Origin: a virus
Taxonomy: Duplodnaviria > Caudoviricetes
Length of the DNA: 64,000 nt
Strand: one strand, 5' to 3'
IMG/VR virus record: IMGVR_UViG_3300016659_000057
Location: 19,446 to 83,445 of that record
Part shown: positions 1 through 64,000 of the stretch, piece after piece
How positions within the stretch are numbered: the stretch's first letter is position 1
How the letters are laid out: every line of letters begins with the position of its first letter
Made by a program: the position numbers and the translations under genes
The notes under the pieces: model-generated
Database searches by the model: none
The model's input: the letters and a program-made list of their open reading frames with translations, nothing else
What the model was told of the DNA's origin: nothing

Positions 1-2
1 AC

Positions 3-191
3 CTTGTCGAGCCCGGCGACGTGAATATCAGAGGCGCCCTGCGCGGAATGGGTATTGAGTTGGTTAAGCCTAGGAAGCTGCGCAAGGCCTGCAAGCGAAC
101 TCTCAATTGCCATGGCTGCGGACGCTTCATCAGCTGGGACGGCCGATTCCTGAACGACTGCCAAAACTGCGGCGCGAATAACTGTCCCTGA
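3..191 (+). CDS. Partial CDS (5' end outside window) with C-terminal Zn-ribbon
   Basis: Hand translation ...LNCHGCGRFISWDGRFLNDCQNCGANNCP*, two CxxC pairs. Confidence 0.55.
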   Translation, partial: LVEPGDVNIRGALRGMGIELVKPRKLRKACKRTLNCHGCGRFISWDGRFLNDCQNCGANNCP

Positions 192-245
192 TACTCCGGC
201 GCTGCTCGCAAGCGCCTTCCCAATCTTGCAAAAAAACTCACTGTG

Positions 246-914
246 TTAAGGCGACATATCTCTAAGTTGTTTTGAATTGATCTCGGAAACTAGGGGAGCA
301 AAAAGCCCTTCAATGTATTTTTTTACGCTCAGCCTATCCTTACCAATTTCTTTTTTTAATTTCAACCATCTCAATTGTGAGTAATCTGACGCATACTCCA
401 TGCCTGGATCAAACCCGCCTTTTGAAAAAAGATATAGGCAGCTCTCGATGGCTTCAGAGCATTCACGTTCTCGGCGATAAATCTCAGAAAATCCATCCTC
501 GAATATCCCCCCCCAAATGGCCGCACATTCAACCTGGATAGCCTCGAGCTCTGATCGCGCAACTCTCATCTTATCTAGCCAGGATTGGAAAAAACCGCTC
601 GAGAAATAATTTTCATCGTCAGGACTGATCCACTGATTACTTTCTATTTCTTTAATAGCATGCTCGCCAACCTCCCACAGAATTATTAAAAGGTCGCGAT
701 ACTTATAAATCGCAACCGCTGCAGATCTTGCCAAAGCATGATCAGAAGTCCCCTTAAGTTGTCTCTTCCATGTACTTAATCCTTCTTTACCAAACTTATA
801 TGCCACCCAAAGAGCACCGGCACTAATTAGTGACCCGACTATGGGCATAGTTGCCCCCAATATATCTTTTGTCAGTGACCAGTCAGCGTCAGTGATTGCA
901 AAACAAAGAGACAT
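246..914 (-). CDS. AT-rich hypothetical membrane protein (moron)
   Basis: 222-aa ORF, hydrophobic segment IVGSLISAGALWVAY, antisense to flanking phage genes; start uncertain. Confidence 0.7.
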   Translation of the reverse strand: MSLCFAITDADWSLTKDILGATMPIVGSLISAGALWVAYKFGKEGLSTWKRQLKGTSDHALARSAAVAIYKYRDLLIILWEVGEHAIKEIESNQWISPDDENYFSSGFFQSWLDKMRVARSELEAIQVECAAIWGGIFEDGFSEIYRRERECSEAIESCLYLFSKGGFDPGMEYASDYSQLRWLKLKKEIGKDRLSVKKYIEGLFAPLVSEINSKQLRDMSP

Positions 915-964
915 GCATCCTCCCCCCTTCCGAAATTTAAAGATTATACCGTCCAGGAACTATC

Positions 965-1768
965 ATGCCCAACCGAATCGTATGTCAGTTCAGCTGCGGT
1001 GCCGCCTCGGCGGTGGCCACCAAGGTGGCTTTAGCCAAGTACGGCAGCACGCACGACGTGCAGATCATCAATGCGTTTCTAGCAAACGAGCATGAAGACA
1101 ACTGTCGGTTCCTACAGGACTGTCAGGAGTGGTTCGGGCAAGAGATCGTGCAGTTGCGCGACGAGAAGTACGGTGCGGACATCATTCAGGTTTTCCGGCG
1201 CGAGCGATTCATAAAAGGTCGCAATGGTGCACCCTGCACCAAGCTCCTAAAGCGCCGACTGCTCGATAACTGGAAGCAACCGGGCGACGTTATGGTGTTC
1301 GGCTACACCGCTGAAGAGGTGGACCGCCTGGATGACTTCAGAGACCGAAACCCTGATCGCCCTATTATTGCTCCGCTGATTGACGCGGGCCTGGGCAAAG
1401 AGGATTGCAAGGCGATGATCTGGCGCGCAGGGATCGAGTTGCCGCTGATGTACCGCCTGGGCTACGACAACGCCAACTGCATCGGCTGCGTGAAAGGTGG
1501 CGTAGGCTACTTTCGAGCGATCCGCGAAGACTTCCCGGAGCAATTTGAAGAGCTTTGCCGTGTTCAGGATGAACTTGGCCCAGGCTCGTACCTGCATCGC
1601 GACCGCAAGACCAATATCCGATTCTCTCTACGTGACGTTCCGCCTGGTAAACCCCGCCGAAACGAGGCGCTACCAGCTTGCTCTTTCTTTTGCGAGATAG
1701 CTGAAGCCGACTATCAACCAAGCGGTGCGGACGTAACGTCGGGCAGAGCGTTATCCGGTAAAGGGTGA
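965..1768 (+). CDS. PAPS-reductase-like / adenine nucleotide alpha-hydrolase family protein
   Basis: N-terminal CQFSCGAASAVA PP-loop-like motif, plus PCTKLLK and NANCIGCVKG Cys motifs typical of the phage PAPS-reductase-like family. Confidence 0.75.
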   Translation: MPNRIVCQFSCGAASAVATKVALAKYGSTHDVQIINAFLANEHEDNCRFLQDCQEWFGQEIVQLRDEKYGADIIQVFRRERFIKGRNGAPCTKLLKRRLLDNWKQPGDVMVFGYTAEEVDRLDDFRDRNPDRPIIAPLIDAGLGKEDCKAMIWRAGIELPLMYRLGYDNANCIGCVKGGVGYFRAIREDFPEQFEELCRVQDELGPGSYLHRDRKTNIRFSLRDVPPGKPRRNEALPACSFFCEIAEADYQPSGADVTSGRALSGKG

Positions 1769-3291
1769 ACAATCTGAGCCTTCAATTTGCGATGCAAAAC
1801 ACGATGACAGTTGGCGCACAGGCATCGCAATTGATCCAGGGTTGTCTTGTGCTGGTCGCCCATATCTGCGACCTGGATCGCTTCATGATGAACTTCAATA
1901 CAAGCCACCCCAAAATCGCCATACGCTTCGACAGGATCTGTTCCGCACTCCTCGCAGAATAGCCGGCCATGCTTCTTCATAAATGAAGCTTTCTTGGCTT
2001 TAGAAAGACCCGGTGAGCGTTCACGTTTCAGGTGGTACACCAGCCTGACTTGGCCCTCGGCCCACTCCCTATCCTCAGTGTTTATGGGTATTTCGAGCGT
2101 CTTGACTTGCTCACATTTGGGAACGACTTTGTAACCCGCAGCTTCCAACAGCTCGAAACAGACGGTCCCCTTTCCCGCAGTGAAATGCTTGGGCATTACC
2201 TTGAATCCCAACGCTTCCGTTGCAGCGAGGCCGAAGACCTGCTTGGGAGCTAGTCTGGCATTCGAATCAACTAACAGGTCGTAGTCGATAGAGGGTCCAA
2301 AATCCTCTGCCAGGACACCTTGAAGGAGATATTGGACTGCTTTCCAAATGTACTCAGCAGTGACCTTACGTAATTCTTCCGCCGGCAAGCGAGCATTGCC
2401 TGCCAGCCCAGTCCCGTCTACGGAAACTAAGGCTTGTGTTGCAATTACCGCTTCCAACTCAGGGGCGTCCAAGAAGCCAAAAATTACGTTACCCAATGCA
2501 ACTGAAATGGCCGCCAGATAGCAACCCTGGTTACCGTTACCATTTGATTGGAGAGGTGAGTTTCTTTTCGGCAAAAATTTTACAATTTTGTCGATGTGGG
2601 CTTTCGGCGAAATCGGAGTAGTTAATGCGACCCAGTTGACCGACACCAACCACCCTGTAGCAGCCCAGCTTTCACCAATCGTTCCAAATTCTTCAGGCTT
2701 CGGCGCTTCGGCGTAATTACTGATTGCTATGCCAATCGCTTTGATCAGGCCATCCGCGTAGGACACCACAACATCCCCCGGCTCCACCTGGGTCAAATTG
2801 TCGTAAGTTTTGTTGCGGGCACCATTTTTACTGGTTTTCGGCGACCAAATATAACCACCTTCAAACTCAGCCTTAAAGGTCTGCTTATGGTTTACCCACC
2901 AAAATTTGTGCCGGGAGGTTACCGCGTCCTCAAAGTCTCGTAGGCGCGATGCCGAATGTTCTACCGCTTCTGGGGAAAAAAAATCAGGGTGCCTAACCAC
3001 AACGGCTTCAAAAGCGAAACTCTGTAAACCAAGGCCGACTAGAGCTCTGTAGCCTTGCGTTTCTGCTTCACGGGTAACCACTCTCTCGACGCCCGGAACA
3101 ATCCCATGTTCTTTCAGCATCCTCCATGTATAAGCGGCTGGCTGCCGCTTCCCATGTTTCTGGAGCAGTGTTTGCTCGTACGACAGCACGGCAAGAATCG
3201 ACTCGATCTCAGCCGATGAAGTTGCACCAAACTGCTCACGAGCGATGAGCTCCGCTTTTTGCTTCAGGGTTTCAAGCTTATGTGCGTCCAT
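1714..3291 (-). CDS. Multi-domain HNH endonuclease, probable type IV (modification-dependent) restriction enzyme
   Basis: ATG at 3291 with GGAGAG RBS; WWVNHKQTF...IWSP PUA/EVE-like segment; C-terminal CEECG...IEVHH...CLCANCHRVLH HNH. Confidence 0.75.
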   Translation of the reverse strand: MDAHKLETLKQKAELIAREQFGATSSAEIESILAVLSYEQTLLQKHGKRQPAAYTWRMLKEHGIVPGVERVVTREAETQGYRALVGLGLQSFAFEAVVVRHPDFFSPEAVEHSASRLRDFEDAVTSRHKFWWVNHKQTFKAEFEGGYIWSPKTSKNGARNKTYDNLTQVEPGDVVVSYADGLIKAIGIAISNYAEAPKPEEFGTIGESWAATGWLVSVNWVALTTPISPKAHIDKIVKFLPKRNSPLQSNGNGNQGCYLAAISVALGNVIFGFLDAPELEAVIATQALVSVDGTGLAGNARLPAEELRKVTAEYIWKAVQYLLQGVLAEDFGPSIDYDLLVDSNARLAPKQVFGLAATEALGFKVMPKHFTAGKGTVCFELLEAAGYKVVPKCEQVKTLEIPINTEDREWAEGQVRLVYHLKRERSPGLSKAKKASFMKKHGRLFCEECGTDPVEAYGDFGVACIEVHHEAIQVADMGDQHKTTLDQLRCLCANCHRVLHRKLKAQIVHPLPDNALPDVTSAPLG

Positions 3292-3494
3292 GTTTGCTCT
3301 CTCCGATGAGAAACAGAGTTTAAAGCAGATGGTGGCATTTCGACACACGCACCTCTCAATACGTAATGCGCTAATCCTTACACGGTGCAATTGAATAATT
3401 GCAGTGCTACGCACGGGTCTACCCGTAACCCCTCCCCCTTCAAAGTCAGCCGCTATAACGGCCACCGAGGCGAGGCTAGGAAGGCGTTGAGAAG

Positions 3495-3674
3495 CTAGAC
3501 CCGGCGCTCAGATTCATCGCTGCCGAGATCTTTTTCGCCTTGAAGAATTTTCTTCATCGCCAACTGGGCGTCTGGATCACCACACTCGGCCATACACTCA
3601 AGGCAATCGCCGCCGCAATCCATGAGTTCAGAGCGGGTATTTAAAGGCCGTTGGCATATGCTGCATTTGTTCAT
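3495..3674 (-). CDS. 59-aa Cys-rich hypothetical protein (below ORF-track cut-off)
   Basis: Hand translation MNKCSICQRPLNTRSELMDCGGDCLECMAECGDPDAQ...; CAGGA upstream. Confidence 0.55.
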   Translation of the reverse strand: MNKCSICQRPLNTRSELMDCGGDCLECMAECGDPDAQLAMKKILQGEKDLGSDESERRV

Positions 3675-3694
3675 TACGTGATCCTGAGTCGGGG

Positions 3695-3928
3695 TTATGG
3701 GCAGAAATCTCCGAGGCTATCCCGTGCAATTTGAACGGCGTACTCAAGCAATTCTAGGGGAACACTTGGCTCAAATAGGGTTACCTCGAAACGCAGGGTT
3801 TCGTCATTTCGGAAGATCTCAAACATCTGAGCTCCCTCGCCTTCCCAGCACTCTAAAGCCAAGCCGTCATGACCTATGACGACGCTCGAAGCACGGCAAA
3901 AACGGTATTCAATTCCGTGTACGACCAC
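3695..3928 (-). CDS. 77-aa acidic hypothetical protein
   Basis: GTG start with strong GGAGGTGA RBS. Confidence 0.65.
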   Translation of the reverse strand: MVVHGIEYRFCRASSVVIGHDGLALECWEGEGAQMFEIFRNDETLRFEVTLFEPSVPLELLEYAVQIARDSLGDFCP

Positions 3929-4010
3929 ATCTCACCTCCATTTCTAAGGAGGCAACGATACATCTCCCCTCTATGAACTTGATAGCCGCTATGGCGGCAA
4001 GGACGAAGTC

Positions 4011-4457
4011 ATGCCTGAAGAAATCAACAAAGCGTGGCCGGACCACTTCCGCTATATCGACACCATTGGCCCGGAAGGCCTGGAGGTGCACTGCATCACC
4101 TATCAGGTGATCGGCGAAACCGCGCAGTGCTTCTACATCGGCGATACCCATACCTGCGACTTGGTCAAAGGCCCGCAATACAGCTGGACCGCTGAGGAGG
4201 TTAAGAAGCGCAGAAAGCGCGTGCTGAAAGACGGTGGCAACTGGGGCCGTCGATTCGCCTACACCGACAAGGCGCTGGCACTGCGCTCTTACAAGACACG
4301 CAAGGCCTGGCAGCTGCGACACGCTCGTCTGTCAATGGAGCGGGCCCAGGCGGCTATCGGGTACTTCGGCAACGCTCAGGTCGAAAGCCCGATACCGGAC
4401 GCCGCGGTCACCATCCCGAACGAATATATCCAAGGCTTAAACTGGGAGGACTATTAG
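4011..4457 (+). CDS. Phage hypothetical protein
   Basis: 148-aa ORF, AAGGAC RBS inside a leader motif shared with 60007..60038. Confidence 0.75.
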   Translation: MPEEINKAWPDHFRYIDTIGPEGLEVHCITYQVIGETAQCFYIGDTHTCDLVKGPQYSWTAEEVKKRRKRVLKDGGNWGRRFAYTDKALALRSYKTRKAWQLRHARLSMERAQAAIGYFGNAQVESPIPDAAVTIPNEYIQGLNWEDY

Positions 4458-4513
4458 TGATCGCCCCCCTCTGGTTCGCCTACGTCTTCATCTACCGAGG
4501 GCCCAGGCCGTGA
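4457..4513 (+). CDS. 18-aa hydrophobic peptide MIAPLWFAYVFIYRGPRP
   Basis: GGGAGGA RBS, GTG overlaps upstream TAG; near-identical copy at 60747..60803. Confidence 0.55.
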   Translation: MIAPLWFAYVFIYRGPRP

Positions 4514-4592
4514 GTAATTTCCACTGTAAATAGTCGGGAAACCGACACTTCAACGCGCCGACCATCAAGGCTCACCAAACAAGGAGAGCCAC

Positions 4593-4778
4593 ATGAGAGC
4601 GTTCGCACAAGCAATTATCACAATTGCACCAGTGACCAACCGCAAATCCAGGAATCGTTTCCTCCGTGAATGCGACAGATGGTCCAACCGCTTATACAGG
4701 CGGGATTTGATCAGCCTTCAACAACGCCAGGATCTGCGGCGGCAAATCGCAGCAGCGTGCTTGGTGGCGTTGATGTAA
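4593..4778 (+). CDS. 61-aa basic hypothetical protein
   Basis: AAGGAGA RBS upstream of ATG. Confidence 0.65.
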   Translation: MRAFAQAIITIAPVTNRKSRNRFLRECDRWSNRLYRRDLISLQQRQDLRRQIAAACLVALM

Positions 4779-4780
4779 CC

Positions 4781-5373
4781 CCTACATGCCTGTCGGTGGG
4801 CGGATTCACGGCAACTGACTGTCGATCCATCGTTCAGCTGCCGCCATCGCATCATCAAGTGCCGCCGGATAGTCAGGCCAGGGGCCTTCCAACTCTGCTG
4901 CAACCTCACCCAAGCCATTGATGGGAGCTGGCTCAATGACCTTTGCGGCAACAGGGATCTGGTCGTTCGGGCGACGCCAGTCGAACTTGAGAAACATCAC
5001 GTGGCCCCGGTAAGCGTGCGCTATCGGAGCATCGAAGTTGTGTGACACGTCCATGCCTCATCACGAACTCAGTTGAACCCTTTTGTACACCGCTTCGGTC
5101 CTGTTTGAAAGATAGGCAGAAAGCTATCACTCCAATCCCCTATACGCCGCCCAGCGCGGCTAGGACACACCCCATGTTCGCTATGAAACTCACCCTGACT
5201 GTACTGGGCGCCCTGTTGTACCTGGTCGGAACCCTCGGCTGGTTCTTCTGGGCTGGGCCTGACCTTGTTGGCACAGGCACCCACGAGGCACTGCTCTACG
5301 CCTTCGCCGGCACATGCGCCTGGCTGCTGACCTCCTTCGGCCTGGCAATCCAAATCATCAAGACAGCGCGGCC
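4781..5373. repeat. ~0.6 kb block homologous to 61581..62174
   Basis: Direct nucleotide comparison shows high identity, decaying in the membrane-protein gene. Confidence 0.9.
4806..5054 (-). CDS. 82-aa hypothetical protein (copy 1)
   Basis: MDVSHNFDAPIAH..., near-identical to 61606..61854. Confidence 0.7.
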   Translation of the reverse strand: MDVSHNFDAPIAHAYRGHVMFLKFDWRRPNDQIPVAAKVIEPAPINGLGEVAAELEGPWPDYPAALDDAMAAAERWIDSQLP

Positions 5374-5404
5374 TGCGGGCTCACTCGACAAACCAGAGGC
5401 ATAG
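5174..5404 (+). CDS. Small two-TM membrane protein
   Basis: Two hydrophobic segments; paralogue at 61975..62196. Confidence 0.7.
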   Translation: MFAMKLTLTVLGALLYLVGTLGWFFWAGPDLVGTGTHEALLYAFAGTCAWLLTSFGLAIQIIKTARPAGSLDKPEA

Positions 5405-5415
5405 AGGTGCACACC

Positions 5416-5652
5416 ATGGAAATGCAAAGCGAAACCCTTGCCGAAGAAGAAATCGCCGCCATCACTGGCTATATGATCCCCTCGCGCCAGATCGCGTGGC
5501 TCAACCTGAATGGATGGAAGTACGTGCTGACCCGGGCACGCAGGCCGGTTGTGGGCCGGGTGTACGCCCGGATGAAGCTGGCAGGCGTAAAACCCTCAGC
5601 AGAAAACGTTGCGGCCGAAGCCTGGTCGCTGGACTTGTCACGGGTAGGATAA
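5416..5652 (+). CDS. DUF4224-type excisionase-like protein
   Basis: L.EEEIAAITGY...QIAWL...RPVVGRVYA pattern directly upstream of integrase; GAGGT RBS. Confidence 0.75.
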   Translation: MEMQSETLAEEEIAAITGYMIPSRQIAWLNLNGWKYVLTRARRPVVGRVYARMKLAGVKPSAENVAAEAWSLDLSRVG

Positions 5653-5656
5653 AAAG

Positions 5657-6721
5657 ATGCGAGCGAAAAAGGCGGCAAACAGGGACCTGCCGCCGCGAAT
5701 GATTCGGCGCGTACGCACGCTGAAGGGTGGCAAAGAGTGGGTTGGCTATTACTACGACGGGAGGAATGAAGACGGGAAGCGGGTGGAAATCCCGCTTGGG
5801 GGTGATTTAGATATCGCCAAGGCTGAATGGGCAAAGCTTGATTGCAAGCCCGTGCCGAAGAAGAACGCCCTCCTGGTCCAGGTGTTTGACCGGTATGAAC
5901 GAGAGATCATCCCAGGCAAGAAGCCCAAGACCCAGAGCGACAACTTGCTGAGCCTCAAACAGCTGCGCAAGGCTTTCAATGATGCCCCCATTGATGCAGT
6001 TTCGCCGCAGATCATCGCGCAGTACCGGGACAGCCGAACCGCCAAAGTCCGGGCCAATAGGGAGATATCCCTACTGTCCCACATCTACAACATTGCGCGG
6101 GAGTGGGGGCTCACAGAGAACAACCCCGCCGCCGGCGTGCGCAAGAACAAAGAGGTGCCGCGTGACTTCTACGCCACCGAGGAAATCTGGAGCGCCGTGT
6201 ATGCCGTCGCAGCCTCGGAACTGCGTGACGCGATGGACCTGGCCTACCTGACTGCCCAGCGCCCGGCGGATACGCTGTCCATGCGTGAGGCGGACGCCGT
6301 AAACGAATTCCTGCAGGTATCCCAGGGCAAGACATCGAAGAAGCTACGCATTCGCCTGACCGCTGCCGGCGCACTCAATGACCTAGGCGCCTTGGTTGCA
6401 AGGCTGATAGAGCAAAGACGCTTACGGGGAGTGCGAAACCCTTACCTGATAATCACCGAAGACGGCAGGCAGGTGACTAAGCACATGCTCCGGCTACGCT
6501 TTGACGATGCTCGCGACAAAGCAATCTCCATCGCCAGAGAGGTAGGCGACGGTGTTCTTGCATCCAGTATTCGACAGTTTCAGTTCCGCGACATCCGCCC
6601 GAAAGCTGCCAGTGAGATTCTGGACCTTGGCGATGCCAGTCGCCTGTTGGGGCATACGGACAAGCGGATAACCGAGACGGTTTACCGTCGTGTTGGGGAG
6701 ATTGTGAAGCCGACACGCTGA
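5657..6721 (+). CDS. int: Tyrosine recombinase (integrase A)
   Basis: QRPAD, FRDIRPKAASE, LLGH and VYRR catalytic segments. Confidence 0.92.
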   Translation: MRAKKAANRDLPPRMIRRVRTLKGGKEWVGYYYDGRNEDGKRVEIPLGGDLDIAKAEWAKLDCKPVPKKNALLVQVFDRYEREIIPGKKPKTQSDNLLSLKQLRKAFNDAPIDAVSPQIIAQYRDSRTAKVRANREISLLSHIYNIAREWGLTENNPAAGVRKNKEVPRDFYATEEIWSAVYAVAASELRDAMDLAYLTAQRPADTLSMREADAVNEFLQVSQGKTSKKLRIRLTAAGALNDLGALVARLIEQRRLRGVRNPYLIITEDGRQVTKHMLRLRFDDARDKAISIAREVGDGVLASSIRQFQFRDIRPKAASEILDLGDASRLLGHTDKRITETVYRRVGEIVKPTR

Positions 6722-6739
6722 CCGCGATCAGCGCTAGGT

Positions 6740-6769
6740 TGCGGAAACTGCCGGAAATGATGCGGAAAC
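6740..6769. repeat. Three tandem TGC(C)GGAAA(C/T) repeats, candidate integrase A arm sites
   Basis: tgcggaaac / tgccggaaat / tgcggaaac between int stop and att. Confidence 0.5.
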
Positions 6770-6802
6770 GATCAGTCTGTAGAGATTTTTCTAAGACAAA
6801 CC

Positions 6803-6911
6803 CCAGAAACGCAAAAGCCCCGCTTTCGCGAGGCTTTCGTGTAAATCTTGGCGGGAAACCAGGGATTCGAACCCTGGAGACGCTATTAACGTCCGCCGGT
6901 TTTCAAGACCG
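6803..6911 (-). repeat. att site: duplicated 3' half of tRNA-Ser (anticodon stem to CCA) plus terminator
   Basis: Matches 63563..63671 with 3 mismatches; 6803..6877 identical. Confidence 0.95.
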
Positions 6912-7145
6912 CTATGCATACTCAAGCGGGCTAGTGCCTTGAGCCCCCTTGGAGTTCCATTACTAAAGGAAAGTGACCGGGCTACAGACCGCATTCTACA
7001 AGGGGTGCGGTTTTAGTTTTGGAACTCTTTTTGACCCTCCCTCACGCCCTGCTTGCTGAAAAATAAATATCGCGGAAGTGACACGAGCCGAAACATGTAC
7101 CATCCTCAATCGTCGCGGCCGAAATATGAACAATGGAGTGTCTGC

Positions 7146-7547
7146 ATGAAGAATCTCACCCTGTCTTTGATTTTGATCTCTCTCGCTGGATGCTCCACGC
7201 CACCAAGGCCCGCCCCTGCAAAACCCCTGGTCCTATACCGATATCCGATGAGCGAGAACGCGGTACTGCTTGCTCACACGGTGGCGAGTCACGATCTCAA
7301 GGATCCAGAAAGCGCGAAGTTTCGTGATACGTTTTTCGTAACCTCAGATGCCCGCGGAGAAGCGCGAGACAAATCGAAAGATTCTTGGTGTATCGAAATC
7401 AACGGGAAGAATAGCTACGGGGCCTATGTTGGGTACACTTGGGCGCTTCTTCCTGCTGGAGGAAAATCGGTCATCATGGGCAGCTCCCCAGTCGGAGCAA
7501 TGGCAAGTCAAATTTGCTCATCCGCGACCTATCCACCTGCAGGGTAG
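7146..7547 (+). CDS. Lipoprotein (moron)
   Basis: MKNLTLSLILISLAG-C lipobox; GGAG upstream. Confidence 0.8.
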   Translation: MKNLTLSLILISLAGCSTPPRPAPAKPLVLYRYPMSENAVLLAHTVASHDLKDPESAKFRDTFFVTSDARGEARDKSKDSWCIEINGKNSYGAYVGYTWALLPAGGKSVIMGSSPVGAMASQICSSATYPPAG

Positions 7548-7774
7548 ATCTGCACGCCACCATGTCAAGGTGACCCCGTAACGTACGTAGACTATTGATC
7601 CATAAGGAAATAGTGGCCGTTTTTAGAATATCAAAACGCCTCGGTTCGACCTATAAGAATCAATAACTTAGCGTTGTATATTCCTACAGTATTCTCCTTC
7701 CCCGGCGTCCTGCCGAACGACCTCCCAACTCAATAATTTGCCTGCTACGCTGTTCGCTCCACGGAGGAACAACG

Positions 7775-7984
7775 ATGCCGAACTCAGACCTAATCCCTTC
7801 CCTGCTTTTCAAACTCTACGAAAACCAACTTGCCCTCGAGGCGTCCATCCTGGAGCTGTCAAATTGGGTTGAGCAACGTGGCTCTTCCGAGGTGGCAGAC
7901 AACGTGCGAGGCGCCCTCTTCACAATCGGACACAACGAAGAGTTCATCAAAATGACTCTCGCCGTACTGATGGAATCGGAATAG
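7775..7984 (+). CDS. 69-aa hypothetical protein
   Basis: GGAGGA RBS. Confidence 0.7.
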   Translation: MPNSDLIPSLLFKLYENQLALEASILELSNWVEQRGSSEVADNVRGALFTIGHNEEFIKMTLAVLMESE

Positions 7985-8039
7985 TCACAACCCCTTGCAG
8001 CTCGTCGGCTCAAATCGCGCCACGGCCAAACCTCGACTA

Positions 8040-8055
8040 CTGTACGCACATACAG
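8040..8055. promoter_or_regulatory. LexA (SOS) box
   Basis: CTGT-acgcacat-ACAG, 17 nt upstream of ATG 8073. Confidence 0.75.
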
Positions 8056-8072
8056 TATTTGAGATTCACGCT

Positions 8073-8438
8073 ATGAACGTAGACATGGACACCGATGATT
8101 GGCTCGGCTGCCCCACTCCGCTGGATATGTACCAGCATCAGTGCTCAATCCTCGTAGATGAACTGGCGGAGACAGAGCGCATGTTGAGTCGAGCACGGGC
8201 GAACATCACTGGCCTGGTCCAGATGAATGACCTGCTCATGACAGGCAAGGCCGAGGCCGAAGGAAAGCTTGCCGATGCGCTGGATAAGATAAGTCTGCTG
8301 GAACAGCAGCAGTCGTTTGGTTCGGTGCAAAGCGTGAAGATCGTTACCGAGCAGAGGGACTATCTATTCAGGGAGAATCAGCGGCTGCTGGCAGAGTTAA
8401 AAGCTCTGCATGAGCTTCACCCAAGCTCATCTGCGTAG
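8073..8438 (+). CDS. SOS-box-preceded coiled-coil hypothetical protein
   Basis: MNVDMDTDDWLGCPTPL..., helical heptads. Confidence 0.7.
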   Translation: MNVDMDTDDWLGCPTPLDMYQHQCSILVDELAETERMLSRARANITGLVQMNDLLMTGKAEAEGKLADALDKISLLEQQQSFGSVQSVKIVTEQRDYLFRENQRLLAELKALHELHPSSSA

Positions 8439-8626
8439 GCTGCTACGGCTTCCTCGGTAAGCTCCCGCCACTCGTTATCATCAATTAGGCCCTGCTGCTT
8501 CAAGTCATCCGCCAGGGCCAGCCGCGTTTCGTAGCGCTCCTCAGGAGTGACCGATATGAATGCGGGATCATTGCGTAGCGCAAACCACGCCTCCATTGCG
8601 GTGACTTGTTCAATGTTGATCGCCAT
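8417..8626 (-). CDS. 69-aa acidic helical hypothetical protein
   Basis: Divergent from SRAP gene; weak similarity to 48646..48837. Confidence 0.6.
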   Translation of the reverse strand: MAINIEQVTAMEAWFALRNDPAFISVTPEERYETRLALADDLKQQGLIDDNEWRELTEEAVAAYADELG

Positions 8627-8709
8627 GACGAATGCCTCGGGCCAGTGTCTACAGTGTAGAGATTGGCCGGGGACCGGCTGTTCATTAGCGGCGACGAGCG
8701 GAGATGCTT

Positions 8710-9390
8710 ATGTGCGGACGACTATCACAGTACAGCGGTATCCACGACTTCGTTGCCGCGCTAAGCATGCCCAATGCTCTGGCGAACTCCGTGGGCGATC
8801 AACCAATTGAACGGTATAACGTGGCACCGACAACCGCGGTTGCGCTGCTACACCTGCAGGGCGATCTTCTACACGCCGACCCGGTGCGCTGGGGATGGCG
8901 ACCGCACTGGGCCAAGGATCGCGCTGCGCCGATCAACGCCCGCGTCGAGAAAGTCGCCCACGGCCCTTTCTTCCGGGCAATCTGGCCGCACAGGGCAATC
9001 ACACCTATCGACAACTGGTTTGAGTGGGTGGATGAAGGTGGACCCAAGAAACAGCCATACCTCATTCGCCGGCGTGATGGTGCACCGATATTCTGTGCCG
9101 CCATCGGCCAGTTACCGGATACCGACGAAGGCCCTGGCGAGCATGACGGCTTCGTGATCATCACCGCCGACAGTGCCGGGGGCATGGTGGACATTCACGA
9201 CCGTCGGCCCGTGGTGCTGACGGCGGACTTAGCTCGGGAATGGTTGGACCCGGCCACGCCCAAGGAGCGTGCCGAGCAGATGGCGCTGCATCAGGGCGAG
9301 CCGTCCGAGATGTTCGAGTGGTTCAAGGTCGACACAGCCGTGGGCAACGTCCGGAACAAGGGGCCCAACCTGATACAGCCTGCACCCTAA
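8710..9390 (+). CDS. SOS response-associated peptidase (SRAP/HMCES/YedK family)
   Basis: MCGR N-terminus, RYNVAPT, INARVE, HDRRPVVL motifs. Confidence 0.92.
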   Translation: MCGRLSQYSGIHDFVAALSMPNALANSVGDQPIERYNVAPTTAVALLHLQGDLLHADPVRWGWRPHWAKDRAAPINARVEKVAHGPFFRAIWPHRAITPIDNWFEWVDEGGPKKQPYLIRRRDGAPIFCAAIGQLPDTDEGPGEHDGFVIITADSAGGMVDIHDRRPVVLTADLAREWLDPATPKERAEQMALHQGEPSEMFEWFKVDTAVGNVRNKGPNLIQPAP

Positions 9391-10181
9391 AACAGCCCGC
9401 CGAGGTCAGCAGGTTTCCAATTCATGATCACAAGCTCGCCGCTGACCTCGGCTTTCCCCTGGCGCTGATTGGTGGTGCTGTAGCGGATGTCCAGTGTTTC
9501 AAAGTGGAACCCTTCAAACACCCGCCGAATATCAGGATGGTCGTTAATACTTACCATGACCTTGCCTTTGCAGCGGCGCATGAAGTCGGCCATCCGCTCA
9601 TAGTTTTCGAACGGAAAGTCCACCCCGTAGCCTGCGGTCTGCCAGTACGGTGGGTCCATGTAGTGGAAAGTGTGGGGCCGGTCGTAGCGCTCGGCGCATT
9701 CAAGCCATCCTAAGTTTTCGACATAGGTTCCGGAAAGGCGCTGCCAGGCTGCGGAAAGGTTCTCTTCAATCCGCAACAGATTAATAGCCGGCGCCGTAGT
9801 GGCAGTGCCGAAGGTCTGGCCGCTGACCTTCCCGGCAAAGGCATGGTGCTGCAGGTAGAAAAAACGGGAAGCTCGCTGGATATCGGTGAGGGTTTCCGGT
9901 CGGGTCATCTTCTGCCACTCAAACACTTGGCGTGAGCTCAGCGCCCATTTGAACTGGCGTACGAACTCTTCCAGGTGGTTCTGCACGACCCGGTACAACG
10001 TCACCAAGTCGCCATTGATATCGTTGAGAACTTCGACCGGGGCGGCCTGAGGGCGCATGAAGTAAAGCGCAGCACCACCAGCAAACACTTCAACGTAGCA
10101 TTCGTGCGGTGGGAACAGCGGAATAAGGCGATCAGCCAAGCGACGCTTGCCGCCCATCCATGGAACGATTGGGTTTGTCAT
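9387..10181 (-). CDS. DNA adenine methyltransferase (Dam-like, orphan)
   Basis: PWMGGKRRL, EVFAGGAA, NDINGDL, YMDPPY motifs. Confidence 0.9.
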   Translation of the reverse strand: MTNPIVPWMGGKRRLADRLIPLFPPHECYVEVFAGGAALYFMRPQAAPVEVLNDINGDLVTLYRVVQNHLEEFVRQFKWALSSRQVFEWQKMTRPETLTDIQRASRFFYLQHHAFAGKVSGQTFGTATTAPAINLLRIEENLSAAWQRLSGTYVENLGWLECAERYDRPHTFHYMDPPYWQTAGYGVDFPFENYERMADFMRRCKGKVMVSINDHPDIRRVFEGFHFETLDIRYSTTNQRQGKAEVSGELVIMNWKPADLGGLF

Positions 10182-10248
10182 TTTTGCAATCCTTTGCAAA
10201 GTGGGTGTTCATTGGGGTCATGTTAATTTTTGCGACCGGGAATGTAGG

Positions 10249-10752
10249 TCAGGGCGCAATGGCCCTGACATACGCCTGGCACGCCCGCAGCGCGATCAAT
10301 CCTTGGTCGCCGGCATCGGTGATGGCGATAATTCGTTGAGCATGCGCTGGGTCAAGTTGGGCTCGACGGGCTGCATGAACCACGCCGACGGCGCCGGGGG
10401 CGGCAGGCACGTTGCAGCCACTGGCTGAATCCTCGAGGAGGACTGACAGCCGGACATCAGCAGTGGCAAGGCGATCACGCAGGCGAGCCTGGTTGCGCTG
10501 GGCATCGGATAATTCCTTGGAGTGTTGTTGGTCCTGGCCGGCGAGCTGCTGCTCCAAGGCCAGGCGCTTGCCTTGCTCGGCCTGGGCCTGGGCGGCTGCC
10601 GCATTGCTGATGGTGGCCAGGTCCTTCTCGAACTGCCCCTCCTGCTCGGCAAGCTTTTCGCCCATGCGCCAGTCCTGAACCTGCCACGCGCCACCAAACC
10701 CGATGGCCAGCGCCAGCAGGATCGCGCAAAGGATCTGCCCGGGCGTCATCAC
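10249..10752 (-). CDS. Rz: Rz-like inner-membrane spanin
   Basis: N-terminal TM, coiled coil, downstream of endolysin. Confidence 0.85.
   Translation of the reverse strand: MMTPGQILCAILLALAIGFGGAWQVQDWRMGEKLAEQEGQFEKDLATISNAAAAQAQAEQGKRLALEQQLAGQDQQHSKELSDAQRNQARLRDRLATADVRLSVLLEDSASGCNVPAAPGAVGVVHAARRAQLDPAHAQRIIAITDAGDQGLIALRACQAYVRAIAP
10296..10505 (-). CDS. Rz1: Rz1-like outer-membrane lipoprotein spanin nested in Rz
   Basis: Alternate frame MPSATRLACVIALPLLMSG-C lipobox, Pro-rich. Confidence 0.8.
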   Translation of the reverse strand: MPSATRLACVIALPLLMSGCQSSSRIQPVAATCLPPPAPSAWFMQPVEPNLTQRMLNELSPSPMPATKD

Positions 10753-11174
10753 GGCACATCCTTGAAGAAGACGTGGTGACCCAGGCGCAGGGTCTGCTTG
10801 GCCTTCGCCGCCCAGGCCGGGGGCTTCGGCATGGTGGTTGCGTAGTAGTGCGTGGCGCCGCCAGTTGGATCGGGTACCGCACCCGACATCACCTGGTCAG
10901 CCGCACGTTGTGCTTGGGCGAACTGCGCCGCCGGGATCTGTTTCGCGCCGCTCAGGTAGGCGTAGTTCGGGTCGTTCTGGTTCCAGCAACTGAACTGCCA
11001 GGGCTTCAGGCACACGCCGGTGTAACCCTCCCCCCACCAGGACTTGGCCTTTCCATCGAATACGCGGTTTCGGATGGTCCAGGCCACGGCGATCTGCCCG
11101 GCTAGTGCCTCGCCGCGGGACTCGCCCCACAGCGTGCGCGCTAGGATGTCTCGGTCTTTCTCGGTTGCATTCAT
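10749..11174 (-). CDS. Endolysin, cell wall hydrolase (SleB/Hydrolase_2 family)
   Basis: LARTLWGESRGE, QFSCWN, GGATHYY motifs. Confidence 0.88.
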   Translation of the reverse strand: MNATEKDRDILARTLWGESRGEALAGQIAVAWTIRNRVFDGKAKSWWGEGYTGVCLKPWQFSCWNQNDPNYAYLSGAKQIPAAQFAQAQRAADQVMSGAVPDPTGGATHYYATTMPKPPAWAAKAKQTLRLGHHVFFKDVP

Positions 11175-11185
11175 GCTTTTCTCCA

Positions 11186-11213
11186 GGCAAAAAAATACCC
11201 GCTCGGGGCGGGC
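11186..11213 (-). terminator. Intrinsic terminator after tail fibre
   Basis: GCCCGC/GCGGGT stem plus T-run on minus strand. Confidence 0.65.
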
Positions 11214-11215
11214 AG

Positions 11216-12394
11216 TTATGCTTCGGTTGCTTCGGTTGCTTCGGGTGGCGGTGGCGCCTCGACAGCGGGCATCTCGAGGCGCACGTCGATCCAGCTATTT
11301 AGCGGGACGTCAATCGGCACACCTTTGCCCAGCACCATGTCCCCGTCATCCGTCAGCGACCAGCGCTGCTTAAATAGCCGGATTGTCACGCTGCCGTCGG
11401 CATCTTGCTCGCACTCGGTAATGCCAAGTGTGCGACCACCATCAGGCGAGCAAGGGTCCTGCGTTCTCCACCCCTCAAGCGCCAGGCCCAGACTTCCGCG
11501 CAATTGATACTCGCCGACGGCCTTGCGCTCAACGGTGACGCCATAAGCTTCTTCGTTGGCTACACCCCAAGCGCCAGCAGGTTGAAAGGTTTGCTCTTGC
11601 AAGTCTCGGCGCTCACTCTCAGCCACGCTTGCAACTCGCACGATAGGGGACGCAGCAGAGAGCGCGCCGCCAGATCCTCGAGTAGTGTTTGCGGTTGTGT
11701 AAACCTCGGTCCACGTAGCGTCCCAGCCCAGCTGGTTACCGCGAAAATACATCCGCTTGTTAAACGAGATCGCCAGCTGAGTAGTAATGGCATTGCCATA
11801 CGACTGAACCATGACCGTCCCGTAGTTCATTCCGGCGGGCCGGTTCAGGGTTGTGCCGGTGTCCCTATAGAAGCCTGTCTCAAGTGCCGAGTTAAAGTTT
11901 GTCGGGGATCCGGGAACGACCGGCGTATAGCCTCCAAACCCATAAGCCCCCCATGGAAGCAAGTTTCCGTCAGCGAGACCGGCATTCAATACCGCGGCGC
12001 TCCCAAGCCCCAAGCCGTTGCGGGCAGCCGATTGGGTTGTACCGCCGGTCCCCCCCTTGGTTACAGGAACCACGTTCTCAGTCGATACGGTGCCGAGACC
12101 CGCCAGTGTCGCCCCCCACTGCTGAATCATCGCTCGGGCTTGGTCGGCGAGATCCTTTGTGTAGCCCTGCACGGGCATCAGTGCATACGCACCAGCCCCG
12201 GTAGATGTGCTTCCATAGGGCGGCGCAATAGAAAGCGCCGTATTGCTGGCGATGTTGGTAACTTCGTACTGTTTACCGTCAGGACCTATGAATGCATCCC
12301 CTACCCGACTGTTGGCGATAAAGGCGGTTCCATTACCGGTTACCGCATTCGAATTCAACGTTACGGCAACTGTGCCGGCTCTGTACCAAGGCAT
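11216..12394 (-). CDS. Tail fibre / receptor-binding protein
   Basis: MPWYRAGTVAVTLNSNAVTG.GTAF N-terminus, knob-like central region. Confidence 0.85.
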   Translation of the reverse strand: MPWYRAGTVAVTLNSNAVTGNGTAFIANSRVGDAFIGPDGKQYEVTNIASNTALSIAPPYGSTSTGAGAYALMPVQGYTKDLADQARAMIQQWGATLAGLGTVSTENVVPVTKGGTGGTTQSAARNGLGLGSAAVLNAGLADGNLLPWGAYGFGGYTPVVPGSPTNFNSALETGFYRDTGTTLNRPAGMNYGTVMVQSYGNAITTQLAISFNKRMYFRGNQLGWDATWTEVYTTANTTRGSGGALSAASPIVRVASVAESERRDLQEQTFQPAGAWGVANEEAYGVTVERKAVGEYQLRGSLGLALEGWRTQDPCSPDGGRTLGITECEQDADGSVTIRLFKQRWSLTDDGDMVLGKGVPIDVPLNSWIDVRLEMPAVEAPPPPEATEATEA

Positions 12395-12437
12395 TTTTAT
12401 CTCCTAAAGCCGTCCAAAAAGAATGGACTACGTTATT

Positions 12438-13316
12438 TCAATTAAAAGGAAAAGGTAGCCCTTCTGTTTTGATCACTAGGGCTGATGGAAACCTACTTGT
12501 TGGCAGGTTCATGTATGAATAGGACCCGGCGGTATTTGATGTCGGCCAATAATCCTCGGTCGTCCTGCCTGGCGGGGCAAAGAAGAAGCTGATCCCGCCA
12601 ACTCTTCCGAAGGCACCTTCAGTCATCCCATATACGGTGGGGGCGCCCCCATCCGGAAAAGGGTCGCCGTCAATAATCCCGCAAGACCTATTCCAAGGAA
12701 GAAAGGCTGCATATTCCGAGCCGCCATCTAAGTTAATGTCAACCAAACTGTGAGCAATAGCGGAACTTGTTTGAGATTGAAATGCAATTCTTTCGTTTCG
12801 TCCCCCAATATATGTGGATGCAGGCCTTCCAAATCTATCCAGTGGGCCTGGATCAGGTGCGCGTATTGACGCAACAACGTTCATTGGATTTTGGTTTGAA
12901 TTGAACGTAATTTGGCCTGACTCCCGTGATCTGGTTTTTAGCCAAGGACTGGGCAATACGTCATTACGCATCAGATCAAAACAGTAATACTTCGTAGCCG
13001 TACTGGCTCCCGCATACAGATAGGTTTTGGTGCTCCCGGAAACTGTTACTCCTGTAGCAGTACCTCTACCTACAAGAAAAACAATGGGTGACTGAGGATT
13101 GTCAATTGTGAAGCCAAACTGGTTATCTCCTGGCAAGCCAGATTCAACCCAGCTACTCGCTAAATTCGGATCTACGTTGATTGCTCTTAGGCGCCATCGC
13201 CTCCAGTTTGAGCTGAAAGATAGATATCCGCTCTTTACCAAGCCGTAACTGATATTCCCCGTATCATAGAGCAGTGACCCATCGGGCTTCTTGGCGACAA
13301 GCTTGGCATTAGCCAT
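12438..13316 (-). CDS. AT-richer tail-tip-associated protein
   Basis: Beta-rich ORF, ATG overlaps upstream stop, between J and fibre. Confidence 0.7.
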   Translation of the reverse strand: MANAKLVAKKPDGSLLYDTGNISYGLVKSGYLSFSSNWRRWRLRAINVDPNLASSWVESGLPGDNQFGFTIDNPQSPIVFLVGRGTATGVTVSGSTKTYLYAGASTATKYYCFDLMRNDVLPSPWLKTRSRESGQITFNSNQNPMNVVASIRAPDPGPLDRFGRPASTYIGGRNERIAFQSQTSSAIAHSLVDINLDGGSEYAAFLPWNRSCGIIDGDPFPDGGAPTVYGMTEGAFGRVGGISFFFAPPGRTTEDYWPTSNTAGSYSYMNLPTSRFPSALVIKTEGLPFPFN

Positions 13317-13621
13317 CAGTAATACCCATAGTAAATTCGACAGTTCGCAGAAAAGAAACCCCACCCTGCTGTATTGTATGAATACACCCAGGATAGGGTT
13401 GTACCACTTAGAGCAACGCCAGGCCGCTTGCCCTTATCCATCTGCAAATCCACAAGCGGAGAAACCGTAAAGAACAAAGACCTGCCCGCTGGAGCTGCGG
13501 GAATTTGAATTTCACCGTTCTGACCATTGGTTTCAACATAGCCTGTCGTCTGACTTATAAAGCTAGTCATATCAATTTTTACGGCGCCCGTAGCCTTGTC
13601 TCTAATTACTAGTCCGACCAT
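13316..13621 (-). CDS. Small tail-tip-associated protein
   Basis: Directly after J, coupled to next gene. Confidence 0.7.
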   Translation of the reverse strand: MVGLVIRDKATGAVKIDMTSFISQTTGYVETNGQNGEIQIPAAPAGRSLFFTVSPLVDLQMDKGKRPGVALSGTTLSWVYSYNTAGWGFFSANCRIYYGYY

Positions 13622-13622
13622 A

Positions 13623-16600
13623 TCAAAGACTCAAGTCAATACCGACGACACCGTTGGCATAGATGAACTTTAGGAAGGTATTTGTGAGCATCATGGTTCC
13701 TACGCCCTCGATATTCCCGTTCATTTCAAATGTCCCATCGAAAGACAATCTCCATCCGCTAACCCCTGCAACATAGTTATTAGACTGAATGGAGTTACCT
13801 ATCTTGGCGTTAGTGATCGTGCCGTCCTCAATCATTGCCGACCTCATGAACACCTGGCCGTTGTTCACAACGAATGGCGTAGTGAGCCCACCACCGGCAA
13901 GCGTGTTCACCACGGCAAACCGATCCGCGCTCACCAGGAACTGGCTTTGCAATAAACCGTCCGCATTCTGCTCAATGCCTAGCGCAATTCCGGCAGCCAC
14001 ATACTGGCCGTTCGAGTTCACCTGCATCTTCACCGCGTACATGGTGGAAAGCTTGCCGTCGGTGTCGGCTTGCGCCTTAGCGGTGACCTGGATTGCGGCC
14101 TTGTTCTTCCACTCACTCAGCGCGCTTGCCAAATCGCCCTCATCTGTTCCATCGCGCCCCCCACCGATTACGGCCTGAAGCGTTGTGGTTTGGGATGAGA
14201 TTGCACTGTTGGTATCTGCCAGAGACTGCGTGACCGTGAGAACAGCCGCGGAGTTTTCATCCACCTTCGACTGGATGAGGTCTGAGCGCGCCGATAGAGC
14301 GGAATCGCCGTCGGCTCGTGTACTCGCTTCCGAACTTATCGCCGCTGTATTGCCGTCGACATCGCTTTTCAACTGATCCAGGCGGGTGACTGTCGCCAGC
14401 TTGTCAGTGGCCACCACCTGCTCCAGCGTGGTCAAACCGGCCCTGTTCGCACCTACTGCCGCATCCAGCGACGTCGTGCGTTCAACCAAGGCCAGGTTGT
14501 CGGAGGCTTGCACTTTCACCTGTTGGGCGAACTTTGCCGTCGCATCCCAGTTTTGCAACGCATCGGAAAGGTCACCCTCTCCATCTTCTTCACGCCAGCT
14601 TGCCTGGAGCGACTGCAGCGTAGATGCCTGGGCATTGACCTTGCCGTCCACAGTATTGATGGACGCCTGATTCTGCTGGATCTGTAATGCCATTGCCTTT
14701 GTTGTCTCGGCAATGGTGCCGATATCGAACCAGTAGGTGGCGTTGGGAGGCGTGGTATTTTTCGGTACCGGCGCTATAGCTTGGTACAGGTGCTGGCCCT
14801 GCCGCACGACGTCGCCGGCCACATAGGTTTTGGTCGGGTCATAGGCCAAAGCATCCGTGATCTGGCCGATCAGGTCCTCTAACTCCTGCTTTGCCTGCTC
14901 CAGTCGGTTATTCACCGAGCCGGGACCATCGCCAGATATCAACTCGATCTCGTCCAGCAACTCCTTGGCCAACTCCGTTTCGCCAATCTGACCGGCGATC
15001 AGGTCCAGAATCGGCCCGGCCTGTGAGCTGGCTTGGCCCATCACCCCATTCACCACCGGATAGAACGGACCGATGTTGCCGGTACGGTCCACCAGGCGCG
15101 CCCAGAAGAACAGCGTTGCGCCCGCCAACAGGGACTGCATCCGGTAGTCGGCCTGCGGATATGCCAGGTCGGCCAGCTTCGTCGCGGCCTGCAGGTTGTT
15201 CGCCGGGCCATACCAAAGCTCGGTGCGCTGGGTATCCTCGGCGCCAGCAGGGAAGCCCCACTTGATGCCGATGCCGAATAGCTCGCTGGTGGTGGTCAGG
15301 AATGACACCGCCGGCGGCAAGCCGGTCTTTCCTTCCAGGTTGGTCAGGCTGGAGTTTTTCCATATCGACGAGATTTCGAAGGCGCTCACCGCACGCACCC
15401 GAGCCAGGTAGGCGCCCGAGTAGATGCCAGTGACGTCGACGCTCGTTGAGCCAGTACTCTGCACCTTGATCCAGTTGCCGCTGTCCTTGCGCCACTCCAC
15501 GTCATAGGCGACGGCTCCGGCAACAGCGGGCCATGAGATGTTCATGGTGCTGATGGCCAGGCCCTGGTCGATGGAAATGTTCGATGTGATCGTGACGCTC
15601 GCCGGTGCCGGAACCACAGTGATCGGAATCACGCTGATTGGGCGTTCTTCCAGGCGTGCGCCGGTATCAATGCTGGCGAACTTGCTTGGCTCGTACTGCA
15701 AAGCGCTGATGTCGTAATCACCCTCTGGCGTCCGTGCGGTTCGCATCACTCTATATAGAGGGATTGCCAGGTCGTCAGCGTCGATCGCCCACTGGAGTTG
15801 TGCAGCAGGTGCCTCACTGTAGGCCACGGTCACGGTTACATTGCGACCGCTCACGCTTTCCACGGTGCGTCCTTCTGCCCGCCCGCCCGGTAGATTGATC
15901 ACCAGCCGGTCACCGGCCTTCGCCAGGGTGTCGCGGTCTAAGGTGATGACCTTCCCCGCCGCTGCCGCAATGCGCCCGCCGATCTCCCGGCCAGCCAGCA
16001 GCGAGTCGGCAACCGGAATGATGAAGCCAGGCAGCGGGATACGGCCTTCCATGCCGGTCCTGAAGCTGATCGTGCGGTCCTGGTTGTTGCTCAGGACTAG
16101 CCATTTTGCCCGACGCTGGGCTTCAGATGCCCGGGTGCAACCGATGGCACTGATCTCAGTCGGCTTGTCGCCCAGGCGGCGCTGTAGCGGCAGGTCTGAA
16201 TAGACCGTGACGTCGGTGTCGTAGTTGTTGAGCGGGTTGTCGTAGCTGACCAGACAGCGAGTGAAGCGGGTCTTCGCCGAGGCGCTGCCGTAGGAGATCT
16301 TGCCGTCGATGACGTTGGACCGGGTGAAGACGTAATCGATGTCCTGCGCCCGAGGCATATCAGCCTGCATGACCAACTGGCCCTGGGCCCAGTACGTCAT
16401 CCCGCGATAGATACCGGCGATGTCGCGCAGCAGTGACCAAGCGTCGGCCTTGCCCTGCAGGTTCATGTCGCACAGGAAGCGCGGCTCAACGCCATCAGCA
16501 CCATTGGGCACCATCTGGTCGCAGTATTGCGCGATGCGGTACAGCTCCCACTTGTCCACCATCCACGGCTTGATGCGGCGGCCCAGGCCGAAACGGTCCT

Positions 16601-17480
16601 GGGTGCAGATCCCGTAGGTGATCCAGGCCGGGTTGTTGGTCCAGGCCTCCTTCATGGTGCCGTCCCATGCGCCGGTGTAGCTGCGGGACACAGGTTCATA
16701 GTTGCTCGGCACCTGCCAGCGGCGGGCCTTGCACTTCACGGTGACGGCCGGGATGTTGGTGAACTGCTCGGCGTCGAATTCAACGAACAGCAATGCAGTG
16801 TTCGGATAGCGCAGCTTTGCGTCGATCACCTGGGTGTAGCCGGCGATGAAGAGGCTGTCCGCGACTTTGTCGGTGTTCTGCGAGTTTGGCGTGAGGCGGC
16901 GAACGCGGATCAGCCAGCCGCTGGTAGCCGGTGGCAGGTCTATTCGCAGAGACCGCTCGTAGCGGGTGGTGGTCTTTCCGTCCATAGCGCCCACCAGAAC
17001 CTGCTGATATGCCCCGCCGTCGGTTGCCACATCGACCGCATATTCAATACGGTAGCCGTTGATGTTGCCTTCAGCGTCCTGGCTCGCCAGGCGCGGCGTG
17101 GCCAGGCGGATACGCGCGGCCGAGAGCTGAAGGTTGGTCAGCGACTGAACCCAAGGCGTGCCGCTGCGCAGCTCGATGTTCAGTGAGGTCTCATTGTCTA
17201 CAGACGGAATACCCGGGATGTAGGCCTGCTCAACGGAGCCTGGGCGCCAGTCCCACTTCACGTTGGTGAAGTTGAAATTGCCGCTGGCATCCTGAATCGG
17301 GGTGTTGTCGAGGAAGATATCGCGCGCAGTGGGAGTGCCGTCGAATTCGCCCTCGCCCACCGCGATCAGGATCTTGGCTATGTTGGTCGAGCGCAGGCTG
17401 TCGGGCGCCTCTACAGGGGCCTTTGGCTTGCTCTCGCCACCTTTGGCACCGTGAATATCCAGCTTCTGTGCTGCGCCCAT
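13623..17480 (-). CDS. J: Tail tip / host specificity protein J
   Basis: 1285 aa; GAKGG..., WTNNPAW, FN3-like region, C-terminal DUF1983-like segment. Confidence 0.93.
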   Translation of the reverse strand: MGAAQKLDIHGAKGGESKPKAPVEAPDSLRSTNIAKILIAVGEGEFDGTPTARDIFLDNTPIQDASGNFNFTNVKWDWRPGSVEQAYIPGIPSVDNETSLNIELRSGTPWVQSLTNLQLSAARIRLATPRLASQDAEGNINGYRIEYAVDVATDGGAYQQVLVGAMDGKTTTRYERSLRIDLPPATSGWLIRVRRLTPNSQNTDKVADSLFIAGYTQVIDAKLRYPNTALLFVEFDAEQFTNIPAVTVKCKARRWQVPSNYEPVSRSYTGAWDGTMKEAWTNNPAWITYGICTQDRFGLGRRIKPWMVDKWELYRIAQYCDQMVPNGADGVEPRFLCDMNLQGKADAWSLLRDIAGIYRGMTYWAQGQLVMQADMPRAQDIDYVFTRSNVIDGKISYGSASAKTRFTRCLVSYDNPLNNYDTDVTVYSDLPLQRRLGDKPTEISAIGCTRASEAQRRAKWLVLSNNQDRTISFRTGMEGRIPLPGFIIPVADSLLAGREIGGRIAAAAGKVITLDRDTLAKAGDRLVINLPGGRAEGRTVESVSGRNVTVTVAYSEAPAAQLQWAIDADDLAIPLYRVMRTARTPEGDYDISALQYEPSKFASIDTGARLEERPISVIPITVVPAPASVTITSNISIDQGLAISTMNISWPAVAGAVAYDVEWRKDSGNWIKVQSTGSTSVDVTGIYSGAYLARVRAVSAFEISSIWKNSSLTNLEGKTGLPPAVSFLTTTSELFGIGIKWGFPAGAEDTQRTELWYGPANNLQAATKLADLAYPQADYRMQSLLAGATLFFWARLVDRTGNIGPFYPVVNGVMGQASSQAGPILDLIAGQIGETELAKELLDEIELISGDGPGSVNNRLEQAKQELEDLIGQITDALAYDPTKTYVAGDVVRQGQHLYQAIAPVPKNTTPPNATYWFDIGTIAETTKAMALQIQQNQASINTVDGKVNAQASTLQSLQASWREEDGEGDLSDALQNWDATAKFAQQVKVQASDNLALVERTTSLDAAVGANRAGLTTLEQVVATDKLATVTRLDQLKSDVDGNTAAISSEASTRADGDSALSARSDLIQSKVDENSAAVLTVTQSLADTNSAISSQTTTLQAVIGGGRDGTDEGDLASALSEWKNKAAIQVTAKAQADTDGKLSTMYAVKMQVNSNGQYVAAGIALGIEQNADGLLQSQFLVSADRFAVVNTLAGGGLTTPFVVNNGQVFMRSAMIEDGTITNAKIGNSIQSNNYVAGVSGWRLSFDGTFEMNGNIEGVGTMMLTNTFLKFIYANGVVGIDLSL

Positions 17481-17491
17481 GCTTTCCTCCA

Positions 17492-17518
17492 GGCAATAAA
17501 AAACCGCCTCTTGGGCGG
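17492..17518 (-). terminator. Intrinsic terminator fused to RBS of J
   Basis: CCGCCC-AAGA-GGCGG-TTTTTTATTGCC-TGGAGG. Confidence 0.65.
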
Positions 17519-17537
17519 CCTGCTCGATGCGTCGTGG

Positions 17538-18116
17538 TTACGTCTTGTCTTCGGCGTAGACCGATGCCGAGATGATCGCCCCGCCCCACCGGCGCTCACC
17601 GATGCAGATTGGGACGGGATTGCCGCTTGCTGTGGTGTTCTTCGCGCTGCCGAACGCGTAGCTCGGCTGATTCTCAGGCGATGCGCTTTGCTTCAAACCG
17701 GCGGCTTGCGGGCTGAGCATCTGAATAACGCCGCCAGCCAGCAGCGCGATACCGGCAGGCGCTGTCGGCGCGCCGAAGTAGCTGGCCGCGATGAGCACGA
17801 CGCCCAGCACAATCTGCAAAATGCCGCCGCGCTTGCTGCCCTCGACCACTGGGACAATCCTGACTTCCTTGGTGCCACCCATGCCAAACTGGTCAGGCCC
17901 GGTGTTCTTCCTGTTGCGGAAGATGGCAAAGCGAAGTCCGAGGCGGTCAAGGCGGCGAATCTCAGCCTCGAATCCGTCAATCGTGGCCTTCATCGCCCGG
18001 AAGACCTCCCAAGTGTCGCCAGACCCGACCTGGCGCCGGTGCAGCCTGCCGAACTTTTGAGCCAGCGAACCGGAAAGCTTGATGGTGGTCATCGGCGAAT
18101 AAACAATGGCGCTCAT
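17538..18116 (-). CDS. Tail assembly protein I
   Basis: IKLSGSLAQKFGR, SYAFGS...PVPICIG motifs. Confidence 0.88.
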   Translation of the reverse strand: MSAIVYSPMTTIKLSGSLAQKFGRLHRRQVGSGDTWEVFRAMKATIDGFEAEIRRLDRLGLRFAIFRNRKNTGPDQFGMGGTKEVRIVPVVEGSKRGGILQIVLGVVLIAASYFGAPTAPAGIALLAGGVIQMLSPQAAGLKQSASPENQPSYAFGSAKNTTASGNPVPICIGERRWGGAIISASVYAEDKT

Positions 18117-18868
18117 CGGGCCTCCTTATGTCGAAGAATTAAACGGGTGCGCTGCAGCCATGGCCCGCCATAGACAATCACCTCTGACGGTCGGCCATAC
18201 AAATGATGCAGCACGAAGGGGCCGGGGCCGAAGACGCCAGACTCTTCACCGGGCAGAGCTGGGTCAGTACCCAAGTAAATCCCAGCATGGTTCGGGTGAG
18301 CGGTGCGGCCTACCTCCATCACGATCATGTCGCCGCGCTGAGGGCTGTCGACCTGTTCAAAGCCGGCGGAGGCGTAGTTCGCCTCATAAAGACTGGTGCT
18401 GTCTGCGCTCTCCCACCAGCCATCGGCGCGCTGGAAGGCTTCGAACCCCAAGCCCCATTGCCGCTGATACCAGTCGGCACAGACCTGCCAGCAGTCCCAC
18501 GCGCCATGCACAAACGGTCTCTTGAGCAACGGCGTGCTGCCGGTGGGCGTGATGGTGCGAAGGTCGCCTTCTGGCCATGACAGGATGTGCCATGGCAAGG
18601 ACGTTGCCTCGCACATCGCCAGGTCTCTCGATGAGGGGCGACTGGTGGCGTCCGGGTGCGAGTGGACAATGCCAATCACCTCGCCCTGGTCTTCCGCCGC
18701 AGCGTAGTCCTCTGGTTCCAGCCTGAACTCTTCGTTCGGCTCGGTGGCGATGTTCCGGCACGGGAAGTACTTCTGCGCCCGGCCCACGGCCAGCACCAGG
18801 CCGCAGCACTCTTTCGGATACTCGGCCGCCGCATGCGCCTGGATGGCCGCAATAATGTGTTTGCGCAT
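18113..18868 (-). CDS. Tail assembly protein K (JAB + NlpC/P60)
   Basis: YPKECCG, HSHPD, DCW, HAGIYLG motifs. Confidence 0.9.
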   Translation of the reverse strand: MRKHIIAAIQAHAAAEYPKECCGLVLAVGRAQKYFPCRNIATEPNEEFRLEPEDYAAAEDQGEVIGIVHSHPDATSRPSSRDLAMCEATSLPWHILSWPEGDLRTITPTGSTPLLKRPFVHGAWDCWQVCADWYQRQWGLGFEAFQRADGWWESADSTSLYEANYASAGFEQVDSPQRGDMIVMEVGRTAHPNHAGIYLGTDPALPGEESGVFGPGPFVLHHLYGRPSEVIVYGGPWLQRTRLILRHKEAR

Positions 18869-18871
18869 TCT

Positions 18872-19621
18872 TCAGCTCCGAGCAATGAGTGAAACAGCGG
18901 GGAAACCCCCGAATGGCAAAGGGTTGCCCTCACCGAAGCGCGGGATGCAGCCCTTGCCAAGGGTGGCGTCGCACTCGTCTAGTTCGGGATTGTCAGTGAC
19001 TACCCCGTCCTTCGTGACGTAGGGGCCGGTGTATCCGCAATTGGGGCCTCGGTAGCCGCCGGTTAGACACCAATGGCATAGCGTGGTCATCTGCCGCCCG
19101 ATAGTTTCGCCGCCGACGTCGCCCGGGCTAGCCAAGTCCCAACTTACAGTTTCGCCGTCCTCATTGGTCTTTTGGTCGACGTACCAGACCTCAATCGATT
19201 CCTGAGTAGGGTCCGCCGTAGGGTTGCCGCCTTCGAAGTTCACAGCGTCCAGGTATTCTGCCAGCGTGTTTCGAATGGTCAGCTTGAACTCGAGCAGATC
19301 CTCGAAGGCCAGGCAGAGGGCGGTGATTCGCCCGTTGACGTTGCCGACCGACAGCTTGGGCCGTACCGCGGTGCCGTCGCCATTCGCCTCGCTGCCCTCG
19401 TACTGCATGGGCCAGGCGCCGTACTCTTCACCCTTCCACCAAATCGACTTGGCCGGCAACTGGTCAGCATTGCCGCCGGCGGCGATCAGTTCTGCAGGCG
19501 TATGCGGGATAGCGTGGCCATGGAAGCGCAGAACATCGGCGCCGTAGTCGCTGCCGTCCAGTTCGAACAGCATGACTTCATTCCCAGGCTCAAGAGTCTG
19601 GATAGCATTGATCAGCGACAT
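18872..19621 (-). CDS. Minor tail protein L
   Basis: C-terminal Cys cluster CHW...YRGPNCGY...C..RFG. Confidence 0.9.
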   Translation of the reverse strand: MSLINAIQTLEPGNEVMLFELDGSDYGADVLRFHGHAIPHTPAELIAAGGNADQLPAKSIWWKGEEYGAWPMQYEGSEANGDGTAVRPKLSVGNVNGRITALCLAFEDLLEFKLTIRNTLAEYLDAVNFEGGNPTADPTQESIEVWYVDQKTNEDGETVSWDLASPGDVGGETIGRQMTTLCHWCLTGGYRGPNCGYTGPYVTKDGVVTDNPELDECDATLGKGCIPRFGEGNPLPFGGFPAVSLIARS

Positions 19622-19631
19622 GGATTGACCT

Positions 19632-19970
19632 TTACGGGTGGAAGGCGCGTTCGAATGTCGCCGTCACTTTGAATACGCCCCCACCCATAGGGGTCGGGGT
19701 TGGGTTTTTGCAGGTGAACAGGCCAAGCTGGCCCAATGGCGTAGTCCACAGGAAGGCCTTCGCGCCTTTGTGCCTGTCGAAGAACTCCATTATTTTCAGC
19801 GCCGTGGATGTGGTACCGGTATGCGTGACGGGGTAGGCATCCTCTTTGTTGTTTGGCCCGTCTCCGACCGTTTGCTTATATCCCCCACCGAATCGAGATT
19901 CTCGGGTTCTATATTCAATCGTGGGCGCCTCCCCGTGCTGGGTGGGCCAGGTGAACGTTTCAATCGCCAT
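19632..19970 (-). CDS. Minor tail protein M
   Basis: FGGGYKQ...GPNN, FLWTTP, ATFE motifs. Confidence 0.88.
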   Translation of the reverse strand: MAIETFTWPTQHGEAPTIEYRTRESRFGGGYKQTVGDGPNNKEDAYPVTHTGTTSTALKIMEFFDRHKGAKAFLWTTPLGQLGLFTCKNPTPTPMGGGVFKVTATFERAFHP

Positions 19971-19972
19971 GG

Positions 19973-22900
19973 TTACCTCCCGTTGATAGCTCGCCAGATA
20001 TTCCCGCCAGGCTGTACGCCGCGGGCGATGGCCGCCTCTGCTTCCGCTCTGGTTACCTGCTGGACATTCCGTCCGGCCTGCGTTGTGTCTTCCTGCGTTG
20101 CGTTACCGCCAGCGCCTGCCGTTTGCACGGAAACCGATACGGGGAAGTTGTAGGTGTTGCCACCGCCTCCCCCGCCACCACCACCGCCCAGCGCGCGGAC
20201 ACCAAGTTCGCCGCCGGCTGTCCTGGTCAGCGGCATGATCGCCTCTGGCCCGGCTTCGGCGAAGATGCCCGCGCCCTTGGCGAACGCAAACATTTTCGGC
20301 TTGTCGTGCACCTGGTTGCTGAAGCTCGACAGGCTTGGCGAGTCGTACACACCGCCCTTGGCGTTGGCGGTGATAGCGCCGCCCATGTCGGCACCGAAGC
20401 TGGTCGTGCCTGCCCCAGCGCCGCCGCCAAACCAGGCCCCTATTGCGCTGCCAGCAATACTGGACAGCAGGCCAGACGCTGCTTGCCGAGTGGCGATACG
20501 GGCCATATCGGCGATGATCGACTTGGTGAAGTCCGAGAACGAAAGTTTGCCTGTGACAGCAAAATTCGCGACTGCGTCCTCCATGCCGGAGAAGGCATTG
20601 GTGAACAGACTTTTCGTCTGGCCGGCCACATCGTTGGCAGACTGCAGGTAGTTCTGGAAAGCAGAAGAGGCTCCGCTACGCCAGTCACCCTGCGCCTCCG
20701 ACATCTTGTCGTAGTTGTCGACCACCGTGTCGCGGTACTTCCTTTCCGCATCTTCAAGGCTGGCCAGGTCGCGCATGTAGTCTTCCTGGCTGTACTTATC
20801 AGGCGCGGTCTTGCGGCGATCCAATAGTTTGGCGCGCTCGTCGTTGAACTTGTCCGTGGTTGCGTCGAGGCTGGCTTGCAGGCCCGCCTGGCGGTCTCCA
20901 AGACCTAGCCCGTTCGCTGCGCGGGAGCCGGCAGCTTCCAGTGCGGCCCGCTGACGCTCCAGCTGGCTGACGTAAGCCTCCGAGGCGGCCGTCAGTTGCT
21001 CCAGGCGGCCTTTTTCGTTCGTTGCAATGACGGTCAGCTGGCTGTCAGCATCCTTCTGAGCCTTGACCATCCCCTGCCGTGCATCGGCGATCTTTTGGTC
21101 CAGCTGGATACTCTGAGCCGCCGTTGTGCCTTTCTTGGCCTTGGCTGCCTCCAATGCATCGATCTCAGCCTGGTACGCGGCCGTCACATCGTCCTTTTCC
21201 TGGTTGATCAGGGTCGACCGTTGCTTTGCGTAGTCCGACAGCGAAACCACGCCAGCCTTCTGCTGCGCCTCCAGTTCCTTCTGGGCGTTTCGGTAGTCAG
21301 TGACGATGTCGGATAGGTTGTTTTTGGCGTTGTTGAAGCTGGTCAGGTCGACTTGGGTACCGGCAACCTTCGGGTCTTTATTCTTGTCCTGAATCCCTTT
21401 CAGGAGCGTGTCGTAGGCCCCGCCAGAGAACTTACCGCCGTCGTAATTGACACCATCGAGAAGCGGGGACTTCTGACCTGTTTTCTCAGCGTTCTCGTAC
21501 AACGTTCTGAACTGCTGATTCAGCTTGTCCTGAGCCGCCTTACGCTTGTTCAGCGGATTGATGTTGTCGAGCTGAGCGTCCAGCGCTTTCTGAGCCTCAA
21601 TGGCCTTCTGGTTCGCGTCAGTGTTTTCACCGGTAGCGATTGCCAAATTAGAGCTGGCCGCCTGCCTGGCTTTCAGAGCTGCAAGTTTCTTTTCCAGAGC
21701 CTCGGTCGAGTCGTCATGCTCGCCGGCGCCCAGGTCCAGTGCGGTGTTGAGCGAGCTGAGTCCATTGGAAATGGCACCAGCCACCCCTCCGCCTTTGCGC
21801 GTATCAAGCACGCGTTGGGTGATCTCGATCTGCTTGGCCAGGTCGGGGAAAATCTCCGACCGGACTTCGGCGTATGCGCCTTTGATAGCGGTCTTGATTT
21901 TGTCCCAGTCGCGCTCTACGTCGGATAGCGACTCGCGGTAGGTCTTCAGCCGCGCGAGTGCTGTCTGATTCAGGTCTTCGCTGAGCACATCCAGCGCGCG
22001 CTGACTGTCGCCTTGGTCGTCCAGCCCCTTGATCACCTGGTACTGCTCAAGGGTCAGCAGCCCGTACTGGCTGCTGATCTTGCCTGCCGCTTCGGTGGCC
22101 GTTTGGCCGGCAGTGGCAAAAGACTTGGCAAGTTCGCCGGCGCCCTGCCCGGTAACCTCGCTGACTGCGGCTGCAGCTTCAGCCAGATTGCGCATCTGGG
22201 TGCCACTGGTAGCGGCTCCGGATGCAAGCGAAACAACTGCTTCGCGCGCGCCGTACAGGTTTCCGGTGACACGCCCAGCGCCGTCGGCCATATCCTTCAG
22301 GCTGGCAATAGTTTGCCCCGCGCCATTCGTGCCGCCATTGATCGCAGCATTGAACTCTCGCGCCTGCTTCATCGCATCGAAGTAGGCATAGCCAAGCGAA
22401 CCGATTACAGCGACCAGCAGTCCGGCAGGAATCAGCATCCCTGCCAAGCTTTTCGCCGATTCCCCGGCGCCAGCACCCAATTGAGCGATCGCGCGCGCCC
22501 CGCTGCCCAGATCGCCCGACTGCAGGGCGTTGGCAAGCTGCATTACGTTCTCTTGGGCCTGGCGAGTGCCGAGCTTCAATTTGTCGAACGCAGTCTCCGT
22601 CGCGGTCAACCCGGCACGGTCCTTACCGATCTTGGCCAAGGCATCTTGGTATCGTTCGGCGTCTATCTGACCTGTTTTGTGCAGGTCGTTTAGCGCTTTC
22701 TCTTGGGACTCCAACTTCGCCAGCTTGGCGGTCACTGGGTCAATCCCGTTAACGGTGCGTTTCAGCGCCTCAATCTGGCGGTTTTCGGCCTCAATCAGCT
22801 TCTGTTTCTGCGCCAACTCCTTGGCTTCGGCCTTCTCGATTTTGTCGTAGGCCTTGCCCAACTGATCTTGATACTTGGCCTGATCTTCGATAGTGACCAA

Positions 22901-23275
22901 GCCGCCTTTTCGAGCGCGCTCCAACAACCCCTCTGCCCGCACTAAGGATTCAATGCTGTCGATATTGCCCGTCATCGCCTTGTCGAGTTGGCTGATAACG
23001 GTTATCTCTGCGGCGGCGCTTTCAGTCGCTTTGCGGTTTGCACCGGACCTGCGATCTATCGCGGCAGTGGACTTATCAACGCCCTGGGCTACTTCATTTT
23101 CTGCCTGAGTGATCTTCTTGCCCGTGTTGGCCAGGCCTTCACCAGTCTTGCCTAGGTCGTCGATTGCCTTCTGTGCACCTTCTGCCGAGTCGACCAATTT
23201 ATCCAGGTCGTCAGCGGCCTTTGCTGCTTGCGAGGACTCAACGGCGATGCCCAGGGAGGCGAAGTTGGTGCTCAT
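19973..23275 (-). CDS. Tail tape measure protein
   Basis: 1100-aa Ala-rich helical ORF in canonical position. Confidence 0.93.
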   Translation of the reverse strand: MSTNFASLGIAVESSQAAKAADDLDKLVDSAEGAQKAIDDLGKTGEGLANTGKKITQAENEVAQGVDKSTAAIDRRSGANRKATESAAAEITVISQLDKAMTGNIDSIESLVRAEGLLERARKGGLVTIEDQAKYQDQLGKAYDKIEKAEAKELAQKQKLIEAENRQIEALKRTVNGIDPVTAKLAKLESQEKALNDLHKTGQIDAERYQDALAKIGKDRAGLTATETAFDKLKLGTRQAQENVMQLANALQSGDLGSGARAIAQLGAGAGESAKSLAGMLIPAGLLVAVIGSLGYAYFDAMKQAREFNAAINGGTNGAGQTIASLKDMADGAGRVTGNLYGAREAVVSLASGAATSGTQMRNLAEAAAAVSEVTGQGAGELAKSFATAGQTATEAAGKISSQYGLLTLEQYQVIKGLDDQGDSQRALDVLSEDLNQTALARLKTYRESLSDVERDWDKIKTAIKGAYAEVRSEIFPDLAKQIEITQRVLDTRKGGGVAGAISNGLSSLNTALDLGAGEHDDSTEALEKKLAALKARQAASSNLAIATGENTDANQKAIEAQKALDAQLDNINPLNKRKAAQDKLNQQFRTLYENAEKTGQKSPLLDGVNYDGGKFSGGAYDTLLKGIQDKNKDPKVAGTQVDLTSFNNAKNNLSDIVTDYRNAQKELEAQQKAGVVSLSDYAKQRSTLINQEKDDVTAAYQAEIDALEAAKAKKGTTAAQSIQLDQKIADARQGMVKAQKDADSQLTVIATNEKGRLEQLTAASEAYVSQLERQRAALEAAGSRAANGLGLGDRQAGLQASLDATTDKFNDERAKLLDRRKTAPDKYSQEDYMRDLASLEDAERKYRDTVVDNYDKMSEAQGDWRSGASSAFQNYLQSANDVAGQTKSLFTNAFSGMEDAVANFAVTGKLSFSDFTKSIIADMARIATRQAASGLLSSIAGSAIGAWFGGGAGAGTTSFGADMGGAITANAKGGVYDSPSLSSFSNQVHDKPKMFAFAKGAGIFAEAGPEAIMPLTRTAGGELGVRALGGGGGGGGGGNTYNFPVSVSVQTAGAGGNATQEDTTQAGRNVQQVTRAEAEAAIARGVQPGGNIWRAINGR

Positions 23276-23287
23276 TATTTTTCTCCG

Positions 23288-23316
23288 GGCAATAAAAAAC
23301 CCGCCGGAGCGGGTTT
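23288..23316 (-). terminator. Intrinsic terminator upstream of tape measure gene
   Basis: ACCCGCT-CCG-GCGGG-TTTTTTATTGCC. Confidence 0.65.
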
Positions 23317-23330
23317 GTGAAGGTGTTTAT

Positions 23331-23741
23331 TTAGTGCTGATTAAAATATCCGAAAGCCACAACAGCTATTCCCAACAACAAAACGAGAATAGTTCGGTGG
23401 CTTCTCATAGGCCCATACACAGAGTCGTGCGCAGCCTTTGCTTCAGCGTCAGTGATTGGCGTCAGATCGCTTCCGCAGTGCTTGCACTTGGATGCCTGCA
23501 TTTTTACAAACTCTGAGCAGCTAGGGCAGGCCCTCTCCCCGCTAGAGTTGACGAGAAGTCCCTTCTTGATAGGCGAAGATTTTTCTGGGGCTGGCTTGAT
23601 TATTAGATAAATGACCAGGCCAAGAACAGGAAAGAAAATTCCCACCAAAAACCCTTCGAAAGCCGACCTGTTCTTCGAGTTTGCCGCCACGGCCGTGAGT
23701 CCGGCAACAATGAGCCAACCCAGAACGATAACCTGTGACAT
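23331..23741 (-). CDS. Moron: membrane protein with Zn-ribbon
   Basis: Two N-terminal TMs, CPSC...CKHC, C-terminal TM. Confidence 0.75.
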   Translation of the reverse strand: MSQVIVLGWLIVAGLTAVAANSKNRSAFEGFLVGIFFPVLGLVIYLIIKPAPEKSSPIKKGLLVNSSGERACPSCSEFVKMQASKCKHCGSDLTPITDAEAKAAHDSVYGPMRSHRTILVLLLGIAVVAFGYFNQH

Positions 23742-23761
23742 ATCAACTTCTCCTTAGATAC

Positions 23762-24184
23762 CTAGAAGCTGCTCGGCTGCACGGCTATCGACCCACCACC
23801 AGCGGGAAGGAAAACTCTGAATTTCTTTTGCTGGCCCTGCTTCAAAACTACTGACGTTTCCATTCGCTCGGGGTTCGCTGCGCAAAGTGCCGAACCATCC
23901 AATGCGGCGCCTAACAACCACTCACCGGAAGGCACCTGGAAGACAGCCTTCTCGCCGGTGTCCAGCTTTGCCACGGGAGTACCATTTAGGAAGATGGTCG
24001 CGAAGCAGCCGCCGCCGAGAAACCCTGTGTCTCTCGTCACGATTAGCGAACTACCACCAGACACCGGCTTTTGGTAGCCGCTTACCCTTTCGGATGGCGC
24101 TGTGCGAGCCTTGTCGGACGGAACTGGTGAAGTCGCACAACCAGCCAGCAACGCTACCGCCAGAGCACCTACGAATAATTTCAT
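23762..24184 (-). CDS. Moron: lipoprotein
   Basis: MKLFVGALAVALLAG-C lipobox. Confidence 0.8.
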   Translation of the reverse strand: MKLFVGALAVALLAGCATSPVPSDKARTAPSERVSGYQKPVSGGSSLIVTRDTGFLGGGCFATIFLNGTPVAKLDTGEKAVFQVPSGEWLLGAALDGSALCAANPERMETSVVLKQGQQKKFRVFLPAGGGSIAVQPSSF

Positions 24185-24384
24185 GTCGTTCCCTCGTTGA
24201 GATATTGCGGGACTTTATCATCAACGAGAGAGCAACACGAAAGCCCCGCATGGGAGGGGTTCTTCCGGCTCGTATCGGTAAGCAGCTGGCCAGGCATCCA
24301 GCGTGGATGGAATGCCAGTAACTGGGGTGTTCGTCGGCGTAGTAGCTTTGTGCCTCCCCCCAAAGCCCAAAGAAAGGAATCACA

Positions 24385-24645
24385 ATGGCACTTTTTACTG
24401 AAGAATCATTGCAACACCTTGAAAAAACCACACCAACATTACTTGGCGGAGCGCCATGGAATTCATCATTCGGGCCTGGCGAGAAAGTTCTCGCTTCAGG
24501 AATTTACCGATGTGAGGGCTGTGGTGATGAAATCACCTCAAACAAAGGCGACCCATTCCCGCCCCAGAATAAGCATCAGCATCCTGGGACTTTCGGAAAA
24601 GCTGTCGAGTGGCGCTTGATAGTGCAGACGCAAACGCAAGCCTAA
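24385..24645 (+). CDS. Small metal-binding protein (YjzC-like)
   Basis: PGEKVLASGIYRCEGCG...FPP...H.H...W.L pattern; AAGGA RBS. Confidence 0.7.
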   Translation: MALFTEESLQHLEKTTPTLLGGAPWNSSFGPGEKVLASGIYRCEGCGDEITSNKGDPFPPQNKHQHPGTFGKAVEWRLIVQTQTQA

Positions 24646-24725
24646 AGGATTTCCCAGTCCTTCGCCTACAAGCCCAAGGACTGGGATAGCGCCAATATCG
24701 GCGCGCTTATGACCTGGAGGTCAAT

Positions 24726-24923
24726 GTGGCTCTTATACTCAACAACCTAAGCCTGTCCCGTCACAACACCCCACCAACCGCCCAGTTGCATCTGGGTGAC
24801 GCGGATGGCTGTGCGGTGATCGTCAACATAAAACTAGAAGGAAAGCCAGTCGACGAGTTCTCGCTTAAGGAAATGACAAACCTTGGCCTTGAGGCTGCCA
24901 AGCATCTCACGCACCAGGTTTGA
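24726..24923 (+). CDS. 65-aa hypothetical protein
   Basis: GGAGG RBS, preceded by 11-bp inverted repeat 24652..24686. Confidence 0.55.
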   Translation: MALILNNLSLSRHNTPPTAQLHLGDADGCAVIVNIKLEGKPVDEFSLKEMTNLGLEAAKHLTHQV

Positions 24924-25140
24924 TAGACGCCTGAAGCGAATCAATACGCGCTGCGAGTGCCGTGTCGGCATTGGCTCTCGCAGCCGCTTCACCGTGAACC
25001 TGAACGCTCAAGGTAGACACAGACCGAGACAGAACCTGAACTCTATCATCGCTGATGCGAACCATCCCGGCCGTGCTTTCGCCGATCATGGATTCGTTGA
25101 TGTAAAGCTGCCCGTCAACAATGGCAAAAGGCTTATCCAT
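24907..25140 (-). CDS. 77-aa protein resembling segments of the J C-terminus
   Basis: KPFAIVDGQLYI and EAAARANADTALAARID match J segments; GGAGA RBS. Confidence 0.6.
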   Translation of the reverse strand: MDKPFAIVDGQLYINESMIGESTAGMVRISDDRVQVLSRSVSTLSVQVHGEAAARANADTALAARIDSLQASIKPGA

Positions 25141-25200
25141 AGGTATCTCCTGCGGCCATGCCGCGTCATGTTGGTTGTTTTGCGTCTTTGTGCCTGAGGA

Positions 25201-25527
25201 TCAGGCGCCCCTCGCACCTTCCCGCTGCTCCGCCATAACACTCAGGGCTTCCGCCTCCATTCGCCTGAAGTCGCTGAAAATGGTTTGTCGCTGGCTGATC
25301 GGTACGCCACACATCCGAATAACCCCGGAGAGAACGCTGTAGTCCATGCCTGTTGCGCCGCACGCGCCTGTGCGCCACTGGGTGCTCATGGCCTCGAAGA
25401 CTTTGAAGGCGTCCCAGTTGTCCGGCCAGATGCCGACCTCCGCGACGTAATCGCCCGCGGTGAAGCCGAAGGCATCCGTGCCCTCTAGCGTTGGCTCATA
25501 GAGCGCGCGTGCAGCGCTTAGGAGTTT
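25201..25527 (-). CDS. Tail assembly chaperone downstream frame (gpT-like, DUF1799-like), reached by -1 frameshift
   Basis: Open frame ...GIWPDNWDAFKVFEAMSTQWR... continuing from slippery site. Confidence 0.75.
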   Translation of the reverse strand, partial: KLLSAARALYEPTLEGTDAFGFTAGDYVAEVGIWPDNWDAFKVFEAMSTQWRTGACGATGMDYSVLSGVIRMCGVPISQRQTIFSDFRRMEAEALSVMAEQREGARGA

Positions 25528-25898
25528 CCCAGGCGGGCCTCATTGAAAGCTTCGGCGTAGGCATTCAGCACGGCCTTCGGCGCTGAGTTGATCGAGTTGA
25601 CGAGGATTCGCACATTTTCAGGCGTAAACTTTTCCTCGATATCCCAGCCAACGACGACGTCAAGCAGCTGGTCCGCCTGCAGATCGATCTGAGCAGCGGT
25701 GAATGCCTTGAGGTCCATGTCCCCTACCTGTTTGCTCAACTCGTCGTGCCGCTCGTTCCAGCCGGTGTACAGCTCGGCGAGCGCTGTGCGGTCCAGGTAT
25801 TTGAACTCGAACTCCACCTTCTCAGCGCTATAACCGGCACGCTGGATCATCACCGGTGCCTTGAAGGTCGGCTTCTGAATCAATTTGAACTTGGCCAT
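25518..25898 (-). CDS. Tail assembly chaperone (gpG-like)
   Basis: Position after tail tube gene; ...VVGWDI...FTPENV. Confidence 0.85.
   Translation of the reverse strand: MAKFKLIQKPTFKAPVMIQRAGYSAEKVEFEFKYLDRTALAELYTGWNERHDELSKQVGDMDLKAFTAAQIDLQADQLLDVVVGWDIEEKFTPENVRILVNSINSAPKAVLNAYAEAFNEARLGNS
25524..25530 (-). other. Programmed -1 frameshift slippery site GGGAAAC
   Basis: X XXY YYZ heptamer three codons before chaperone stop, as in lambda G/GT. Confidence 0.75.
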
Positions 25899-25909
25899 GA
25901 GCTCTCCAA

Positions 25910-26557
25910 TTACGCGGCGTAGCGAATGAATTTAGCGACCACAGCGAAAACGGCGGTCACCGCCATGATGTTGTTCTTGGTCAGCGACGGCACGTTGTCG
26001 AACGAGGCGTAAGCGTTATAGACAATGACTCCACCCGAGGCGAGGTTGATGCGCACTGCGCGCGGCTTCTTGTCGTCGTCAGCTTCCAGCAGTACCTCGT
26101 TGTGAGGTAGCGCCGGATCATCCGCCATGGTCAGCGTGAACGAAAGCGGGGATTTCGACGTCGGGATTTGGTGCTCGTCGTCTTCCTCGAGAAACGAGTA
26201 CGTGACGTTTTGTTGCTCGCCGCCGGACTTGTTCGATTCCGTGACCTGGCTCACAGGCACCCAGGTCAGAATCTTGCGCACCGAACCGCCGCCTGCGCCG
26301 GCGATGAAGCGCGCCGCATTGGCCGTGTTGATCGACTCAAGCACGAACGAGTCAGCGGTCACGGTCTTGATGCGAACAACCCGATTGTTCAGGCGCGCCC
26401 AGCCAGAGGTGACTTCGACAAAATCGCCGACCTCTAGGTCGTGGCCGGCCGACGAAACAACGGCTTCCGTTGCGTTGGTGATCGCGGTAAAAATGATCGG
26501 CGCGTCATACGAGGCGGCGATAGCGGCAGTCGAGCCATTGGGTAGAAAAACGGCCAT
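25910..26557 (-). CDS. Major tail tube protein
   Basis: LPNGST, SGGEQQ...FLE motifs. Confidence 0.85.
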   Translation of the reverse strand: MAVFLPNGSTAAIAASYDAPIIFTAITNATEAVVSSAGHDLEVGDFVEVTSGWARLNNRVVRIKTVTADSFVLESINTANAARFIAGAGGGSVRKILTWVPVSQVTESNKSGGEQQNVTYSFLEEDDEHQIPTSKSPLSFTLTMADDPALPHNEVLLEADDDKKPRAVRINLASGGVIVYNAYASFDNVPSLTKNNIMAVTAVFAVVAKFIRYAA

Positions 26558-26628
26558 TGGTGTTTCCTCTTTTCAGAAATGACAAAACCCGCTCAATGGC
26601 GGGTTCTTGGTTTGCCCAATGGGCGGAA

Positions 26629-27045
26629 TCAGGCGGTGTCGGCTCGATATTCAAACGACACCGGCACAGTGTATGTCGGTGGATCAGACATGCCCGGTCC
26701 AGGATCTACTGGCGACATCGTAACTACGGTGAGGCCGGCCTTTGTATCCCGCGCATACAGCGGGAACAGCGCGGTTAGTTCAGCCACAAGCGGGTTCGTC
26801 TTGGTCTTTCCGGTATTGGCCGGGGCCACAATGCTGACTTGGTAGACGCCGATGAATGCTCGATGGTCGCCGGATAGCGTGCTGCTTGCGGTATCGCCCG
26901 GGAGCATGAACGCCCGCAGATAAGTCTCACCGTCGGCCGGGTCGTACTGGACGTTCTCGAACACAACCTTAATCAGCTCCGCCCTGGCCTTGCTCCAGGC
27001 AATCAGCTTGGCCTCGTAAATGGACGCGATAATGGCGTGGCTCAT
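26629..27045 (-). CDS. Tail terminator-like protein
   Basis: Position; GVYQVSIVAP..G motif. Confidence 0.75.
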   Translation of the reverse strand: MSHAIIASIYEAKLIAWSKARAELIKVVFENVQYDPADGETYLRAFMLPGDTASSTLSGDHRAFIGVYQVSIVAPANTGKTKTNPLVAELTALFPLYARDTKAGLTVVTMSPVDPGPGMSDPPTYTVPVSFEYRADTA

Positions 27046-27698
27046 ACCTGGTTTTTCCTTGTGGCTTCGTCGACGATCTGCTGGAAGCGGGCCAGGGTGA
27101 TCCGGACCATGCCGCCGGGTGCCTGGGTCGAATGCCCATACTCCAGCGGGATGCCATACGGCAGGTTGTTGACGATGTAGGCCGTCTCGCCAGCCGTCAG
27201 TGCCTGGACCTGAAGTCGCAGCTTAGCCAGCGTCACGCCACCAGCCGGATCGACCTGGTCAAGCGTGCCCTCCGCTGGCGTGCCGATGGAAAACTGCCAG
27301 TTCCCCCGAAACCGGCCGCCAACGTAGTCCTTGCCTGCCACCAAGCCGTTCACGTTGAAGTTCTGGTCGCGCTCGGTCTTGGTCAGGGGTTTGGCATATT
27401 TCACGCCGCGCCGCAGCTTGCCGGCCTTGGTGAAGTTTGATTCGTTTAGGTTGATGATCGTGTTACGGGCCGCGACGTTGAAGTCGTAGTCATCGGCGGC
27501 CCGCTTGTTCGCCTGCCGGTGAACGACGTTCGCAGCCCAGATTTCTGGATTGCCCACCGGTGACATGCGGATAACGCTGCTGCCGATCTCGATGACAATC
27601 TCGCGGATGGTTGCGTCGATACCAGCCTGGGCGCGCTCAGCGAAGGCGCGAATGTTCTCGGCAAAGCTGCCGTTCATGCTCGCGTACTTGTTCGCCAT
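27042..27698 (-). CDS. HK97 gp10-like tail completion protein
   Basis: SPVG, GRFRGNWQ, NNLPY...LEYGHS.QAP.GM motifs. Confidence 0.82.
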   Translation of the reverse strand: MANKYASMNGSFAENIRAFAERAQAGIDATIREIVIEIGSSVIRMSPVGNPEIWAANVVHRQANKRAADDYDFNVAARNTIINLNESNFTKAGKLRRGVKYAKPLTKTERDQNFNVNGLVAGKDYVGGRFRGNWQFSIGTPAEGTLDQVDPAGGVTLAKLRLQVQALTAGETAYIVNNLPYGIPLEYGHSTQAPGGMVRITLARFQQIVDEATRKNQV

Positions 27699-27699
27699 A

Positions 27700-28092
27700 T
27701 CACTTCCTCAGTTGCGCTGTCCACGTTGCATCGGCAGGGTCGGCGGATACGTTCATCACCCGCAGACCGTTGACGATATCGCCAATGGCCGGCGCTGCCG
27801 GTACTGCCGTCGGAACGCCGACCTCCGACACGAACAGCTCGTTTTGCAGCACCAGCAGCCTCTTGTCGCTGGTCTGTATGAGGGAGCCGTCAATTTCTTT
27901 GGACAAGTAGCTGCCCAGAACGCCGCGCCCCGAGTACGTCACCGTGGTCTCCGGCGTTTCGCCACCCAAGTCGGGGTCATACTCGCCCGCAACCTTGCGC
28001 ACGCCCGTCACGGGCTTAACCGCGTCGGCCAAGCCGTCAGGATCGTCGAACGCTTCAGCCAGTTCGGCCTGGATCTCTTCGCGCATGCCCAT
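27700..28092 (-). CDS. Head-tail adaptor / head closure protein
   Basis: Position and size. Confidence 0.7.
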   Translation of the reverse strand: MGMREEIQAELAEAFDDPDGLADAVKPVTGVRKVAGEYDPDLGGETPETTVTYSGRGVLGSYLSKEIDGSLIQTSDKRLLVLQNELFVSEVGVPTAVPAAPAIGDIVNGLRVMNVSADPADATWTAQLRK

Positions 28093-28094
28093 GA

Positions 28095-28472
28095 TCAGAT
28101 CCTTTTCAGCATCATCACGCCGGAGCGCTTGATCCACGGCTCCAGCAAGGCCAGGGCGAAGTTGACGCCCGCCGACTGATCGGTAGAGCCCGCCACGTAG
28201 GTCTTGCTCACGGACGTACCGGACTGAGCCGATACCGTCTTGCTCTGCACTTCCTTCTGCGTTGCTGTGTACAGCTTGCCAGCCGCTGCCTCTTCGGCAA
28301 CCTGGGCGCCGGCTGTTTTGATCTCGGCCGGGACCGGATCGGGAACAACCCGCTTAATCTTGGCCGTGAGCCAGGCATTGGCCATGGTCACAGCAAGGAC
28401 CGGATCACCGGTGCCGGCCCAGTCGGGACCGAGCTGGGCGTCAACATCGGCGACGGTGATGTAATCGGTCAT
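28095..28472 (-). CDS. Head-tail connector protein
   Basis: YITVADVD...ANAWL pattern, position. Confidence 0.7.
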   Translation of the reverse strand: MTDYITVADVDAQLGPDWAGTGDPVLAVTMANAWLTAKIKRVVPDPVPAEIKTAGAQVAEEAAAGKLYTATQKEVQSKTVSAQSGTSVSKTYVAGSTDQSAGVNFALALLEPWIKRSGVMMLKRI

Positions 28473-28482
28473 GTGCTTGTCC

Positions 28483-28788
28483 TTATTCCGCTGGCACCAG
28501 GGCCTGCAGGTCTTCTTTCTTAGCGGACGGGTCGAAGGCAATGCCCCTCTCGGTCAGCCATTCTTTCAGCTCGGAGACCTTCATTTTCAGAGGGTCGGTT
28601 TCTTTGCTCTCCGGCTCCTTGCCGTCAGACACCTTGATGCCGGCCGCTTGGTAGGCGTCGTAGATGTCCGGGGCATCGCCATCGACCACCACCTCGGTAG
28701 CGGAGCCGATGACACCGAAGAATTCGCTCAGCAGGCGGTAGCACACGCTGCGCTCTTTGCCCGGCTTGTCCGTGTAGATCACTTTCAT
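28483..28788 (-). CDS. Small protein with C-terminal HeH/LEM-like domain
   Basis: MKVSELKEWLTERGIAF...AKKEDL. Confidence 0.7.
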   Translation of the reverse strand: MKVIYTDKPGKERSVCYRLLSEFFGVIGSATEVVVDGDAPDIYDAYQAAGIKVSDGKEPESKETDPLKMKVSELKEWLTERGIAFDPSAKKEDLQALVPAE

Positions 28789-28844
28789 GAGTCACCTCAA
28801 AAGCTCCCCGGCGCCGATAAAGACGCCAGGTTGTGTGGGCCGGA

Positions 28845-29822
28845 TTACGGCGTGGTGGTACCGCTGATGACAGCAGCGAAGGGAACTTGCTTGCGGCTGA
28901 ACACGCGCTGCCAGTTTGCAGCAGCTGCGTACTGAGTCGCGGTTGGGCTGAGGTTCTGAGCCTCGGAGCCTTTCCAGCTGAAGCCTGCAGGCTGGAGGAT
29001 GTAGGTCTTCCGCTCCCACAGCACTTCGGCACCACCACCGTTACCGCCGCCAGGCTTGCGTTCCAGCTCTACCGGCACCTTCGGCGTGCCTTCGCCGTAA
29101 CCGAAAGCGCCCTGGCCGAAGAACACGGAAAGGTACTTGCCTGCGCCGTACACCAGGGCGTCGTCCATGAAGACTGGTTTGCCGAGGTAGGTTGCCAGGA
29201 TGATCTTGCCGTCGGAGTCACGCAGGTACTCGATGAGGTCCTGCTTGACCATCTGGTTCATCACCACCGAGTGCACGCCGATCGCGCCGAACTGGTCAGC
29301 GGCATCGCCGGCGGTGAACGCTGCATCCTGGAAAGCATTCGCACTGATGGTCGCACCGGCGTCGATGACCATGTCACCACCGTTGTTCGCGATGTTCGAG
29401 GCGATGATGCCGCGAGCCGCGCCCAGGGTGTAACGCTGCCACTGGCGGGTCCAGTAGGTGCCGAAACGGTTGCGGATCTGCTGCTGAGGCTCGCTGTTGG
29501 CCAGTTCAGCCGTCAGGTCAGCCACGCCGTAACCTTTGTTGAGGTACAGGACTCGGGCACGCATGCTGTCCTGGGTGACTTTGCCGACTTCACCTTGGTC
29601 GTTCGGGTCGTCGTTGCTGATATTCGGCGCTTCATCGGCGTTGAGATCCTGCCAGTAGCTGATCTCGGCAGTGCCCTGGCTGCCGGAGGCGATCGCATCC
29701 AGCACAGGCGAGCGGGTCACAATGCCCGACTCATATACAGCAGTCTTTTCCGGGCTGTTAACCGGTGCCAGAGAGGCGTAGTAGTCGCCGACGAAGATGT
29801 CGGTTAGTTGGGTAGTTGCCAT
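28845..29822 (-). CDS. Major capsid protein
   Basis: 325 aa after scaffold; YLGKPVFMDD motif. Confidence 0.85.
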   Translation of the reverse strand: MATTQLTDIFVGDYYASLAPVNSPEKTAVYESGIVTRSPVLDAIASGSQGTAEISYWQDLNADEAPNISNDDPNDQGEVGKVTQDSMRARVLYLNKGYGVADLTAELANSEPQQQIRNRFGTYWTRQWQRYTLGAARGIIASNIANNGGDMVIDAGATISANAFQDAAFTAGDAADQFGAIGVHSVVMNQMVKQDLIEYLRDSDGKIILATYLGKPVFMDDALVYGAGKYLSVFFGQGAFGYGEGTPKVPVELERKPGGGNGGGAEVLWERKTYILQPAGFSWKGSEAQNLSPTATQYAAAANWQRVFSRKQVPFAAVISGTTTP

Positions 29823-29825
29823 GGA

Positions 29826-30563
29826 TTAGGTTCCTTTGGTGGCCTGGATTTTCTTGAAGAGATCGGGATTGTCACGAGCGATCGCAGCGCGCTCGGTTTC
29901 CGTGTACTCGCCCCACTTTTTCGTGGCCTTGCCACCTTGATCGCCGACCTGTCCGGCGCCCTGAGCCCTTGGCCACAGGTGTGTTGCTGTTTCACGCAGA
30001 GACTCCGCCCATTCGAGCGGCGACAGCGGGGTTTTCCCGTCCTTCCCGTAAACGACCTCGCCGTCACGGTCGGTGGCAATCGCCTCACCGTCTTCACTGA
30101 GTTTGAAAGTGCCCCGGGCGCGCAGGATGATGTCCTCGGCGGCCTCTGGGAGCGCACCGGCCTTGATGGCAGCGGCGCGGATGGAGTCGGCTAGCACCTT
30201 GTCACTGTACTTGGCAGCGAATTGCTCGGCCTTGTCGGCACGGGCCTTCTCGGCTGCCAGCTTGGTGTCGTAGTCGGTGCGCAGGCGCTCGGTACGGCGG
30301 GTAATGACCTCGTCCAGCTTGCCCTCGGCAATCAGCTTGGTCTCTTCATCCTGGCCAACCTTGGTCAGCAGACCTTTCACTGCGGCGATGTCCAGGCCTT
30401 CGAACTGGGACTTGAAGCCGTCCAGCTCGGTTTTGGTGGTCCGGAGCGAGCCAAGCAACTCGGTGTTCTTGTTCTTGAGGCCCAGGGTCGCAGCCTCGAC
30501 AGCTGCAGCAATGGCGGTCTGAACTGCCGGGTCTTCAAGATCAATCTGGTTTTCGTCTGCCAC
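29826..30563 (-). CDS. Capsid scaffolding protein
   Basis: GTG start; coiled coil, GLKNKNTELL, ends with short helix. Confidence 0.8.
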   Translation of the reverse strand: MADENQIDLEDPAVQTAIAAAVEAATLGLKNKNTELLGSLRTTKTELDGFKSQFEGLDIAAVKGLLTKVGQDEETKLIAEGKLDEVITRRTERLRTDYDTKLAAEKARADKAEQFAAKYSDKVLADSIRAAAIKAGALPEAAEDIILRARGTFKLSEDGEAIATDRDGEVVYGKDGKTPLSPLEWAESLRETATHLWPRAQGAGQVGDQGGKATKKWGEYTETERAAIARDNPDLFKKIQATKGT

Positions 30564-30600
30564 TTGGTGCACCCCTTGGGTTTGGTCGGCCCGCTTTGCA

Positions 30601-30630
30601 GGCAATAAAAAACCGCCCATTGGGCGGCTT
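30601..30630 (-). terminator. Intrinsic terminator
   Basis: GCCGCCC-AAT-GGGCGG-TTTTTTATTGCC. Confidence 0.65.
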
Positions 30631-30647
30631 GGTGTGAATTCTGTGAT

Positions 30648-31133
30648 TTATCGAACTATCGAGAGCCCGCGCATCACCAGGTAATCGGCGAACTGCGTCC
30701 TGCTCGGCGCGTATGGCGGCGGACGCATGCGCAGTCCGGGCGTATCTCGGTTGAGCCGCGTGCGCCGGCCATTCGGCTCAGTGCAATGCGTCGGTTCTTC
30801 GATCTGGAAGCCCTGCTCGGCGGCGTACAGCTCGACCGCCAGCCGTACCTGCCCCCACTCAAGCTCAAAGGGCACGAACGTCTCGGATAGCGTCTGGTAT
30901 TCGATCTTGCAGTCACGCCGAGGCCAGGCCATTGCCTGTTCGGGATTGGCTTTGCGCCCTTTCCACTGGCGACCGTTGATGTCGGCTGCGGCGCGCAGCA
31001 GCAGTTCGACCTGGTCAGCCTCTGCTTCAGGTATCCAGACCCCGTAGTAGTCGCGGTAGAAGGTCAGCTTCTCCAGCGGCACGAAGCTATTCGAGTCTGG
31101 CCTGCCCTTCCCATCCTCAACGATGATCTGCAT
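30648..31133 (-). CDS. DnaT-like / head-connector-like protein
   Basis: IIVEDG.G...NSFV...Q...WPR motif. Confidence 0.65.
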   Translation of the reverse strand: MQIIVEDGKGRPDSNSFVPLEKLTFYRDYYGVWIPEAEADQVELLLRAAADINGRQWKGRKANPEQAMAWPRRDCKIEYQTLSETFVPFELEWGQVRLAVELYAAEQGFQIEEPTHCTEPNGRRTRLNRDTPGLRMRPPPYAPSRTQFADYLVMRGLSIVR

Positions 31134-31141
31134 GTGCTATC

Positions 31142-32254
31142 TCAACCTGGTTGAGCGCCGAGTGTAACGCCTGCTCGGGTGAACATGTCAGGCTCGGCTT
31201 CCTTCAGCTGCGCCAGGGTCAGCGGCTTGAACGACTTGTCGAGCTGCAGCTTGGCAAACTTCTCCGGCGTCAGCCCGCCATCACGGAACAACTTACCCCG
31301 GACCGGTCCAAGGGCATGATCCTGGAAGCTCGCCGGTTGCGTTGCCAGCCACTCGTAATAATTTAGGCCTGCGTCGACCTGGGCCCCGCCGTTATCGCCC
31401 ACCGAGGCGCGCGTGGCGTCCTTCGCGAACATCTCCGAAAGCCTGGTGGTCGGCACCGTAGTTGATCGGCAGTTGATGTGCGCCGGCGGCAGCGGACCTT
31501 TACCCAGGTCGAAGCGCATCCCATCCAGGCCCTTGCACTGCTGCGAGGTCTTGCGATCGAGCGTCGATACCCACCGGTAGCCCAGCACCACGTCGCTGTT
31601 GGCCTTCAGCGTCTCCATTCGTGCCGTGGTGGCTACGTGCTGGATTGCCGTCTGCACCACGGCGGCAGCATTGCGGTTGCTCACCGCCAAGACGCCGTCC
31701 GTGAAGTTCTGCGCCGCGGTGCCGCGAATCGCCTGGATGATCTGCGCATTGGTCTGGCCCTGGCCGAAGCCCAGCCGGATCGTGTTCGTGACGCGCATCG
31801 TCTCGGTCCGCGTCCAGCCGCTGACGAAGCTCTTCAGCAGCTTCCCGCCGTCGATGCCCTTTACCTGAAGCGGATAGGAGAACACCGCCGCACGGATCAC
31901 CGTATTGGTCGGCACCACCGCATCGATGGAGAGCGCATTGCTCAGGCTGTTGGCCTCAAAGGTCGACTCATACAGCGCGATATCGACCAGATCGGCCTGC
32001 ACCAAGTCCCCATAGGCCTTGTAGATGTCCAGAAGCTTGCCGTCCACCCGGGCCAGGAACTGCTCAAGGCGATCCCGGCTGTAGGTGGTCAGTTCCTTGC
32101 GGGCGAGTTGATCCCGCACCAGCGTGTCGATCTGGCGCAGGTACTTCTCGAACTTCTTGACCTCGCCGGCCTTAAGCCGCTCCAGCATTACCGAGTGGCG
32201 CGTCGTCTGCTCCAGCAGTTGGCTGTCCGCCTGCACCAGATTTGTCGATGGCAT
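31142..32254 (-). CDS. Head morphogenesis protein (SPP1 gp7 / Mu F-like)
   Basis: WVSTLDRKTSQQC...PPAHINCRS motif. Confidence 0.88.
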   Translation of the reverse strand: MPSTNLVQADSQLLEQTTRHSVMLERLKAGEVKKFEKYLRQIDTLVRDQLARKELTTYSRDRLEQFLARVDGKLLDIYKAYGDLVQADLVDIALYESTFEANSLSNALSIDAVVPTNTVIRAAVFSYPLQVKGIDGGKLLKSFVSGWTRTETMRVTNTIRLGFGQGQTNAQIIQAIRGTAAQNFTDGVLAVSNRNAAAVVQTAIQHVATTARMETLKANSDVVLGYRWVSTLDRKTSQQCKGLDGMRFDLGKGPLPPAHINCRSTTVPTTRLSEMFAKDATRASVGDNGGAQVDAGLNYYEWLATQPASFQDHALGPVRGKLFRDGGLTPEKFAKLQLDKSFKPLTLAQLKEAEPDMFTRAGVTLGAQPG

Positions 32255-33632
32255 CGTCTTTGTCCAAGTTGATGCCGGCCGACTCGCGCTCATCGCTGAT
32301 CAGTTCGGCTTCGTCTTCGTATGGGCGCTCCGGCAGCTTGCCGGTAGTGAGGTACTGCCAGTAGGTGTCGGCGCTGATCGTGCCAGCCATCACGCCCTTG
32401 AGAAGCTCGGCGAGAACCTGGGCGTCAACTACAGGGGTCACAAACTCAGGATTCACCTTGAACTTGACCTGCTTGGGGTCGTAGCCCTTCCACTCGGCTG
32501 CGTACCGCAAGCCCTGCTCGACCGCCTCGGCCACCGTGATAACGATGCTGTGCAGCGTGGCGTGCTGGTCGTTCTGGCGTGTTTTGCGCGCCTCGCCCGA
32601 CTCGGTGCCGCCCACGTCCATGACTTTGGCGCCGGCCTCAAGCGCGGCGTTCTTCTGGTCATCCATGGCTTTGCGGTTGGCTTCAATGCCGGTGCCCTTG
32701 AACTCCAAGTATTCAGCCTTGCCGTTCGGACCAAGGTCCCAGGCCGCCGAAGGGCCGGTCACACTCAGCTCTACAGCCTCATCCAGACCGGAAACCCACG
32801 GTTGCGGGTGACTGGTCTGGTGCAGAGAGCTGAAGTAGTCAGCGCTGATCTGGTAGGACTTCAATGCGGCGCGCGCCATGGTTAGCAGTGGCACCTCGTC
32901 GACGTCCGGCGAGTTGTCTGTAGAGCCGCAATAGATCACAGGCAGATAAGCCAGGCCCTTGACCAGGCGGTTGTCGGTGCCGGTGGTGCCCAGGGGCCGT
33001 TCGTCGTCGATTAGCTCACCGGCCTCGTTGCGCACCGCTGTGTAGCAGACCTCGCCCTGCATGAAGAACTCACGGAACACCGCATCGCAGTCATGGCTGT
33101 AGCGATCTCCGCTCTTCTTGCGGAACTCTCGGAACACAGAAAGCACCAGATCCTGCCGGCCGCCTTGATCAGCGGTGTCCCAGTTGATCGCGTTGCGCGT
33201 GGCGTACGTCGAGAAGTACGGCTCGCCGCTGTCGTCGATGTTCACCACCAGCGGCACCCGGCCGTGGGAAATGGCCTGGCGCACCATGCGAAAAAACAAC
33301 TGCTTCAGGCCGAAGCCGTCAGCAGTAGCGTTGTCCTCCAACCCCTTAAGCCCAGCAGGAAGCTCGATCTCCGGAATCAATCGGGAAACCAGGCCCATCA
33401 TCGACCGCAGCGAGTCGCGCACCCAGTGCTCGTACTGGGCACGGTTCGTGTAGTTCTCGTAGAGGTACTTGTTGCCCGCACCGTCGAGCTTTTCAGCCTC
33501 AACCATGCCGCTCGGCTTGGGCAAATTGCGCTCGTTGCGCTTCACGGCGCACTCACCCTCGAGCGCGTCGTCCATCATCTCCCACTCGGCGATGTGCGCG
33601 TCGTAGTCGGGGTTTGTCGATTGCACTGGCAT
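32172..33632 (-). CDS. Portal protein (DUF4055-like)
   Basis: Position after TerL; ESGEARK motif. Confidence 0.85.
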   Translation of the reverse strand: MPVQSTNPDYDAHIAEWEMMDDALEGECAVKRNERNLPKPSGMVEAEKLDGAGNKYLYENYTNRAQYEHWVRDSLRSMMGLVSRLIPEIELPAGLKGLEDNATADGFGLKQLFFRMVRQAISHGRVPLVVNIDDSGEPYFSTYATRNAINWDTADQGGRQDLVLSVFREFRKKSGDRYSHDCDAVFREFFMQGEVCYTAVRNEAGELIDDERPLGTTGTDNRLVKGLAYLPVIYCGSTDNSPDVDEVPLLTMARAALKSYQISADYFSSLHQTSHPQPWVSGLDEAVELSVTGPSAAWDLGPNGKAEYLEFKGTGIEANRKAMDDQKNAALEAGAKVMDVGGTESGEARKTRQNDQHATLHSIVITVAEAVEQGLRYAAEWKGYDPKQVKFKVNPEFVTPVVDAQVLAELLKGVMAGTISADTYWQYLTTGKLPERPYEDEAELISDERESAGINLDKDDAIDKSGAGGQPTAGADDAPLGNAGAA

Positions 33633-35122
33633 CAGGCCAAGCCTCCAATTCGGCGTGTTCCGCCTGTGCGTTTGCGTCGGCCCATCGAGACGGCGAAGTA
33701 GCGGAAGGCGTCCGCGCCGTGCGATGACCAATCGTGAAGTGGTTTGTCCTTCCAGCAGCCGCGCTTGTCGTCCCACTCCTTGCGGTAGTTCTCCAGGCAG
33801 GAAATGCCCAGTTCGCACTTGGACTCATCGAAGGCACAGGCCGGAAGGATCTCCCGAACCTGCTCAATGCCTTCGTCGATGCCGAGCTTTGGAACAACGC
33901 TAAACTTGAGGCTGTATTTTTGTCCGTCGATCTCGTAGCCCTCCCGGGCTAGTTCTCGCCGAGTCTTGCCGTCGCTACCGAATTCGCGGTTGTCGATGTC
34001 GTGCGGGCCCCAGTGATCGCCGTACGTGTACTTGCGGTCTTTGAGCACCTTCATGTAGTGCCGCAGGCCTTCACCGCTGTTCTCGTAGAAGTCGATGATG
34101 TGGTACTCCTCGCCGACGATCCGGACGAACCAGATGGCCGTGGAGTCGCCGACGCCGATATCCCATATCGTGTGCACCGGCAGATGACTGTTGTCCGGTA
34201 GCGGGCCGATCCTCTGTGCGCCATACAGCTTGGTGAACTGCTTGGCGTAGTAGGCACCCTCGATCGACTGCTGGAAGGCTTCCGCCGGCAATGACGGGTA
34301 TTCCCGCTTCATGTCGTCGCCGAGCGTCTTCTCCTTGGCCGCGTACCACGCCCGCTGGCCGTCGTTGGTGACGATCCCGTGTTTGGCGTGCAGCTCGTTG
34401 AAGTAGTCGGTCAGGCGCTGCGGCAGCACCACGTCGGTAGAGTCAAGGCTGTAGGCCTTGTTGTTCCACCAACTGAAGAAAAAGAACTTCCAATCCAGCA
34501 GGCCTAGCGGAACACCAGCCAATTGCTGGCGCTCCGCTGACTGGCTGTAATCGAAGAAATACCCGGCGCGGCCTTCTGCCGTCGACTCGATGGTGACGAA
34601 ACACTCAGCAGCGACAGCCTCAAAGGCACCAGTGACAATCTCCCGCGCCTTGTGCGGAAACTTGGCGCAGATCTTCCCGAACTCGGATACGTGCAGGTAG
34701 CGCAGCGTCCCGCCCCGGAACGAGGTGGAAACGTAAAGCGAGCCGCCCTTATTGAACACCAGTTCGCCGGCAGCGTCGTTTCTCGCCGGGTTGGCAGCGC
34801 GCAGTTCCTTCGGCAAGTTGTCGTAGGCGTACTTGACCTTTTCACGAAACAGGCGCTTTGCGTCGTTCAGTGTGTGAGCGATCAAGGCGCACTTGGCAGC
34901 CTCGAACAACGCTGCATCCAACTGGACGATGCACACCAGCGTCGTAAAGCCCAGCTGGCGTGCTTTCAAGATGATGTTCCGGGTATGCATCCCCTGGAAG
35001 TAATCGACCTGCTCCTGCGTCATGCGGAAGCGGACCTTCTTGCCCTGCTTGTCGGTGATGAAATAGAGATTATTCAGTCGCCAGAATCTGTCCCGAAGCA
35101 GCTTCATGTGCTCGGGTTTCAT
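33632..35122 (-). CDS. terL: Terminase large subunit
   Basis: ILKARQLGFTT Walker A-like, LHVSEFG, ESTAEG, HGADAFRY. Confidence 0.93.
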   Translation of the reverse strand: MKPEHMKLLRDRFWRLNNLYFITDKQGKKVRFRMTQEQVDYFQGMHTRNIILKARQLGFTTLVCIVQLDAALFEAAKCALIAHTLNDAKRLFREKVKYAYDNLPKELRAANPARNDAAGELVFNKGGSLYVSTSFRGGTLRYLHVSEFGKICAKFPHKAREIVTGAFEAVAAECFVTIESTAEGRAGYFFDYSQSAERQQLAGVPLGLLDWKFFFFSWWNNKAYSLDSTDVVLPQRLTDYFNELHAKHGIVTNDGQRAWYAAKEKTLGDDMKREYPSLPAEAFQQSIEGAYYAKQFTKLYGAQRIGPLPDNSHLPVHTIWDIGVGDSTAIWFVRIVGEEYHIIDFYENSGEGLRHYMKVLKDRKYTYGDHWGPHDIDNREFGSDGKTRRELAREGYEIDGQKYSLKFSVVPKLGIDEGIEQVREILPACAFDESKCELGISCLENYRKEWDDKRGCWKDKPLHDWSSHGADAFRYFAVSMGRRKRTGGTRRIGGLA

Positions 35123-35123
35123 A

Positions 35124-35723
35124 TCAGGCGTCCTGTGATAATTCGTCCATCATCTTCGAGATCTCGTCGGCGTCGTCCGTCTTCACCTTCTCGTCCAGGC
35201 TGAATGCCTGACGCTCCAGAACCTGCAGGTTCTTCATTGCAGAGGAAAGCTGGAACAGGGTTTTGGAATTGCTGGGTAGCGCGACAGCAGCGAGCATCGA
35301 GGCCCGACGCATGCCGTTATTGTCCTCGTCAGTCTCGTCGATGATCGCGTCTTCGATCTCTTCGCGGCGCTGGATTGTATTGAGCAAGTCATCCATCAGC
35401 AGGTTCGCAAGGTTCGTCGCCTTGCGGATGTCGCGGCGATGGCTGCGAACCACCCGAGCGCCTTCTTCTGCGGCCTCTTCGATGATCTCGGCGTCAAGTT
35501 CGCAGTTCGCGCCTTGGTCGTTGCGAACCTCTCCGCGAACCAGCTTGCTGCGAACCTCTTTGCGCACCTGATCAGAAAGGTCTCTCGCCCATCCTTGAAC
35601 CTTGGCTTTCTTCCGTATCGCCGTGTCGCTCACGCCTTGGCGCTCAGCGATCGTTCTGATGGAAAGCGAACCAGCCCGGTAGGCGCGTTCGATTGCCTCC
35701 CAGTCGGGTTGCTTGGTTGTCAT
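35124..35723 (-). CDS. terS: Terminase small subunit
   Basis: PDWEAIERAYRAG.LS.R.IA HTH upstream of terL. Confidence 0.88.
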   Translation of the reverse strand: MTTKQPDWEAIERAYRAGSLSIRTIAERQGVSDTAIRKKAKVQGWARDLSDQVRKEVRSKLVRGEVRNDQGANCELDAEIIEEAAEEGARVVRSHRRDIRKATNLANLLMDDLLNTIQRREEIEDAIIDETDEDNNGMRRASMLAAVALPSNSKTLFQLSSAMKNLQVLERQAFSLDEKVKTDDADEISKMMDELSQDA

Positions 35724-35810
35724 AAATTGTCTCAGATAAGCCTAAAGGCGGGATTGATATAGTGGCGCTATGCCGGTATTGGTAAAGATCACTCACCGAG
35801 GAAATTAAAC

Positions 35811-36014
35811 ATGGCAGAGATTGGCAAAAACATCGTGGCCGCTGGAAACAACGGAACCAATGAAGATCATCATCGACGTTACGCTGTAGCGGCCGCACTT
35901 GAAGTGATCGCTGGATATGCAGCAAGCGGACATCCGTCAATCAATCTCGACTATGAATTTGGTCAGCTCTCCAGTTACGCCGATCAAATTCAAGAAGCGT
36001 TGAAAGCCAAGTGA
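35811..36014 (+). CDS. 67-aa moron, antisense to late operon
   Basis: GAGG RBS, AT-rich leader. Confidence 0.65.
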   Translation: MAEIGKNIVAAGNNGTNEDHHRRYAVAAALEVIAGYAASGHPSINLDYEFGQLSSYADQIQEALKAK

Positions 36015-36045
36015 TTCACCCGTGCCGCACTCGCCTGCGGCACAC

Positions 36046-36300
36046 CTACCCTTCCGCGTTATCCAGCAGCACATCAATTAGCTTCTGCTCACCCAGGCGC
36101 ATTGCACCCAAGCATTGCAGGTCGTCGCACTTGGGGCCGAGGCCGAACACAGTCACCTCTCCCTTCGCGCCGATCAGCGTCAAGGCGCCTACAGTGCATT
36201 CTGGATGCTCGCCGGCATCAAGGTCATCGGCAATCTTGCGCAGGGTCTTGGCGGCATCGCGCCAGTCTTCCCGCTTGAACTCCAATACCTTGACGGTCAT
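36046..36300 (-). CDS. Hypothetical protein
   Basis: ATGA-coupled ORF. Confidence 0.65.
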   Translation of the reverse strand: MTVKVLEFKREDWRDAAKTLRKIADDLDAGEHPECTVGALTLIGAKGEVTVFGLGPKCDDLQCLGAMRLGEQKLIDVLLDNAEG

Positions 36301-36485
36301 TCGGTCACCTTCTGCAGCCACTCTTCAATGATCCGGCGAACCACTGGCTCGGTCAGGATGGCTGAAGGCTTCTTGCCCTCAATCACCGACTGGATCAGTT
36401 CCCGCGGAAGGACGTGGACGCCATCACTGGCCACCACCATCAGATGCGGGCGGTGGTCGGCGATATCGAGGATGTCGGCAGTCAT
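36297..36485 (-). CDS. Hypothetical protein
   Basis: ATGA-coupled ORF. Confidence 0.6.
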   Translation of the reverse strand: MTADILDIADHRPHLMVVASDGVHVLPRELIQSVIEGKKPSAILTEPVVRRIIEEWLQKVTE

Positions 36486-36673
36486 GGGCACACCATCTGG
36501 TGGGTTTGTGCGTGGGCATGGCCGTGGAGCAGGCTCACGATCAAGCCCTGGGGCAGCCCGGCTTCCTTGGCGGCGTCCAATGCATCAGCAATGGCCTTGT
36601 CGAGAGCGACTACCGCAGCGTTGATGTCTTGCCCCAACGGAAGCGCGTGGCGCAGGCGGGTGACGTTGCTCAC
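36482..36673 (-). CDS. Hypothetical protein
   Basis: GTGA-coupled ORF, GGAGGG RBS. Confidence 0.6.
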   Translation of the reverse strand: MSNVTRLRHALPLGQDINAAVVALDKAIADALDAAKEAGLPQGLIVSLLHGHAHAQTHQMVCP

Positions 36674-36885
36674 GTGTTGTGCCCCTCCAGAGGCTGAGCA
36701 AAGGTGAACTTCACGCCGTCATCCGGGCAATACGTGGAATAGGTGGCGTTCTGAAGGATCGCACCATCGCCCAGCACCTCTGTGGCGGCAGCACCATACT
36801 TGGCGATGAGCGCAGCCTTCAGATCATCCGCCGACAAGGTCAGCGTGATGTCGTTGAAGTGAATCAGCGTCTTCTGGATACCCAT
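36670..36885 (-). CDS. Hypothetical protein
   Basis: GAGGT RBS. Confidence 0.6.
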   Translation of the reverse strand: MGIQKTLIHFNDITLTLSADDLKAALIAKYGAAATEVLGDGAILQNATYSTYCPDDGVKFTFAQPLEGHNT

Positions 36886-36900
36886 GTCTACCTCAATTCT

Positions 36901-36936
36901 CGCGCCACGATTTGGCGCATTCGAAAACGTGGCGCG
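36901..36936. repeat. 13-10-13 inverted repeat element (copy 1)
   Basis: CGCGCCACGATTT-N10-AAAACGTGGCGCG; homologue at 43006..43041. Confidence 0.75.
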
Positions 36937-36938
36937 GA

Positions 36939-37280
36939 TTAAGGCGACTGACGCTCTACCGCTTCGTTGACCTTCTCGGCCGCCTTACTGGCTGTATCAG
37001 CGGCCTGGACTGCCGAGTGCGATGCCTCTTGCACCTTCACTGCGGCGTCCTGGGTCTTCTCGGCCAGGTTGGTCAGGCGCAGGTCACGCTTGCCCAGGGC
37101 GGCGTCATAGGCAGCGCGCACCTCTGCAAGCTGTTTGGTCTGCTCGCTACTGGCAGACCAGACGCCGGCCTGGTAACCCAAGACAATGCCACCGGCCAGC
37201 AGGAATGCCGCAATCACCCAAATCTCTGCCCGGCGCCACCAGCGTCGAGCGATGAATTCCATCGCGCATCTGTCCATCAC
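36939..37280 (-). CDS. Single-TM coiled-coil protein (lysis-associated?)
   Basis: One TM, coupled to upstream gene. Confidence 0.7.
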   Translation of the reverse strand: MMDRCAMEFIARRWWRRAEIWVIAAFLLAGGIVLGYQAGVWSASSEQTKQLAEVRAAYDAALGKRDLRLTNLAEKTQDAAVKVQEASHSAVQAADTASKAAEKVNEAVERQSP

Positions 37281-37648
37281 TTGTCATCTCCCAGCTTCGT
37301 GCGCAGGCGGGCGATCTCGGCGCTTTGAGTGGTAACCGTTGCCGTGAGCTGCGCCACCTGAATGGTCAGCCCTTCGATCTTGCCTTCCATCCGCCCTACT
37401 GCCGCGGCGAGTTCGTTCCGCTCCTTGGCGAACTGGTCGGCACGGGCCTCGGCCTCTTTACGGGCCACCCTTTCAGAGTCCAGCAGCTCATTCAGCCGGC
37501 GAAGGGTGAAGATGTCCGCATTGTCCATGGCCCGGTCAGCGGCATCCTTCGAAAGGAATTTACGCAGCCACAGGAAGCCACCCACAAGGGTGAGGCCCGT
37601 ACCGCCCAGCCAGGTAGCTGTGCCTGGGCCGAGGTCAGTAGGATCCAT
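37277..37648 (-). CDS. Putative holin-like membrane protein
   Basis: N-terminal TM plus coiled coil; early gene of the late operon. Confidence 0.55.
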   Translation of the reverse strand: MDPTDLGPGTATWLGGTGLTLVGGFLWLRKFLSKDAADRAMDNADIFTLRRLNELLDSERVARKEAEARADQFAKERNELAAAVGRMEGKIEGLTIQVAQLTATVTTQSAEIARLRTKLGDDK

Positions 37649-37930
37649 CGAAACTCCATCAGGAAAGATTGGCCGAAGTCAGCCCTGTGTAATAAGTCGG
37701 CTCACACAGCACTCCCAGCTCGGAGCAATGGGTGTGGTGGAGCCGAAAACTAGAAGGCCCCGATCAATGTCGAGGCCCTGAATAGGTCCCTCATCAGCGT
37801 GACAAGTCAGAGGCTCTGAGGGCTTGGGGAAATACATCCGGGAAAGCATCCACTTGGTAGCGGCTTTCCTCGGAGGTACAAAAAAGCCCGGCGCATATGT
37901 CCGGGCTTTTTCCATTGCTTCCAGGCGTAT

Positions 37931-38221
37931 TCAGCAGGGGGTCAGGCCAACGCCATCGGGCGAAGGCTTGGCCGAGGCCATCACGAAGTGGTTGCTGGAC
38001 GCGCGCAGGTTGGAAGCCAAACTTTCATCAGTGGTCTGGCTACCCGTTCGCCACATGGCCAGGGTCAATTCCAGGCGCTTCACGCCGACGCCGGGCAGTT
38101 CGGCCAGCATCACCACGGAGCGATAAGCGTAGGCGACAGGCTCGGCGAATGCCGACAGGGAGAAACAGGACAGGCAGGCGGCAAGCGCCAAGCCCAGGTA
38201 AGCGGACATTCGCTTCATCAT
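37931..38221 (-). CDS. Hypothetical protein with signal peptide
   Basis: MMKRMSAYLGLALAACLSCFSLSAFA-E. Confidence 0.6.
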   Translation of the reverse strand: MMKRMSAYLGLALAACLSCFSLSAFAEPVAYAYRSVVMLAELPGVGVKRLELTLAMWRTGSQTTDESLASNLRASSNHFVMASAKPSPDGVGLTPC

Positions 38222-38249
38222 TCGGCATTCCTTTCGGTGGGTTTCTTTG

Positions 38250-38282
38250 GGCAATAAAAAACCCGGCGCGGTGGCCGGGTTT
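38250..38282 (-). terminator. Intrinsic terminator after Q-like gene
   Basis: AAACCCGGCC...GCCGGGTTTTTTATTGCC. Confidence 0.7.
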
Positions 38283-38365
38283 GTTTGTCTCTTGCATCAC
38301 CTACATGCGCAAGTACGACAGGATGGGCACATAATCGGCGAACCGGCAGGCCCTGTCAAGGCCCT

Positions 38366-39037
38366 CTAAGCTGCATCCTGGTCATCGAAGAAGACGCCCT
38401 CCTTCGTCAGGATCTCACCGGCCTCGAGAAGCGCCTCATTGACCATCTTGTCCAGGCCCTTGAAGATCTTGCGGCGCCAGTCCCGCCGGGTGCGCTCCGG
38501 AGTACCATCCAAGTCCCAGGTGTTCATGTCGTAGTTATGGGCTGGCAGGATGATGACGCCTTCGCACGGCGCTTCCTGGCGCTGCTTGAGCTTGGCATTG
38601 ATCGCCTTCTGGGCTTTTGCCACCGCCGCTTTCCTCCAGGCCGGGGCATAATCATCAACCTCAAGCTTCACCTTTCCAGCAGGCGCGCGCTCGGCCCCGC
38701 CCAACTGCGGATAGGCCCACGCCGTAACCGCCTTGGTCAGGAACAGGCGAGGTGCCGGCGATGAAACATGCGAAACGATCCGGCCTATGGCTCCGACCTT
38801 CGAGGCCATGTGCGTCGAGTAGCAGGCGTTCAAGGCCATCCAGTGTTTCGGCGCAAGGCAAGAGTGCAGCCGACCAAACACCCAGCAATCTGTGAGGAAT
38901 GCCGCTTCCTTGCCTACGATCTCCCCCTTGAGCTTGTTGGCCTGGACCTTTGGTGTGTAGTCACAGCCGCCGGCGCTGTTGATCGTCTCGGATGCCAACG
39001 CACGGATAACTGCGGAAATAACGTCTCGATAGGTCAT
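38366..39037 (-). CDS. Putative late antiterminator / Q-position regulator
   Basis: Last gene of nin region before late operon; C-terminal HTH-like RTRRDWRRKI; assignment mainly positional. Confidence 0.6.
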   Translation of the reverse strand: MTYRDVISAVIRALASETINSAGGCDYTPKVQANKLKGEIVGKEAAFLTDCWVFGRLHSCLAPKHWMALNACYSTHMASKVGAIGRIVSHVSSPAPRLFLTKAVTAWAYPQLGGAERAPAGKVKLEVDDYAPAWRKAAVAKAQKAINAKLKQRQEAPCEGVIILPAHNYDMNTWDLDGTPERTRRDWRRKIFKGLDKMVNEALLEAGEILTKEGVFFDDQDAA

Positions 39038-39645
39038 GCTGCAGCCCTCTTGAGTTCTCTGGTCTTTGCCCGGTAGTCGGCGGTCATCGCCTTCAACTCA
39101 TCCACGGTGTACTTCTTGGCCTCATGCGGACCTTCCAGCCACTCAACTGCGTCGGCGCCGATACGCTTCACCAACTCAATGCGGTAATTCACGATGTTCC
39201 CGGAAAGCCGGGTGTTGCACGGCGAACACTGGCGGTGGCAGTTCATCGGCTCGAAGCGCAAGGCCGGATTGCTGCCCACTGTCCGGTAATGGCCAGCGTC
39301 ATACTTACCCTTGTGGTGTCGGCCGCAGCTGACGCATGGCAGTTCCGCGTCACGGGCGCGCACCCAGGCGTTGAAGGCCTGCTGCGTGTCTTTGAGGTGA
39401 TCAGCCCTACTCTTCAGTTTTTCCTTCTGGACCTTTATCTCGCGGCGCCCTACTTCGGCCAAGGCTTTCCCGGCGATCGCGCGCCCCTTTTCGGACTTAC
39501 CGTGTGCGATCGCGCACTCGATCTCGCCGCACACCACCTGCGATTCGCGCGTTTTCGTGAACATCACCCGGCACTCTGGGCAGCGTTTGCGACGCGGTCC
39601 GCCGGAGGTGAGCGGAGTCTTGCGTTGCAGCGGGGTGCGCTTCAT
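39034..39645 (-). CDS. ninG: NinG (Rap)-family nuclease
   Basis: FNAWVRARD...CVSCG...DAGHYR...LRF...NCHRQC..CN motifs. Confidence 0.88.
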   Translation of the reverse strand: MKRTPLQRKTPLTSGGPRRKRCPECRVMFTKTRESQVVCGEIECAIAHGKSEKGRAIAGKALAEVGRREIKVQKEKLKSRADHLKDTQQAFNAWVRARDAELPCVSCGRHHKGKYDAGHYRTVGSNPALRFEPMNCHRQCSPCNTRLSGNIVNYRIELVKRIGADAVEWLEGPHEAKKYTVDELKAMTADYRAKTRELKRAAA

Positions 39646-39950
39646 GCGGCCTCCTTGGCTTTCTGCTGCCCGAATTCAAAATTGCCACGCAAAGGCATGA
39701 GGTATTTCTCAGCAATGCAGCAACGCGGGTGCTCGACAAGGGTCTTGCCGATGGTCAATGACACCAAGCCATCTGCCTCCACCACCCAGGCGTTTGCATC
39801 TCCACGGTTAAACCATGGACCGTGGGCGGAAAACGAGTCGCAGCCAGGCCCCAAGCACTCAACCAGCTGCACGCAGCGCCCTATCAGGGTTGGCACCAGC
39901 GGACAGGAAACGATCAACGCCAGGTCGCCCGGCTTGAAGTTATGACTCAT
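39642..39950 (-). CDS. Phage hypothetical protein
   Basis: FKPGDLALIV, ATGA-coupled. Confidence 0.7.
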   Translation of the reverse strand: MSHNFKPGDLALIVSCPLVPTLIGRCVQLVECLGPGCDSFSAHGPWFNRGDANAWVVEADGLVSLTIGKTLVEHPRCCIAEKYLMPLRGNFEFGQQKAKEAA

Positions 39951-40462
39951 GCGGCCTCCTTGAACGCTTCAAACTCGGCCATTTCGGTCAGGCGCTCTTC
40001 GGTAAGCGTCGGCCAGTCGTGCAGCACCAGGTACGCGCAGCACTGTCGCCAGAAGTCTTGGAATACCTCTTCGCCCATCGAGTCGTAGGAGAGGCTTCGG
40101 GGTGTCTTGCGGGTGAGCTGGCCCAGGCCCGGAATGTCGAACGCTTCCTCATCGCAGTACACGCCCGACTCCAATTGCAGGGCCTTGATCGCGTCGTGGG
40201 ACTGCTTGCCGGAGAACCGGTCGATGTTCTGGCTCAGCACCCGGCCCAGGCCGTGGACCAAACCATTGAACCGTGGGTTGCGTGGCTGCTTGAGCTCGGC
40301 ACGAATCTTCGTGTTGATCCGGAAATCCCGCTCGCGCAGGATCGACCGGTCGGCGTCGGAGGACGGCACGAACGCGGCCACCTCCTTGCCCGTGGCTGGA
40401 TCGACCAGGCGGCGCAGCACCAGGTACACAGGCATTGGGCGGGGTTTGGCTGGCTTCGTCAT
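39947..40462 (-). CDS. Nin-region hypothetical protein (NinB/DUF1367-like)
   Basis: QPRNPRFNGLVH, PRSLSYDSM.EE.F pattern. Confidence 0.6.
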   Translation of the reverse strand: MTKPAKPRPMPVYLVLRRLVDPATGKEVAAFVPSSDADRSILRERDFRINTKIRAELKQPRNPRFNGLVHGLGRVLSQNIDRFSGKQSHDAIKALQLESGVYCDEEAFDIPGLGQLTRKTPRSLSYDSMGEEVFQDFWRQCCAYLVLHDWPTLTEERLTEMAEFEAFKEAA

Positions 40463-41256
40463 TGCGCCGCCCTCTTCACTTCCAGTTCGCGGGCCTGCTC
40501 AATCAGCAGCGCCCGTCGATCCGTCAACTCGTTGGCTGCTTCAATCCGTAATTCGGTTTTCCGCTCGGCGCTGGCCTTGCGCATTTCCAGCATCGATTTC
40601 TTCACCAGCTCCAGCTTCTTGCGAAGGGCTGGCTCTGGCTGGGTAACGCTGCCAGTGAGCAAGCCAGCAATGGCCCGCCCATCCTCGGTGACCGGCTCGA
40701 CGCTCAGGTCTGCCAGGTACTTCTGGGCATGTCCGCGAGGGATGCGCTTGAGCTCCATTGCCTTAGTCACAGCCTGGATGCGACGGTTGGCGTCAAAGCC
40801 CACGGAAACGTGCCAGTTGACCGGCTTCGCGTCCTCGCGGGCCTGGCCTACGAACCGCTGGTAGGCGTCGATAAACGCCATGCGCGCTCCGATTTTGTCG
40901 CCGCCATCCAGGATGGGTTTCGCGGCAGCCAGGGCCAATTGGATTTCGTCGGTCAGCACCACGGTTTCATATTCATCGTTGGTCGTCATGGCGATGGCCC
41001 ACGCCTCATCCTTTCCAGGACGGCCGTCAGATGTCTGGACACGCTGCAGGATGTCAGCCATCGCCAGCTTGCCCTTCACTTCGAAACGACACGCCTTCAG
41101 CGCGGCTTTGACGACAGGCACGGGGTAGGCGCAAAGGTCTTCGGCCATCATCGCGGCGGTGCCTGGGTTCATTTCCTGGCCCATGGCCTCGGCTGTGGCG
41201 CAGATGGCGGCGGCCAGCCCGGCAACCTGCTGGTCATTCATTTCAAAGGTATTCAT
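40459..41256 (-). CDS. Replication-associated protein (P position)
   Basis: Follows initiator; DGRPGKDEAW motif. Confidence 0.65.
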   Translation of the reverse strand: MNTFEMNDQQVAGLAAAICATAEAMGQEMNPGTAAMMAEDLCAYPVPVVKAALKACRFEVKGKLAMADILQRVQTSDGRPGKDEAWAIAMTTNDEYETVVLTDEIQLALAAAKPILDGGDKIGARMAFIDAYQRFVGQAREDAKPVNWHVSVGFDANRRIQAVTKAMELKRIPRGHAQKYLADLSVEPVTEDGRAIAGLLTGSVTQPEPALRKKLELVKKSMLEMRKASAERKTELRIEAANELTDRRALLIEQARELEVKRAAQ

Positions 41257-42220
41257 TGCGGTCACCTGCTTGGCGTTTGGCCAAAACCATCTGAGCGGCC
41301 TGCTCCGCTGCGGAGTGGTTCGCTTCTGTCCGTTCCATCTGGCGGGCGGTTGTGCCGTTGATGCGCTGCCCAGTGACCCACTGGGTGTGGTAGCTCTCGG
41401 CGTTGGCCAGCAGCTCGTTGAGGCTGTGGCACTTGCGCAGCACAGCGGCGTCGCTGGTTTTCAGGAAGTGGGCGGCGACGTGGTGAGCTACATCGGCGCC
41501 GAGGCGGTCGACCAACTGTCCGAGCTGGCCACCGACCTTGGCATTCCACACAGGCCAGGCGCTGTAGCGCTTGCGGTAAGCCATGGCGTAGTTCGCCCAG
41601 ACCTTGAAGGTTTTGCAGGTCTGGTCTTTGGGGCCCGGCATATCGGCGGGGATCTCAACCCGTGGGGCATCGGTGCGATCAACCACCAGCACCAAGCCGC
41701 GGGACTGAGCCGGCTTGCCGGTGGCGTCCTGCAAGTCCTGACTGGTGTCCTGATTGGTACCCTGATGATTGGTATCCTGATTTGTCGGAGATTTATCCGA
41801 CCCTTGCTCGGATTTTTTTCCGACCTTGCTCGGAGATTTATCCGAGGTAGATCGGATATTTTTCCGACCTTTGTTTTTTGGTGGGGTCGGATATTTTTCC
41901 GACCCATCAAGCTTCTGGTTCCACTCGATGGCCTTCTCGGTAAGGCGAAAAAGCGTGATGTTCGAAGTGCTGGAAAGCTCAATCAAACCGGCCTCTTCCA
42001 GGGCCTTCAGCATGCGGTAAGCGGTGTCTGGCTTGTCTGTGAGCAGCGGCAGCTCCTCAGTGATCTTTGCCTTGCTCAGCGCGAAGAAGACCCCGTCATC
42101 GGTCTTGATTGGCTTGGTCCAGCTCGGGCAGCCGTAGACGAAGGCAAACAGCAGGGCCTGCTGAGAATTCAGCCCCCACTCCAGCGCCTTCACCTGATTA
42201 ATCGTGACGGTGTATTGCAT
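41243..42220 (-). CDS. Replication initiator (O-like)
   Basis: N-terminal winged HTH, internal iterons. Confidence 0.82.
   Translation of the reverse strand: MQYTVTINQVKALEWGLNSQQALLFAFVYGCPSWTKPIKTDDGVFFALSKAKITEELPLLTDKPDTAYRMLKALEEAGLIELSSTSNITLFRLTEKAIEWNQKLDGSEKYPTPPKNKGRKNIRSTSDKSPSKVGKKSEQGSDKSPTNQDTNHQGTNQDTSQDLQDATGKPAQSRGLVLVVDRTDAPRVEIPADMPGPKDQTCKTFKVWANYAMAYRKRYSAWPVWNAKVGGQLGQLVDRLGADVAHHVAAHFLKTSDAAVLRKCHSLNELLANAESYHTQWVTGQRINGTTARQMERTEANHSAAEQAAQMVLAKRQAGDRNEYL
41785..41902. repeat. Five iterons TCGGA-N6-TCCGA, phage replication origin
   Basis: Copies start at 41785, 41808, 41830, 41852, 41887; T-rich stretch before fifth. Confidence 0.85.
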
Positions 42221-42221
42221 G

Positions 42222-43082
42222 TCAGGCCTTCCCGACCTTAGCGGCCAAATCAAGGAAGCGATCCACGTACCAGTGAGGCTGCGTCTCGCGGGGGCATTGA
42301 GGGCTGGTGAGGTTCTTGCCGTAGGCCATGCCCTTCTCGGTCACAGACCAGAAGTCCACCATTTCCTGCTTGGAGTTTTTGCGCTGGAGGACCTTGAGGA
42401 AGCCGTGGGCCTCAAGTGCAAGGTTGAAGGCGCGGGCAGTGCTGGCGATGGCGTGATCTTTGATCAGGGCGGTGATTGCCTTGGTCGGCATCGAAGACCC
42501 GCCGGCAGCGTCGGAGGCGGCGTCCACTGCATAGCCTGGGAGGAATTTGGCATCCAGGCCGTTGTTGGCGGCGATCTGCACAAGCATCATCATTTTGCTG
42601 GAGGGCGCCGGCTTCAGCAGGCGATCGAAGCATTCCAGAATGGCGAGTTCGCCAATGACCTTGGAGTTGTTCGTCTCCTGGCCGGTGTAAGAGCCGGTCT
42701 TTCGAATGGTCGGCAGGACCTGGCCAACCACCCACTCTTCGAACTGCTCAGCAGCCGGAAGCTTGGACTTCATCACCAGCCGGTAGAGATCGCGTTCAGG
42801 GATGATTTGCACTGCGCGGACCTGACCTCCCATTTCGGTATGGCAGGTGCTGACCGCTTTGCAGTGGACATTGATCGCCTTCGACGTGTTGGAGTAGCCC
42901 AGGGCTTCGGCGATGTCCTTGGCGATGAACCATGGCTCCCCGTGACCGTCGTCAATTACGCGGACGGGAAAGCCGTGGAAGTCGAAAGGTGTCACTGGTT
43001 TAATCCGCGCCACGTTTTCAGATTGCGAAAAACGTGGCGCGAGATTGTTGGAGGTATTGACGGGGGTTGATTGTGTATTCAT
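42222..43082 (-). CDS. Antirepressor, BRO-N plus KilA-C-like domain
   Basis: PWFIAKDIAEALGYSN, FEEWVVGQVLPTIRKTGSY. Confidence 0.88.
   Translation of the reverse strand: MNTQSTPVNTSNNLAPRFSQSENVARIKPVTPFDFHGFPVRVIDDGHGEPWFIAKDIAEALGYSNTSKAINVHCKAVSTCHTEMGGQVRAVQIIPERDLYRLVMKSKLPAAEQFEEWVVGQVLPTIRKTGSYTGQETNNSKVIGELAILECFDRLLKPAPSSKMMMLVQIAANNGLDAKFLPGYAVDAASDAAGGSSMPTKAITALIKDHAIASTARAFNLALEAHGFLKVLQRKNSKQEMVDFWSVTEKGMAYGKNLTSPQCPRETQPHWYVDRFLDLAAKVGKA
43006..43041. repeat. 13-10-13 perfect inverted repeat element (copy 2) inside antirepressor 5' end
   Basis: CGCGCCACGTTTT-N10-AAAACGTGGCGCG. Confidence 0.8.
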
Positions 43083-43143
43083 TATTGCCTCGCTGATGTA
43101 GCAATGAGCCAGGCCACGAACCTGGTTTTTTTGTGCCTGTGAT

Positions 43144-43746
43144 TTAGTGAGCCTTCGAACCAACAAGCGCGGCCCGATCTGCCATTGCGACGGCATGAGC
43201 GGCAAGGGACCGGCAGAAGGTTTCAAATGACTCGGCGTAAACTTGGTCTTTCTGGTCAAACACGCCATCGGCAAAAACCTTTCCGCCCAGGCCAGCTACG
43301 AGCCCAAAACTCGTTGAGATACCGGCGAACACCTGCAAGGCGTCGTCGATACCAGAGCCAACCTGCTTAACAGCCAAAAGACCGTAGCGACTCGACAGCT
43401 CAATCAATGCGCGGTCACGCCAGGGCTGATCCAGGGCTGCAACCCATGACTCTTCAATCCACGAAGGGATCTCAATGCGGTCGTCGCTGTCATCGAGCCA
43501 GCGCTCTACGCGCTTGCTCCAGGCCTTGTAGGCGCGACCGTAGGCCTGCATGTCTGCGGTTTTGGTCATGCCCTGTAAATCCGGAAAACCCTTTTCCTTG
43601 CAGCGCTCCGGCGCTCGCGTAAACAGCTGGTGGTTGAGCTGCTCAGCGAAGCCGTCTTGGCTCATGCTCGTTCTCGCGATCATGTCGCGCGCAATGGCGA
43701 CCAAGACCGCATCGCGTGTTTCGTGTCGCAAGTTCGACGTTTGCAT
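43144..43746 (-). CDS. CII-position regulatory protein
   Basis: 200-aa ORF after cro; assignment positional. Confidence 0.6.
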   Translation of the reverse strand: MQTSNLRHETRDAVLVAIARDMIARTSMSQDGFAEQLNHQLFTRAPERCKEKGFPDLQGMTKTADMQAYGRAYKAWSKRVERWLDDSDDRIEIPSWIEESWVAALDQPWRDRALIELSSRYGLLAVKQVGSGIDDALQVFAGISTSFGLVAGLGGKVFADGVFDQKDQVYAESFETFCRSLAAHAVAMADRAALVGSKAH

Positions 43747-43796
43747 GGGGACTGCTCTCTTCTAATCTGGCTTCAATGGAACGGCGGACGGGGATG

Positions 43797-44051
43797 TCAG
43801 GCGGCGGACTGCTGCGAAGCCTCAATAGATGCCGAAGCGATCTGCCCCCATGGAAACGATGGGCAAAGGTCGGCGCGGTTTACGACGCCACCGGTCAATG
43901 CTTCGATTTGAACTGCGCGCTTTGCTGGGACTGCGCGCTCGCCGGAGCACCACTGATTAACGGTGGGTGCAGTGACCTGCAGCAGGCGCGCCATTTCCAC
44001 CTGACTACCCAGCAAGCGAGATGCTTCTTTGGCCGCTTCTGCTGATTTCAT
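43797..44051 (-). CDS. cro: Cro-like (YdaS-type) HTH repressor
   Basis: GSQVEMARLLQVTAPTVNQW...VP...IEALTGG.V...DLCP; divergent from cI. Confidence 0.88.
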   Translation of the reverse strand: MKSAEAAKEASRLLGSQVEMARLLQVTAPTVNQWCSGERAVPAKRAVQIEALTGGVVNRADLCPSFPWGQIASASIEASQQSAA

Positions 44052-44080
44052 GAGTTCTCTCCTGGAGATTTGTGTCGAAT

Positions 44081-44155
44081 ATAAGGCATTACCTTATCAC
44101 GGGCAAGCCATTGCCTAACCGTCAGCGCAATAGGCTTAATTAGGCAATGCTTACC
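44081..44155. promoter_or_regulatory. OR-like operators, three 17-bp imperfect palindromes
   Basis: ATAAGGCATTACCTTAT (44081), GCAAGCCATTGCCTAAC (44103), ATTAGGCAATGCTTACC (44139, overlaps cI ATG). Confidence 0.75.
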
Positions 44156-45001
44156 GGACCAGAATTAGGCGCAGCCATTGAAGCTGCGCGGATCGCCAAG
44201 GGCGTATCGAAAAAAGACCTCGCAGACGACTTCTCCGTGAAGCCTCCGTCGATACAGGGCTGGGTGAAAAACGGCAGGATCGACAAGTCGAAGCTGATGG
44301 ACGTGATCGCCTATTTCTCCGATGTCGTTGGCCCAGAGCACTGGGGTCTGCGCCCTGGCTTTTCATATGAAAATATTGGAGACGGCGCCAGAACTGGCGT
44401 TTTAGTTGCTGAGCCAGAGCCTGCTTCGACCGCCGTCGAGAAGTTCCGAGCAATGCTTGCTGGGAAGCGCCTCGGCGAAGACAAGCTAATGAGGCTTCTA
44501 GCTATTGCGGAAGATGACGCCCTGGGCGAGGAGTTGGGCGGCTTGGTGCATGACGCCTACAGGCCTGGAAAGGTGGGCGACGAAGTATGGATTGCTCACT
44601 ATGACGTACGCGGAGCCTTGGGCGGCGGCGAAATTGCTCATGACTTCCCCGAGATGCTCCAGGACGTGCGCGTCAGCCCCTCCCAGCTCCGAGCCATGGG
44701 CGTCGAGTTCAAAGAGCACTTCCATCTGAAGATGATCACCGGCTGGGGGCAGTCCATGACGCCAACCATCAAGCATGGCGATCCGCTACTGGTCGATGTC
44801 AGCATCAAAGAGTTCGTTGGCGATGGAATCTACTTCTTCTCGTACCAAGGCTTTCAGTACATCAAGCGTCTGCAAATGAAGGGTAAGGACAAATTCAAGA
44901 TGCTGTCGGACAATCGGAAGCACAAGGCCGAGGACATCTTTCTTGATGAAACGTACATCCAGGCGCGTGTGCTGCTCGTCTGGAATGCCAATCTGGTATA
45001 G
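44147..45001 (+). CDS. cI: CI-like repressor, HTH + S24 peptidase
   Basis: N-terminal HTH; GQSMTP (Ser) and YIKRL (Lys) autocleavage dyad. Confidence 0.92.
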   Translation: MLTGPELGAAIEAARIAKGVSKKDLADDFSVKPPSIQGWVKNGRIDKSKLMDVIAYFSDVVGPEHWGLRPGFSYENIGDGARTGVLVAEPEPASTAVEKFRAMLAGKRLGEDKLMRLLAIAEDDALGEELGGLVHDAYRPGKVGDEVWIAHYDVRGALGGGEIAHDFPEMLQDVRVSPSQLRAMGVEFKEHFHLKMITGWGQSMTPTIKHGDPLLVDVSIKEFVGDGIYFFSYQGFQYIKRLQMKGKDKFKMLSDNRKHKAEDIFLDETYIQARVLLVWNANLV

Positions 45002-45004
45002 CCC

Positions 45005-45232
45005 ATGCCCCTCACCAAGCCCAACAAACAGCTGTGCAACGAGCTCAATTACCTTGGGCTGGGCCTCGAGCAAGCCGCGGGCGGCATAATCAACATCACT
45101 AAGGACTGCCAAGATATCGATGTTGCAGCCGTCCTAAAGCTGGTAGCGAAGTTATACGATGATGCGGATCGGCTCGCCGCCCTCGCAGACGAGGTTGGTG
45201 CTGGACTGATAACGCGAACCGAATCTGAGTAG
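45005..45232 (+). CDS. Small helical protein, array member 1
   Basis: MPLTKPN...ADEV motif. Confidence 0.75.
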   Translation: MPLTKPNKQLCNELNYLGLGLEQAAGGIINITKDCQDIDVAAVLKLVAKLYDDADRLAALADEVGAGLITRTESE

Positions 45233-45258
45233 GATCGAAGAAACAGCAAGGAGACTGC

Positions 45259-45495
45259 ATGCCCCTCACCATGCCAAACCAGCAACTGCACCGCGACCTT
45301 AAAGAGGCTACCGCCCTGCTCAAGTGGTCAGGCGTCGACCTGAAGCAGGCTGCTGTAAAGCTTTCTGATGCCGGCCAGGAAGATGACGCTCGCGAACTGA
45401 TAGCGATCGCTATGAGGTTCCAGGAGGTCGAGGAGCTGATGGATGGGTATGCGGATGAGGTAAAGACGGCGCATATAACGCGCGTCAGTCGCTAG
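45259..45495 (+). CDS. Small helical protein, array member 2
   Basis: MPLTMPN...LKWS...GYADEV; AAGGAG RBS. Confidence 0.78.
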   Translation: MPLTMPNQQLHRDLKEATALLKWSGVDLKQAAVKLSDAGQEDDARELIAIAMRFQEVEELMDGYADEVKTAHITRVSR

Positions 45496-45526
45496 GTAAA
45501 TAATCGCACAGATAAATGCGGAGAAC

Positions 45527-45718
45527 ATGGCTATGACGCAGACTGCAAAATCTGAGATTGAAGCTTACTCGGCGAACCTTGAAGCTATCGCCGAAACGCT
45601 GGCCAGTCAGGCAGTGGAATTAATGAATGCAGGCCTTATCGATCTCGGCGAAGCAGCCCTGGAGCAGTCCGTAAAGCTCAGAGACGCCATTGAGCGCCTT
45701 CGAGCCATAGATCTGTAA
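45527..45718 (+). CDS. 63-aa helical protein within array
   Basis: GGAG RBS. Confidence 0.65.
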   Translation: MAMTQTAKSEIEAYSANLEAIAETLASQAVELMNAGLIDLGEAALEQSVKLRDAIERLRAIDL

Positions 45719-45727
45719 GGACGCATT

Positions 45728-45973
45728 ATGACCCTCGACAAACCAAACCAAGATCTCAAGCGCGACCTACAAGGCATCGCCTCAGACCTCAAGTGGTCAG
45801 CCGTAGAGCTGATGAGGATTGCGGAGCGGCTGAGCTTGGCAGGGAATGAGGCAGACGCCCAGGCCGTGCTGAAGATGTGCACCGTGTTTCATGCTGATGA
45901 GGATCGACTGGCGGGTTATGCGGATGAGGTGAAGGACGGCCGGATAATTCGGGCTGCGGAACATCGCAAATGA
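45728..45973 (+). CDS. Small helical protein, array member 3
   Basis: MTLDKPN...LKWS...GYADEV; AAGGA RBS. Confidence 0.78.
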   Translation: MTLDKPNQDLKRDLQGIASDLKWSAVELMRIAERLSLAGNEADAQAVLKMCTVFHADEDRLAGYADEVKDGRIIRAAEHRK

Positions 45974-46191
45974 CTGCATGGCGAGAGCAGAGCTTCTGGA
46001 GCAAGTTCGGGGTCATTGCTTGCCTGGCTTTCCTCATGATGATCCCCGGCTACTCCGACTCGGCCGGGATGAGCTGGGGCTCATCAGGCCGCAAGCGGGT
46101 GTTCAGCCCGGGCTTCGTGGTTCTCTGCGTTTTCGTGGCTGTGATTGAGTTGATCGCGCTGAACCACTTCTATGGAGTGCGGATGAGGTGA
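45970..46191 (+). CDS. Small two-TM protein
   Basis: ATGA-coupled, two hydrophobic segments. Confidence 0.6.
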   Translation: MTAWREQSFWSKFGVIACLAFLMMIPGYSDSAGMSWGSSGRKRVFSPGFVVLCVFVAVIELIALNHFYGVRMR

Positions 46192-46353
46192 GGGCGGGCG
46201 AATCACGAGATCTGGCCTTAGCAGGTGCGGCGCGCGAGGTGCGCGATGAACGGGCTGGCTCATAGGTGACGAATAGCTTTTAGAGTCCGTCTATGTCGCG
46301 TAGAGTCAGGCCCATGCTAGGTGTTGTGTAATGTCTAACGAAAGGTTTCGCAC

Positions 46354-47487
46354 ATGGAAGCGCTAATCAACCCAGAAATACTGAGATGGGCCCGTTCCAG
46401 GGCGAGAATCAGCGCGGGCACGCTTGCGAAAAGTATCGGGACAGCTGAGGACAACGTGCTTGCTTGGGAAGACGGAGCGAAACGGCCTTCTTTTAACCAA
46501 GCCATGAACTACGCGCATCATACCCACATCCCTTTTGGCTATTTGTATCTAGCAAAACCGCCTGTTGAAGACCTACCTCTACCCGACCTTAGAACCGTTA
46601 ACGGTCGAGAGCCAAGCTATAGTCTCGCTCTCAGAGACACAATCCGTTGGGCGATGGAACGACAAGATTGGTACCGTAGCTGGTTAACTTCCCAGGGATA
46701 TGAGAAAAACGAAGTAGTTGGCATCCTAAGTATTAACGATGGAGTTCCCGCAGTTGTGGTTAGCATGCGGGAGAAGTTGGGAATACCTGAAATGCCAAAA
46801 CGTGGAACGTTCGATGATTATTTTACTAAGCTGGTTCAAAGCATAGAAAATATCGGAATTCTGGTTATGCGTAATAGTATTGTAAACAACAATACGAGTA
46901 GGCCTCTTTCGGTTGATGAGTTTCGTGGTTTTGCGATGAGCGACGCTCTAGCTCCTGTACTATTCGTCAATACTGCCGACTGCCCCGAGGCCAGACTCTT
47001 CACTCTCATCCACGAGCTTACGCATATCTGGATTGGGAAGTCTGGCGTATCTGACGCAGAGCCACAGACGCACAATAGAGAAGAGATATTCTGCAATGCC
47101 GTTGCCGCTGAACTGCTGGCGCCAGAACGTGAGTTTCGTATTGCCTGGAAGCATTTCGAGGATTGGAAAGATAACCTCCCTTTCATCACACGGACATTCC
47201 ATGTCAGTGAGTGGGTGATTGCTAGGCGCGCATTGACGCTGGGGTTCATCAGCCAAGCTGATTACAGTAATTTCATTGGTAGCAAAATAGCAGCGCACAA
47301 AGCCAGAAATAAAGATGGAGCTCCTCCCTACTCGCGACTACAAACTGGACGAATCAGTAAGACTCTGGCCAAAGCCGTGGCGAGTGAGGCATTAAGTGGC
47401 CGTATGCTATTCAGGGATGCCTCTAGGCTGATGGGAATAAAGCCACACAAGATTTCTGAATATTCTAAGAAGGAACTTGGATTTTGA
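46354..47487 (+). CDS. XRE-HTH + ImmA/IrrE (M78) metallopeptidase
   Basis: INPEILRWAR HTH, LPDLRT, FTLIHELTHIW (HExxH), EE.FCNAVAAE.L. Confidence 0.88.
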   Translation: MEALINPEILRWARSRARISAGTLAKSIGTAEDNVLAWEDGAKRPSFNQAMNYAHHTHIPFGYLYLAKPPVEDLPLPDLRTVNGREPSYSLALRDTIRWAMERQDWYRSWLTSQGYEKNEVVGILSINDGVPAVVVSMREKLGIPEMPKRGTFDDYFTKLVQSIENIGILVMRNSIVNNNTSRPLSVDEFRGFAMSDALAPVLFVNTADCPEARLFTLIHELTHIWIGKSGVSDAEPQTHNREEIFCNAVAAELLAPEREFRIAWKHFEDWKDNLPFITRTFHVSEWVIARRALTLGFISQADYSNFIGSKIAAHKARNKDGAPPYSRLQTGRISKTLAKAVASEALSGRMLFRDASRLMGIKPHKISEYSKKELGF

Positions 47488-47981
47488 GCTACCTGCTAGA
47501 TGCCAACTCTTATATACAAGCTAAAAACGCTCACTATCGAATGAATTTCTGTCCTGGCTTTTGGGATTGGCTCGATACGGCTTTTCAGCTAGGACAACTA
47601 TCGAGCATAACCATGGTGTACAAGGAATTGTCCGATTATGGTGATGAGCTATCGGATTGGGTAAAGATACGTCAAGCGCAGTTCGATACAATTGACGATA
47701 AGGATACTCAGGAGTTTTTCGGGCGAATTGCTGAGCATGTAATGAGTATGAAACTCCCTACAGATCCTGAAAAGATACGTTTCTTAGGTGGTGCAGATCC
47801 TTGGTTAATTGCGAAAGCAGCCACGACCGGTAAAACCATTGTGACTCATGAGGTTTTAGCCCCCGACAATAGCAAAAAAATTAAAATCCCAAATATTTGC
47901 AAGGATTTTGATGTCAACTACATCACATCATTCGACCTACTAGACGTACTCCAGGCCAGGCTTGTTATCGAGAGGCCTTAG
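47484..47981 (+). CDS. DUF4411 (PIN-like) family protein
   Basis: YLLDAN..I.A...Y....CPGFWDWL, ADPWLIAKA, KIPNIC; TTGA overlap. Confidence 0.82.
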   Translation: MSYLLDANSYIQAKNAHYRMNFCPGFWDWLDTAFQLGQLSSITMVYKELSDYGDELSDWVKIRQAQFDTIDDKDTQEFFGRIAEHVMSMKLPTDPEKIRFLGGADPWLIAKAATTGKTIVTHEVLAPDNSKKIKIPNICKDFDVNYITSFDLLDVLQARLVIERP

Positions 47982-47999
47982 GTTTAATTTAGATTTCCC

Positions 48000-48030
48000 G
48001 AGCCCGGCCTAGCGCCGGGCTTCTTGTATC
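48000..48030 (+). terminator. Terminator hairpin, 31-bp repeat copy 1
   Basis: GAGCCCGGCCTAGCGCCGGGCTTCTTGTATC. Confidence 0.7.
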
Positions 48031-48080
48031 TATTCCCTGAGCTGATAAAATCTGTGCCCCTCTCGAATGGACTCGTTTTT

Positions 48081-48425
48081 ATGCGCCTATCCTCGATGCC
48101 ACTGGCCTTCTGCGCCATCTTCACCTGCATTTCCTTCGCCGCCCAAGCCGAAACCCAAAAAGAGAGAGACCTCCACTGCGCGGCCTACTACGAAGTGCTT
48201 TCAGTAGCTGGTGACCAGCCAGACATAAGCCGCAGTCAGTCCTCAAGAGCCTCCTATGTACTATTGGCGCATGCTGGCTATACCCCGCAGGCTCAGGAAG
48301 AAGTTGCGCAAAAAATGGTGGAATTGCACAAAGAGACACCAGGGCGGATGACGCCAGCTAGCACTGCCAAGCTGCGTGAAAAATACGACGCCGAATGCAA
48401 AGTCCTTCTGAAAGCCGCCTTGTGA
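48081..48425 (+). CDS. Secreted/periplasmic moron protein
   Basis: Signal peptide ending AAQA, two Cys in mature part. Confidence 0.7.
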   Translation: MRLSSMPLAFCAIFTCISFAAQAETQKERDLHCAAYYEVLSVAGDQPDISRSQSSRASYVLLAHAGYTPQAQEEVAQKMVELHKETPGRMTPASTAKLREKYDAECKVLLKAAL

Positions 48426-48484
48426 AGATCCTGGTGCTTGTGAGAGCTGTTACCCTGGCGCTAGCAGCATAAGCAGCCATCATT

Positions 48485-48515
48485 GAGCCCGGCCCAGCGC
48501 CGGGCTTCTTGTATC
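48485..48515 (+). terminator. Terminator hairpin, 31-bp repeat copy 2
   Basis: One mismatch to 48000..48030. Confidence 0.7.
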
Positions 48516-48645
48516 CGCCCTTCCCGATCTGGTCTATCGCCAGTGAGGCGTCTATCCATCTGGCCAAGGGCCAAGCCCGCCATGGCCTCTCCCCTACTGG
48601 CGGGCTTTTTGTTATTGCATTCCCCGATCTGGACCCGTGGACTGA

Positions 48646-48837
48646 CTAAGCCAGAATCTTGGAGGCCTGTCGAACGAGATCAAGCCACTCAGCCTCAGTG
48701 ACAACTCCTTCACGCATCAAGCCGTTTGCCATTTCGATGAGAATTTCGTAAAGCTCCTCATAGTCGATATACAGTTCGGTTTCTTCCATCATGGAGCGCC
48801 AAAGGGCTAGCGCATTTTCCTTCCTGTCGTTGCTCAT
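48646..48837 (-). CDS. 63-aa acidic helical hypothetical protein
   Basis: GGTGGTGAG upstream; similar pattern to 8417..8626. Confidence 0.6.
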   Translation of the reverse strand: MSNDRKENALALWRSMMEETELYIDYEELYEILIEMANGLMREGVVTEAEWLDLVRQASKILA

Positions 48838-49053
48838 GCTCACCACCAAATAAGACACAGTTTATTGAGTTCGGAGCGCGTATGAGTGTTCAGTAATTTG
48901 GGTTATCACAAGATTTCGTAACTCCGGTTTATCCGCCACTGAACGGGCTTTTTGTTCCTGGATATAGCGCAGCGCAAGACCTGGTATTCGCCCCCTCAAA
49001 AGGTGCCTGCGAATTAAGTGATAAGGTGTCTGCCCAATTGTGAGGTATACCCA

Positions 49054-49260
49054 ATGAAACAGATCACTGATCGGCTCAAGGAAGAAAGGGTTCGCCTGGG
49101 CCTCACACAGCAAGCACTTGCGACCGCCGGAGGCGTATTGGTCAATGCCCAGGGCAACTATGAGAGAGGCGCTCGAGTGCCGAACGCAAACTACCTGGCC
49201 AATGTCGCAAAAGCCGGCGTTGACGTCCTCTACGTGATAACTGGGGCACGAGCGCATTAG
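49054..49260 (+). CDS. XRE-family HTH regulator (68 aa)
   Basis: DRLKEERVRLGLTQ...YERG.R.P...YL......GVDVLYVITG; GAGG RBS. Confidence 0.85.
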   Translation: MKQITDRLKEERVRLGLTQQALATAGGVLVNAQGNYERGARVPNANYLANVAKAGVDVLYVITGARAH

Positions 49261-49371
49261 TTTGGACGTGCGACCGATTCGCGTCGTTAGCAGCAATTGA
49301 TCGTCCGCAGGGCCGATGGTGGCTGTACGCCACGAATGGTAGAGTGCTGGCTCAATTACGGGAGGGATCCA

Positions 49372-49947
49372 ATGAAAGGATTTGGGACATTCGCACTGGT
49401 CGTCGGCGCGTGCTGGCTGATCTTCGCGCTGAGCATGGATGTGTCAGTGCCTACCGGCGCCGGCGGCCGAGTGAACAACCTAGGGCTCATGGCTGACCGC
49501 CAGATCCACACCATTGTTGGCGGAGTGATTGCGCTCGCCGGCCTTCTCATGGTTTTGCTTGGTGGTAAAGGCTCCCCTGCTGCCGCCCAGGTAGAGAAAG
49601 ATACTCGCCCCTGCCCTATGTGTGCCGAGAGCATCAAGACTGCTGCGGTCAAGTGCAAGCACTGCTGCGCCGATGTTGAGCCACTAGCCGCCCCGCGCCT
49701 TAAAAATGGATGGGTTGCATCAACTGCCTGCCGTGACGAAGAAGAACAGCAGCGAACCATTGAGGCAATTACCAGTACCGGGCTTCCAGTAGTTTCTATG
49801 ATCGGCCTGGCTGTAGGTGCCGGCCCATATGAAACCAAGGAAGAGGCCAAGGCAGCCCTGGTCACTATGCGTGATGGCCCCAGGCTGTTCAGCGAGATCG
49901 TCTACAGAGACTCGGTGAGCGGCAAGTACCCACCGATTACGGACTGA
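49372..49947 (+). CDS. Membrane protein with Zn-ribbon
   Basis: Two TMs, CPMCAESIK..A.KCKHC; GGAGG RBS. Confidence 0.75.
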   Translation: MKGFGTFALVVGACWLIFALSMDVSVPTGAGGRVNNLGLMADRQIHTIVGGVIALAGLLMVLLGGKGSPAAAQVEKDTRPCPMCAESIKTAAVKCKHCCADVEPLAAPRLKNGWVASTACRDEEEQQRTIEAITSTGLPVVSMIGLAVGAGPYETKEEAKAALVTMRDGPRLFSEIVYRDSVSGKYPPITD

Positions 49948-49995
49948 CTAACCATGCTTAAGTGAGCCCGCAACGAGCGGGCTTTTTCATGCCTA

Positions 49996-50307
49996 TCAGA
50001 AAGGCGCCGCCTCTTCTTCTGGCTGAAACTCGACCTCTCCCCTCCCCGCTACCTCGACTTCCTGCTGCTCCCACCTCACCGTCACGCTGCCGTCGTCATT
50101 GAGTGTCAGCTCAAGCTCGTCGGTTTCGGCGATTACGCTCAGCACCTCTTCCCACTCGCGATCTCCATCCGTGTCCAGGCGGTGAATCGTCACCTCCCGC
50201 CGCTCTTGGGCGATGGGGTGGCTGATCATCGATGAGACGCGCAGCCCCAGACGCGCCATGCCGCTCATTTCCTGCCGTGCTGCCGATACCGCCTGCTTCT
50301 TCGCCAT
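49996..50307 (-). CDS. DUF1654-like protein
   Basis: LGLRVSSMISHP.AQ......I.RLD.D....WE pattern; GGAGGG RBS. Confidence 0.72.
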   Translation of the reverse strand: MAKKQAVSAARQEMSGMARLGLRVSSMISHPIAQERREVTIHRLDTDGDREWEEVLSVIAETDELELTLNDDGSVTVRWEQQEVEVAGRGEVEFQPEEEAAPF

Positions 50308-50329
50308 GAAATCCCCTCCCGGTTAAATG

Positions 50330-50345
50330 CTGTATATCCATACAG
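50330..50345. promoter_or_regulatory. LexA (SOS) box
   Basis: CTGT-atatccat-ACAG upstream of 49996..50307. Confidence 0.8.
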
Positions 50346-50427
50346 GTTAGGCAAAGCTTATATCAGCCCCGATCTGAATGTCACCACCAAAAAGGGGAAT
50401 AACCAGCAGGAGAAATTTCTTTAAATA

Positions 50428-50469
50428 ATTAGGCATTACCTATTTACAGGTGATTAGGCATTAGCTTAT
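50428..50469. promoter_or_regulatory. OL-like operators (two 17-bp sites)
   Basis: ATTAGGCATTACCTATT and ATTAGGCATTAGCTTAT match OR consensus. Confidence 0.78.
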
Positions 50470-50706
50470 CTTTGCTCCATCGAGTCACCCAACAGGGCTC
50501 GACAGGGCCTCACAGCCTACCGCTCTTTGGTTTCACCCCTTGCCGGATCACCACCGGCCCAGATTCAAAGGCAGCGATGAACCGGCCTAAACGGTTCAGA
50601 GGGTTGGCAACTGACCCGGGCGTGCAGCGTAAAGCGCCAAGAACAGTTATCCAGCGGGAGAACAAGCCGAAAGGCCCGCGGCTGGAGTGACATTTGATTC
50701 AAGCCG

Positions 50707-50731
50707 GTGACCGACGCCAGTAGCGGGTCAC
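50707..50731 (+). ncRNA. Candidate cis RNA stem-loop, copy 1
   Basis: GTGACC-GA-CGC-CAGTA-GCG-GGTCAC. Confidence 0.45.
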
Positions 50732-50977
50732 GGCCAGCTCCAAAAGATTTGAATTAGCGGGCCCGATAGCTTCGGCTGGGAACGCCGGACCTCATGCACC
50801 CTGCCCACCTAACCGGGCAAACGAGCTGCAGCGTGCATGTTGTAGGGACCTGTGATCCAAGGCGAACAGATGCTGATTGACGCCCTGGGGAGGAAGCTCA
50901 CCGCCAACCTACGAAGACGAACGGCCAGCCCTGCAATCAACAGCGGGCAACGGGCCACACCGCTGATGCAACAAACC

Positions 50978-51002
50978 CAGGCCGTCGCCAGTAGCGGGCC
51001 TG
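50978..51002 (+). ncRNA. Candidate cis RNA stem-loop, copy 2
   Basis: CAGGCC-GT-CGC-CAGTA-GCG-GGCCTG. Confidence 0.45.
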
Positions 51003-51116
51003 GGCACCCTTACCCACCTCTATTACGTCAGCACTCCTCCCCCGCGCCCATCGGCAACCAGCGGGAGGCATGAGTGTTGACGAATACAGGTGAACCAAAA
51101 TGCAACGGAGCAAGCC

Positions 51117-51575
51117 ATGAGCAAGCAGCCAAGCAAGATCCAATACGCCTACCAGATATTCAAGCCTTCAAGCCTCGATGCCCATTTTGGTGGCGGGTTC
51201 AACTCTCGCGTTCAAGGAGTTGAGCTTGCTGATGCCATCGACGGCGCATACAAGGCCGAGCGCATGCAGGGATGGTACAAGGCCGACGAAATGATCCGCG
51301 ACGGCAAGATCTACTTCATCCATCCATTCCCGCACGGCCAGTGTAAGCAGACTGGCTTCGTCTACGGCGGCACCTGGGCCTGCAACACCTGCCGCACTGA
51401 CGGATTCCAGAAGCCTTGGTGGGCCATCCGCGTCATGAAGGATGGCAGTGCGTGGTGCGTGGTAGGCGAAGGGTTTGAAGACCTGCAGTCGTCGGCCAAC
51501 TACGCATTCGGCGATACCCGCGAAGAAGCACTCAACGCGTACGCCGAACTGATGAATCAGCCGGTAGCCGCCTAA
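51117..51575 (+). CDS. Early hypothetical protein
   Basis: GGAG RBS; CKQ...WACNTC. Confidence 0.7.
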   Translation: MSKQPSKIQYAYQIFKPSSLDAHFGGGFNSRVQGVELADAIDGAYKAERMQGWYKADEMIRDGKIYFIHPFPHGQCKQTGFVYGGTWACNTCRTDGFQKPWWAIRVMKDGSAWCVVGEGFEDLQSSANYAFGDTREEALNAYAELMNQPVAA

Positions 51576-51596
51576 CCCCAAACACTGGAGGTCGCC

Positions 51597-51773
51597 ATGG
51601 CCAAAGAGCTTGTAGCTCACGTTTGCAAGATCTGCGGCAGTGCCTGGCCTACGCGGAAGAAGGCAAAGCTGCACGTCAACCTCAAACACCACGACCGCGT
51701 CTACGTCCAGCACGGGCCGGGGCAGCACGTCGATTACCTGTGGCTGGAACTTGAACGCTGGAGGCAACTATGA
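51597..51773 (+). CDS. 58-aa C2H2 zinc-finger protein (below ORF-track cut-off)
   Basis: GGAGG RBS; CKIC-x12-HVNLKH; stop overlaps next ATG. Confidence 0.7.
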   Translation: MAKELVAHVCKICGSAWPTRKKAKLHVNLKHHDRVYVQHGPGQHVDYLWLELERWRQL

Positions 51774-52198
51774 ACGCAGCATTGAAGATATGCCAGGAGC
51801 GTTACGACGCTCAGTTGCCGCCCCCAGTGAGCGAGTCGGCGGTGGAGATTGCGCGCAGTGAGTGGCTGTACAACGCCACGGAGCAGCTGGTGCGGTTCGG
51901 TCAAGACGTGAAGGTGCAGCGGCGCCTGCGCAGGCCTCAGGTCGTCACGGTCGCCCAGTTGGCACTGGCGGCGGATGAAATTGCGAACAACCGGCAGGCG
52001 AGCTGTGAGGTGGGCACGCCAGCGCTTGGCTGGCTTCTGATCGCCAACAACTGCGGGCGAGCCGACAAAGACGCTACCGCCGAACTGCTTGGCCGAAGTG
52101 ACAACCCCTTCGGAAAGCTTGGCGAAATTGCAGAGGCCCTACTTCGGCCCCTCGCTGACGATGCACTGGCCGCCCAGGCCGAGGACGAAGAACTATGA
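51770..52198 (+). CDS. Early hypothetical protein
   Basis: GGAGG RBS, coupled. Confidence 0.72.
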   Translation: MNAALKICQERYDAQLPPPVSESAVEIARSEWLYNATEQLVRFGQDVKVQRRLRRPQVVTVAQLALAADEIANNRQASCEVGTPALGWLLIANNCGRADKDATAELLGRSDNPFGKLGEIAEALLRPLADDALAAQAEDEEL

Positions 52199-52410
52199 AT
52201 ACCCATACCGCCCTCGCCCGCCTGGGCCTGGAAATCGCCAAGATGAAGAAGTCCTGCACGCCGGTACCGGATCGCACCTTTGTCATGGGCATGATCGAAA
52301 TGGCCGAGTTCGCCGATCTGGTCGACTCCCCTACCGCCAACCGTTACCGCGATGCGCTGGATGCAAAGTTCGTCGAGCGCAATACGCAGCTCAAGGAGGC
52401 TGTCGCATGA
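52195..52410 (+). CDS. Early hypothetical protein
   Basis: ATGA-coupled. Confidence 0.68.
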   Translation: MNTHTALARLGLEIAKMKKSCTPVPDRTFVMGMIEMAEFADLVDSPTANRYRDALDAKFVERNTQLKEAVA

Positions 52411-52616
52411 CCACGCCAATCCTGAAATCGCTGATCGACGAGCAAATCGAAGAACTGCCCGCCGACCGCATGATCCTGGCCTTCACTCACACTAAGTGGC
52501 TGGGCGCCCTCTCGCTGGCCCATGACGCCGGCATCCCCAATGTTCACGCGTGGAGCGGCCGGGCCTGCATGTGCGGTGAGTGGACTGTGGCCTATGCCGT
52601 GAAGGTGGCGCCATGA
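52407..52616 (+). CDS. Early hypothetical protein
   Basis: AAGGAGG RBS, ATGA-coupled. Confidence 0.68.
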   Translation: MTTPILKSLIDEQIEELPADRMILAFTHTKWLGALSLAHDAGIPNVHAWSGRACMCGEWTVAYAVKVAP

Positions 52617-52834
52617 AGTTTCGCAGGTTCGACGCCGCGGACGCAGCCTACATCCGTGCTGCCCAGGCCAAGCGTGAGCGCCGCCGGTTGCGCAATATCG
52701 ACAACGAGGCAGCCCAGGGCCGATACCCTGAAGAGCTTCCATGCCACGGCTGTGGCAACAAGTACGGGGAAGCCAATTATGACGACGGCTATGACCGTCG
52801 CTACTACTGCGGCGGTCAGTGGTGCTGCCCTTGA
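52613..52834 (+). CDS. Early Cys-rich hypothetical protein
   Basis: CHGCG...YCGGQWCCP, coupled. Confidence 0.62.
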   Translation: MKFRRFDAADAAYIRAAQAKRERRRLRNIDNEAAQGRYPEELPCHGCGNKYGEANYDDGYDRRYYCGGQWCCP

Positions 52835-52950
52835 CCAGCCACCAGCAGCACCGGCGCCAGGCCATCCGCCTGACCTCGGCCATCGTTGGCCTGACCTTCC
52901 TCACCATCGTTCTACTGGCCCCCGCTATCGGCGGGCTCATTACTCAATAA
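52831..52950 (+). CDS. 39-aa single-TM peptide
   Basis: TTG overlapping upstream TGA; MTSHQQHRRQAIRLTSAIVGLTFLTIVLLAPAIGGLITQ. Confidence 0.5.
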   Translation: MTSHQQHRRQAIRLTSAIVGLTFLTIVLLAPAIGGLITQ

Positions 52951-52993
52951 ACAAAACCTTTAATCGCTGCGAGCATCGCGGCAAGGAATCCCC

Positions 52994-53320
52994 ATGTCGG
53001 AACAAAAGCACACCCCAGCACCGTGGACCGTCCGCGAGGTGCAGCACAGCAACGTTCCCGGCCAGCGCGCTTTCGCCATCGACTTCAACGAGGACCAGGA
53101 ACAGGTCGTCGACTGGGTGTACGAAGAAGCCGACGCGAAGCTTATTGCCCAGGCACCCGGCCTTCTTGCAGATCTGATTGTCGCTGCCGGAACGCTGCGT
53201 CATTACGAGGCCTTGCACCGTGCCAAGGGCACTGCCGAAAGCACCGCGAAGGCCGAGGTAAACGCCGGCCTTGCTGGTCGCTTCGAGAAAACCATTGCCA
53301 AAGCCCGCGGTGACCAATGA
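52994..53320 (+). CDS. Early protein, HTPxPW...LIAxAP family
   Basis: KHTPAPW...DAKLIAQAP.LL. Confidence 0.72.
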   Translation: MSEQKHTPAPWTVREVQHSNVPGQRAFAIDFNEDQEQVVDWVYEEADAKLIAQAPGLLADLIVAAGTLRHYEALHRAKGTAESTAKAEVNAGLAGRFEKTIAKARGDQ

Positions 53321-53622
53321 ATGAGCACACGCCTGGGCCTTGGGTAATCATCCCCGGTGGTGACGAATGGGCTAGTGGAAGAATAGCGACCATCGAGCCA
53401 AAGCCGAAAACCATGGTTGAGACCAACTACTGGACTGTCGCCGAAGTGAATTATCGCCGCGATGAGCATTTGGCCAATGCCAAGCTGATCGCCGCCGCAC
53501 CGGATCTGCTTAAGGCGCTGGAAATGTGCATTGAGTGGATGGGTGATCGTCGCGACGTATCACCGGAGTCCATCGACGCTTGGGTCAAAGGCCGATACGC
53601 GATCGCCAAAGCCATCCAATAA
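53317..53622 (+). CDS. Early protein, HTPxPW...LIAxAP family
   Basis: EHTPGPW...NAKLIAAAPDLL. Confidence 0.72.
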   Translation: MNEHTPGPWVIIPGGDEWASGRIATIEPKPKTMVETNYWTVAEVNYRRDEHLANAKLIAAAPDLLKALEMCIEWMGDRRDVSPESIDAWVKGRYAIAKAIQ

Positions 53623-53665
53623 CCCCCTTCACAGCGCCCCTCTCCGGTGGCGCGGAGAGACAGTA

Positions 53666-54397
53666 ATGTCCGATAAAAACATGCAGATCTGGAATCGCGT
53701 CGAGAAGACGGATACCCGGTACACCAAAGACGCGAAGGTCGGTGGCCAGCAGATCACCAGCCTGAATGGTACGGCGATGATCATGAAGGCCACCGAAGTG
53801 TTCGGTCCGGCAGGCATCGGTTTCGGCTGGAAAGTGCTGGAAGAGCGTTTCGACCCTGGCGTCGAGGTGTTCATCGGCGAAGGTGACAAGCGCTCCAGCC
53901 TGGGCTTTACCAGTAACCACACTGTTCGTATCGCCTTCTGGTTCGTGCTCGACGGCCAGCGCGGCGAGATCGAATCGTATGGCTGCACAAACTACATCTA
54001 CAAGGCGTCGTACGGGATGCTCACAGATGGCGAGGCCCCAAAGAAAAGCCTCACCGACGCAATCAAGAAGGCTTTGAGCTCGCTCGGGTTCAGCGCCGAC
54101 GTGTTCCTGGGGATGTTCGACGACAAGGACTACGTCAACGCTCTGGCTGATGAGCAAGCGATCGAGCAGGCCGAAGACAAGGTCGCCGAGGAAGAGCGCC
54201 AAAAACAGGAGCGCCTGGACTACATCGCGTCCGTTATAGGGTCCTTAAAGACCGCCAAGACGCCGAAGGAGCTCAAAGCATTCCATGACGTTGCTGTCCG
54301 TCGCCTCACGCTGCGCAACGACACCAAGGCCGTTACCCGGATCGTGCGCGAGTACGACGATCAGAAAGTCCGGTTCGAACAGGAGTCAGCAGCATGA
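53666..54397 (+). CDS. Single-strand annealing recombinase (Rad52/Rad22-like)
   Basis: KTD..YTK...ATEVFGP.G.G.GW, A.KKSLTDAIKKALS.LGF.ADVF.G.FDD. Confidence 0.72.
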   Translation: MSDKNMQIWNRVEKTDTRYTKDAKVGGQQITSLNGTAMIMKATEVFGPAGIGFGWKVLEERFDPGVEVFIGEGDKRSSLGFTSNHTVRIAFWFVLDGQRGEIESYGCTNYIYKASYGMLTDGEAPKKSLTDAIKKALSSLGFSADVFLGMFDDKDYVNALADEQAIEQAEDKVAEEERQKQERLDYIASVIGSLKTAKTPKELKAFHDVAVRRLTLRNDTKAVTRIVREYDDQKVRFEQESAA

Positions 54398-54891
54398 CGA
54401 CGCTCTATACCATTGCCGAGCAGTTCAAGGAACTGGCAATCCTGGCTGAAACAGCCGACGAAGACCTGGCCGTCGCACTGCGCGACACCATGGAAGGGAT
54501 CGAGGGCGAGTTCCAGGAGAAGGGTAAGGCAATCGCCATGATTACCCTGAACATCGACGGCGACCTTGAGGCCATCCAATCCCAGATTGACCGGCTGACC
54601 GAGCGCAAGCGGATCATCAACAACCGCAAGGAAAGCCTCAAGGAGTACCTGCGCAGCAACATGGACGCGGCAGGGATCACCAAGATTACCCACCCGCTGT
54701 TCACCATCACCTGCGGCAAGGGCAAGCCCATCGTGGTCATCGACGACGAAAAGGCCATACCCGACGACTTCGTCAACATCAAAGTAACCAGCGCGCCGGA
54801 CAAGGCAGCCATCGCCAAGGCCTTGAAGGATGGACAGGAGGTCCCTGGCGCCCACTCCGAGATCGGCAAAAGCTCGATCAGCATCAAGTGA
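54394..54891 (+). CDS. Siphovirus Gp157 family protein
   Basis: LYTIAEQF...IP.DF......PDK.AI.KALK.G.EVPGA. Confidence 0.85.
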   Translation: MTTLYTIAEQFKELAILAETADEDLAVALRDTMEGIEGEFQEKGKAIAMITLNIDGDLEAIQSQIDRLTERKRIINNRKESLKEYLRSNMDAAGITKITHPLFTITCGKGKPIVVIDDEKAIPDDFVNIKVTSAPDKAAIAKALKDGQEVPGAHSEIGKSSISIK

Positions 54892-54898
54892 GGTCAGC

Positions 54899-55489
54899 AT
54901 GATCAGCATCCTACAGAACGAAGTAGAACGCCTTCGGAAGTCTTCGAACGAGCTGGCCGCCCAGGTCGCTGAGTTTGTGGCGGCCGGCGGTGAGATAGAG
55001 GAAATAAAGCCGCCGCCACCACCGAAACCGGTCGTCTACGTACCTCAAGAGCCTCCAGCGCCCAAGCCGTTCGTTCGGCGCCGGGTTGAAGCAGCTCCCC
55101 TGCCCCTGGACAGGGAAGATGTTCGGGGGCAGGCCAGGCTAAAGCTGGTGGAGCACATGCGCCAACTGAGCACCACGCACACCCAAACAGAGGCCGCCGC
55201 CGCCCTGGGCATCAGTCGCCGCAACGTCTACAAGCACGCCACCATGAACGACATCACGTTCAAGAAGCCGGAACGAGGCGGTGCGAACAACAACTACCGC
55301 CGAGACCAAATGGGTGAGCGCGACGCGAAGTACGCCGAGCGCATCCGTGCATTCCTGGAGCTTGGAATCACACGGCGCCAGTGCTGCGGGAAGCTCGCCA
55401 TCAACAATAAGGCCTTTGAGCGGATCATCGCGGCCCACGGCATCGACTATCCAAAGGCCCGTCGCGGAAGCACCTCATGCGCCGCATAG
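54899..55489 (+). CDS. Hypothetical protein with HTH-like segments
   Basis: TQTEAAAALGISRRNV; GAGG RBS. Confidence 0.7.
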   Translation: MISILQNEVERLRKSSNELAAQVAEFVAAGGEIEEIKPPPPPKPVVYVPQEPPAPKPFVRRRVEAAPLPLDREDVRGQARLKLVEHMRQLSTTHTQTEAAAALGISRRNVYKHATMNDITFKKPERGGANNNYRRDQMGERDAKYAERIRAFLELGITRRQCCGKLAINNKAFERIIAAHGIDYPKARRGSTSCAA

Positions 55490-55558
55490 CCCGCACCCAG
55501 CAACGCAAACGTCAACCCTGGCTCGCTCTGCCGGCCAGCGGAATAGAAGAGGTTGGCC

Positions 55559-55870
55559 ATGGCAGCCGCGCAGAAAGAACGATCAGCAAAGACTGCGGCG
55601 AGGCGAAAGACTCGCGGCGAGGAAGAATTGCGACTCCACACCATGGCCGGCACCCGCCAAGCCTTGGCTGACCTAATGGCCTGGCACGGCATCGAGGAAC
55701 AGGGCGAGGCGATGACGCTGATGATTCACCATCTGCACGGCCTCGGCCCAGCGGGTTCAGCGCAGTTCCTCGCGCCGCCGCGACACGAATACGTGATACC
55801 CGAAAACGTGTCGGCAAAATTGCAGCTCGCCTACAACCGCGAATCGATACGCATCTGCCACGACGAATAA
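55559..55870 (+). CDS. Early hypothetical protein
   Basis: GAGG RBS; GEEELRL ribbon-like motif. Confidence 0.68.
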   Translation: MAAAQKERSAKTAARRKTRGEEELRLHTMAGTRQALADLMAWHGIEEQGEAMTLMIHHLHGLGPAGSAQFLAPPRHEYVIPENVSAKLQLAYNRESIRICHDE

Positions 55871-55921
55871 CCAAAAAAGCCGATCCCCACGACTGGCTTG
55901 GCTCAATCCTGAGGAATACCC

Positions 55922-56515
55922 ATGAAGCCCGAAATGATCACCCTGAAACACGGCGACGCGTCTATCAAGATGCCTGCCTCGGCCTTGGCACAACTGGCAA
56001 TGGCCAGCGTGTTTGCCCAGGTGCTGCCACCGGCGGCGAACGCTCAAATGTCCGCTCCATGTGTCGCGCCATCCATTGGCGAATACTGGCCAGGCCAGGG
56101 CGGCATCAACGCGGGCTTCGTACCGCGGCGTGGCGAGGTTGCAGCCCACTATCTGATTTTCGGCGACAAAGATCTTGGTGAGTTCAAGTGGGGCCGCTAC
56201 CAGGAAGAATCGCAAGCCACCAGCAAGTGGGATGGCAAAGCCAACACTGATGCGTTGATCGCTGCGGGAGGCCATCCAGCAGCCGAAGCGGCTCGATCAT
56301 ACACAGCAGACGGTCACGAAGATTTTGACTTGCCAGCGGCCGCGCAGTTGCATCAGGCCTGGACTCACGACCTGATCACCAAGGGTTACTACTGGTCGAG
56401 TTCGCAGCGCTCAGCCCACACCGCCTTCTACATGCTCTTCGATGTTGGCTATCAGTACGACTTCGCCAAGTACCTCGAGCTCCGTGTCCGCCCCGTCCGC
56501 AGATTCTTTATTTAA
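55922..56515 (+). CDS. DGR target 1, DUF1566 / C-type-lectin-fold protein
   Basis: DG..NT, LPA..QL, YWSSS...RVRPVR with C-terminal VR; GAGGA RBS. Confidence 0.88.
   Translation: MKPEMITLKHGDASIKMPASALAQLAMASVFAQVLPPAANAQMSAPCVAPSIGEYWPGQGGINAGFVPRRGEVAAHYLIFGDKDLGEFKWGRYQEESQATSKWDGKANTDALIAAGGHPAAEAARSYTADGHEDFDLPAAAQLHQAWTHDLITKGYYWSSSQRSAHTAFYMLFDVGYQYDFAKYLELRVRPVRRFFI
56402..56506 (+). repeat. Variable region VR1
   Basis: 105 nt, 16 mismatches to TR, all at TR adenines. Confidence 0.96.
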
Positions 56516-56548
56516 TCCTTCATCCATTCGTTCTTGATCCGGCACACC

Positions 56549-56565
56549 AGGGCGCACAGCGCCTT
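56549..56565 (+). other. GC hairpin downstream of VR1 (DGR target hairpin and/or terminator)
   Basis: AGGGCGC-ACA-GCGCCTT followed by T-run. Confidence 0.5.
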
Positions 56566-56594
56566 TTTTGTTGCCTTCGAAAAGAGGAAGCACC

Positions 56595-57215
56595 ATGTCC
56601 GCAGTTGAGAAAGCAGCACCGGCAGTGACCATCCCGGCCATCGGCCAGGCCTACGGCGGCGGTTTCGTCACCGGCATCACCCGCGATCCGGCAACCGGTA
56701 AGCGCTCCCTGCACATCACCGCCGGCGCAGCGCATGAGCTGATCGGTAAGTGGGGCGAGTACGGCGAGAAGATCGAAGGTGCCGACAGCTTCACCGACAG
56801 CTTGGCCAACACCCAGGCCATGGCAGCGGCAGGGAGTGAACTGGCAGCGAAGGTGCTAGCCCTGAATATCGAAGGCTTCGCCGATTGGGCGATCCCAGCG
56901 CGCGACGTGCAGGAGCTGCAATACCGCCACTTCAAGCCGACCACCGAAGAGAACTGGGAGAACTCGCGCAACGGTGACAATCCGCACAGCGAGCCAGTCG
57001 GCAAGCTGTACAGCGCCGAAGACCCGCTGCAAACCGTGCACGCCGCCTTCCAAGAAGGTGGCGCCGAAGCCTTCCGCGAAACCTGGTACTGGTCGAGTTC
57101 GCAGCGCTCAGCCAACAACGCATTCGGCATGACCTTCGTTGCTGGCACTCAGGACGGCACCGGCAAGGATCACGAGCTCCGTGTCCGCCCCGTCCGCAGC
57201 GAGCTTATTGATTAA
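56595..57215 (+). CDS. DGR target 2, DUF1566 / C-type-lectin-fold protein
   Basis: DS..NT, DWAIPARD, YWSSS...RVRPVR with C-terminal VR; AGAGGAA RBS. Confidence 0.88.
   Translation: MSAVEKAAPAVTIPAIGQAYGGGFVTGITRDPATGKRSLHITAGAAHELIGKWGEYGEKIEGADSFTDSLANTQAMAAAGSELAAKVLALNIEGFADWAIPARDVQELQYRHFKPTTEENWENSRNGDNPHSEPVGKLYSAEDPLQTVHAAFQEGGAEAFRETWYWSSSQRSANNAFGMTFVAGTQDGTGKDHELRVRPVRSELID
57099..57199 (+). repeat. Variable region VR2
   Basis: 101 nt, 14 mismatches to TR: 13 at TR adenines, one C>T. Confidence 0.95.
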
Positions 57216-57229
57216 TTCGCTTATTTAAT

Positions 57230-57247
57230 CCGGTCGCTTGCGGCCGG
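57230..57247 (+). other. GC hairpin downstream of VR2
   Basis: CCGGTCG-CTTG-CGGCCGG. Confidence 0.55.
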
Positions 57248-57276
57248 TTGCTTTTGCTTTTTGGAGCTGTACCGCA

Positions 57277-57633
57277 ATGGGAATGCACACCGATCTGTCG
57301 ATCTATCGAGCGGCCATGGGCCTCCTGCACATGGCGACCATCCTGACTCGCAACATCCCGCGAGACCTCAAACAATCGCTGGGCAAGCGAGTGATCGACG
57401 AATGCATCGAGGTCGTGATGCTGATCGCCCGTGCAAACGCAACCCAGGACAAACGCCCCCACCTGACTCTGCTGGTCGAGAGGGTTCAAGTGGTCGAGTT
57501 CCTGATGCGCCTATTCAAGGACAGCCGATTCATCAGTGTCGAACAGCATGCTAAAGCGATCGAGGTAACAGCCTCCGTCGGCAAGCAAGCCAACGCCTGG
57601 AAACGCTCCACCCCAACCGCGCCCGCTACCTGA
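57277..57633 (+). CDS. avd: DGR accessory variability determinant (four-helix bundle)
   Basis: L.IY....P...K.SLG...I.RAN...LMRL......IS......VGKQANAWKR; lies between target and TR. Confidence 0.88.
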   Translation: MGMHTDLSIYRAAMGLLHMATILTRNIPRDLKQSLGKRVIDECIEVVMLIARANATQDKRPHLTLLVERVQVVEFLMRLFKDSRFISVEQHAKAIEVTASVGKQANAWKRSTPTAPAT

Positions 57634-57805
57634 AGGTTACGGCTTTCTGGTCTGTGCGAATTGAATCTGGTCGTGCCGCTGACCTGATAGGTCACCGCCA
57701 TGCGCATCAGGGATACCGACGGTCTAAAGTGTCCGTGCAGGTCTCGCGCAGTTTCCTTGCTGATCGGCTATGCCTTCGGCTCGGCGACGTAGATAGCACG
57801 ATAGG

Positions 57806-57910
57806 TCGCAGCGCTCAGCCAACAACGCATTCAACATGAACTTCGATGATGGCAATCAGAACAACAACGACAAGAACAACGAGCTCCGTGTCCGCCCCGT
57901 CCGCAGATTC
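57806..57910 (+). repeat. DGR template repeat (TR)
   Basis: 105 nt, 33 adenines, nine AAC and one AAT codon in the target reading frame. Confidence 0.96.
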
Positions 57911-59006
57911 GACTTTGGGTCCCTACCCGTTTCAGGATCTGGTTCAGGCCTATTACGACTGCCGAAGCACCAAGCGCAACAGCGACAGCGCACTGGCTTT
58001 CGAGATCGACCTGGAGCGGAACCTGATTCAACTGCACGACGACCTGGTCAGCGGCAATTACCGCCCAGGCCGATCCATTTGTTTCGTTGTCACCCGCCCC
58101 AAAGCCCGCGAAGTCTGGGCGGCAGCCTTTCGGGACCGCGTCGTCCACCACCTGATGTACAACCATGTGGCCCCGCGCTTCTACGCCAGCTTCATAGCGG
58201 ACAGTTGCGCGTGTATTCCAGGGCGCGGCACGATGTACGCCGCCAAGCGGCTTGAGTCGAAGATTCGTAGCGCCAGTGAGAACTGGTCGAAGCCGATCTT
58301 CTACCTGAAGTGCGACCTGGCCAACTTCTTTGTCGCCATCGACAAGGCGGTGCTGCGCAAGCAACTTGAGGCCAGGATCACCGAACCATGGTGGCTCGCC
58401 CTGGCCACGCAGATCCTCATGCACGACCCGCGTGAGGATTACGAGACGCGAAGCCCGGCGCACCTGTTCAACCGGGTGCCGCAGCACAAGCGACTGGTGG
58501 CCCAGCCCTCCCGCCTCGGCCTGCCGATCGGCAATCTGTCATCGCAGTTCTTCGCCAACGTCTACCTCGACGCCCTGGACCAGTTCGCCAAGCACAGGCT
58601 GCGCGCCAAGCACTACATACGCTACGTGGACGACTTCGTCTTTCTGCATGAGTCACCGCAACGGCTCAACCAGTGGCTGGCCGAGGTCGAAGCTTTCCTG
58701 CCCAAGCTCGGCGCCAAGCTGAACCCCACCAAGACGATCCTGCAGCCCGTGGATCGCGGCGTCGACTTCGTGGGCCACGTCATCAAGCCCTGGCGGCGCA
58801 CCACCCGCAAGCGATCACTGGCCCAGGCACTGAAGCGCACCGCCGCGGCGCCGGCCGAGGATCTGCGCGAGACGGCCAACAGCTACTTCGGCCTGCTCAG
58901 CCAGGCCAGCCACAGCCATATGGACCGGGCAGCACTCGCCCGCGTCGTGCTGAAGCGCGGCAATAGCGTCAACGCCGCGCTGACCAAGACCTTTCAGAAA
59001 AAGTAA
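57846..59006 (+). CDS. DGR reverse transcriptase (start uncertain: ATG 57846 inside TR or TTG 57915)
   Basis: RDRVVHH, CDLANFF, GLPIGNLSSQFFANVYL (DGR-type SQ motif), YIRYVDDF, GVDFVGH. Confidence 0.95.
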   Translation: MMAIRTTTTRTTSSVSAPSADSTLGPYPFQDLVQAYYDCRSTKRNSDSALAFEIDLERNLIQLHDDLVSGNYRPGRSICFVVTRPKAREVWAAAFRDRVVHHLMYNHVAPRFYASFIADSCACIPGRGTMYAAKRLESKIRSASENWSKPIFYLKCDLANFFVAIDKAVLRKQLEARITEPWWLALATQILMHDPREDYETRSPAHLFNRVPQHKRLVAQPSRLGLPIGNLSSQFFANVYLDALDQFAKHRLRAKHYIRYVDDFVFLHESPQRLNQWLAEVEAFLPKLGAKLNPTKTILQPVDRGVDFVGHVIKPWRRTTRKRSLAQALKRTAAAPAEDLRETANSYFGLLSQASHSHMDRAALARVVLKRGNSVNAALTKTFQKK

Positions 59007-59050
59007 CTACCCCACTCCACCGCCCGGGCATGGCCCGGCAAGGACTCCCC

Positions 59051-59608
59051 GTGATCAACTTGTTCTGGCGCTTGGTCGCCAAGCTGCTTGCGCGCCCGGC
59101 GGTTGCCGCCTGGCTCATCACCCGCGCCCAGCGCACCCCGTACCTGCACATCATGTCCGCCGACGGCGCCGAGATGTACATGGGCCGCTGGTGGCTGTTC
59201 AACCCCTACTCCCGCGACACGCACAAGCCTGCGCTGCGGTGGTGCCCGTGGTCGTTCCGTGTGCACCACATCATGCGGCCCGACGAGGACCGGGATCTGC
59301 ATGACCACCCGTGGGATGCCCGCACGATCATCCTGCGCGGCTGGTACACCGAACAGCGCTTGCTAGACCACGATGACCCGGTGTTGTCCGGCCTGAACGT
59401 GCCTTTCGGCGCCCAGGCCACCGAATACATCGACCGCCACGCCGGCGACACCGCCCGCCTCAACCACGGCGAGTACCACCGGATCGACGAGCTATCGCCC
59501 GGCGGCGTCTACACCCTCTTCATCACCAGCAAGTGGCGTGGTGAATGGGGCTTTCTGGTCAACGGCGTGAAGGTTCCATGGCGCACCTACACCGGCACAG
59601 ACAATTGA
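59051..59608 (+). CDS. Cupin-like hypothetical protein
   Basis: DLHDHPWD...ILRGWYTE and GEYHRI His motifs; AAGGA RBS, GTG start. Confidence 0.68.
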   Translation: MINLFWRLVAKLLARPAVAAWLITRAQRTPYLHIMSADGAEMYMGRWWLFNPYSRDTHKPALRWCPWSFRVHHIMRPDEDRDLHDHPWDARTIILRGWYTEQRLLDHDDPVLSGLNVPFGAQATEYIDRHAGDTARLNHGEYHRIDELSPGGVYTLFITSKWRGEWGFLVNGVKVPWRTYTGTDN

Positions 59609-59618
59609 GGTTTTGAGT

Positions 59619-59954
59619 ATGAGCAAGGTAATTCAAACAGTGGAAGAGCTGGACGCCGTCCTGCATTGGCGCAACAAGCATGCTGTGGCGATCAAGGAGC
59701 GTGACGCACTGCAGCAAAAATTGGCAGTGGCGACAGCGATGCATCCATTCGCCGAAAAGGTGATCCGCAAACTGGAACGCTTCCAGGAGTGCGCGGACGA
59801 CGGGCAAGGCGCCGACATCGGACGGCACTGGTTTGACCTGCTGACCCAGCTCGGCCTGCTGAATCGTGTGCAGCGCAGCCCTGCTCTCTGGGAAATGACC
59901 CAGCAAGGCGAAGACGCCCTGAAATTATCACGGCAGAGCGCCAAATCCCGATAG
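59619..59954 (+). CDS. Hypothetical protein
   Basis: GAG RBS, coiled coil then wHTH-like end. Confidence 0.65.
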   Translation: MSKVIQTVEELDAVLHWRNKHAVAIKERDALQQKLAVATAMHPFAEKVIRKLERFQECADDGQGADIGRHWFDLLTQLGLLNRVQRSPALWEMTQQGEDALKLSRQSAKSR

Positions 59955-59984
59955 GAGTACATCCGTACTCCACCCGCAAAACCT

Positions 59985-60038
59985 GTAACCCCCCCCCTTC
60001 AAAGTCAGCCGCTATAACGGCAAGGACGAAGTCATGCC
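59985..60038. repeat. Conserved intergenic leader motif, found split at 3425..3462 and 3984..4015
   Basis: GTAACCCC..CTTCAAAGTCAGCCGCTATAACGGCAAGGACGAAGTCATGCC. Confidence 0.8.
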
Positions 60039-60345
60039 CGTGGAAAATGGAAAAGAAGTATTCGAATTGAACGGCGACCAACCTGCACCACTTCCATTGC
60101 TCGCCTTCATGGTCGGCGACTGCGATTGGGTTGCGGCTGTCGATGAGGCAGGCGCACGTCGGGTGCTCGAAGAAATGAACGGCGAAGAGCCTGGCGCCTA
60201 TGACGACTGGGATGTTGAGCTGGTCAGTGCTGAATGGCTCGACAAGCCGTGGTGCGATGAAGATGACCGCACGAAGATCGTCGGTACGTTGCGCGAATGG
60301 CTGGCCGCCGCCACCGAGCCGGCGTACCTCGCCGGGACGGAGTAA
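60034..60345 (+). CDS. Acidic hypothetical protein
   Basis: AAGGAC RBS. Confidence 0.7.
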   Translation: MPVENGKEVFELNGDQPAPLPLLAFMVGDCDWVAAVDEAGARRVLEEMNGEEPGAYDDWDVELVSAEWLDKPWCDEDDRTKIVGTLREWLAAATEPAYLAGTE

Positions 60346-60348
60346 GCC

Positions 60349-60750
60349 ATGAGCCGAAGCGGATATAGCGATGATTGCGGCGGATGGGATTTGATCTGCT
60401 GGAGGGGTGCCGTTAATTCGGCGCTGAAGGGAAAGCGCGGCCAGGCTTTCCTGATCGAGTTACGCGATGCGCTGGACGCCATGCCTGCAAAGCGTTTAGT
60501 GGCAGACACCCTCGAAGCCGACGGCCAGTTCTGCACCTTGGGCGTTCTCGGGGCAAAGCGCGGCATCGACATGGGAGCCATAGATGCGCATTGCCGAGAA
60601 ACAGTGTCGGAAGCCTTCGGAATAGCGCCAGCCATGGCCGCCGAAGTCGTGTTTGAGAACGACGAGTGCGGATGGAACGAAACCCCTGAGCAGCGCTGGC
60701 AGCGGATGCGGAAATGGATCGACAGCCATATCAAGGAGGTGACGCCATGA
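60349..60750 (+). CDS. Phage hypothetical protein
   Basis: MSRSGYSDDC...WRGAV..A..GKRGQAFL; GGAG RBS. Confidence 0.75.
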   Translation: MSRSGYSDDCGGWDLICWRGAVNSALKGKRGQAFLIELRDALDAMPAKRLVADTLEADGQFCTLGVLGAKRGIDMGAIDAHCRETVSEAFGIAPAMAAEVVFENDECGWNETPEQRWQRMRKWIDSHIKEVTP

Positions 60751-60803
60751 TCGCCCCCCTCTGGTTCGCCTACGTCTTCATCTACAAGGGGCCAAGGCCA
60801 TGA
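60747..60803 (+). CDS. 18-aa hydrophobic peptide MIAPLWFAYVFIYKGPRP
   Basis: AAGGAGGT RBS; ATGA overlaps at both ends. Confidence 0.6.
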   Translation: MIAPLWFAYVFIYKGPRP

Positions 60804-61570
60804 ACGAGTATCAGCTCTATCTCGGCGATTGCCTGGAGGTCATGAAGCAGTTGCCAGACGCCAGCGTCGACATGGTGCTGGCCGACCTCCCCTACGGCAC
60901 CACCCAGTGCGCCTGGGACACCATCATCCCGCTCGATCCACTTTGGCGTGAATACTTGCGGATCGCCAAGCCGGAAGCAGCCATCGTACTGTGCGCGGCC
61001 CAACCGTTCGCCTCGATGCTGGTGGCGAGCAACCCAAAGCACTACAAATACGAATGGATATGGGAGAAAGGCGCGGCCACAGGCTTCCTCAACGCCAAGA
61101 AGCAGCCGCTTCGGGCTCATGAAAGCGCGCAGGTGTTCTACCGGAAGCAACCGGTGTACAACCCGAGAATGACCACTGGCCATCAACGCAAGACGTCGAA
61201 GCGAAAGTCGGTGGAGTCGGAGTGCTACGGCAAGGCGCTGAACCTGACCGAATACGACTCGACAGAGCGGTACCCACGGTCGGTGCAGTTCTTTTCCAGC
61301 GACAAGCAGACCGCCAGCTATCACCCCACCCAAAAGCCCGTAGCCTGGATGGAGTTCTTGATCAGCACGTACTCCGATCAGGGGGGGGTGGTGATGGACA
61401 ACACCATGGGTAGCGGTACCACTGGCGTTGCTTGCATGAAACTGAGGCGGCAGTTCATCGGCATTGAGCAGGACGCCGGTTACTTCGGAACCGCCCAACA
61501 ACGGATCGCCGATGCGATCACCGTCCGCGACACCCCGGTACCGCAAATCGATCTGTTCGCAACAGCCTAA
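60800..61570 (+). CDS. DNA N6A/N4C methyltransferase (beta-type order, orphan)
   Basis: DLPY motif IV first, HPTQKP, DNTMGSGTTG motif I. Confidence 0.9.
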   Translation: MNEYQLYLGDCLEVMKQLPDASVDMVLADLPYGTTQCAWDTIIPLDPLWREYLRIAKPEAAIVLCAAQPFASMLVASNPKHYKYEWIWEKGAATGFLNAKKQPLRAHESAQVFYRKQPVYNPRMTTGHQRKTSKRKSVESECYGKALNLTEYDSTERYPRSVQFFSSDKQTASYHPTQKPVAWMEFLISTYSDQGGVVMDNTMGSGTTGVACMKLRRQFIGIEQDAGYFGTAQQRIADAITVRDTPVPQIDLFATA

Positions 61571-61580
61571 CCCCAATCTC

Positions 61581-62174
61581 CCTACATGCCTGCCGGTGGG
61601 CGAAGTCACGGCAACTGACTATCGATCCATCGTTCAGCTGCCGCCATCGCTTCATCAAGCGCTGCCGGATAGTCAGGCCAAGGGCCTTCTAACTCTGCGG
61701 CAACCTCACCCAACCCATTGATGGGTGCTGGTTCAATGATCTTTGCGGCAACAGGGCTCTCGTCGTTCGGGCGGCGCCAGTCGAACTTGAGAACCATCAC
61801 GTGGCCCCGGTAAACGTGAGCTATCGGAGCATCGAAGTTGTGTGACACGTCCATGCCTCATCACGAACTTAATTGAACCCTTTTGTACACCGCTTCGGGC
61901 CTGTTTGAAAGATAGGCAGAAAGCTATCACTCCAATCCCCTATATGCCGCCTCGCGCGGCTAGGACACCCCCCCATGCTCGCAATGAAACTCACTCTGAT
62001 ACTGCTGGGCGCTTTGCTGTACCTGGTCGGCATCGGATGCTGGTTCTTCTGGATCGCCCCCCGCCTTCTGGCCGACGGCGAAACGGCCGACATCCTCTAC
62101 GCCTTCGCCGGCACTTGCGGCTGGCTGCTGATCACCTTCGGCCTGGCCATCCAAATCATCAAGACAGCACGGCC
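61581..62174. repeat. ~0.6 kb block homologous to 4781..5373
   Basis: Direct comparison. Confidence 0.9.
61606..61854 (-). CDS. 82-aa hypothetical protein (copy 2)
   Basis: Near-identical to 4806..5054. Confidence 0.7.
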   Translation of the reverse strand: MDVSHNFDAPIAHVYRGHVMVLKFDWRRPNDESPVAAKIIEPAPINGLGEVAAELEGPWPDYPAALDEAMAAAERWIDSQLP

Positions 62175-62196
62175 CACGGCCGCCGGCCGGAGGTAG
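61975..62196 (+). CDS. Small two-TM membrane protein
   Basis: Paralogue of 5174..5404. Confidence 0.7.
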   Translation: MLAMKLTLILLGALLYLVGIGCWFFWIAPRLLADGETADILYAFAGTCGWLLITFGLAIQIIKTARPTAAGRR

Positions 62197-62198
62197 TC

Positions 62199-62441
62199 AT
62201 GCAAGCAGAGATCCTGTCGGACGACGAGCTCGCCGACCTAACCGGCTACAAGCAGCGCGCTCACCAGCGCAAATGGCTGAAAGACCGAAACTGGGTGTTC
62301 ATCGAGAGCCGTGGCGGTCGCCCTCTGGTGGGTCGGATGTACGCGCGCATGAAGCTTGGGATGGTTAACGCCGCAATCGCAGATCCAAACCCGCCGCCGG
62401 CGCGTCCAGCTTGGACGCCTGATTTCTCCAGAGTGAACTGA
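62199..62441 (+). CDS. DUF4224-type excisionase-like protein
   Basis: LSDDELADLTGYK....QRKWL...GRPLVGR; GGAGG RBS. Confidence 0.78.
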   Translation: MQAEILSDDELADLTGYKQRAHQRKWLKDRNWVFIESRGGRPLVGRMYARMKLGMVNAAIADPNPPPARPAWTPDFSRVN

Positions 62442-62442
62442 T

Positions 62443-63492
62443 ATGCGCCCCCGAAACACGGAAAACAGGGACTTGCCGCCAGGAATGGTGCGTCGTAAGC
62501 GCCCAAGGAAGAATGGCAAGGTCTGGATCGGCTACTACTACCGTGACTCAGCGGGAAAAGAGATTCCGCTTGGTACAGACCTGAGCAAAGCCCGGCTGAA
62601 GTGGGCCGAACTGGAGGCCAAAGAAAAGCCTGCCGACCTGACAACGATGAAGGGCATCTTCGACCGATACGTGCGCGACGTCATCCCAAAAAAGGGGGAG
62701 CGAACCCAGAAGGACAACATGGCCGAACTGAAACAGCTTCGTCCTACGTTTGATGAGGCGCCCATCGATTCAATTACGCCGTTCAACGTCGCCGGCTACC
62801 GTGATGCCCGCTCAGCGAAGGTTCGTGCCAACCGCGAGATCGCGCTCCTGTCCCACGTTTTCAACATGGCCAGGGAGTGGGGGCTCACGGAGCGGGAGAA
62901 CCCTTGCCAGGGCATCAGGAAGAACAAGGAGGCACCGCGTAATTACTACGCCAACGCGGCTGTTTGGGATGCCGTCTACGCGGTTGCCGAACAAGAACTC
63001 AAGGAGGCCATGGACCTGGGCTATTTGACCGGACAGCGGCCTGCTGACGTGCTGATCATGCGCAGCGACGATACCGAAGGTGACTACTTCCTGGTAACCC
63101 AGGGCAAGACCGGCCAGAAGCTTCGAATCCTGATGCGTACGGAAGCCGGGGAAAACAGCTTGGGGAGATTGCTCAGGGAGATTGGCGAAAGGAATGTCGG
63201 TCATTCATCCAAGTACCTGCTGATCAACAGGTATGGAAAGCGAATGACGAAGGGGATGTTGCGCTTGCGCTGGGACAAGGCTCGGGAAAAAGCCCAGCAG
63301 AACGCCATCGAACAAGGCGACCCGCTGCTCGCGGCCAAGATTGGAGGGTTTCAGTTCCGCGACATCCGGCCGAAGGCCGCGTCGGAAATCATCGATATCG
63401 GGGATGCCAGCCTGCTACTGGGACACAGCAAACAGGAGATCACAAAGCGGGTTTACAGGAGGATTGGCGCCACCGCGAAACCGTCCAAATAG
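62443..63492 (+). CDS. int: Tyrosine recombinase (integrase B)
   Basis: GQRPAD, FRDIRPKAASE, LLGHS, RVYRR; clearly homologous to integrase A. Confidence 0.93.
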   Translation: MRPRNTENRDLPPGMVRRKRPRKNGKVWIGYYYRDSAGKEIPLGTDLSKARLKWAELEAKEKPADLTTMKGIFDRYVRDVIPKKGERTQKDNMAELKQLRPTFDEAPIDSITPFNVAGYRDARSAKVRANREIALLSHVFNMAREWGLTERENPCQGIRKNKEAPRNYYANAAVWDAVYAVAEQELKEAMDLGYLTGQRPADVLIMRSDDTEGDYFLVTQGKTGQKLRILMRTEAGENSLGRLLREIGERNVGHSSKYLLINRYGKRMTKGMLRLRWDKAREKAQQNAIEQGDPLLAAKIGGFQFRDIRPKAASEIIDIGDASLLLGHSKQEITKRVYRRIGATAKPSK

Positions 63493-63494
63493 GC

Positions 63495-63532
63495 AAAGTT
63501 TCGGAACTCCTACCCTAAAGTTTCGGAACTCC
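63495..63532. repeat. 16-bp direct repeat AAAGTTTCGGAACTCC x2, candidate integrase B arm sites
   Basis: Copies at 63495 and 63517; related AGTTTTGGAACTC at 7015..7027 at the other prophage end. Confidence 0.65.
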
Positions 63533-63566
63533 GGCCAAAAGCAGAAGAAACATTCTCAAACACCAG

Positions 63567-63600
63567 AAACGCAAAAGCCCCGCTTTCGCGAGGCTTTCGT
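63567..63600 (-). terminator. Intrinsic terminator downstream of tRNA-Ser
   Basis: AAAGCCTCGC-GAAA-GCGGGGCTTT-TGCGTTT on minus strand; identical copy at 6807..6840. Confidence 0.8.
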
Positions 63601-63608
63601 GTAAATCT

Positions 63609-63699
63609 TGGCGGGAAACCAGGGATTCGAACCCTGGGAACGCTATTAACGTTCGCCGGTTTTCAAGACCGGTGCATTCAACCACTCTGCCAATTTCCC
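63609..63699 (-). tRNA. serT: tRNA-Ser(TGA)
   Basis: Acceptor GGGAAAT/GTTTCCC-G-CCA, anticodon loop CTTGAAA, long variable arm, TTCGAAT T-loop. Confidence 0.96.
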
Positions 63700-63851
63700 T
63701 TGTGCATCACAGGATTATAGTAGCCCATCCCGTGTCAGCGGGCGCCATAATACCCGAATGAAACACACTGTCAAACTCTCTGCATCGCTTGTTACAAGGC
63801 GTCTGTTATGATCTTTGCGACTGAACGTTTCAAAACTGAAGGAGTGTCGCC

Positions 63852-64000
63852 ATGCGCGAACAGAATTACGCAGTGAATGGCAACGCGCAGGCTGAGCAGC
63901 TTGAAGTCAGCCGCGTGTTGCGCAACACCTACGGCTTGCTCGCCCTTACCCTCGCATTCAGCGGCGTGATGGCTTACGTGGCCCAGCAGATGCGCGTCGG
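63852..64000 (+). CDS. yccA: Bax inhibitor-1/YccA family membrane protein, partial (host gene)
   Basis: VLRNTYGLLALTLAFS motif; AAGGAG RBS; serT-yccA adjacency. Confidence 0.88.
   Translation, partial: MREQNYAVNGNAQAEQLEVSRVLRNTYGLLALTLAFSGVMAYVAQQMRV

Follow-up and report, generated by a model that had tools for sequence, protein, structure and literature searches.

Genes and repeats of the locus

The window analyzed here is a stretch of 64,000 nt. It contains two paralogous target genes, VP1 and VP2, followed by an avd gene, a template repeat (TR) and a gene for a reverse transcriptase (RT). The 3' ends of the two target genes carry repeats, VR1 and VR2, that align with TR. The features of the locus are as follows:

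6803..6877 (no strand): attL core, a 75-bp exact direct repeat of 63563-63637
55922..56515 (+): VP1, 197 amino acids (aa); open reading frame (ORF) with a match to phrog_4245 (1.6e-30), an AF2 model of pLDDT 78 and DUF1566 matches in BFVD
56402..56506 (+): VR1, aligned to TR without gaps, 16 of 16 mismatches at TR adenines
56549..56565 (+): GC hairpin and T-run after VP1, a possible terminator and/or DGR target-site hairpin
56595..57215 (+): VP2, 206 aa, 31% identical to its paralogue VP1; its AF2 model predicts a C-type-lectin fold
57099..57199 (+): VR2, 14 mismatches to TR, 13 of them at adenines
57230..57247 (+): GC hairpin and T-run after VP2, which could equally be a terminator
57277..57633 (+): avd accessory gene, 118 aa, Pfam bAvd 49.7 bits (cut-off 40)
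57806..57910 (+): TR, 105 nt with 33 A, delimited by alignment and family comparison
57846..59006 (+): DGR RT, with the ORF start within TR and the conserved protein from near 57927
63563..63637 (no strand): attR core, overlapping the 3' part of tRNA-Ser (63609-63699, minus strand) and adjoining int (62443-63492)

The element that hosts these genes is a 56.7-kb lambdoid Pseudomonas prophage. A prophage location had already been proposed in an earlier reading of the letters alone (hereafter the sequence-only reading), and it is borne out by the int, xis, cI, head, tail and lysis genes that were identified, together with the 75-bp att repeats at tRNA-Ser. The target genes are located between exo (53531) and xis/int (61842-63492), and the tail genes are found at 11-24 kb on the opposite strand. 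The DGR is part of the delayed-early exo-to-xis/int operon and lies outside the tail module. No sigma-70-like promoter was found within 54000-60000.

The avd product matches phrog_3206 ('Avd protein of DGR', 6e-30) and scores 50.5 bits against NCBIfam DivGenRetAVD, below the cut-off of 80. The RT matches phrog_1423 (1.8e-116), and its best match in the PDB is bRT of BPP-1 (8ub7, E 1.6e-36), in an alignment that spans the (I/L)GxxxSQ and YxDD motifs. That avd and an RT with GLPIGNLSSQ (58518-58547) and YVDD (58623-58634) follow downstream, with every frame open, is confirmed by ORF, motif and family matches. NCBIfam searches with the RT returned group II and retron matches, all of them below threshold, and none of the NCBIfam models assigned VP1, VP2 or the RT to a DGR. 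Conservation of the RT begins 16 nt past TR. Its candidate start codons, the ATGs at 57846 and 57849, lie inside TR and are missing in some Burkholderia-type relatives.

The AF2 model of VP1 consists of an N-terminal beta-hairpin and helix, a linker, and a C-type-lectin/DUF1566-like domain, and its BFVD matches are DUF1566 phage proteins with E down to 6e-8 and a probability of 1.00. For the VP2 model, a wide search with VIA-align gave a Z of 7.0 to the C-terminal domain of Legionella Lcl (8q4e), its best structural match, in a list made up mostly of C-type-lectin folds, including TvpA, Mtd and TaqVP. Foldseek against the PDB gave no match at E <= 0.001 for this model, the top row being the Lcl C-terminal domain (E 0.95), and a phmmer search of VP2 against PDB sequences gave no match. 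VP2 reaches 27.3 bits against Pfam Lcl_C (PF07603, DUF1566), under the gathering cut-off of 34.9, and VP1 has no match to PF07603. Judged by their models, VP1 and VP2 are DUF1566-like in predicted fold and not formal members of PF07603. Given the Z of 7.0, the Lcl_C score below cut-off and the low pLDDT across the VR itself in the target models, support for a C-type-lectin fold of both proteins is moderate. The only PHROG obtained for the targets was phrog_4245, a family of unknown function. The sequence-only reading had correctly described VP2 as an upstream gene with VR2 at its 3' end; the start that it implied was off by one base, the ATG being located at 56595.

Neither a lipobox nor an obvious signal peptide was found in VP1 or VP2. 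The reading of residues 1-45 of VP1 as a Sec signal peptide is doubtful: a 16-residue charged segment precedes the hydrophobic stretch, homologues have charged residues within this stretch, and AF2 predicts a beta-hairpin and helix. Since there is no clear signal peptide and the targets lie outside the structural module, an Mtd-like role of VP1 and VP2 in tropism is not supported.

GC hairpins are found about 33 nt past the VR end in 131 of 221 related VRs, compared to 38 of 436 random windows. The DNA just past VR1, VR2 and TR folds no more stably than shuffled controls (z 0.4, -1.0 and 1.1, respectively). A BPP-1-like hairpin immediately 3' of the VR is therefore unsupported by the folding z-scores, the enrichment being seen only at the downstream position.

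Adenine-directed divergence of the repeats

The ungapped alignment of TR (57806-57910) and all mismatch counts of the sequence-only reading were reproduced exactly. The sole mismatch at a base other than adenine is a C>T in VR2, at TR position 57877. With 32 adenines among the 101 shared positions, our own arithmetic gives a chance of ~1e-8 for 16 of 16 mismatches at A in VR1, and of ~3e-6 for at least 13 of 14 in VR2. The homology of VR2 is lost past TR 57906, where the sequence diverges. Edge mapping across the family places the drop in TR-VR identity, from 0.99 to 0.50, directly past the same position, and the TR tract in concerted evolution with the VRs is 57806/7-57906. Positions 57883-57906 form a GC-rich tract with one adenine only (in the final CAG), which is the same in TR, VR1 and VR2 and holds no mismatch that would tell IMH from IMH*. 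The stop codons of VP1 and VP2 follow the VR ends by 9-15 nt.

At least 595 IMG/VR contigs carry a related cassette, and further relatives include the Pseudomonas phages SC_8_H2H8_2017 and Cruim01 as well as Burkholderia phage Magia. The order in relatives is two targets, avd, the structured RNA RT-15 (see below), TR and RT. The VR alleles of Cruim01, Magia, SC_8_H2H8_2017 and the IMG/VR relatives differ from those of the window. The annotation of Magia already marks a DGR target and an Avd-like protein. In the Cruim01 record, the RT is labelled 'retron-type' and RT-15 is entered as misc_RNA only; the paper on Cruim01 makes no reference to a DGR.

Among 109 related elements, 2953 of 3127 TR-VR mismatches (94.4%) are located at TR adenines. 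The exact TR of the window is common to 14 elements, which have 24 distinct VR alleles among 28. In one relative (L061), the VP1 gene has 6 differences from that of the window in the 480 nt ahead of the VR, compared to 20 in the 101 nt of VR1, the latter all at TR adenines. Lineage-specific changes of TR at bases other than A recur in the VRs of the same element as far as ...CCGCAG, and not past it. The adenine bias of the 109 elements and the contrast between VP1 and VR1 in this relative indicate that the DGR family is probably active in nature. Across the wider family, TR is kept constant and the VRs turn over.

A theoretical ceiling of 4^33 DNA variants had been derived from the 33 adenines of TR in the sequence-only reading. 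This number stands as a formal ceiling, but overstates the usable repertoire. The latter is lower (~3e14 peptides), because 26 of the TR adenines vary and not 33, a variable adenine being one that is changed in >5% of 119 related TR/VR pairs. These 26 positions correspond to ~4.5e15 DNA and ~3.3e14 peptide variants per target.

Our main reading, to which we assign a probability of about 0.92, is that the element is a DGR with one TR, two VRs, Avd and an RT of the DGR clade, residing in a lambdoid Pseudomonas prophage.

The RT-15 RNA and its pairing with the template repeat

The region between avd and RT contains a structured RNA and the segments that are proposed to pair with or next to TR:

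57617..57808 (+): RT-15 structured RNA (Rfam RF03018), 181.8 bits against a gathering cut-off of 82, model positions 1-192
57661..57669 (+): proposed primer strand UUGAAUCUG, a single-stranded RT-15 segment complementary to 57904-57912
57671..57676 (+): 5' strand of the RT-15 closing stem and proposed stop-duplex strand, 1 nt past the primer strand
57796..57801 (+): 3' strand of the same closing stem, with its end 4 nt ahead of the 5' edge of TR-VR homology
57904..57912 (+): TR 3' boundary segment CAGAUUCGA, which pairs with 57661-57669

RT-15 overlaps the avd stop codon and ends in the first bases of TR. Among the loci scanned, it is present in all 14 related loci that retain avd and TR. Of 151 genomes sampled from the class of one relative, only the centre genome contains it; a broader sample came from a DNA-pattern scan of IMG/VR. 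A scan of 57400-58200 against Rfam at E up to 1 gave no family besides RT-15; RF03022 of BPP-1 was absent, and neither a retron nor a group II RNA family was found in the Rfam search. RT-15 was described as an orphan RT-associated motif by Weinberg et al. (2017; PMC5737381), who assigned RT-10 alone to a DGR and speculated that further RT motifs function in DGRs too.

The internal helices of RT-15 covary in the family alignment. The closing stem (helix 4) is 100% paired and includes one covarying pair, UA to AU in four rows. For the 9-bp helix between 57661-57669 and 57904-57912, 95.9% of the cells are paired in 39 distinct rows, compared to 16-47% in slid registers. Cells changed on both sides number 13 versus 2.2 in shuffles, a comparison in which kinship inflates the shuffle statistics. 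At position 7, the composition is GC 27, UA 12, CG 11, AU 4, UG 6 and GU 2 among 69 combinations; at position 6, an A.C mismatch recurs in one subclade, and five of the nine pairs are nearly invariant. The Rfam RF03018 model does not include this contact between RT-15 and the distal end of TR, and no description of it was found in the literature searched. Directly past TR, the synonymous variation of the RT gene is normal, which argues against a hidden conserved RNA 3' of TR, and no conserved RNA signal was found there.

The elements of RT-15 are arranged in the order stem-loop, primer strand, stop strand, small hairpin and long interrupted stem. The same order of elements is seen in the BPP-1 ribonucleoprotein (bioRxiv 10.1101/2023.10.23.563531). 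On the basis of these comparisons, we lean slightly towards RT-15 being a circularly permuted counterpart of the BPP-1 spacer RNA. An Avd-binding-like stem-loop, the primer, the stop and the RT-binding stems would all be located 5' of TR, TR would be looped out between two coaxial helices, and cis-priming would occur from about G57669 onto G57903. RT-15 would then play, from a position 5' of TR, the part that the spacer of BPP-1 plays from the 3' side. In such a mechanism, RT-Avd would bind an RNA spanning RT-15 and TR, and a template:primer duplex would form between 57661-57669 and the 3' edge of TR (57904-57912), with copying starting at G57903. cDNA synthesis would proceed across TR with random incorporation opposite adenine, and the closing stem 57671-57676/57796-57801 would halt it directly 5' of TR. 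The cDNA would replace VR1 or VR2 as far as the invariant GC-rich ...GTCCGCAG edge, thereby changing as many as 16 codons, of which ten are AAY, on the face that binds the ligand.

Covariation is a sign of pairing and not of function. The helix between RT-15 and TR could accordingly be real without being a primer duplex: it might close the TR loop for stability, processing or RT-Avd loading, and priming would take place elsewhere, for example at a nick or from a 3' segment in the RT coding region. For BPP-1, priming from a nicked template RNA was proposed by Naorem et al. (2017; PMC5703328). We regard this alternative as rather doubtful, because the 9-bp helix begins precisely where the tract copied into the VRs has its 3' limit, because the closing stem, contiguous with this helix, borders on the 5' edge, an arrangement known from the template:primer and stop duplexes of BPP-1, and because of the missing RNA signal 3' of TR.

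State of the window copy, known systems and significance

The sequence-only reading held that the element is or was recently functional. Its parts are intact, and in the 109 elements adenine-specific turnover of the VRs is seen against a conserved TR. From these comparisons, there is good support that the lineage is or was recently functional, and the same is likely of the copy in the window. The latter could instead be a fossil, i.e. a DGR that was active in the lineage but is no longer homing, with its VRs frozen. This is improbable: although VR2 carries one non-adenine substitution and dead derivatives do occur in the family, the four ORFs are open with intact catalytic motifs, RT-15 has a full-length score, both long-range helices are intact and the identical TR recurs in 13 other elements. 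As for the dead derivatives, Medea1 has kept homologues of both targets, annotated as DUF1566, and has lost avd, TR and RT; a second one (L023) has lost avd, RT-15 and TR via VR-by-TR recombination. The idea that the repeats are the ends of paralogous genes homogenized by gene conversion, next to an unrelated retron, Abi or group II RT, could draw on the 'retron-type' label of the homologous Cruim01 RT and on the sub-threshold NCBIfam matches, but is effectively refuted by the adenine bias and the BPP-1 bRT match: gene conversion gives neither a 94-100% adenine bias nor a TR rich in AAY codons, the nearest solved relative of the RT is BPP-1 bRT, the DGR motif and an avd gene are present, and retron and group II RNA families were not found.

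As a DGR, the element resembles that of BPP-1 in its homologous RT (31.6% identity by tblastn), Avd and adenine-specific transfer from TR to VR. Further likenesses are a VR that forms the C-terminus of a C-type-lectin-fold protein, a GC-rich, (nearly) A-free 3' tract, and two adjacent RNA helices that appear to bracket the template. In BPP-1, TR is located directly after avd, and a 144-nt spacer with RF03022 (Phage_DGR, formerly RT-10) follows 3' of TR, before brt. In the window, by contrast, a 172-nt gap between avd and TR holds RT-15, which is located 5' of TR in phage Magia as well, and the RT ORF starts within TR. Moreover, there are two targets of ~200 aa, encoded in an early operon and not tail fibres, versus one in BPP-1. 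The designation 'BPP-1-type' of the sequence-only reading thus applies to the mutagenic signature, as judged by the adenine counts, but not to the cassette, which has no RF03022 spacer, carries RT-15 5' of TR and diversifies DUF1566/C-type-lectin early-operon targets. Category d of Wu et al. (2018; PMC5758913) comprises DGRs with DUF1566/'CLec2' targets and has Legionella LdtA as its prototype. The window shares with this category short targets with a mainly DUF1566-like lectin domain, a VR at the C-terminus and cassettes with several targets. LdtA is a surface lipoprotein, whereas VP1 and VP2 are phage early-region genes whose products have no lipobox and no obvious signal peptide.

DGRs have already been catalogued by the thousand. 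The DGR described here is in itself ordinary: systems of this kind are well known, and cassettes of its type are frequent among prophages of Pseudomonas and Burkholderia. The only feature that sets it apart is a helper RNA that is located in front of the template and not behind it. The family is of interest as a large and apparently active one with small early-region targets in temperate phage and no sign of a structural role. For these targets, a role as intracellular binders, in exclusion or counter-defence, or as accessory adhesins set free by lysis is conceivable, and with Cruim01, Magia, Haboob and phPA-G there are cultured relatives open to study. The family is also a natural test of the generality of cis-priming and stopping as known from BPP-1, since its helper RNA, although placed on the opposite flank of the template, seems to re-create the two-helix clamp. 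If the permuted reading of RT-15 is true, there would be at least two RNA topologies among DGR ribonucleoproteins, and an orphan Rfam motif present in at least 595 phage contigs would gain a function.

The DGR cassette and its prophage

The window belongs to a provirus record of IMG/VR, and a 75-bp repeat bounds a prophage of ~56.7 kb. The features of the prophage and of the DGR are as follows.

6803-6877 and 63563-63637: att direct repeat, 75 bp, exact
~10-35 kb, minus strand: head, tail and lysis genes
44147: cI
Plus strand: early operon with exo (53531), the DGR, a methyltransferase, xis and int (62443-63492)
55922-56515: target gene VP1, 197 aa, phrog_4245 match
56402-56506: VR1, 16 mismatches to TR
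56595-57215: target gene VP2, 206 aa, phrog_4245 match
57099-57199: VR2, 14 mismatches to TR
57277-57633: avd, above the Pfam bAvd threshold, match to the PHROG 'Avd protein of DGR'
57617-57808: RT-15 (Rfam RF03018), 181.8 bits
57806-57910: TR, 105 nt with 33 A
57846-59006: RT ORF, closest solved relative the BPP-1 bRT (8ub7), E 1.6e-36

The 75-bp repeat overlaps the 3' part of a tRNA-Ser (63609-63699). Immediately left of the attL copy there is another tyrosine integrase gene (5657-6721); two integrative elements therefore occupy the same tRNA-Ser site in tandem. Since the operon running from exo to int holds the DGR and the tail genes are located elsewhere on the minus strand, the DGR sits in the delayed-early region and not in the tail module. 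The same early operon encodes a 219-aa protein (54830-55489) in which a helix-turn-helix comes after a SutA domain for RNA-polymerase binding (Pfam PF20661; score 31.3 bits, cut-off 29.3); judged by these domains, it could be a phage factor acting on host RNA polymerase. Directly 3' of the RT, an ORF of 192 aa (59030-59608) matches phrog_4786 'cysteine dioxygenase' (1e-49) and has no Pfam or NCBIfam match.

The assignment of avd and of an RT with GLPIGNLSSQ and YVDD was borne out by the bAvd match and by the alignment to 8ub7, which spans both motifs. The RT ORF starts within TR (overlap 57846-57910), and its first ~22 codons come from the AAC-rich template in a different frame (MMAIRTTTTRTT...). 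Because the ATG inside TR is absent in some Burkholderia-type relatives, the true RT start is uncertain; conserved RT sequence sets in 16 nt past TR.

Adenine-directed variation in the window and among relatives

We read the window from 54800 to 59600 and then aligned TR, VR1 and VR2 without gaps. All 16 mismatches of VR1 and 13 of the 14 in VR2 fall on TR adenines, the remaining one being a C>T opposite TR 57877. This confirms the repeat coordinates and mismatch counts of the sequence-only reading and supports its interpretation of the element as a DGR. With 32 A in the 101 shared positions, such a bias would arise by chance with a probability of ~1e-8 for VR1 and ~3e-6 for VR2 (our own arithmetic). 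Beyond TR 57906, VR2 is simply divergent. An AT-rich motif, TTATTTAATCC, follows both targets in similar form (56507-56530 and 57203-57235), 4 nt past the homology of VR1 and ~27 nt past that of VR2; this likeness is partly due to the common ...I(D)-stop coding ends of VP1 and VP2.

Read in the VR frame, TR contains ten AAY codons. From its 33 adenines, a repertoire of up to 4^33 DNA variants had been proposed. The adenine count is correct, but among 119 related TR/VR pairs only 26 of these positions vary in >5%, so that each target has ~4.5e15 possible DNA sequences and ~3.3e14 possible peptides. The invariant adenines belong to conserved SQRSA, Q, K and E codons and to the final CAG.

Relatives found by megablast are the Pseudomonas phages Cruim01, Medea1 and SC_8_H2H8_2017, the last of these 86% identical across the entire cassette. 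A genome scan yielded 47 loci, mostly from Pseudomonas with some from Burkholderiales, and a scan of IMG/VR gave at least 596 candidate stretches, at least 595 of which were confirmed as RT relatives. The window element is one more member of an ordinary and abundant kind of DGR. In the 109 elements with identifiable TR and VRs (two VRs in 100, three in six), 2953 of 3127 TR-VR mismatches (94.4%) are at TR adenines. The 28 VRs of the 14 elements whose TR is identical to that of the window represent 24 distinct alleles. Comparison of the VP1 gene between the window and one related locus (L061) shows 6 changed positions in the 480 nt preceding the VR and 20 in the 101 nt of the VR itself, each of these 20 being a TR adenine. 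If the variable adenine sites are set aside, TR-VR identity in related elements is 0.98-1.00 over 57807-57906; past the 3' end of this tract it drops to ≤0.5, and before the 5' end the values are mixed. Lineage-specific TR changes at positions other than adenine recur in the VRs of the same element, which is the signature of repeated homing. This adenine-directed VR turnover among relatives indicates that the DGR family is active in nature. The earlier statement that the element is or was recently functional is therefore well supported for the family and likely for the window copy, in which every part is intact.

Some relatives have lost the machinery. Medea1 (MW862109, 4526-5834) retains both DUF1566 targets with VR-like ends and lacks avd, RT-15, TR and RT, with an unrelated ORF and methyltransferases in place of the DGR core; its VRs are orphans. 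In L023, a contig labelled Janthinobacterium sp. from a non-Pseudomonas assembly (3502-5161), a VP1-type VR runs straight into the 5' region of the RT, and avd, RT-15 and TR are missing. Of the 17 mismatches between this VR and the window TR, 15 are at adenines. L023 is a natural dead DGR derivative, apparently generated by a VR x TR recombination deletion. Cruim01 (PP179333, 2526-5613) carries a complete cassette with 12 and 13 mismatches, exclusively at adenines. Its published record labels the RT 'retron-type' and RT-15 as a bare misc_RNA, and the accompanying paper (PMC11256456) makes no mention of a DGR.

The diversified target proteins

VP1 and VP2 are paralogues (31% identity) whose stop codons lie a few codons past the ends of VR1 and VR2. 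The PHROG matched by both, phrog_4245, is of unknown function, and a Pfam Lcl_C/DUF1566 match in VP2 remained below threshold. AlphaFold models built from alignments of family members reached pLDDT 78 for VP1 and 70 for VP2; in both, the VR portion is, as expected, of low confidence. The top VIA-align match was the Legionella Lcl C-terminal domain (Z 7.0), in a list of mostly C-type-lectin folds, among them TvpA, Mtd and TaqVP, which are variable proteins of DGRs. In BFVD, DUF1566 proteins from phages matched with a probability of 1.00, one of them uncharacterised and from Pseudomonas phage D3. These matches support, at moderate strength, a predicted lectin fold for both proteins; the VP1 model has an extra N-terminal β-hairpin and helix.

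In the classification of Wu et al. 2018 (PMC5758913), VP1 and VP2 are similar to 'category d / CLec2', the short targets made up of DUF1566 only. Unlike Legionella LdtA, which has a lipoprotein signal, they show none. According to Roux et al. 2021, most targets of viral DGRs are tail proteins and a residue is non-structural; VP1 and VP2 fall into this residue. Our best guess is that they are soluble diversified binding proteins, made early in the lytic cycle and acting in the cell or after release.

RT-15 and the arrangement of the template RNA

RT-15 extends from the avd stop codon, which it overlaps, to the first bases of TR. It was found in the same place in 14 of 14 scanned related loci retaining avd and TR, and likewise in Burkholderia phage Magia. 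In BPP-1, by contrast, TR directly follows avd, and the 144-nt TR-brt spacer is filled by Rfam RF03022 (Phage_DGR, formerly RT-10; Weinberg et al. 2017, PMC5737381), whereas in the window RT-15 separates avd from TR and the RT ORF begins inside TR. The description of the element as BPP-1-type therefore applies to the adenine-directed TR-to-VR signature but not to the RNA layout of the cassette. In 100 unique sequences, synonymous-site variability of the RT was suppressed only in the TR overlap and reached the gene-wide level right after it; therefore, no hidden conserved RNA lies 3' of TR. A local dip was seen at 58158-58200 (codons 105-119; 0.21 vs ~0.5 gene-wide). We found no paper linking RT-15 to DGRs in the literature searched.

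An unpaired conserved segment of RT-15, UUGAAUCUG (57661-57669), is complementary to CAGAUUCGA (57904-57912). In an alignment of 39 distinct rows (A3), 95.9% of the cells of this helix pair, compared to 16-47% with the register slid, and 13 cells are double-changed vs 2.2 in shuffles (0/500 reach 13). A wider sample of 69 distinct combinations showed GC 27, UA 12, CG 11, AU 4, UG 6 and GU 2 at position 7, and a recurrent A.C mismatch in one subclade at position 6. The start of the helix coincides exactly with the end of the tract that is copied into the VRs. One nucleotide past its primer-like strand begins the RT-15 closing stem (57671-57676 with 57796-57801), which is 100% paired with one covarying pair in the 39-row alignment, and whose 3' strand ends 4 nt short of the 5' edge of TR-VR homology.

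For BPP-1, Handa et al. (bioRxiv 10.1101/2023.10.23.563531) described a template:primer duplex (TR 117-129 with Sp 47-56) and, two nucleotides past it, a stop duplex (Sp 59-70 with avd 369-379) just upstream of TR, so that TR is looped out between the duplexes. A stem-loop that binds Avd and has a UNCG loop precedes the primer strand; the stop strand is followed by a short hairpin, then by unpaired bases and by a long, interrupted stem that binds the RT. RT-15 has the same order. Its 10-bp stem-loop (UACG cap in the window) is followed by the primer-like strand and by the strand of the closing stem; next come a 7-bp hairpin, a gap of three unpaired bases and a long stem interrupted by two interior loops. 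Unlike in BPP-1, all of these elements lie 5' of the template. Based on covariation, geometry and this analogy, we propose that RT-15 would correspond to the BPP-1 spacer in circularly permuted form, with UUGAAUCUG as putative primer strand. The RNA layout of this element represents a testable variant of the one DGR that has been studied mechanistically.

What the first reader, a model, noticed from the sequence alone, without database searches (positions are those of the whole stretch)
55922..57215. One TR drives two tandem, non-structural lectin-fold targets in the early operon
Seen: both targets are ~200-aa standalone DUF1566-like proteins, divergent outside the C-terminus. They sit between the recombination genes and xis-int, co-oriented with PL-type early genes and about 40 kb from the tail genes. 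Target 2 has no signal peptide; target 1 has at most a weak one. VR1 is aromatic-rich (H T Y L V Y Y D F A Y L) while VR2 is small/polar (N N G T V A T D G T G D H). Inference: hypervariable intracellular binders made early in infection, perhaps binding host defence proteins or rival phage proteins, rather than tropism switching. A two-binder set diversified from one template could be an undescribed phage counter-defence or host-takeover system.
Basis: inference. Interest (0 to 1): 0.85.

Follow-up and report, generated by a model that had tools for sequence, protein, structure and literature searches.

The report
Phage DGR diversifying two early proteins
A Pseudomonas prophage carries an active mutagenic retroelement that rewrites the binding surfaces of two small lectin-fold proteins sitting among its early, non-structural genes rather than its tail genes, which suggests, but does not prove, that the phage diversifies proteins acting inside the cell.

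Summary
One template repeat (TR, 57806-57910) matches two variable repeats at the 3' ends of two adjacent paralogous genes: T1 (55922-56515) and T2 (56595-57215). Of 30 mismatches, 29 fall on TR adenines. An Avd gene, an RT-15 RNA and a DGR-type reverse transcriptase follow.

The element lies in a ~57-kb lambdoid prophage at tRNA-Ser, about 5.5 kb downstream of an operator-flanked PL-like promoter. It sits between recombination genes and int, and is convergent with the late operon.

Both VRs are active in nature. Across 29 related loci there are 27 distinct VR1 and 27 distinct VR2 sequences, varying at TR-adenine columns. Some relatives, including isolated phage Cruim01, carry a third target near the repressor gene. 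Six relatives, including Medea1, lost the RT but keep the T1-T2 pair.

T1 folds (pLDDT 95) as an N-terminal hairpin-helix plus a C-type-lectin domain closest to Legionella Lcl-CTD. The targets belong to a large family of ~160-210-aa proteins without signal peptides. In 12 of 12 informative contexts, family members sit in early regions, never in tail modules.

A non-virion, early role is therefore supported by context only. A counter-defence function is untested. DGRs with short DUF1566 targets or several targets are already known; the early-operon placement is the new variant.

The parts
55922..56515 (+). Target 1 (T1), 197 aa: N-terminal beta-hairpin (5-18) plus helix (19-32), linker, C-type-lectin-like domain (50-197)
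   Evidence: ORF and Shine-Dalgarno site. phrog_4245, E 1.6e-30. AF2 pLDDT 95. Best PDB match is the Lcl C-terminal domain 8q4e, E 7.8e-6.
56402..56506 (+). VR1
   Evidence: 16 mismatches to TR, all at TR adenines. 27 distinct versions in 29 related loci.
56549..56565 (+). GC-rich hairpin plus T-run downstream of VR1 (candidate DGR target-recognition hairpin or terminator)
   Evidence: Terminator-like scan.
56595..57215 (+). Target 2 (T2), 206 aa (alternative TTG start at 56568): C-type-lectin-like domain with a low-confidence insert at residues 119-148
   Evidence: Shine-Dalgarno site. Pfam Lcl_C E 5e-6, below the gathering score. phrog_4245, E 1.9e-29. AF2 pLDDT 82.7. More than 1000 homologues listed at 80-91% identity, the named ones from Pseudomonas genomes.
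57099..57199 (+). VR2
   Evidence: 14 mismatches to TR, 13 at TR adenines. Hypervariable residues 174-193 across 105 homologues. 27 distinct versions in 29 loci.
57230..57247 (+). GC-rich hairpin downstream of VR2
57277..57633 (+). avd (accessory variability determinant); the ORF is open from TTG 57238, and ATG 57277 gives the 118-aa form annotated in Cruim01
   Evidence: Pfam bAvd E 8e-13, above the cut-off. phrog_3206 'Avd protein of DGR', E 2.2e-30.
57617..57808 (+). RT-15 structured RNA (Rfam RF03018), immediately upstream of and abutting TR
   Evidence: cmscan 181.8 bits against a gathering score of 82, E 1.9e-45, full-length match.
57806..57910 (+). Template repeat (TR): 33 adenines, 11 AAY codons
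   Evidence: Only 13 distinct TRs in 29 loci, against 27 distinct versions of each VR.
57846..59006 (+). DGR reverse transcriptase (IGNLSSQ and YVDD motifs). The true start codon is unresolved; the annotated 5' end overlaps TR
   Evidence: Translation. Pfam RVT_1 E 4.3e-17. PADLOC generic RT model. Start-codon candidates.
50350..50472 (+). OL-type operators and PL-like promoter heading the early-left operon
   Evidence: Promoter-like site at 50443-50472. TTAGGCAWTRCCTAA-like sites shared with the OR region at 44081-44150.
44147..45001 (+). cI-like repressor
   Evidence: phrog_4 and phrog_6201.
53663..54891 (+). Recombination genes upstream of the cassette (Rad52-like, Sipho_Gp157)
   Evidence: Pfam.
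62443..63492 (+). Integrase at the end of the early-left operon
   Evidence: ORF. tblastn relatives. Position beside the att site and tRNA-Ser.
63563..63637 (.). att repeat overlapping the tRNA-Ser(tga) 3' end; the second copy at 6803-6877 marks the other prophage end
   Evidence: Exact repeat. tRNA.

Best explanation
This is an active diversity-generating retroelement (avd, RT-15 RNA, TR, RT) in a lambdoid Pseudomonas prophage.

Shown:
- The element is complete.
- Adenine-specific variation marks both VRs, here and across the population.
- The cassette lies in the early-left operon.
- The targets have a lectin fold.
- The wider protein family sits in early regions of other phages.

Inferred mechanism of diversification:
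- TR RNA is copied by the RT with adenine-specific errors.
- The cDNA replaces the last ~100 nt of two adjacent paralogous genes, T1 and T2.
- This rewrites about 13 surface residues of each C-type-lectin-like domain independently, for up to ~5e17 protein variants per target.

Inferred biology:
- Targets and DGR genes lie ~5.5 kb downstream of an operator-controlled PL-like promoter, between recombination genes and int.
- They are therefore most likely silent in the lysogen and made with the delayed-early genes after infection or induction.
- The proteins most likely stay in the cytoplasm as small hypervariable ligand binders rather than joining the virion.
- New variants would arise during lytic replication and be selected in the next infection.

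Speculative: the ligand is probably a strain-variable host protein or a competing-element protein, for example a defence component.
For: DGR identity:
- TR/VR mismatches are 16/16 and 13/14 at TR adenines.
- bAvd scores above the Pfam cut-off, and RVT_1 is present with IGNLSSQ and YVDD motifs.
- RT-15 RNA scores 181.8 bits.
- GC hairpins follow each VR.

Natural activity of both targets:
- 29 related loci hold 27 distinct VR1, 27 distinct VR2 and only 13 distinct TRs.
- Variable columns fall at TR adenines in 27/33 (VR1) and 29/33 (VR2) positions.
- Among 105 T2 homologues, entropy peaks only at VR residues.

Early-operon placement:
- The lambdoid map is clear.
- OR and OL operators and a PL-like promoter are present.
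- The cassette order T1-T2-avd-TR-RT is kept in 30 of 36 related loci, next to Rad52/Gp157, ERF/YqaJ/SSB or RecT/YqaJ genes and upstream of int.

Family context:
- T1 has 1479 hits among 50%-identity representatives (E <= 0.001), mostly 150-210 aa.
- Only 3 of the best 150 have a signal-peptide-like N-terminus, and those three are giant proteins.
- 12 of 12 informative contexts are early regions, with or without a DGR. These regions lie near the repressor gene or among recombination or replication genes.

Other:
- The fold is a CLec domain closest to Legionella Lcl-CTD.
- Cysteine content is low: T1 has one, T2 none.
- T1 is the fastest-evolving part of the cassette, at about 60% median identity against ~84% for T2 and ~95% for RT.
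Against:
- No virion proteomics exists for Cruim01 or Medea1.
- The same domain forms the C-terminal tip of long tail-fibre-like proteins in other phages, and phrog_4245 matches only the last ~170 of 583 profile positions. A receptor-binding role is therefore structurally possible.
- Virion proteins also lack signal peptides, so that feature does not discriminate.
- In the circular genome the targets are only ~13 kb from gene J.
- Six of 36 relatives lost the RT yet keep T1-T2, so continuing diversification is dispensable.
- No ligand, partner or phenotype is known.
- An internal promoter active in lysogens cannot be excluded by a consensus scan.
Confidence: 0.6

Rival explanations
1. T1 and T2 are virion-associated accessory receptor-binding proteins or adhesins. 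They would dock on the tail or fibre, for instance through T1's N-terminal hairpin-helix, so the DGR would serve classical tropism switching despite the gene position.
For: - BPP-1 Mtd is the paradigm, and most viral DGR targets are tail proteins (PMC8144416).
- Two-target phage DGRs have been interpreted as receptor-binding (PMC10743442).
- BFVD fold matches include the C-termini of S74-peptidase, collagen-repeat and tail-fibre proteins.
- After circularisation the targets are ~13 kb from gene J.
Against: - The genes are co-oriented with the early-left operon and convergent with the late operon.
- The family sits in early regions in 12 of 12 contexts and never beside tail genes.
- T2 and many family members are essentially the bare domain, with no attachment module.
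- Relatives have a third target just after the repressor gene.
Confidence: 0.2
2. The targets are expressed from the prophage in lysogens, like a moron. They would serve the lysogen as a hypervariable sensor or blocker against superinfecting phages, or would be released or exported to act at the cell surface.
For: - Prophage accessory genes near int or att are often lysogen-expressed.
- Terminator-like hairpins after each target could delimit small independent units.
- In some relatives a family member lies shortly after the repressor gene, the position of lambda rexAB.
- Cytoplasmic DGR-diversified putative antigen sensors have been proposed in bacteria (PMC10907252, listed).
Against: - No promoter-like site lies between PL and the targets.
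- The targets carry no effector domain and give no PADLOC hit.
- There is no signal peptide, lipobox or TAT motif.
- The cassette lies downstream of the OL/PL region, not in the cI transcription unit.
Confidence: 0.13
3. Diversification is largely incidental. T1 and T2 would have a conserved early function that does not depend on the variable surface, and the DGR would persist as a semi-selfish passenger.
For: - Six of 36 relatives, including isolated phage Medea1, lost RT and/or avd but retain intact T1-T2.
- Many family members in other phages have no DGR nearby.
Against: - The TR keeps the AAY-codon design that avoids stop codons at 11 positions.
- The VRs remain in frame in the 36 T1 and 36 T2 orthologues aligned (one T2, in L045, aligns in two overlapping pieces and was not checked for integrity).
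- The cassette is intact in 30 of 36 loci, and up to three targets have been recruited to one TR.
Confidence: 0.07

Closest known systems
Bordetella phage BPP-1 DGR (mtd-avd-TR-brt)
   Same: It has the same component set (target, Avd, TR, RT) and the same adenine-specific mutagenic retrohoming signature. The VR is at the C-terminus of a C-type-lectin fold. It is also phage-encoded.
   Different: - BPP-1 has a single target, the tail-fibre tip protein Mtd, in the structural region. Here there are two small standalone CLec proteins (three in relatives) in the repressor-controlled early-left operon.
- Here the structured RNA (RT-15) lies upstream of TR and TR abuts the RT ORF. In BPP-1 the spacer RNA lies downstream of TR (own knowledge of the BPP-1 system).
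Wu et al. 2018 category 'd' DGR targets (DUF1566/DUF823/Fib_succ_major, CLec2 VRs; e.g. Legionella LdtA)
   Same: The VR lies in a DUF1566-type CLec domain. About half of that category are short proteins made of the domain alone (PMC5758913).
   Different: - LdtA is a surface lipoprotein of a cellular element, and Fib_succ_major members have lipoprotein signals and conserved cysteines.
- T1 and T2 have no signal peptide, 0-1 cysteine, and sit in a phage early operon.
Two-target phage DGRs (tentaclins, PMC10743442)
   Same: One TR serves two target genes in a phage genome, and both targets have a CLec domain with a hypermutated surface.
   Different: Tentaclins have an N-terminal CLec domain followed by Ig domains and are interpreted as receptor- or host-binding virion proteins of gut phages. 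Here the targets are tandem paralogues with C-terminal VRs among early genes.
DGR-diversified putative antigen sensors of multicellular bacteria (PMC10907252)
   Same: The idea is the same: a DGR diversifies a ligand-binding domain that acts inside the cell in a conflict system.
   Different: Those are large cellular proteins with signalling or effector domains, encoded by the bacterium. Here the targets are bare binding domains of about 200 aa encoded by the phage.
Legionella pneumophila Lcl C-terminal domain (PDB 8q4e; Pfam PF07603)
   Same: It is the best structural match to the T1 model (E 7.8e-6, TM 0.72 on the target length). T2 gives a weak Pfam hit to this family.
   Different: Lcl is a secreted collagen-like adhesin. 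Sequence identity is only 18%, and Lcl carries no DGR or VR.

Membership tests
Diversity-generating retroelement (DGR) | Reverse transcriptase of the DGR type ((I/L)GxxxSQ motif and YxDD) | tested here: met
   The ORF 57846-59006 contains IGNLSSQ and YVDD (translation). Pfam RVT_1 E 4.3e-17.
Diversity-generating retroelement (DGR) | TR/VR near-repeats whose differences fall at TR adenines | tested here: met
   VR1 16/16 and VR2 13/14 mismatches at TR adenines. The same pattern holds in the 30 related loci that retain a TR.
Diversity-generating retroelement (DGR) | Accessory protein Avd | tested here: met
   PF22296 at 49.3 bits, above the 40-bit cut-off. phrog_3206 'Avd protein of DGR'.
Diversity-generating retroelement (DGR) | VR at the 3' end of the target ORF, within a C-type-lectin fold | tested here: met
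   Each VR ends 9-16 nt before its stop codon. AF2 models and the Lcl-CTD / CTLD fold matches.
Diversity-generating retroelement (DGR) | IMH in the VR versus IMH* in the TR, and a downstream GC hairpin | tested here: inconclusive
   A GC-rich block, GAGCTCCGTGTCCGCCCCGTCCGCAG, is identical in all three copies. After it the VRs share an A/T-rich TTATT-type stretch that TR lacks. Hairpins lie at 56549-56565 and 57230-57247. Their function was not tested.
Diversity-generating retroelement (DGR) | Actual retrohoming activity | tested here: met
   The evidence is indirect and at population level: 27 distinct VR1 and 27 distinct VR2 against 13 distinct TRs in 29 loci, with four-state variation at TR-adenine columns. 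No experimental test was possible.
Pfam PF07603 Lcl_C (DUF1566) | Score at or above the Pfam gathering threshold | tested here: not met
   T2 scores 27.2 bits against a cut-off of 34.9, and T1 gives no hit. The collection's precomputed Pfam column nevertheless lists PF07603 for the identical T2 protein and most homologues.
Pfam PF07603 Lcl_C (DUF1566) | Fold of the Lcl C-terminal domain | tested here: met
   The best Foldseek PDB hit is 8q4e_A: E 7.8e-6, probability 1.00, TM 0.72 normalised on the target.
Phage receptor-binding DGR targets (Mtd-like) | Gene in the tail or late structural module | tested here: not met
   The targets lie in the + strand early-left operon, while tail genes are on the - strand at 13.6-23.3 kb. 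Family members are in early regions in 12 of 12 contexts.
Phage receptor-binding DGR targets (Mtd-like) | Presence in the virion and an effect on adsorption | not testable with these tools
   The papers on Medea1 and Cruim01 contain no virion proteomics.
Phage anti-defence or host-takeover early proteins | Early expression, binding of a host target, and a phenotype on defence-carrying hosts | not testable with these tools
No anti-defence library was available, and the PADLOC defence models gave no hit.

The most novel reading that the evidence does not exclude
Temperate Pseudomonas phages may use a DGR as an adaptive intracellular binder generator. The TR would continually re-randomise two or three small cytoplasmic lectin-fold proteins made early in infection. 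Variants that neutralise whatever strain-specific defence or rival-element protein the next host carries would then be selected. That would be the first DGR-driven counter-defence or host-takeover system, and a phage-side counterpart of an antibody repertoire.
Probability: 0.3. Interest if true: 0.9.

Novelty: new variant of a known kind. Interest (0 to 1): 0.68.

Why it matters
Phage DGRs are understood almost entirely as tropism switches acting on tail proteins. Here a conserved, naturally active DGR lineage targets two or three small proteins embedded in the repressor-controlled early operon. It is widespread in the Pseudomonas genomes that hold close T2 homologues (P. fluorescens, P. protegens, P. 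veronii and others) and in P. syringae phages, including the isolated phages Cruim01 and SC_8_H2H8_2017.

The targets also belong to a much larger, uncharacterised family of early-region lectin-fold proteins of temperate phages.

If these proteins act inside the cell, DGR hypervariation would extend to intracellular phage-host or phage-phage conflict. It would also define a natural scaffold for evolving cytoplasmic binders. Cultured phage-host pairs exist (Cruim01 on P. syringae CC1557; Medea1 as a natural RT-less control), so the question can be tested directly.

Tried and rejected
- Complex prediction for a T1 + T2 heterodimer gave no verdict (score 0.02). It is not used as evidence either way.
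Taxonomic range therefore rests on source names and on IMG/VR loci.
- A search of the 83-kb record for further VRs found only the two VRs and the TR, plus one chance 19-nt hit. tblastn found no third paralogue in the window.
- PADLOC gave no hit for T1, T2 or Avd.
- The protein atlas search returned only the same DUF1566/Lcl_C clusters.
- Literature searches for a function of DUF1566 early phage proteins, for DGR plus anti-defence, and for RT-15 found nothing specific. The papers on Medea1, Cruim01 and PseuP_222/224 do not mention the DGR.
- T1's N-terminus as a signal peptide was considered and rejected. The maximum 12-residue hydropathy is 1.77, there is no basic n-region, lipobox or RR motif, and the segment is predicted as a folded hairpin-helix conserved in orthologues.
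- An alternative T1 start at Met43 was rejected because it has no Shine-Dalgarno site, whereas ATG 55922 has GAGGA.
- The RT start codon could not be resolved: ATG 57846/57849 lie inside TR, and the TTG at 57915 has no clear Shine-Dalgarno site.
Full report
**1. The observation**

The window holds one three-copy repeat family: 56390-56521, 57087-57218 and 57794-57925. When aligned, the third copy is adenine-rich and the other two differ from it almost only where it has A.
- In the homologous core (TR 57806-57910), VR1 (56402-56506) has 16 mismatches, all at TR adenines.
- VR2 (57099-57199) has 14 mismatches, 13 at adenines and one C>T.
- All three copies share an identical GC-rich 3' block. 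After it the two VRs share an A/T-rich stretch that TR lacks.
- A GC hairpin with a T-run follows each VR, at 56549-56565 and 57230-57247.
- Both VRs are in frame at the extreme 3' ends of two adjacent + strand ORFs.
- T1 starts at ATG 55922 behind GAGGA.
- Downstream come avd (Pfam bAvd above cut-off; phrog 'Avd protein of DGR'), a full-length RT-15 RNA (RF03018, 181.8 bits) abutting TR, and a 386-aa reverse transcriptase with the DGR-type IGNLSSQ and YVDD motifs.
- The whole 83-kb virus record contains no further VR, and the window holds no further paralogue.
- TR has 33 adenines and 11 AAY codons, giving a theoretical ~5e17 protein variants per target.

**2. Where it sits**

PHROG and Pfam hits give a classical lambdoid map.
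- On the + strand: a cI-like repressor at 44147-45001.
- On the - strand: cII-like, Ant, O-like, NinG, terminase, major capsid, tape measure and J (13623-17480).
- TTAGGCAWTRCCTAA-like operators occur beside cI (44081-44150). They recur at 50350-50470, where they flank the only + strand promoter-like site found in 50-63.7 kb, at 50443-50472.

The + strand genes from ~51 kb to int (62443-63492) therefore form a PL-type early-left operon. Its order is: small early genes, a Rad52-like gene and Sipho_Gp157, an HTH/SutA-RBD-like protein, phrog_5439, T1, T2, avd, TR, RT, a cupin, small genes, a DNA methyltransferase, a xis-like ORF and int.

A 75-nt repeat of the tRNA-Ser 3' end (63563-63637 = 6803-6877) delimits a prophage of about 57 kb. 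This corrects one detail. On the circular phage genome T2 is ~13 kb from J, not ~40 kb. It is still transcribed convergently to the late operon, exactly as lambda's delayed-early genes upstream of xis-int are.

**3. Both targets are active, and the cassette is conserved**
- T2 has more than 1000 homologues, the best 120 at 80-91% identity. Those that carry a source name come from Pseudomonas species such as P. protegens, P. fluorescens, P. tolaasii, P. veronii and P. poae.
- In 105 ungapped homologues, sequence entropy is concentrated at residues 174-193, the VR.
- 33 IMG/VR loci plus three isolated phages (SC_8_H2H8_2017, Cruim01, Medea1) carry T1-T2, in 30 cases followed by avd-TR-RT.
- Across 29 loci with a TR there are 27 distinct VR1, 27 distinct VR2 and only 13 distinct TRs. 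Variable columns fall on 27/33 and 29/33 TR adenines. Neither target is a dead copy.
- Five relatives (L019, L024, L033, L034 and Cruim01) have a third VR with 10-16 mismatches, all at adenines, 5.7-9 kb upstream in a ~150-200-aa paralogue. In Cruim01 this gene lies ~1.7 kb downstream of the repressor gene.
- Six relatives, including Medea1, have lost RT and/or avd but keep T1-T2.
- T1 is the fastest-evolving component, at a median of ~60% identity against ~84% for T2 and ~95% for RT.

**4. What the targets are**
- T1 modelled with a 126-sequence alignment gives pLDDT 95: a beta-hairpin (5-18), a helix (19-32), a linker and a compact domain (50-197).
- The domain's best PDB match is the Legionella Lcl C-terminal domain (8q4e, E 7.8e-6), followed by animal C-type-lectin-like domains.
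- T2 is the same domain with a poorly predicted insert at 119-148 and no N-terminal module.
- Pfam Lcl_C/DUF1566 is hit only below threshold. Both targets match only the C-terminal ~170 positions of phrog_4245.
- A scan of 1.8 billion representatives finds 1479 relatives of T1, mostly 150-210 aa. Only 3 of the best 150 have a signal-peptide-like N-terminus, and those are giant proteins. Many start a few residues before the conserved PxIGxxWPGQGG motif or carry a short hairpin-like N-terminal motif like T1's.
- T1 has one cysteine and T2 none.
- In BFVD the fold appears both as standalone DUF1566 phage proteins (including one in Pseudomonas phage D3) and at the C-termini of long tail-fibre-like proteins.

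**5. Context of the wider family**

Every informative neighbourhood I could retrieve is an early region.
- Just after an HTH or S24 repressor: L008, L009, L053, PAN70 and vB_Pae_U9.
- Among RecT/YqaJ, SSB, ParB or HNH/HD genes upstream of int: L047, L049, L011, Cruim01 and Medea1.
- Between DnaB and RusA in a BPP-1-like podophage, or after a cro-like HTH: L048 and L054.

Some have avd and RT next to them (L008, L010, L046, L047); many have none. None is next to tail genes. This is the strongest argument that the family, and hence T1 and T2, are not structural proteins. It is nevertheless contextual evidence only.

**6. How it most likely works**

Shown: a complete DGR, adenine-specific diversification of both VRs in nature, early-operon placement, the CLec fold, and no export signals.

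Inferred:
- The cassette is repressed in the lysogen and transcribed from PL after induction or infection.
- Retrohoming then seeds a fraction of replicating genomes with new VR1 and VR2 alleles independently.
- In the next infection the incoming genome expresses its own variants early, in the cytoplasm, where the variable face binds a ligand.

Speculative: the ligand is a strain-variable host defence protein or a rival mobile-element protein. I put ~0.6 on 'early, non-virion cytoplasmic binders' and ~0.3 on the counter-defence reading.

Rivals:
- Virion-associated accessory receptor binders (0.2).
- A lysogen-expressed sensor or exclusion function (0.13).
- Incidental diversification (0.07).

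**7. Comparison with what is known**
- DGRs with DUF1566-type (CLec2) VRs are a recognised class. About half of those targets are short domain-only proteins, and multi-target and remote-target DGRs are documented (PMC5758913).
- Two-target phage DGRs have been described and read as receptor-binding (PMC10743442).
- The global survey classifies viral targets mostly as tail proteins and mentions non-structural targets only in passing (PMC8144416).
- Intracellular DGR targets have been proposed for bacterial conflict systems (PMC10907252, listed).
- I found no paper placing phage DGR targets in an early operon, none characterising this early-region family, and none noting the DGR in Cruim01, Medea1 or related phages. 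The library is incomplete, so this is absence of evidence.

I rate this a new variant of a known kind.

**8. What could not be done**
- The T1-T2 complex prediction gave no verdict.
- No virion proteomics exists for the relatives.
- The RT start codon and the roles of the hairpins and of RT-15 remain unresolved.

**9. Verdict**

Its functional idea is plausible, untested and now directly testable with cultured phages. Interest: 0.68.

Noticed in passing
window 5657-6877 and 63563-63699: Two elements sit in tandem at tRNA-Ser(tga). A 75-nt att repeat (63563-63637 = 6803-6877) bounds the ~57-kb prophage. A second integrase (5657-6721) sits just left of the inner copy, so window 1-6.8 kb belongs to a separate integrated island.
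   Followed up: partly
window 57617-57910: The RT-15 RNA (RF03018) lies upstream of and abuts TR, and TR runs into the annotated RT ORF. This differs from the BPP-1 layout, where the structured spacer RNA follows TR. Cruim01's annotation also marks an RT-15 RNA there without calling a DGR.
   Followed up: partly
L002 (Cruim01) 282-386; L019 4694; L024 3542; L033 5346; L034 1042: Relatives have a third VR, with all mismatches at TR adenines, in a ~150-200-aa paralogue 5.7-9 kb upstream of the cassette. In Cruim01 it lies ~1.7 kb after the repressor gene. One TR can therefore serve three early-operon targets.
   Followed up: partly
L003 (Medea1), L021, L028, L031, L032, L040: These loci keep intact T1-T2 with differing VRs but have lost RT and/or avd (L021 and L032 keep avd; only short RT remnants are left). 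They are natural RT-less controls.
   Followed up: partly
window 54899-55489: An early protein combines a SutA RNAP-binding-domain match (PF20661, E 1.3e-7) with an HTH. A SutA-RBD protein also occurs near a family member in L054. It may be a phage factor that binds host RNA polymerase.
   Followed up: no
window 59030-59608: A cupin gene (phrog_4786, 'cysteine dioxygenase', E 1e-49) lies directly after the RT and is conserved there in 7 of 36 related loci.
   Followed up: no
window 44081-44150 and 50350-50472: Shared TTAGGCAWTRCCTAA-like operator half-palindromes occur at OR and at a PL-like promoter (TTTACA-18-TATCTT). They define the immunity region and the start of the early-left operon.
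   Followed up: partly
window 55922-56050 and many family members: A conserved N-terminal beta-hairpin plus helix module (ITLKxGDAxIKxP...) is seen in T1. Related NLxIxL-type motifs occur in many homologues but are absent from T2. It may be a docking or oligomerisation element of unknown partner.
   Followed up: partly
L051 (vB_Pae_U9) 6860-7489: The GenBank annotation calls a - strand ORF over the + strand DUF1566 homologue, which is probably a mis-called gene.
   Followed up: no
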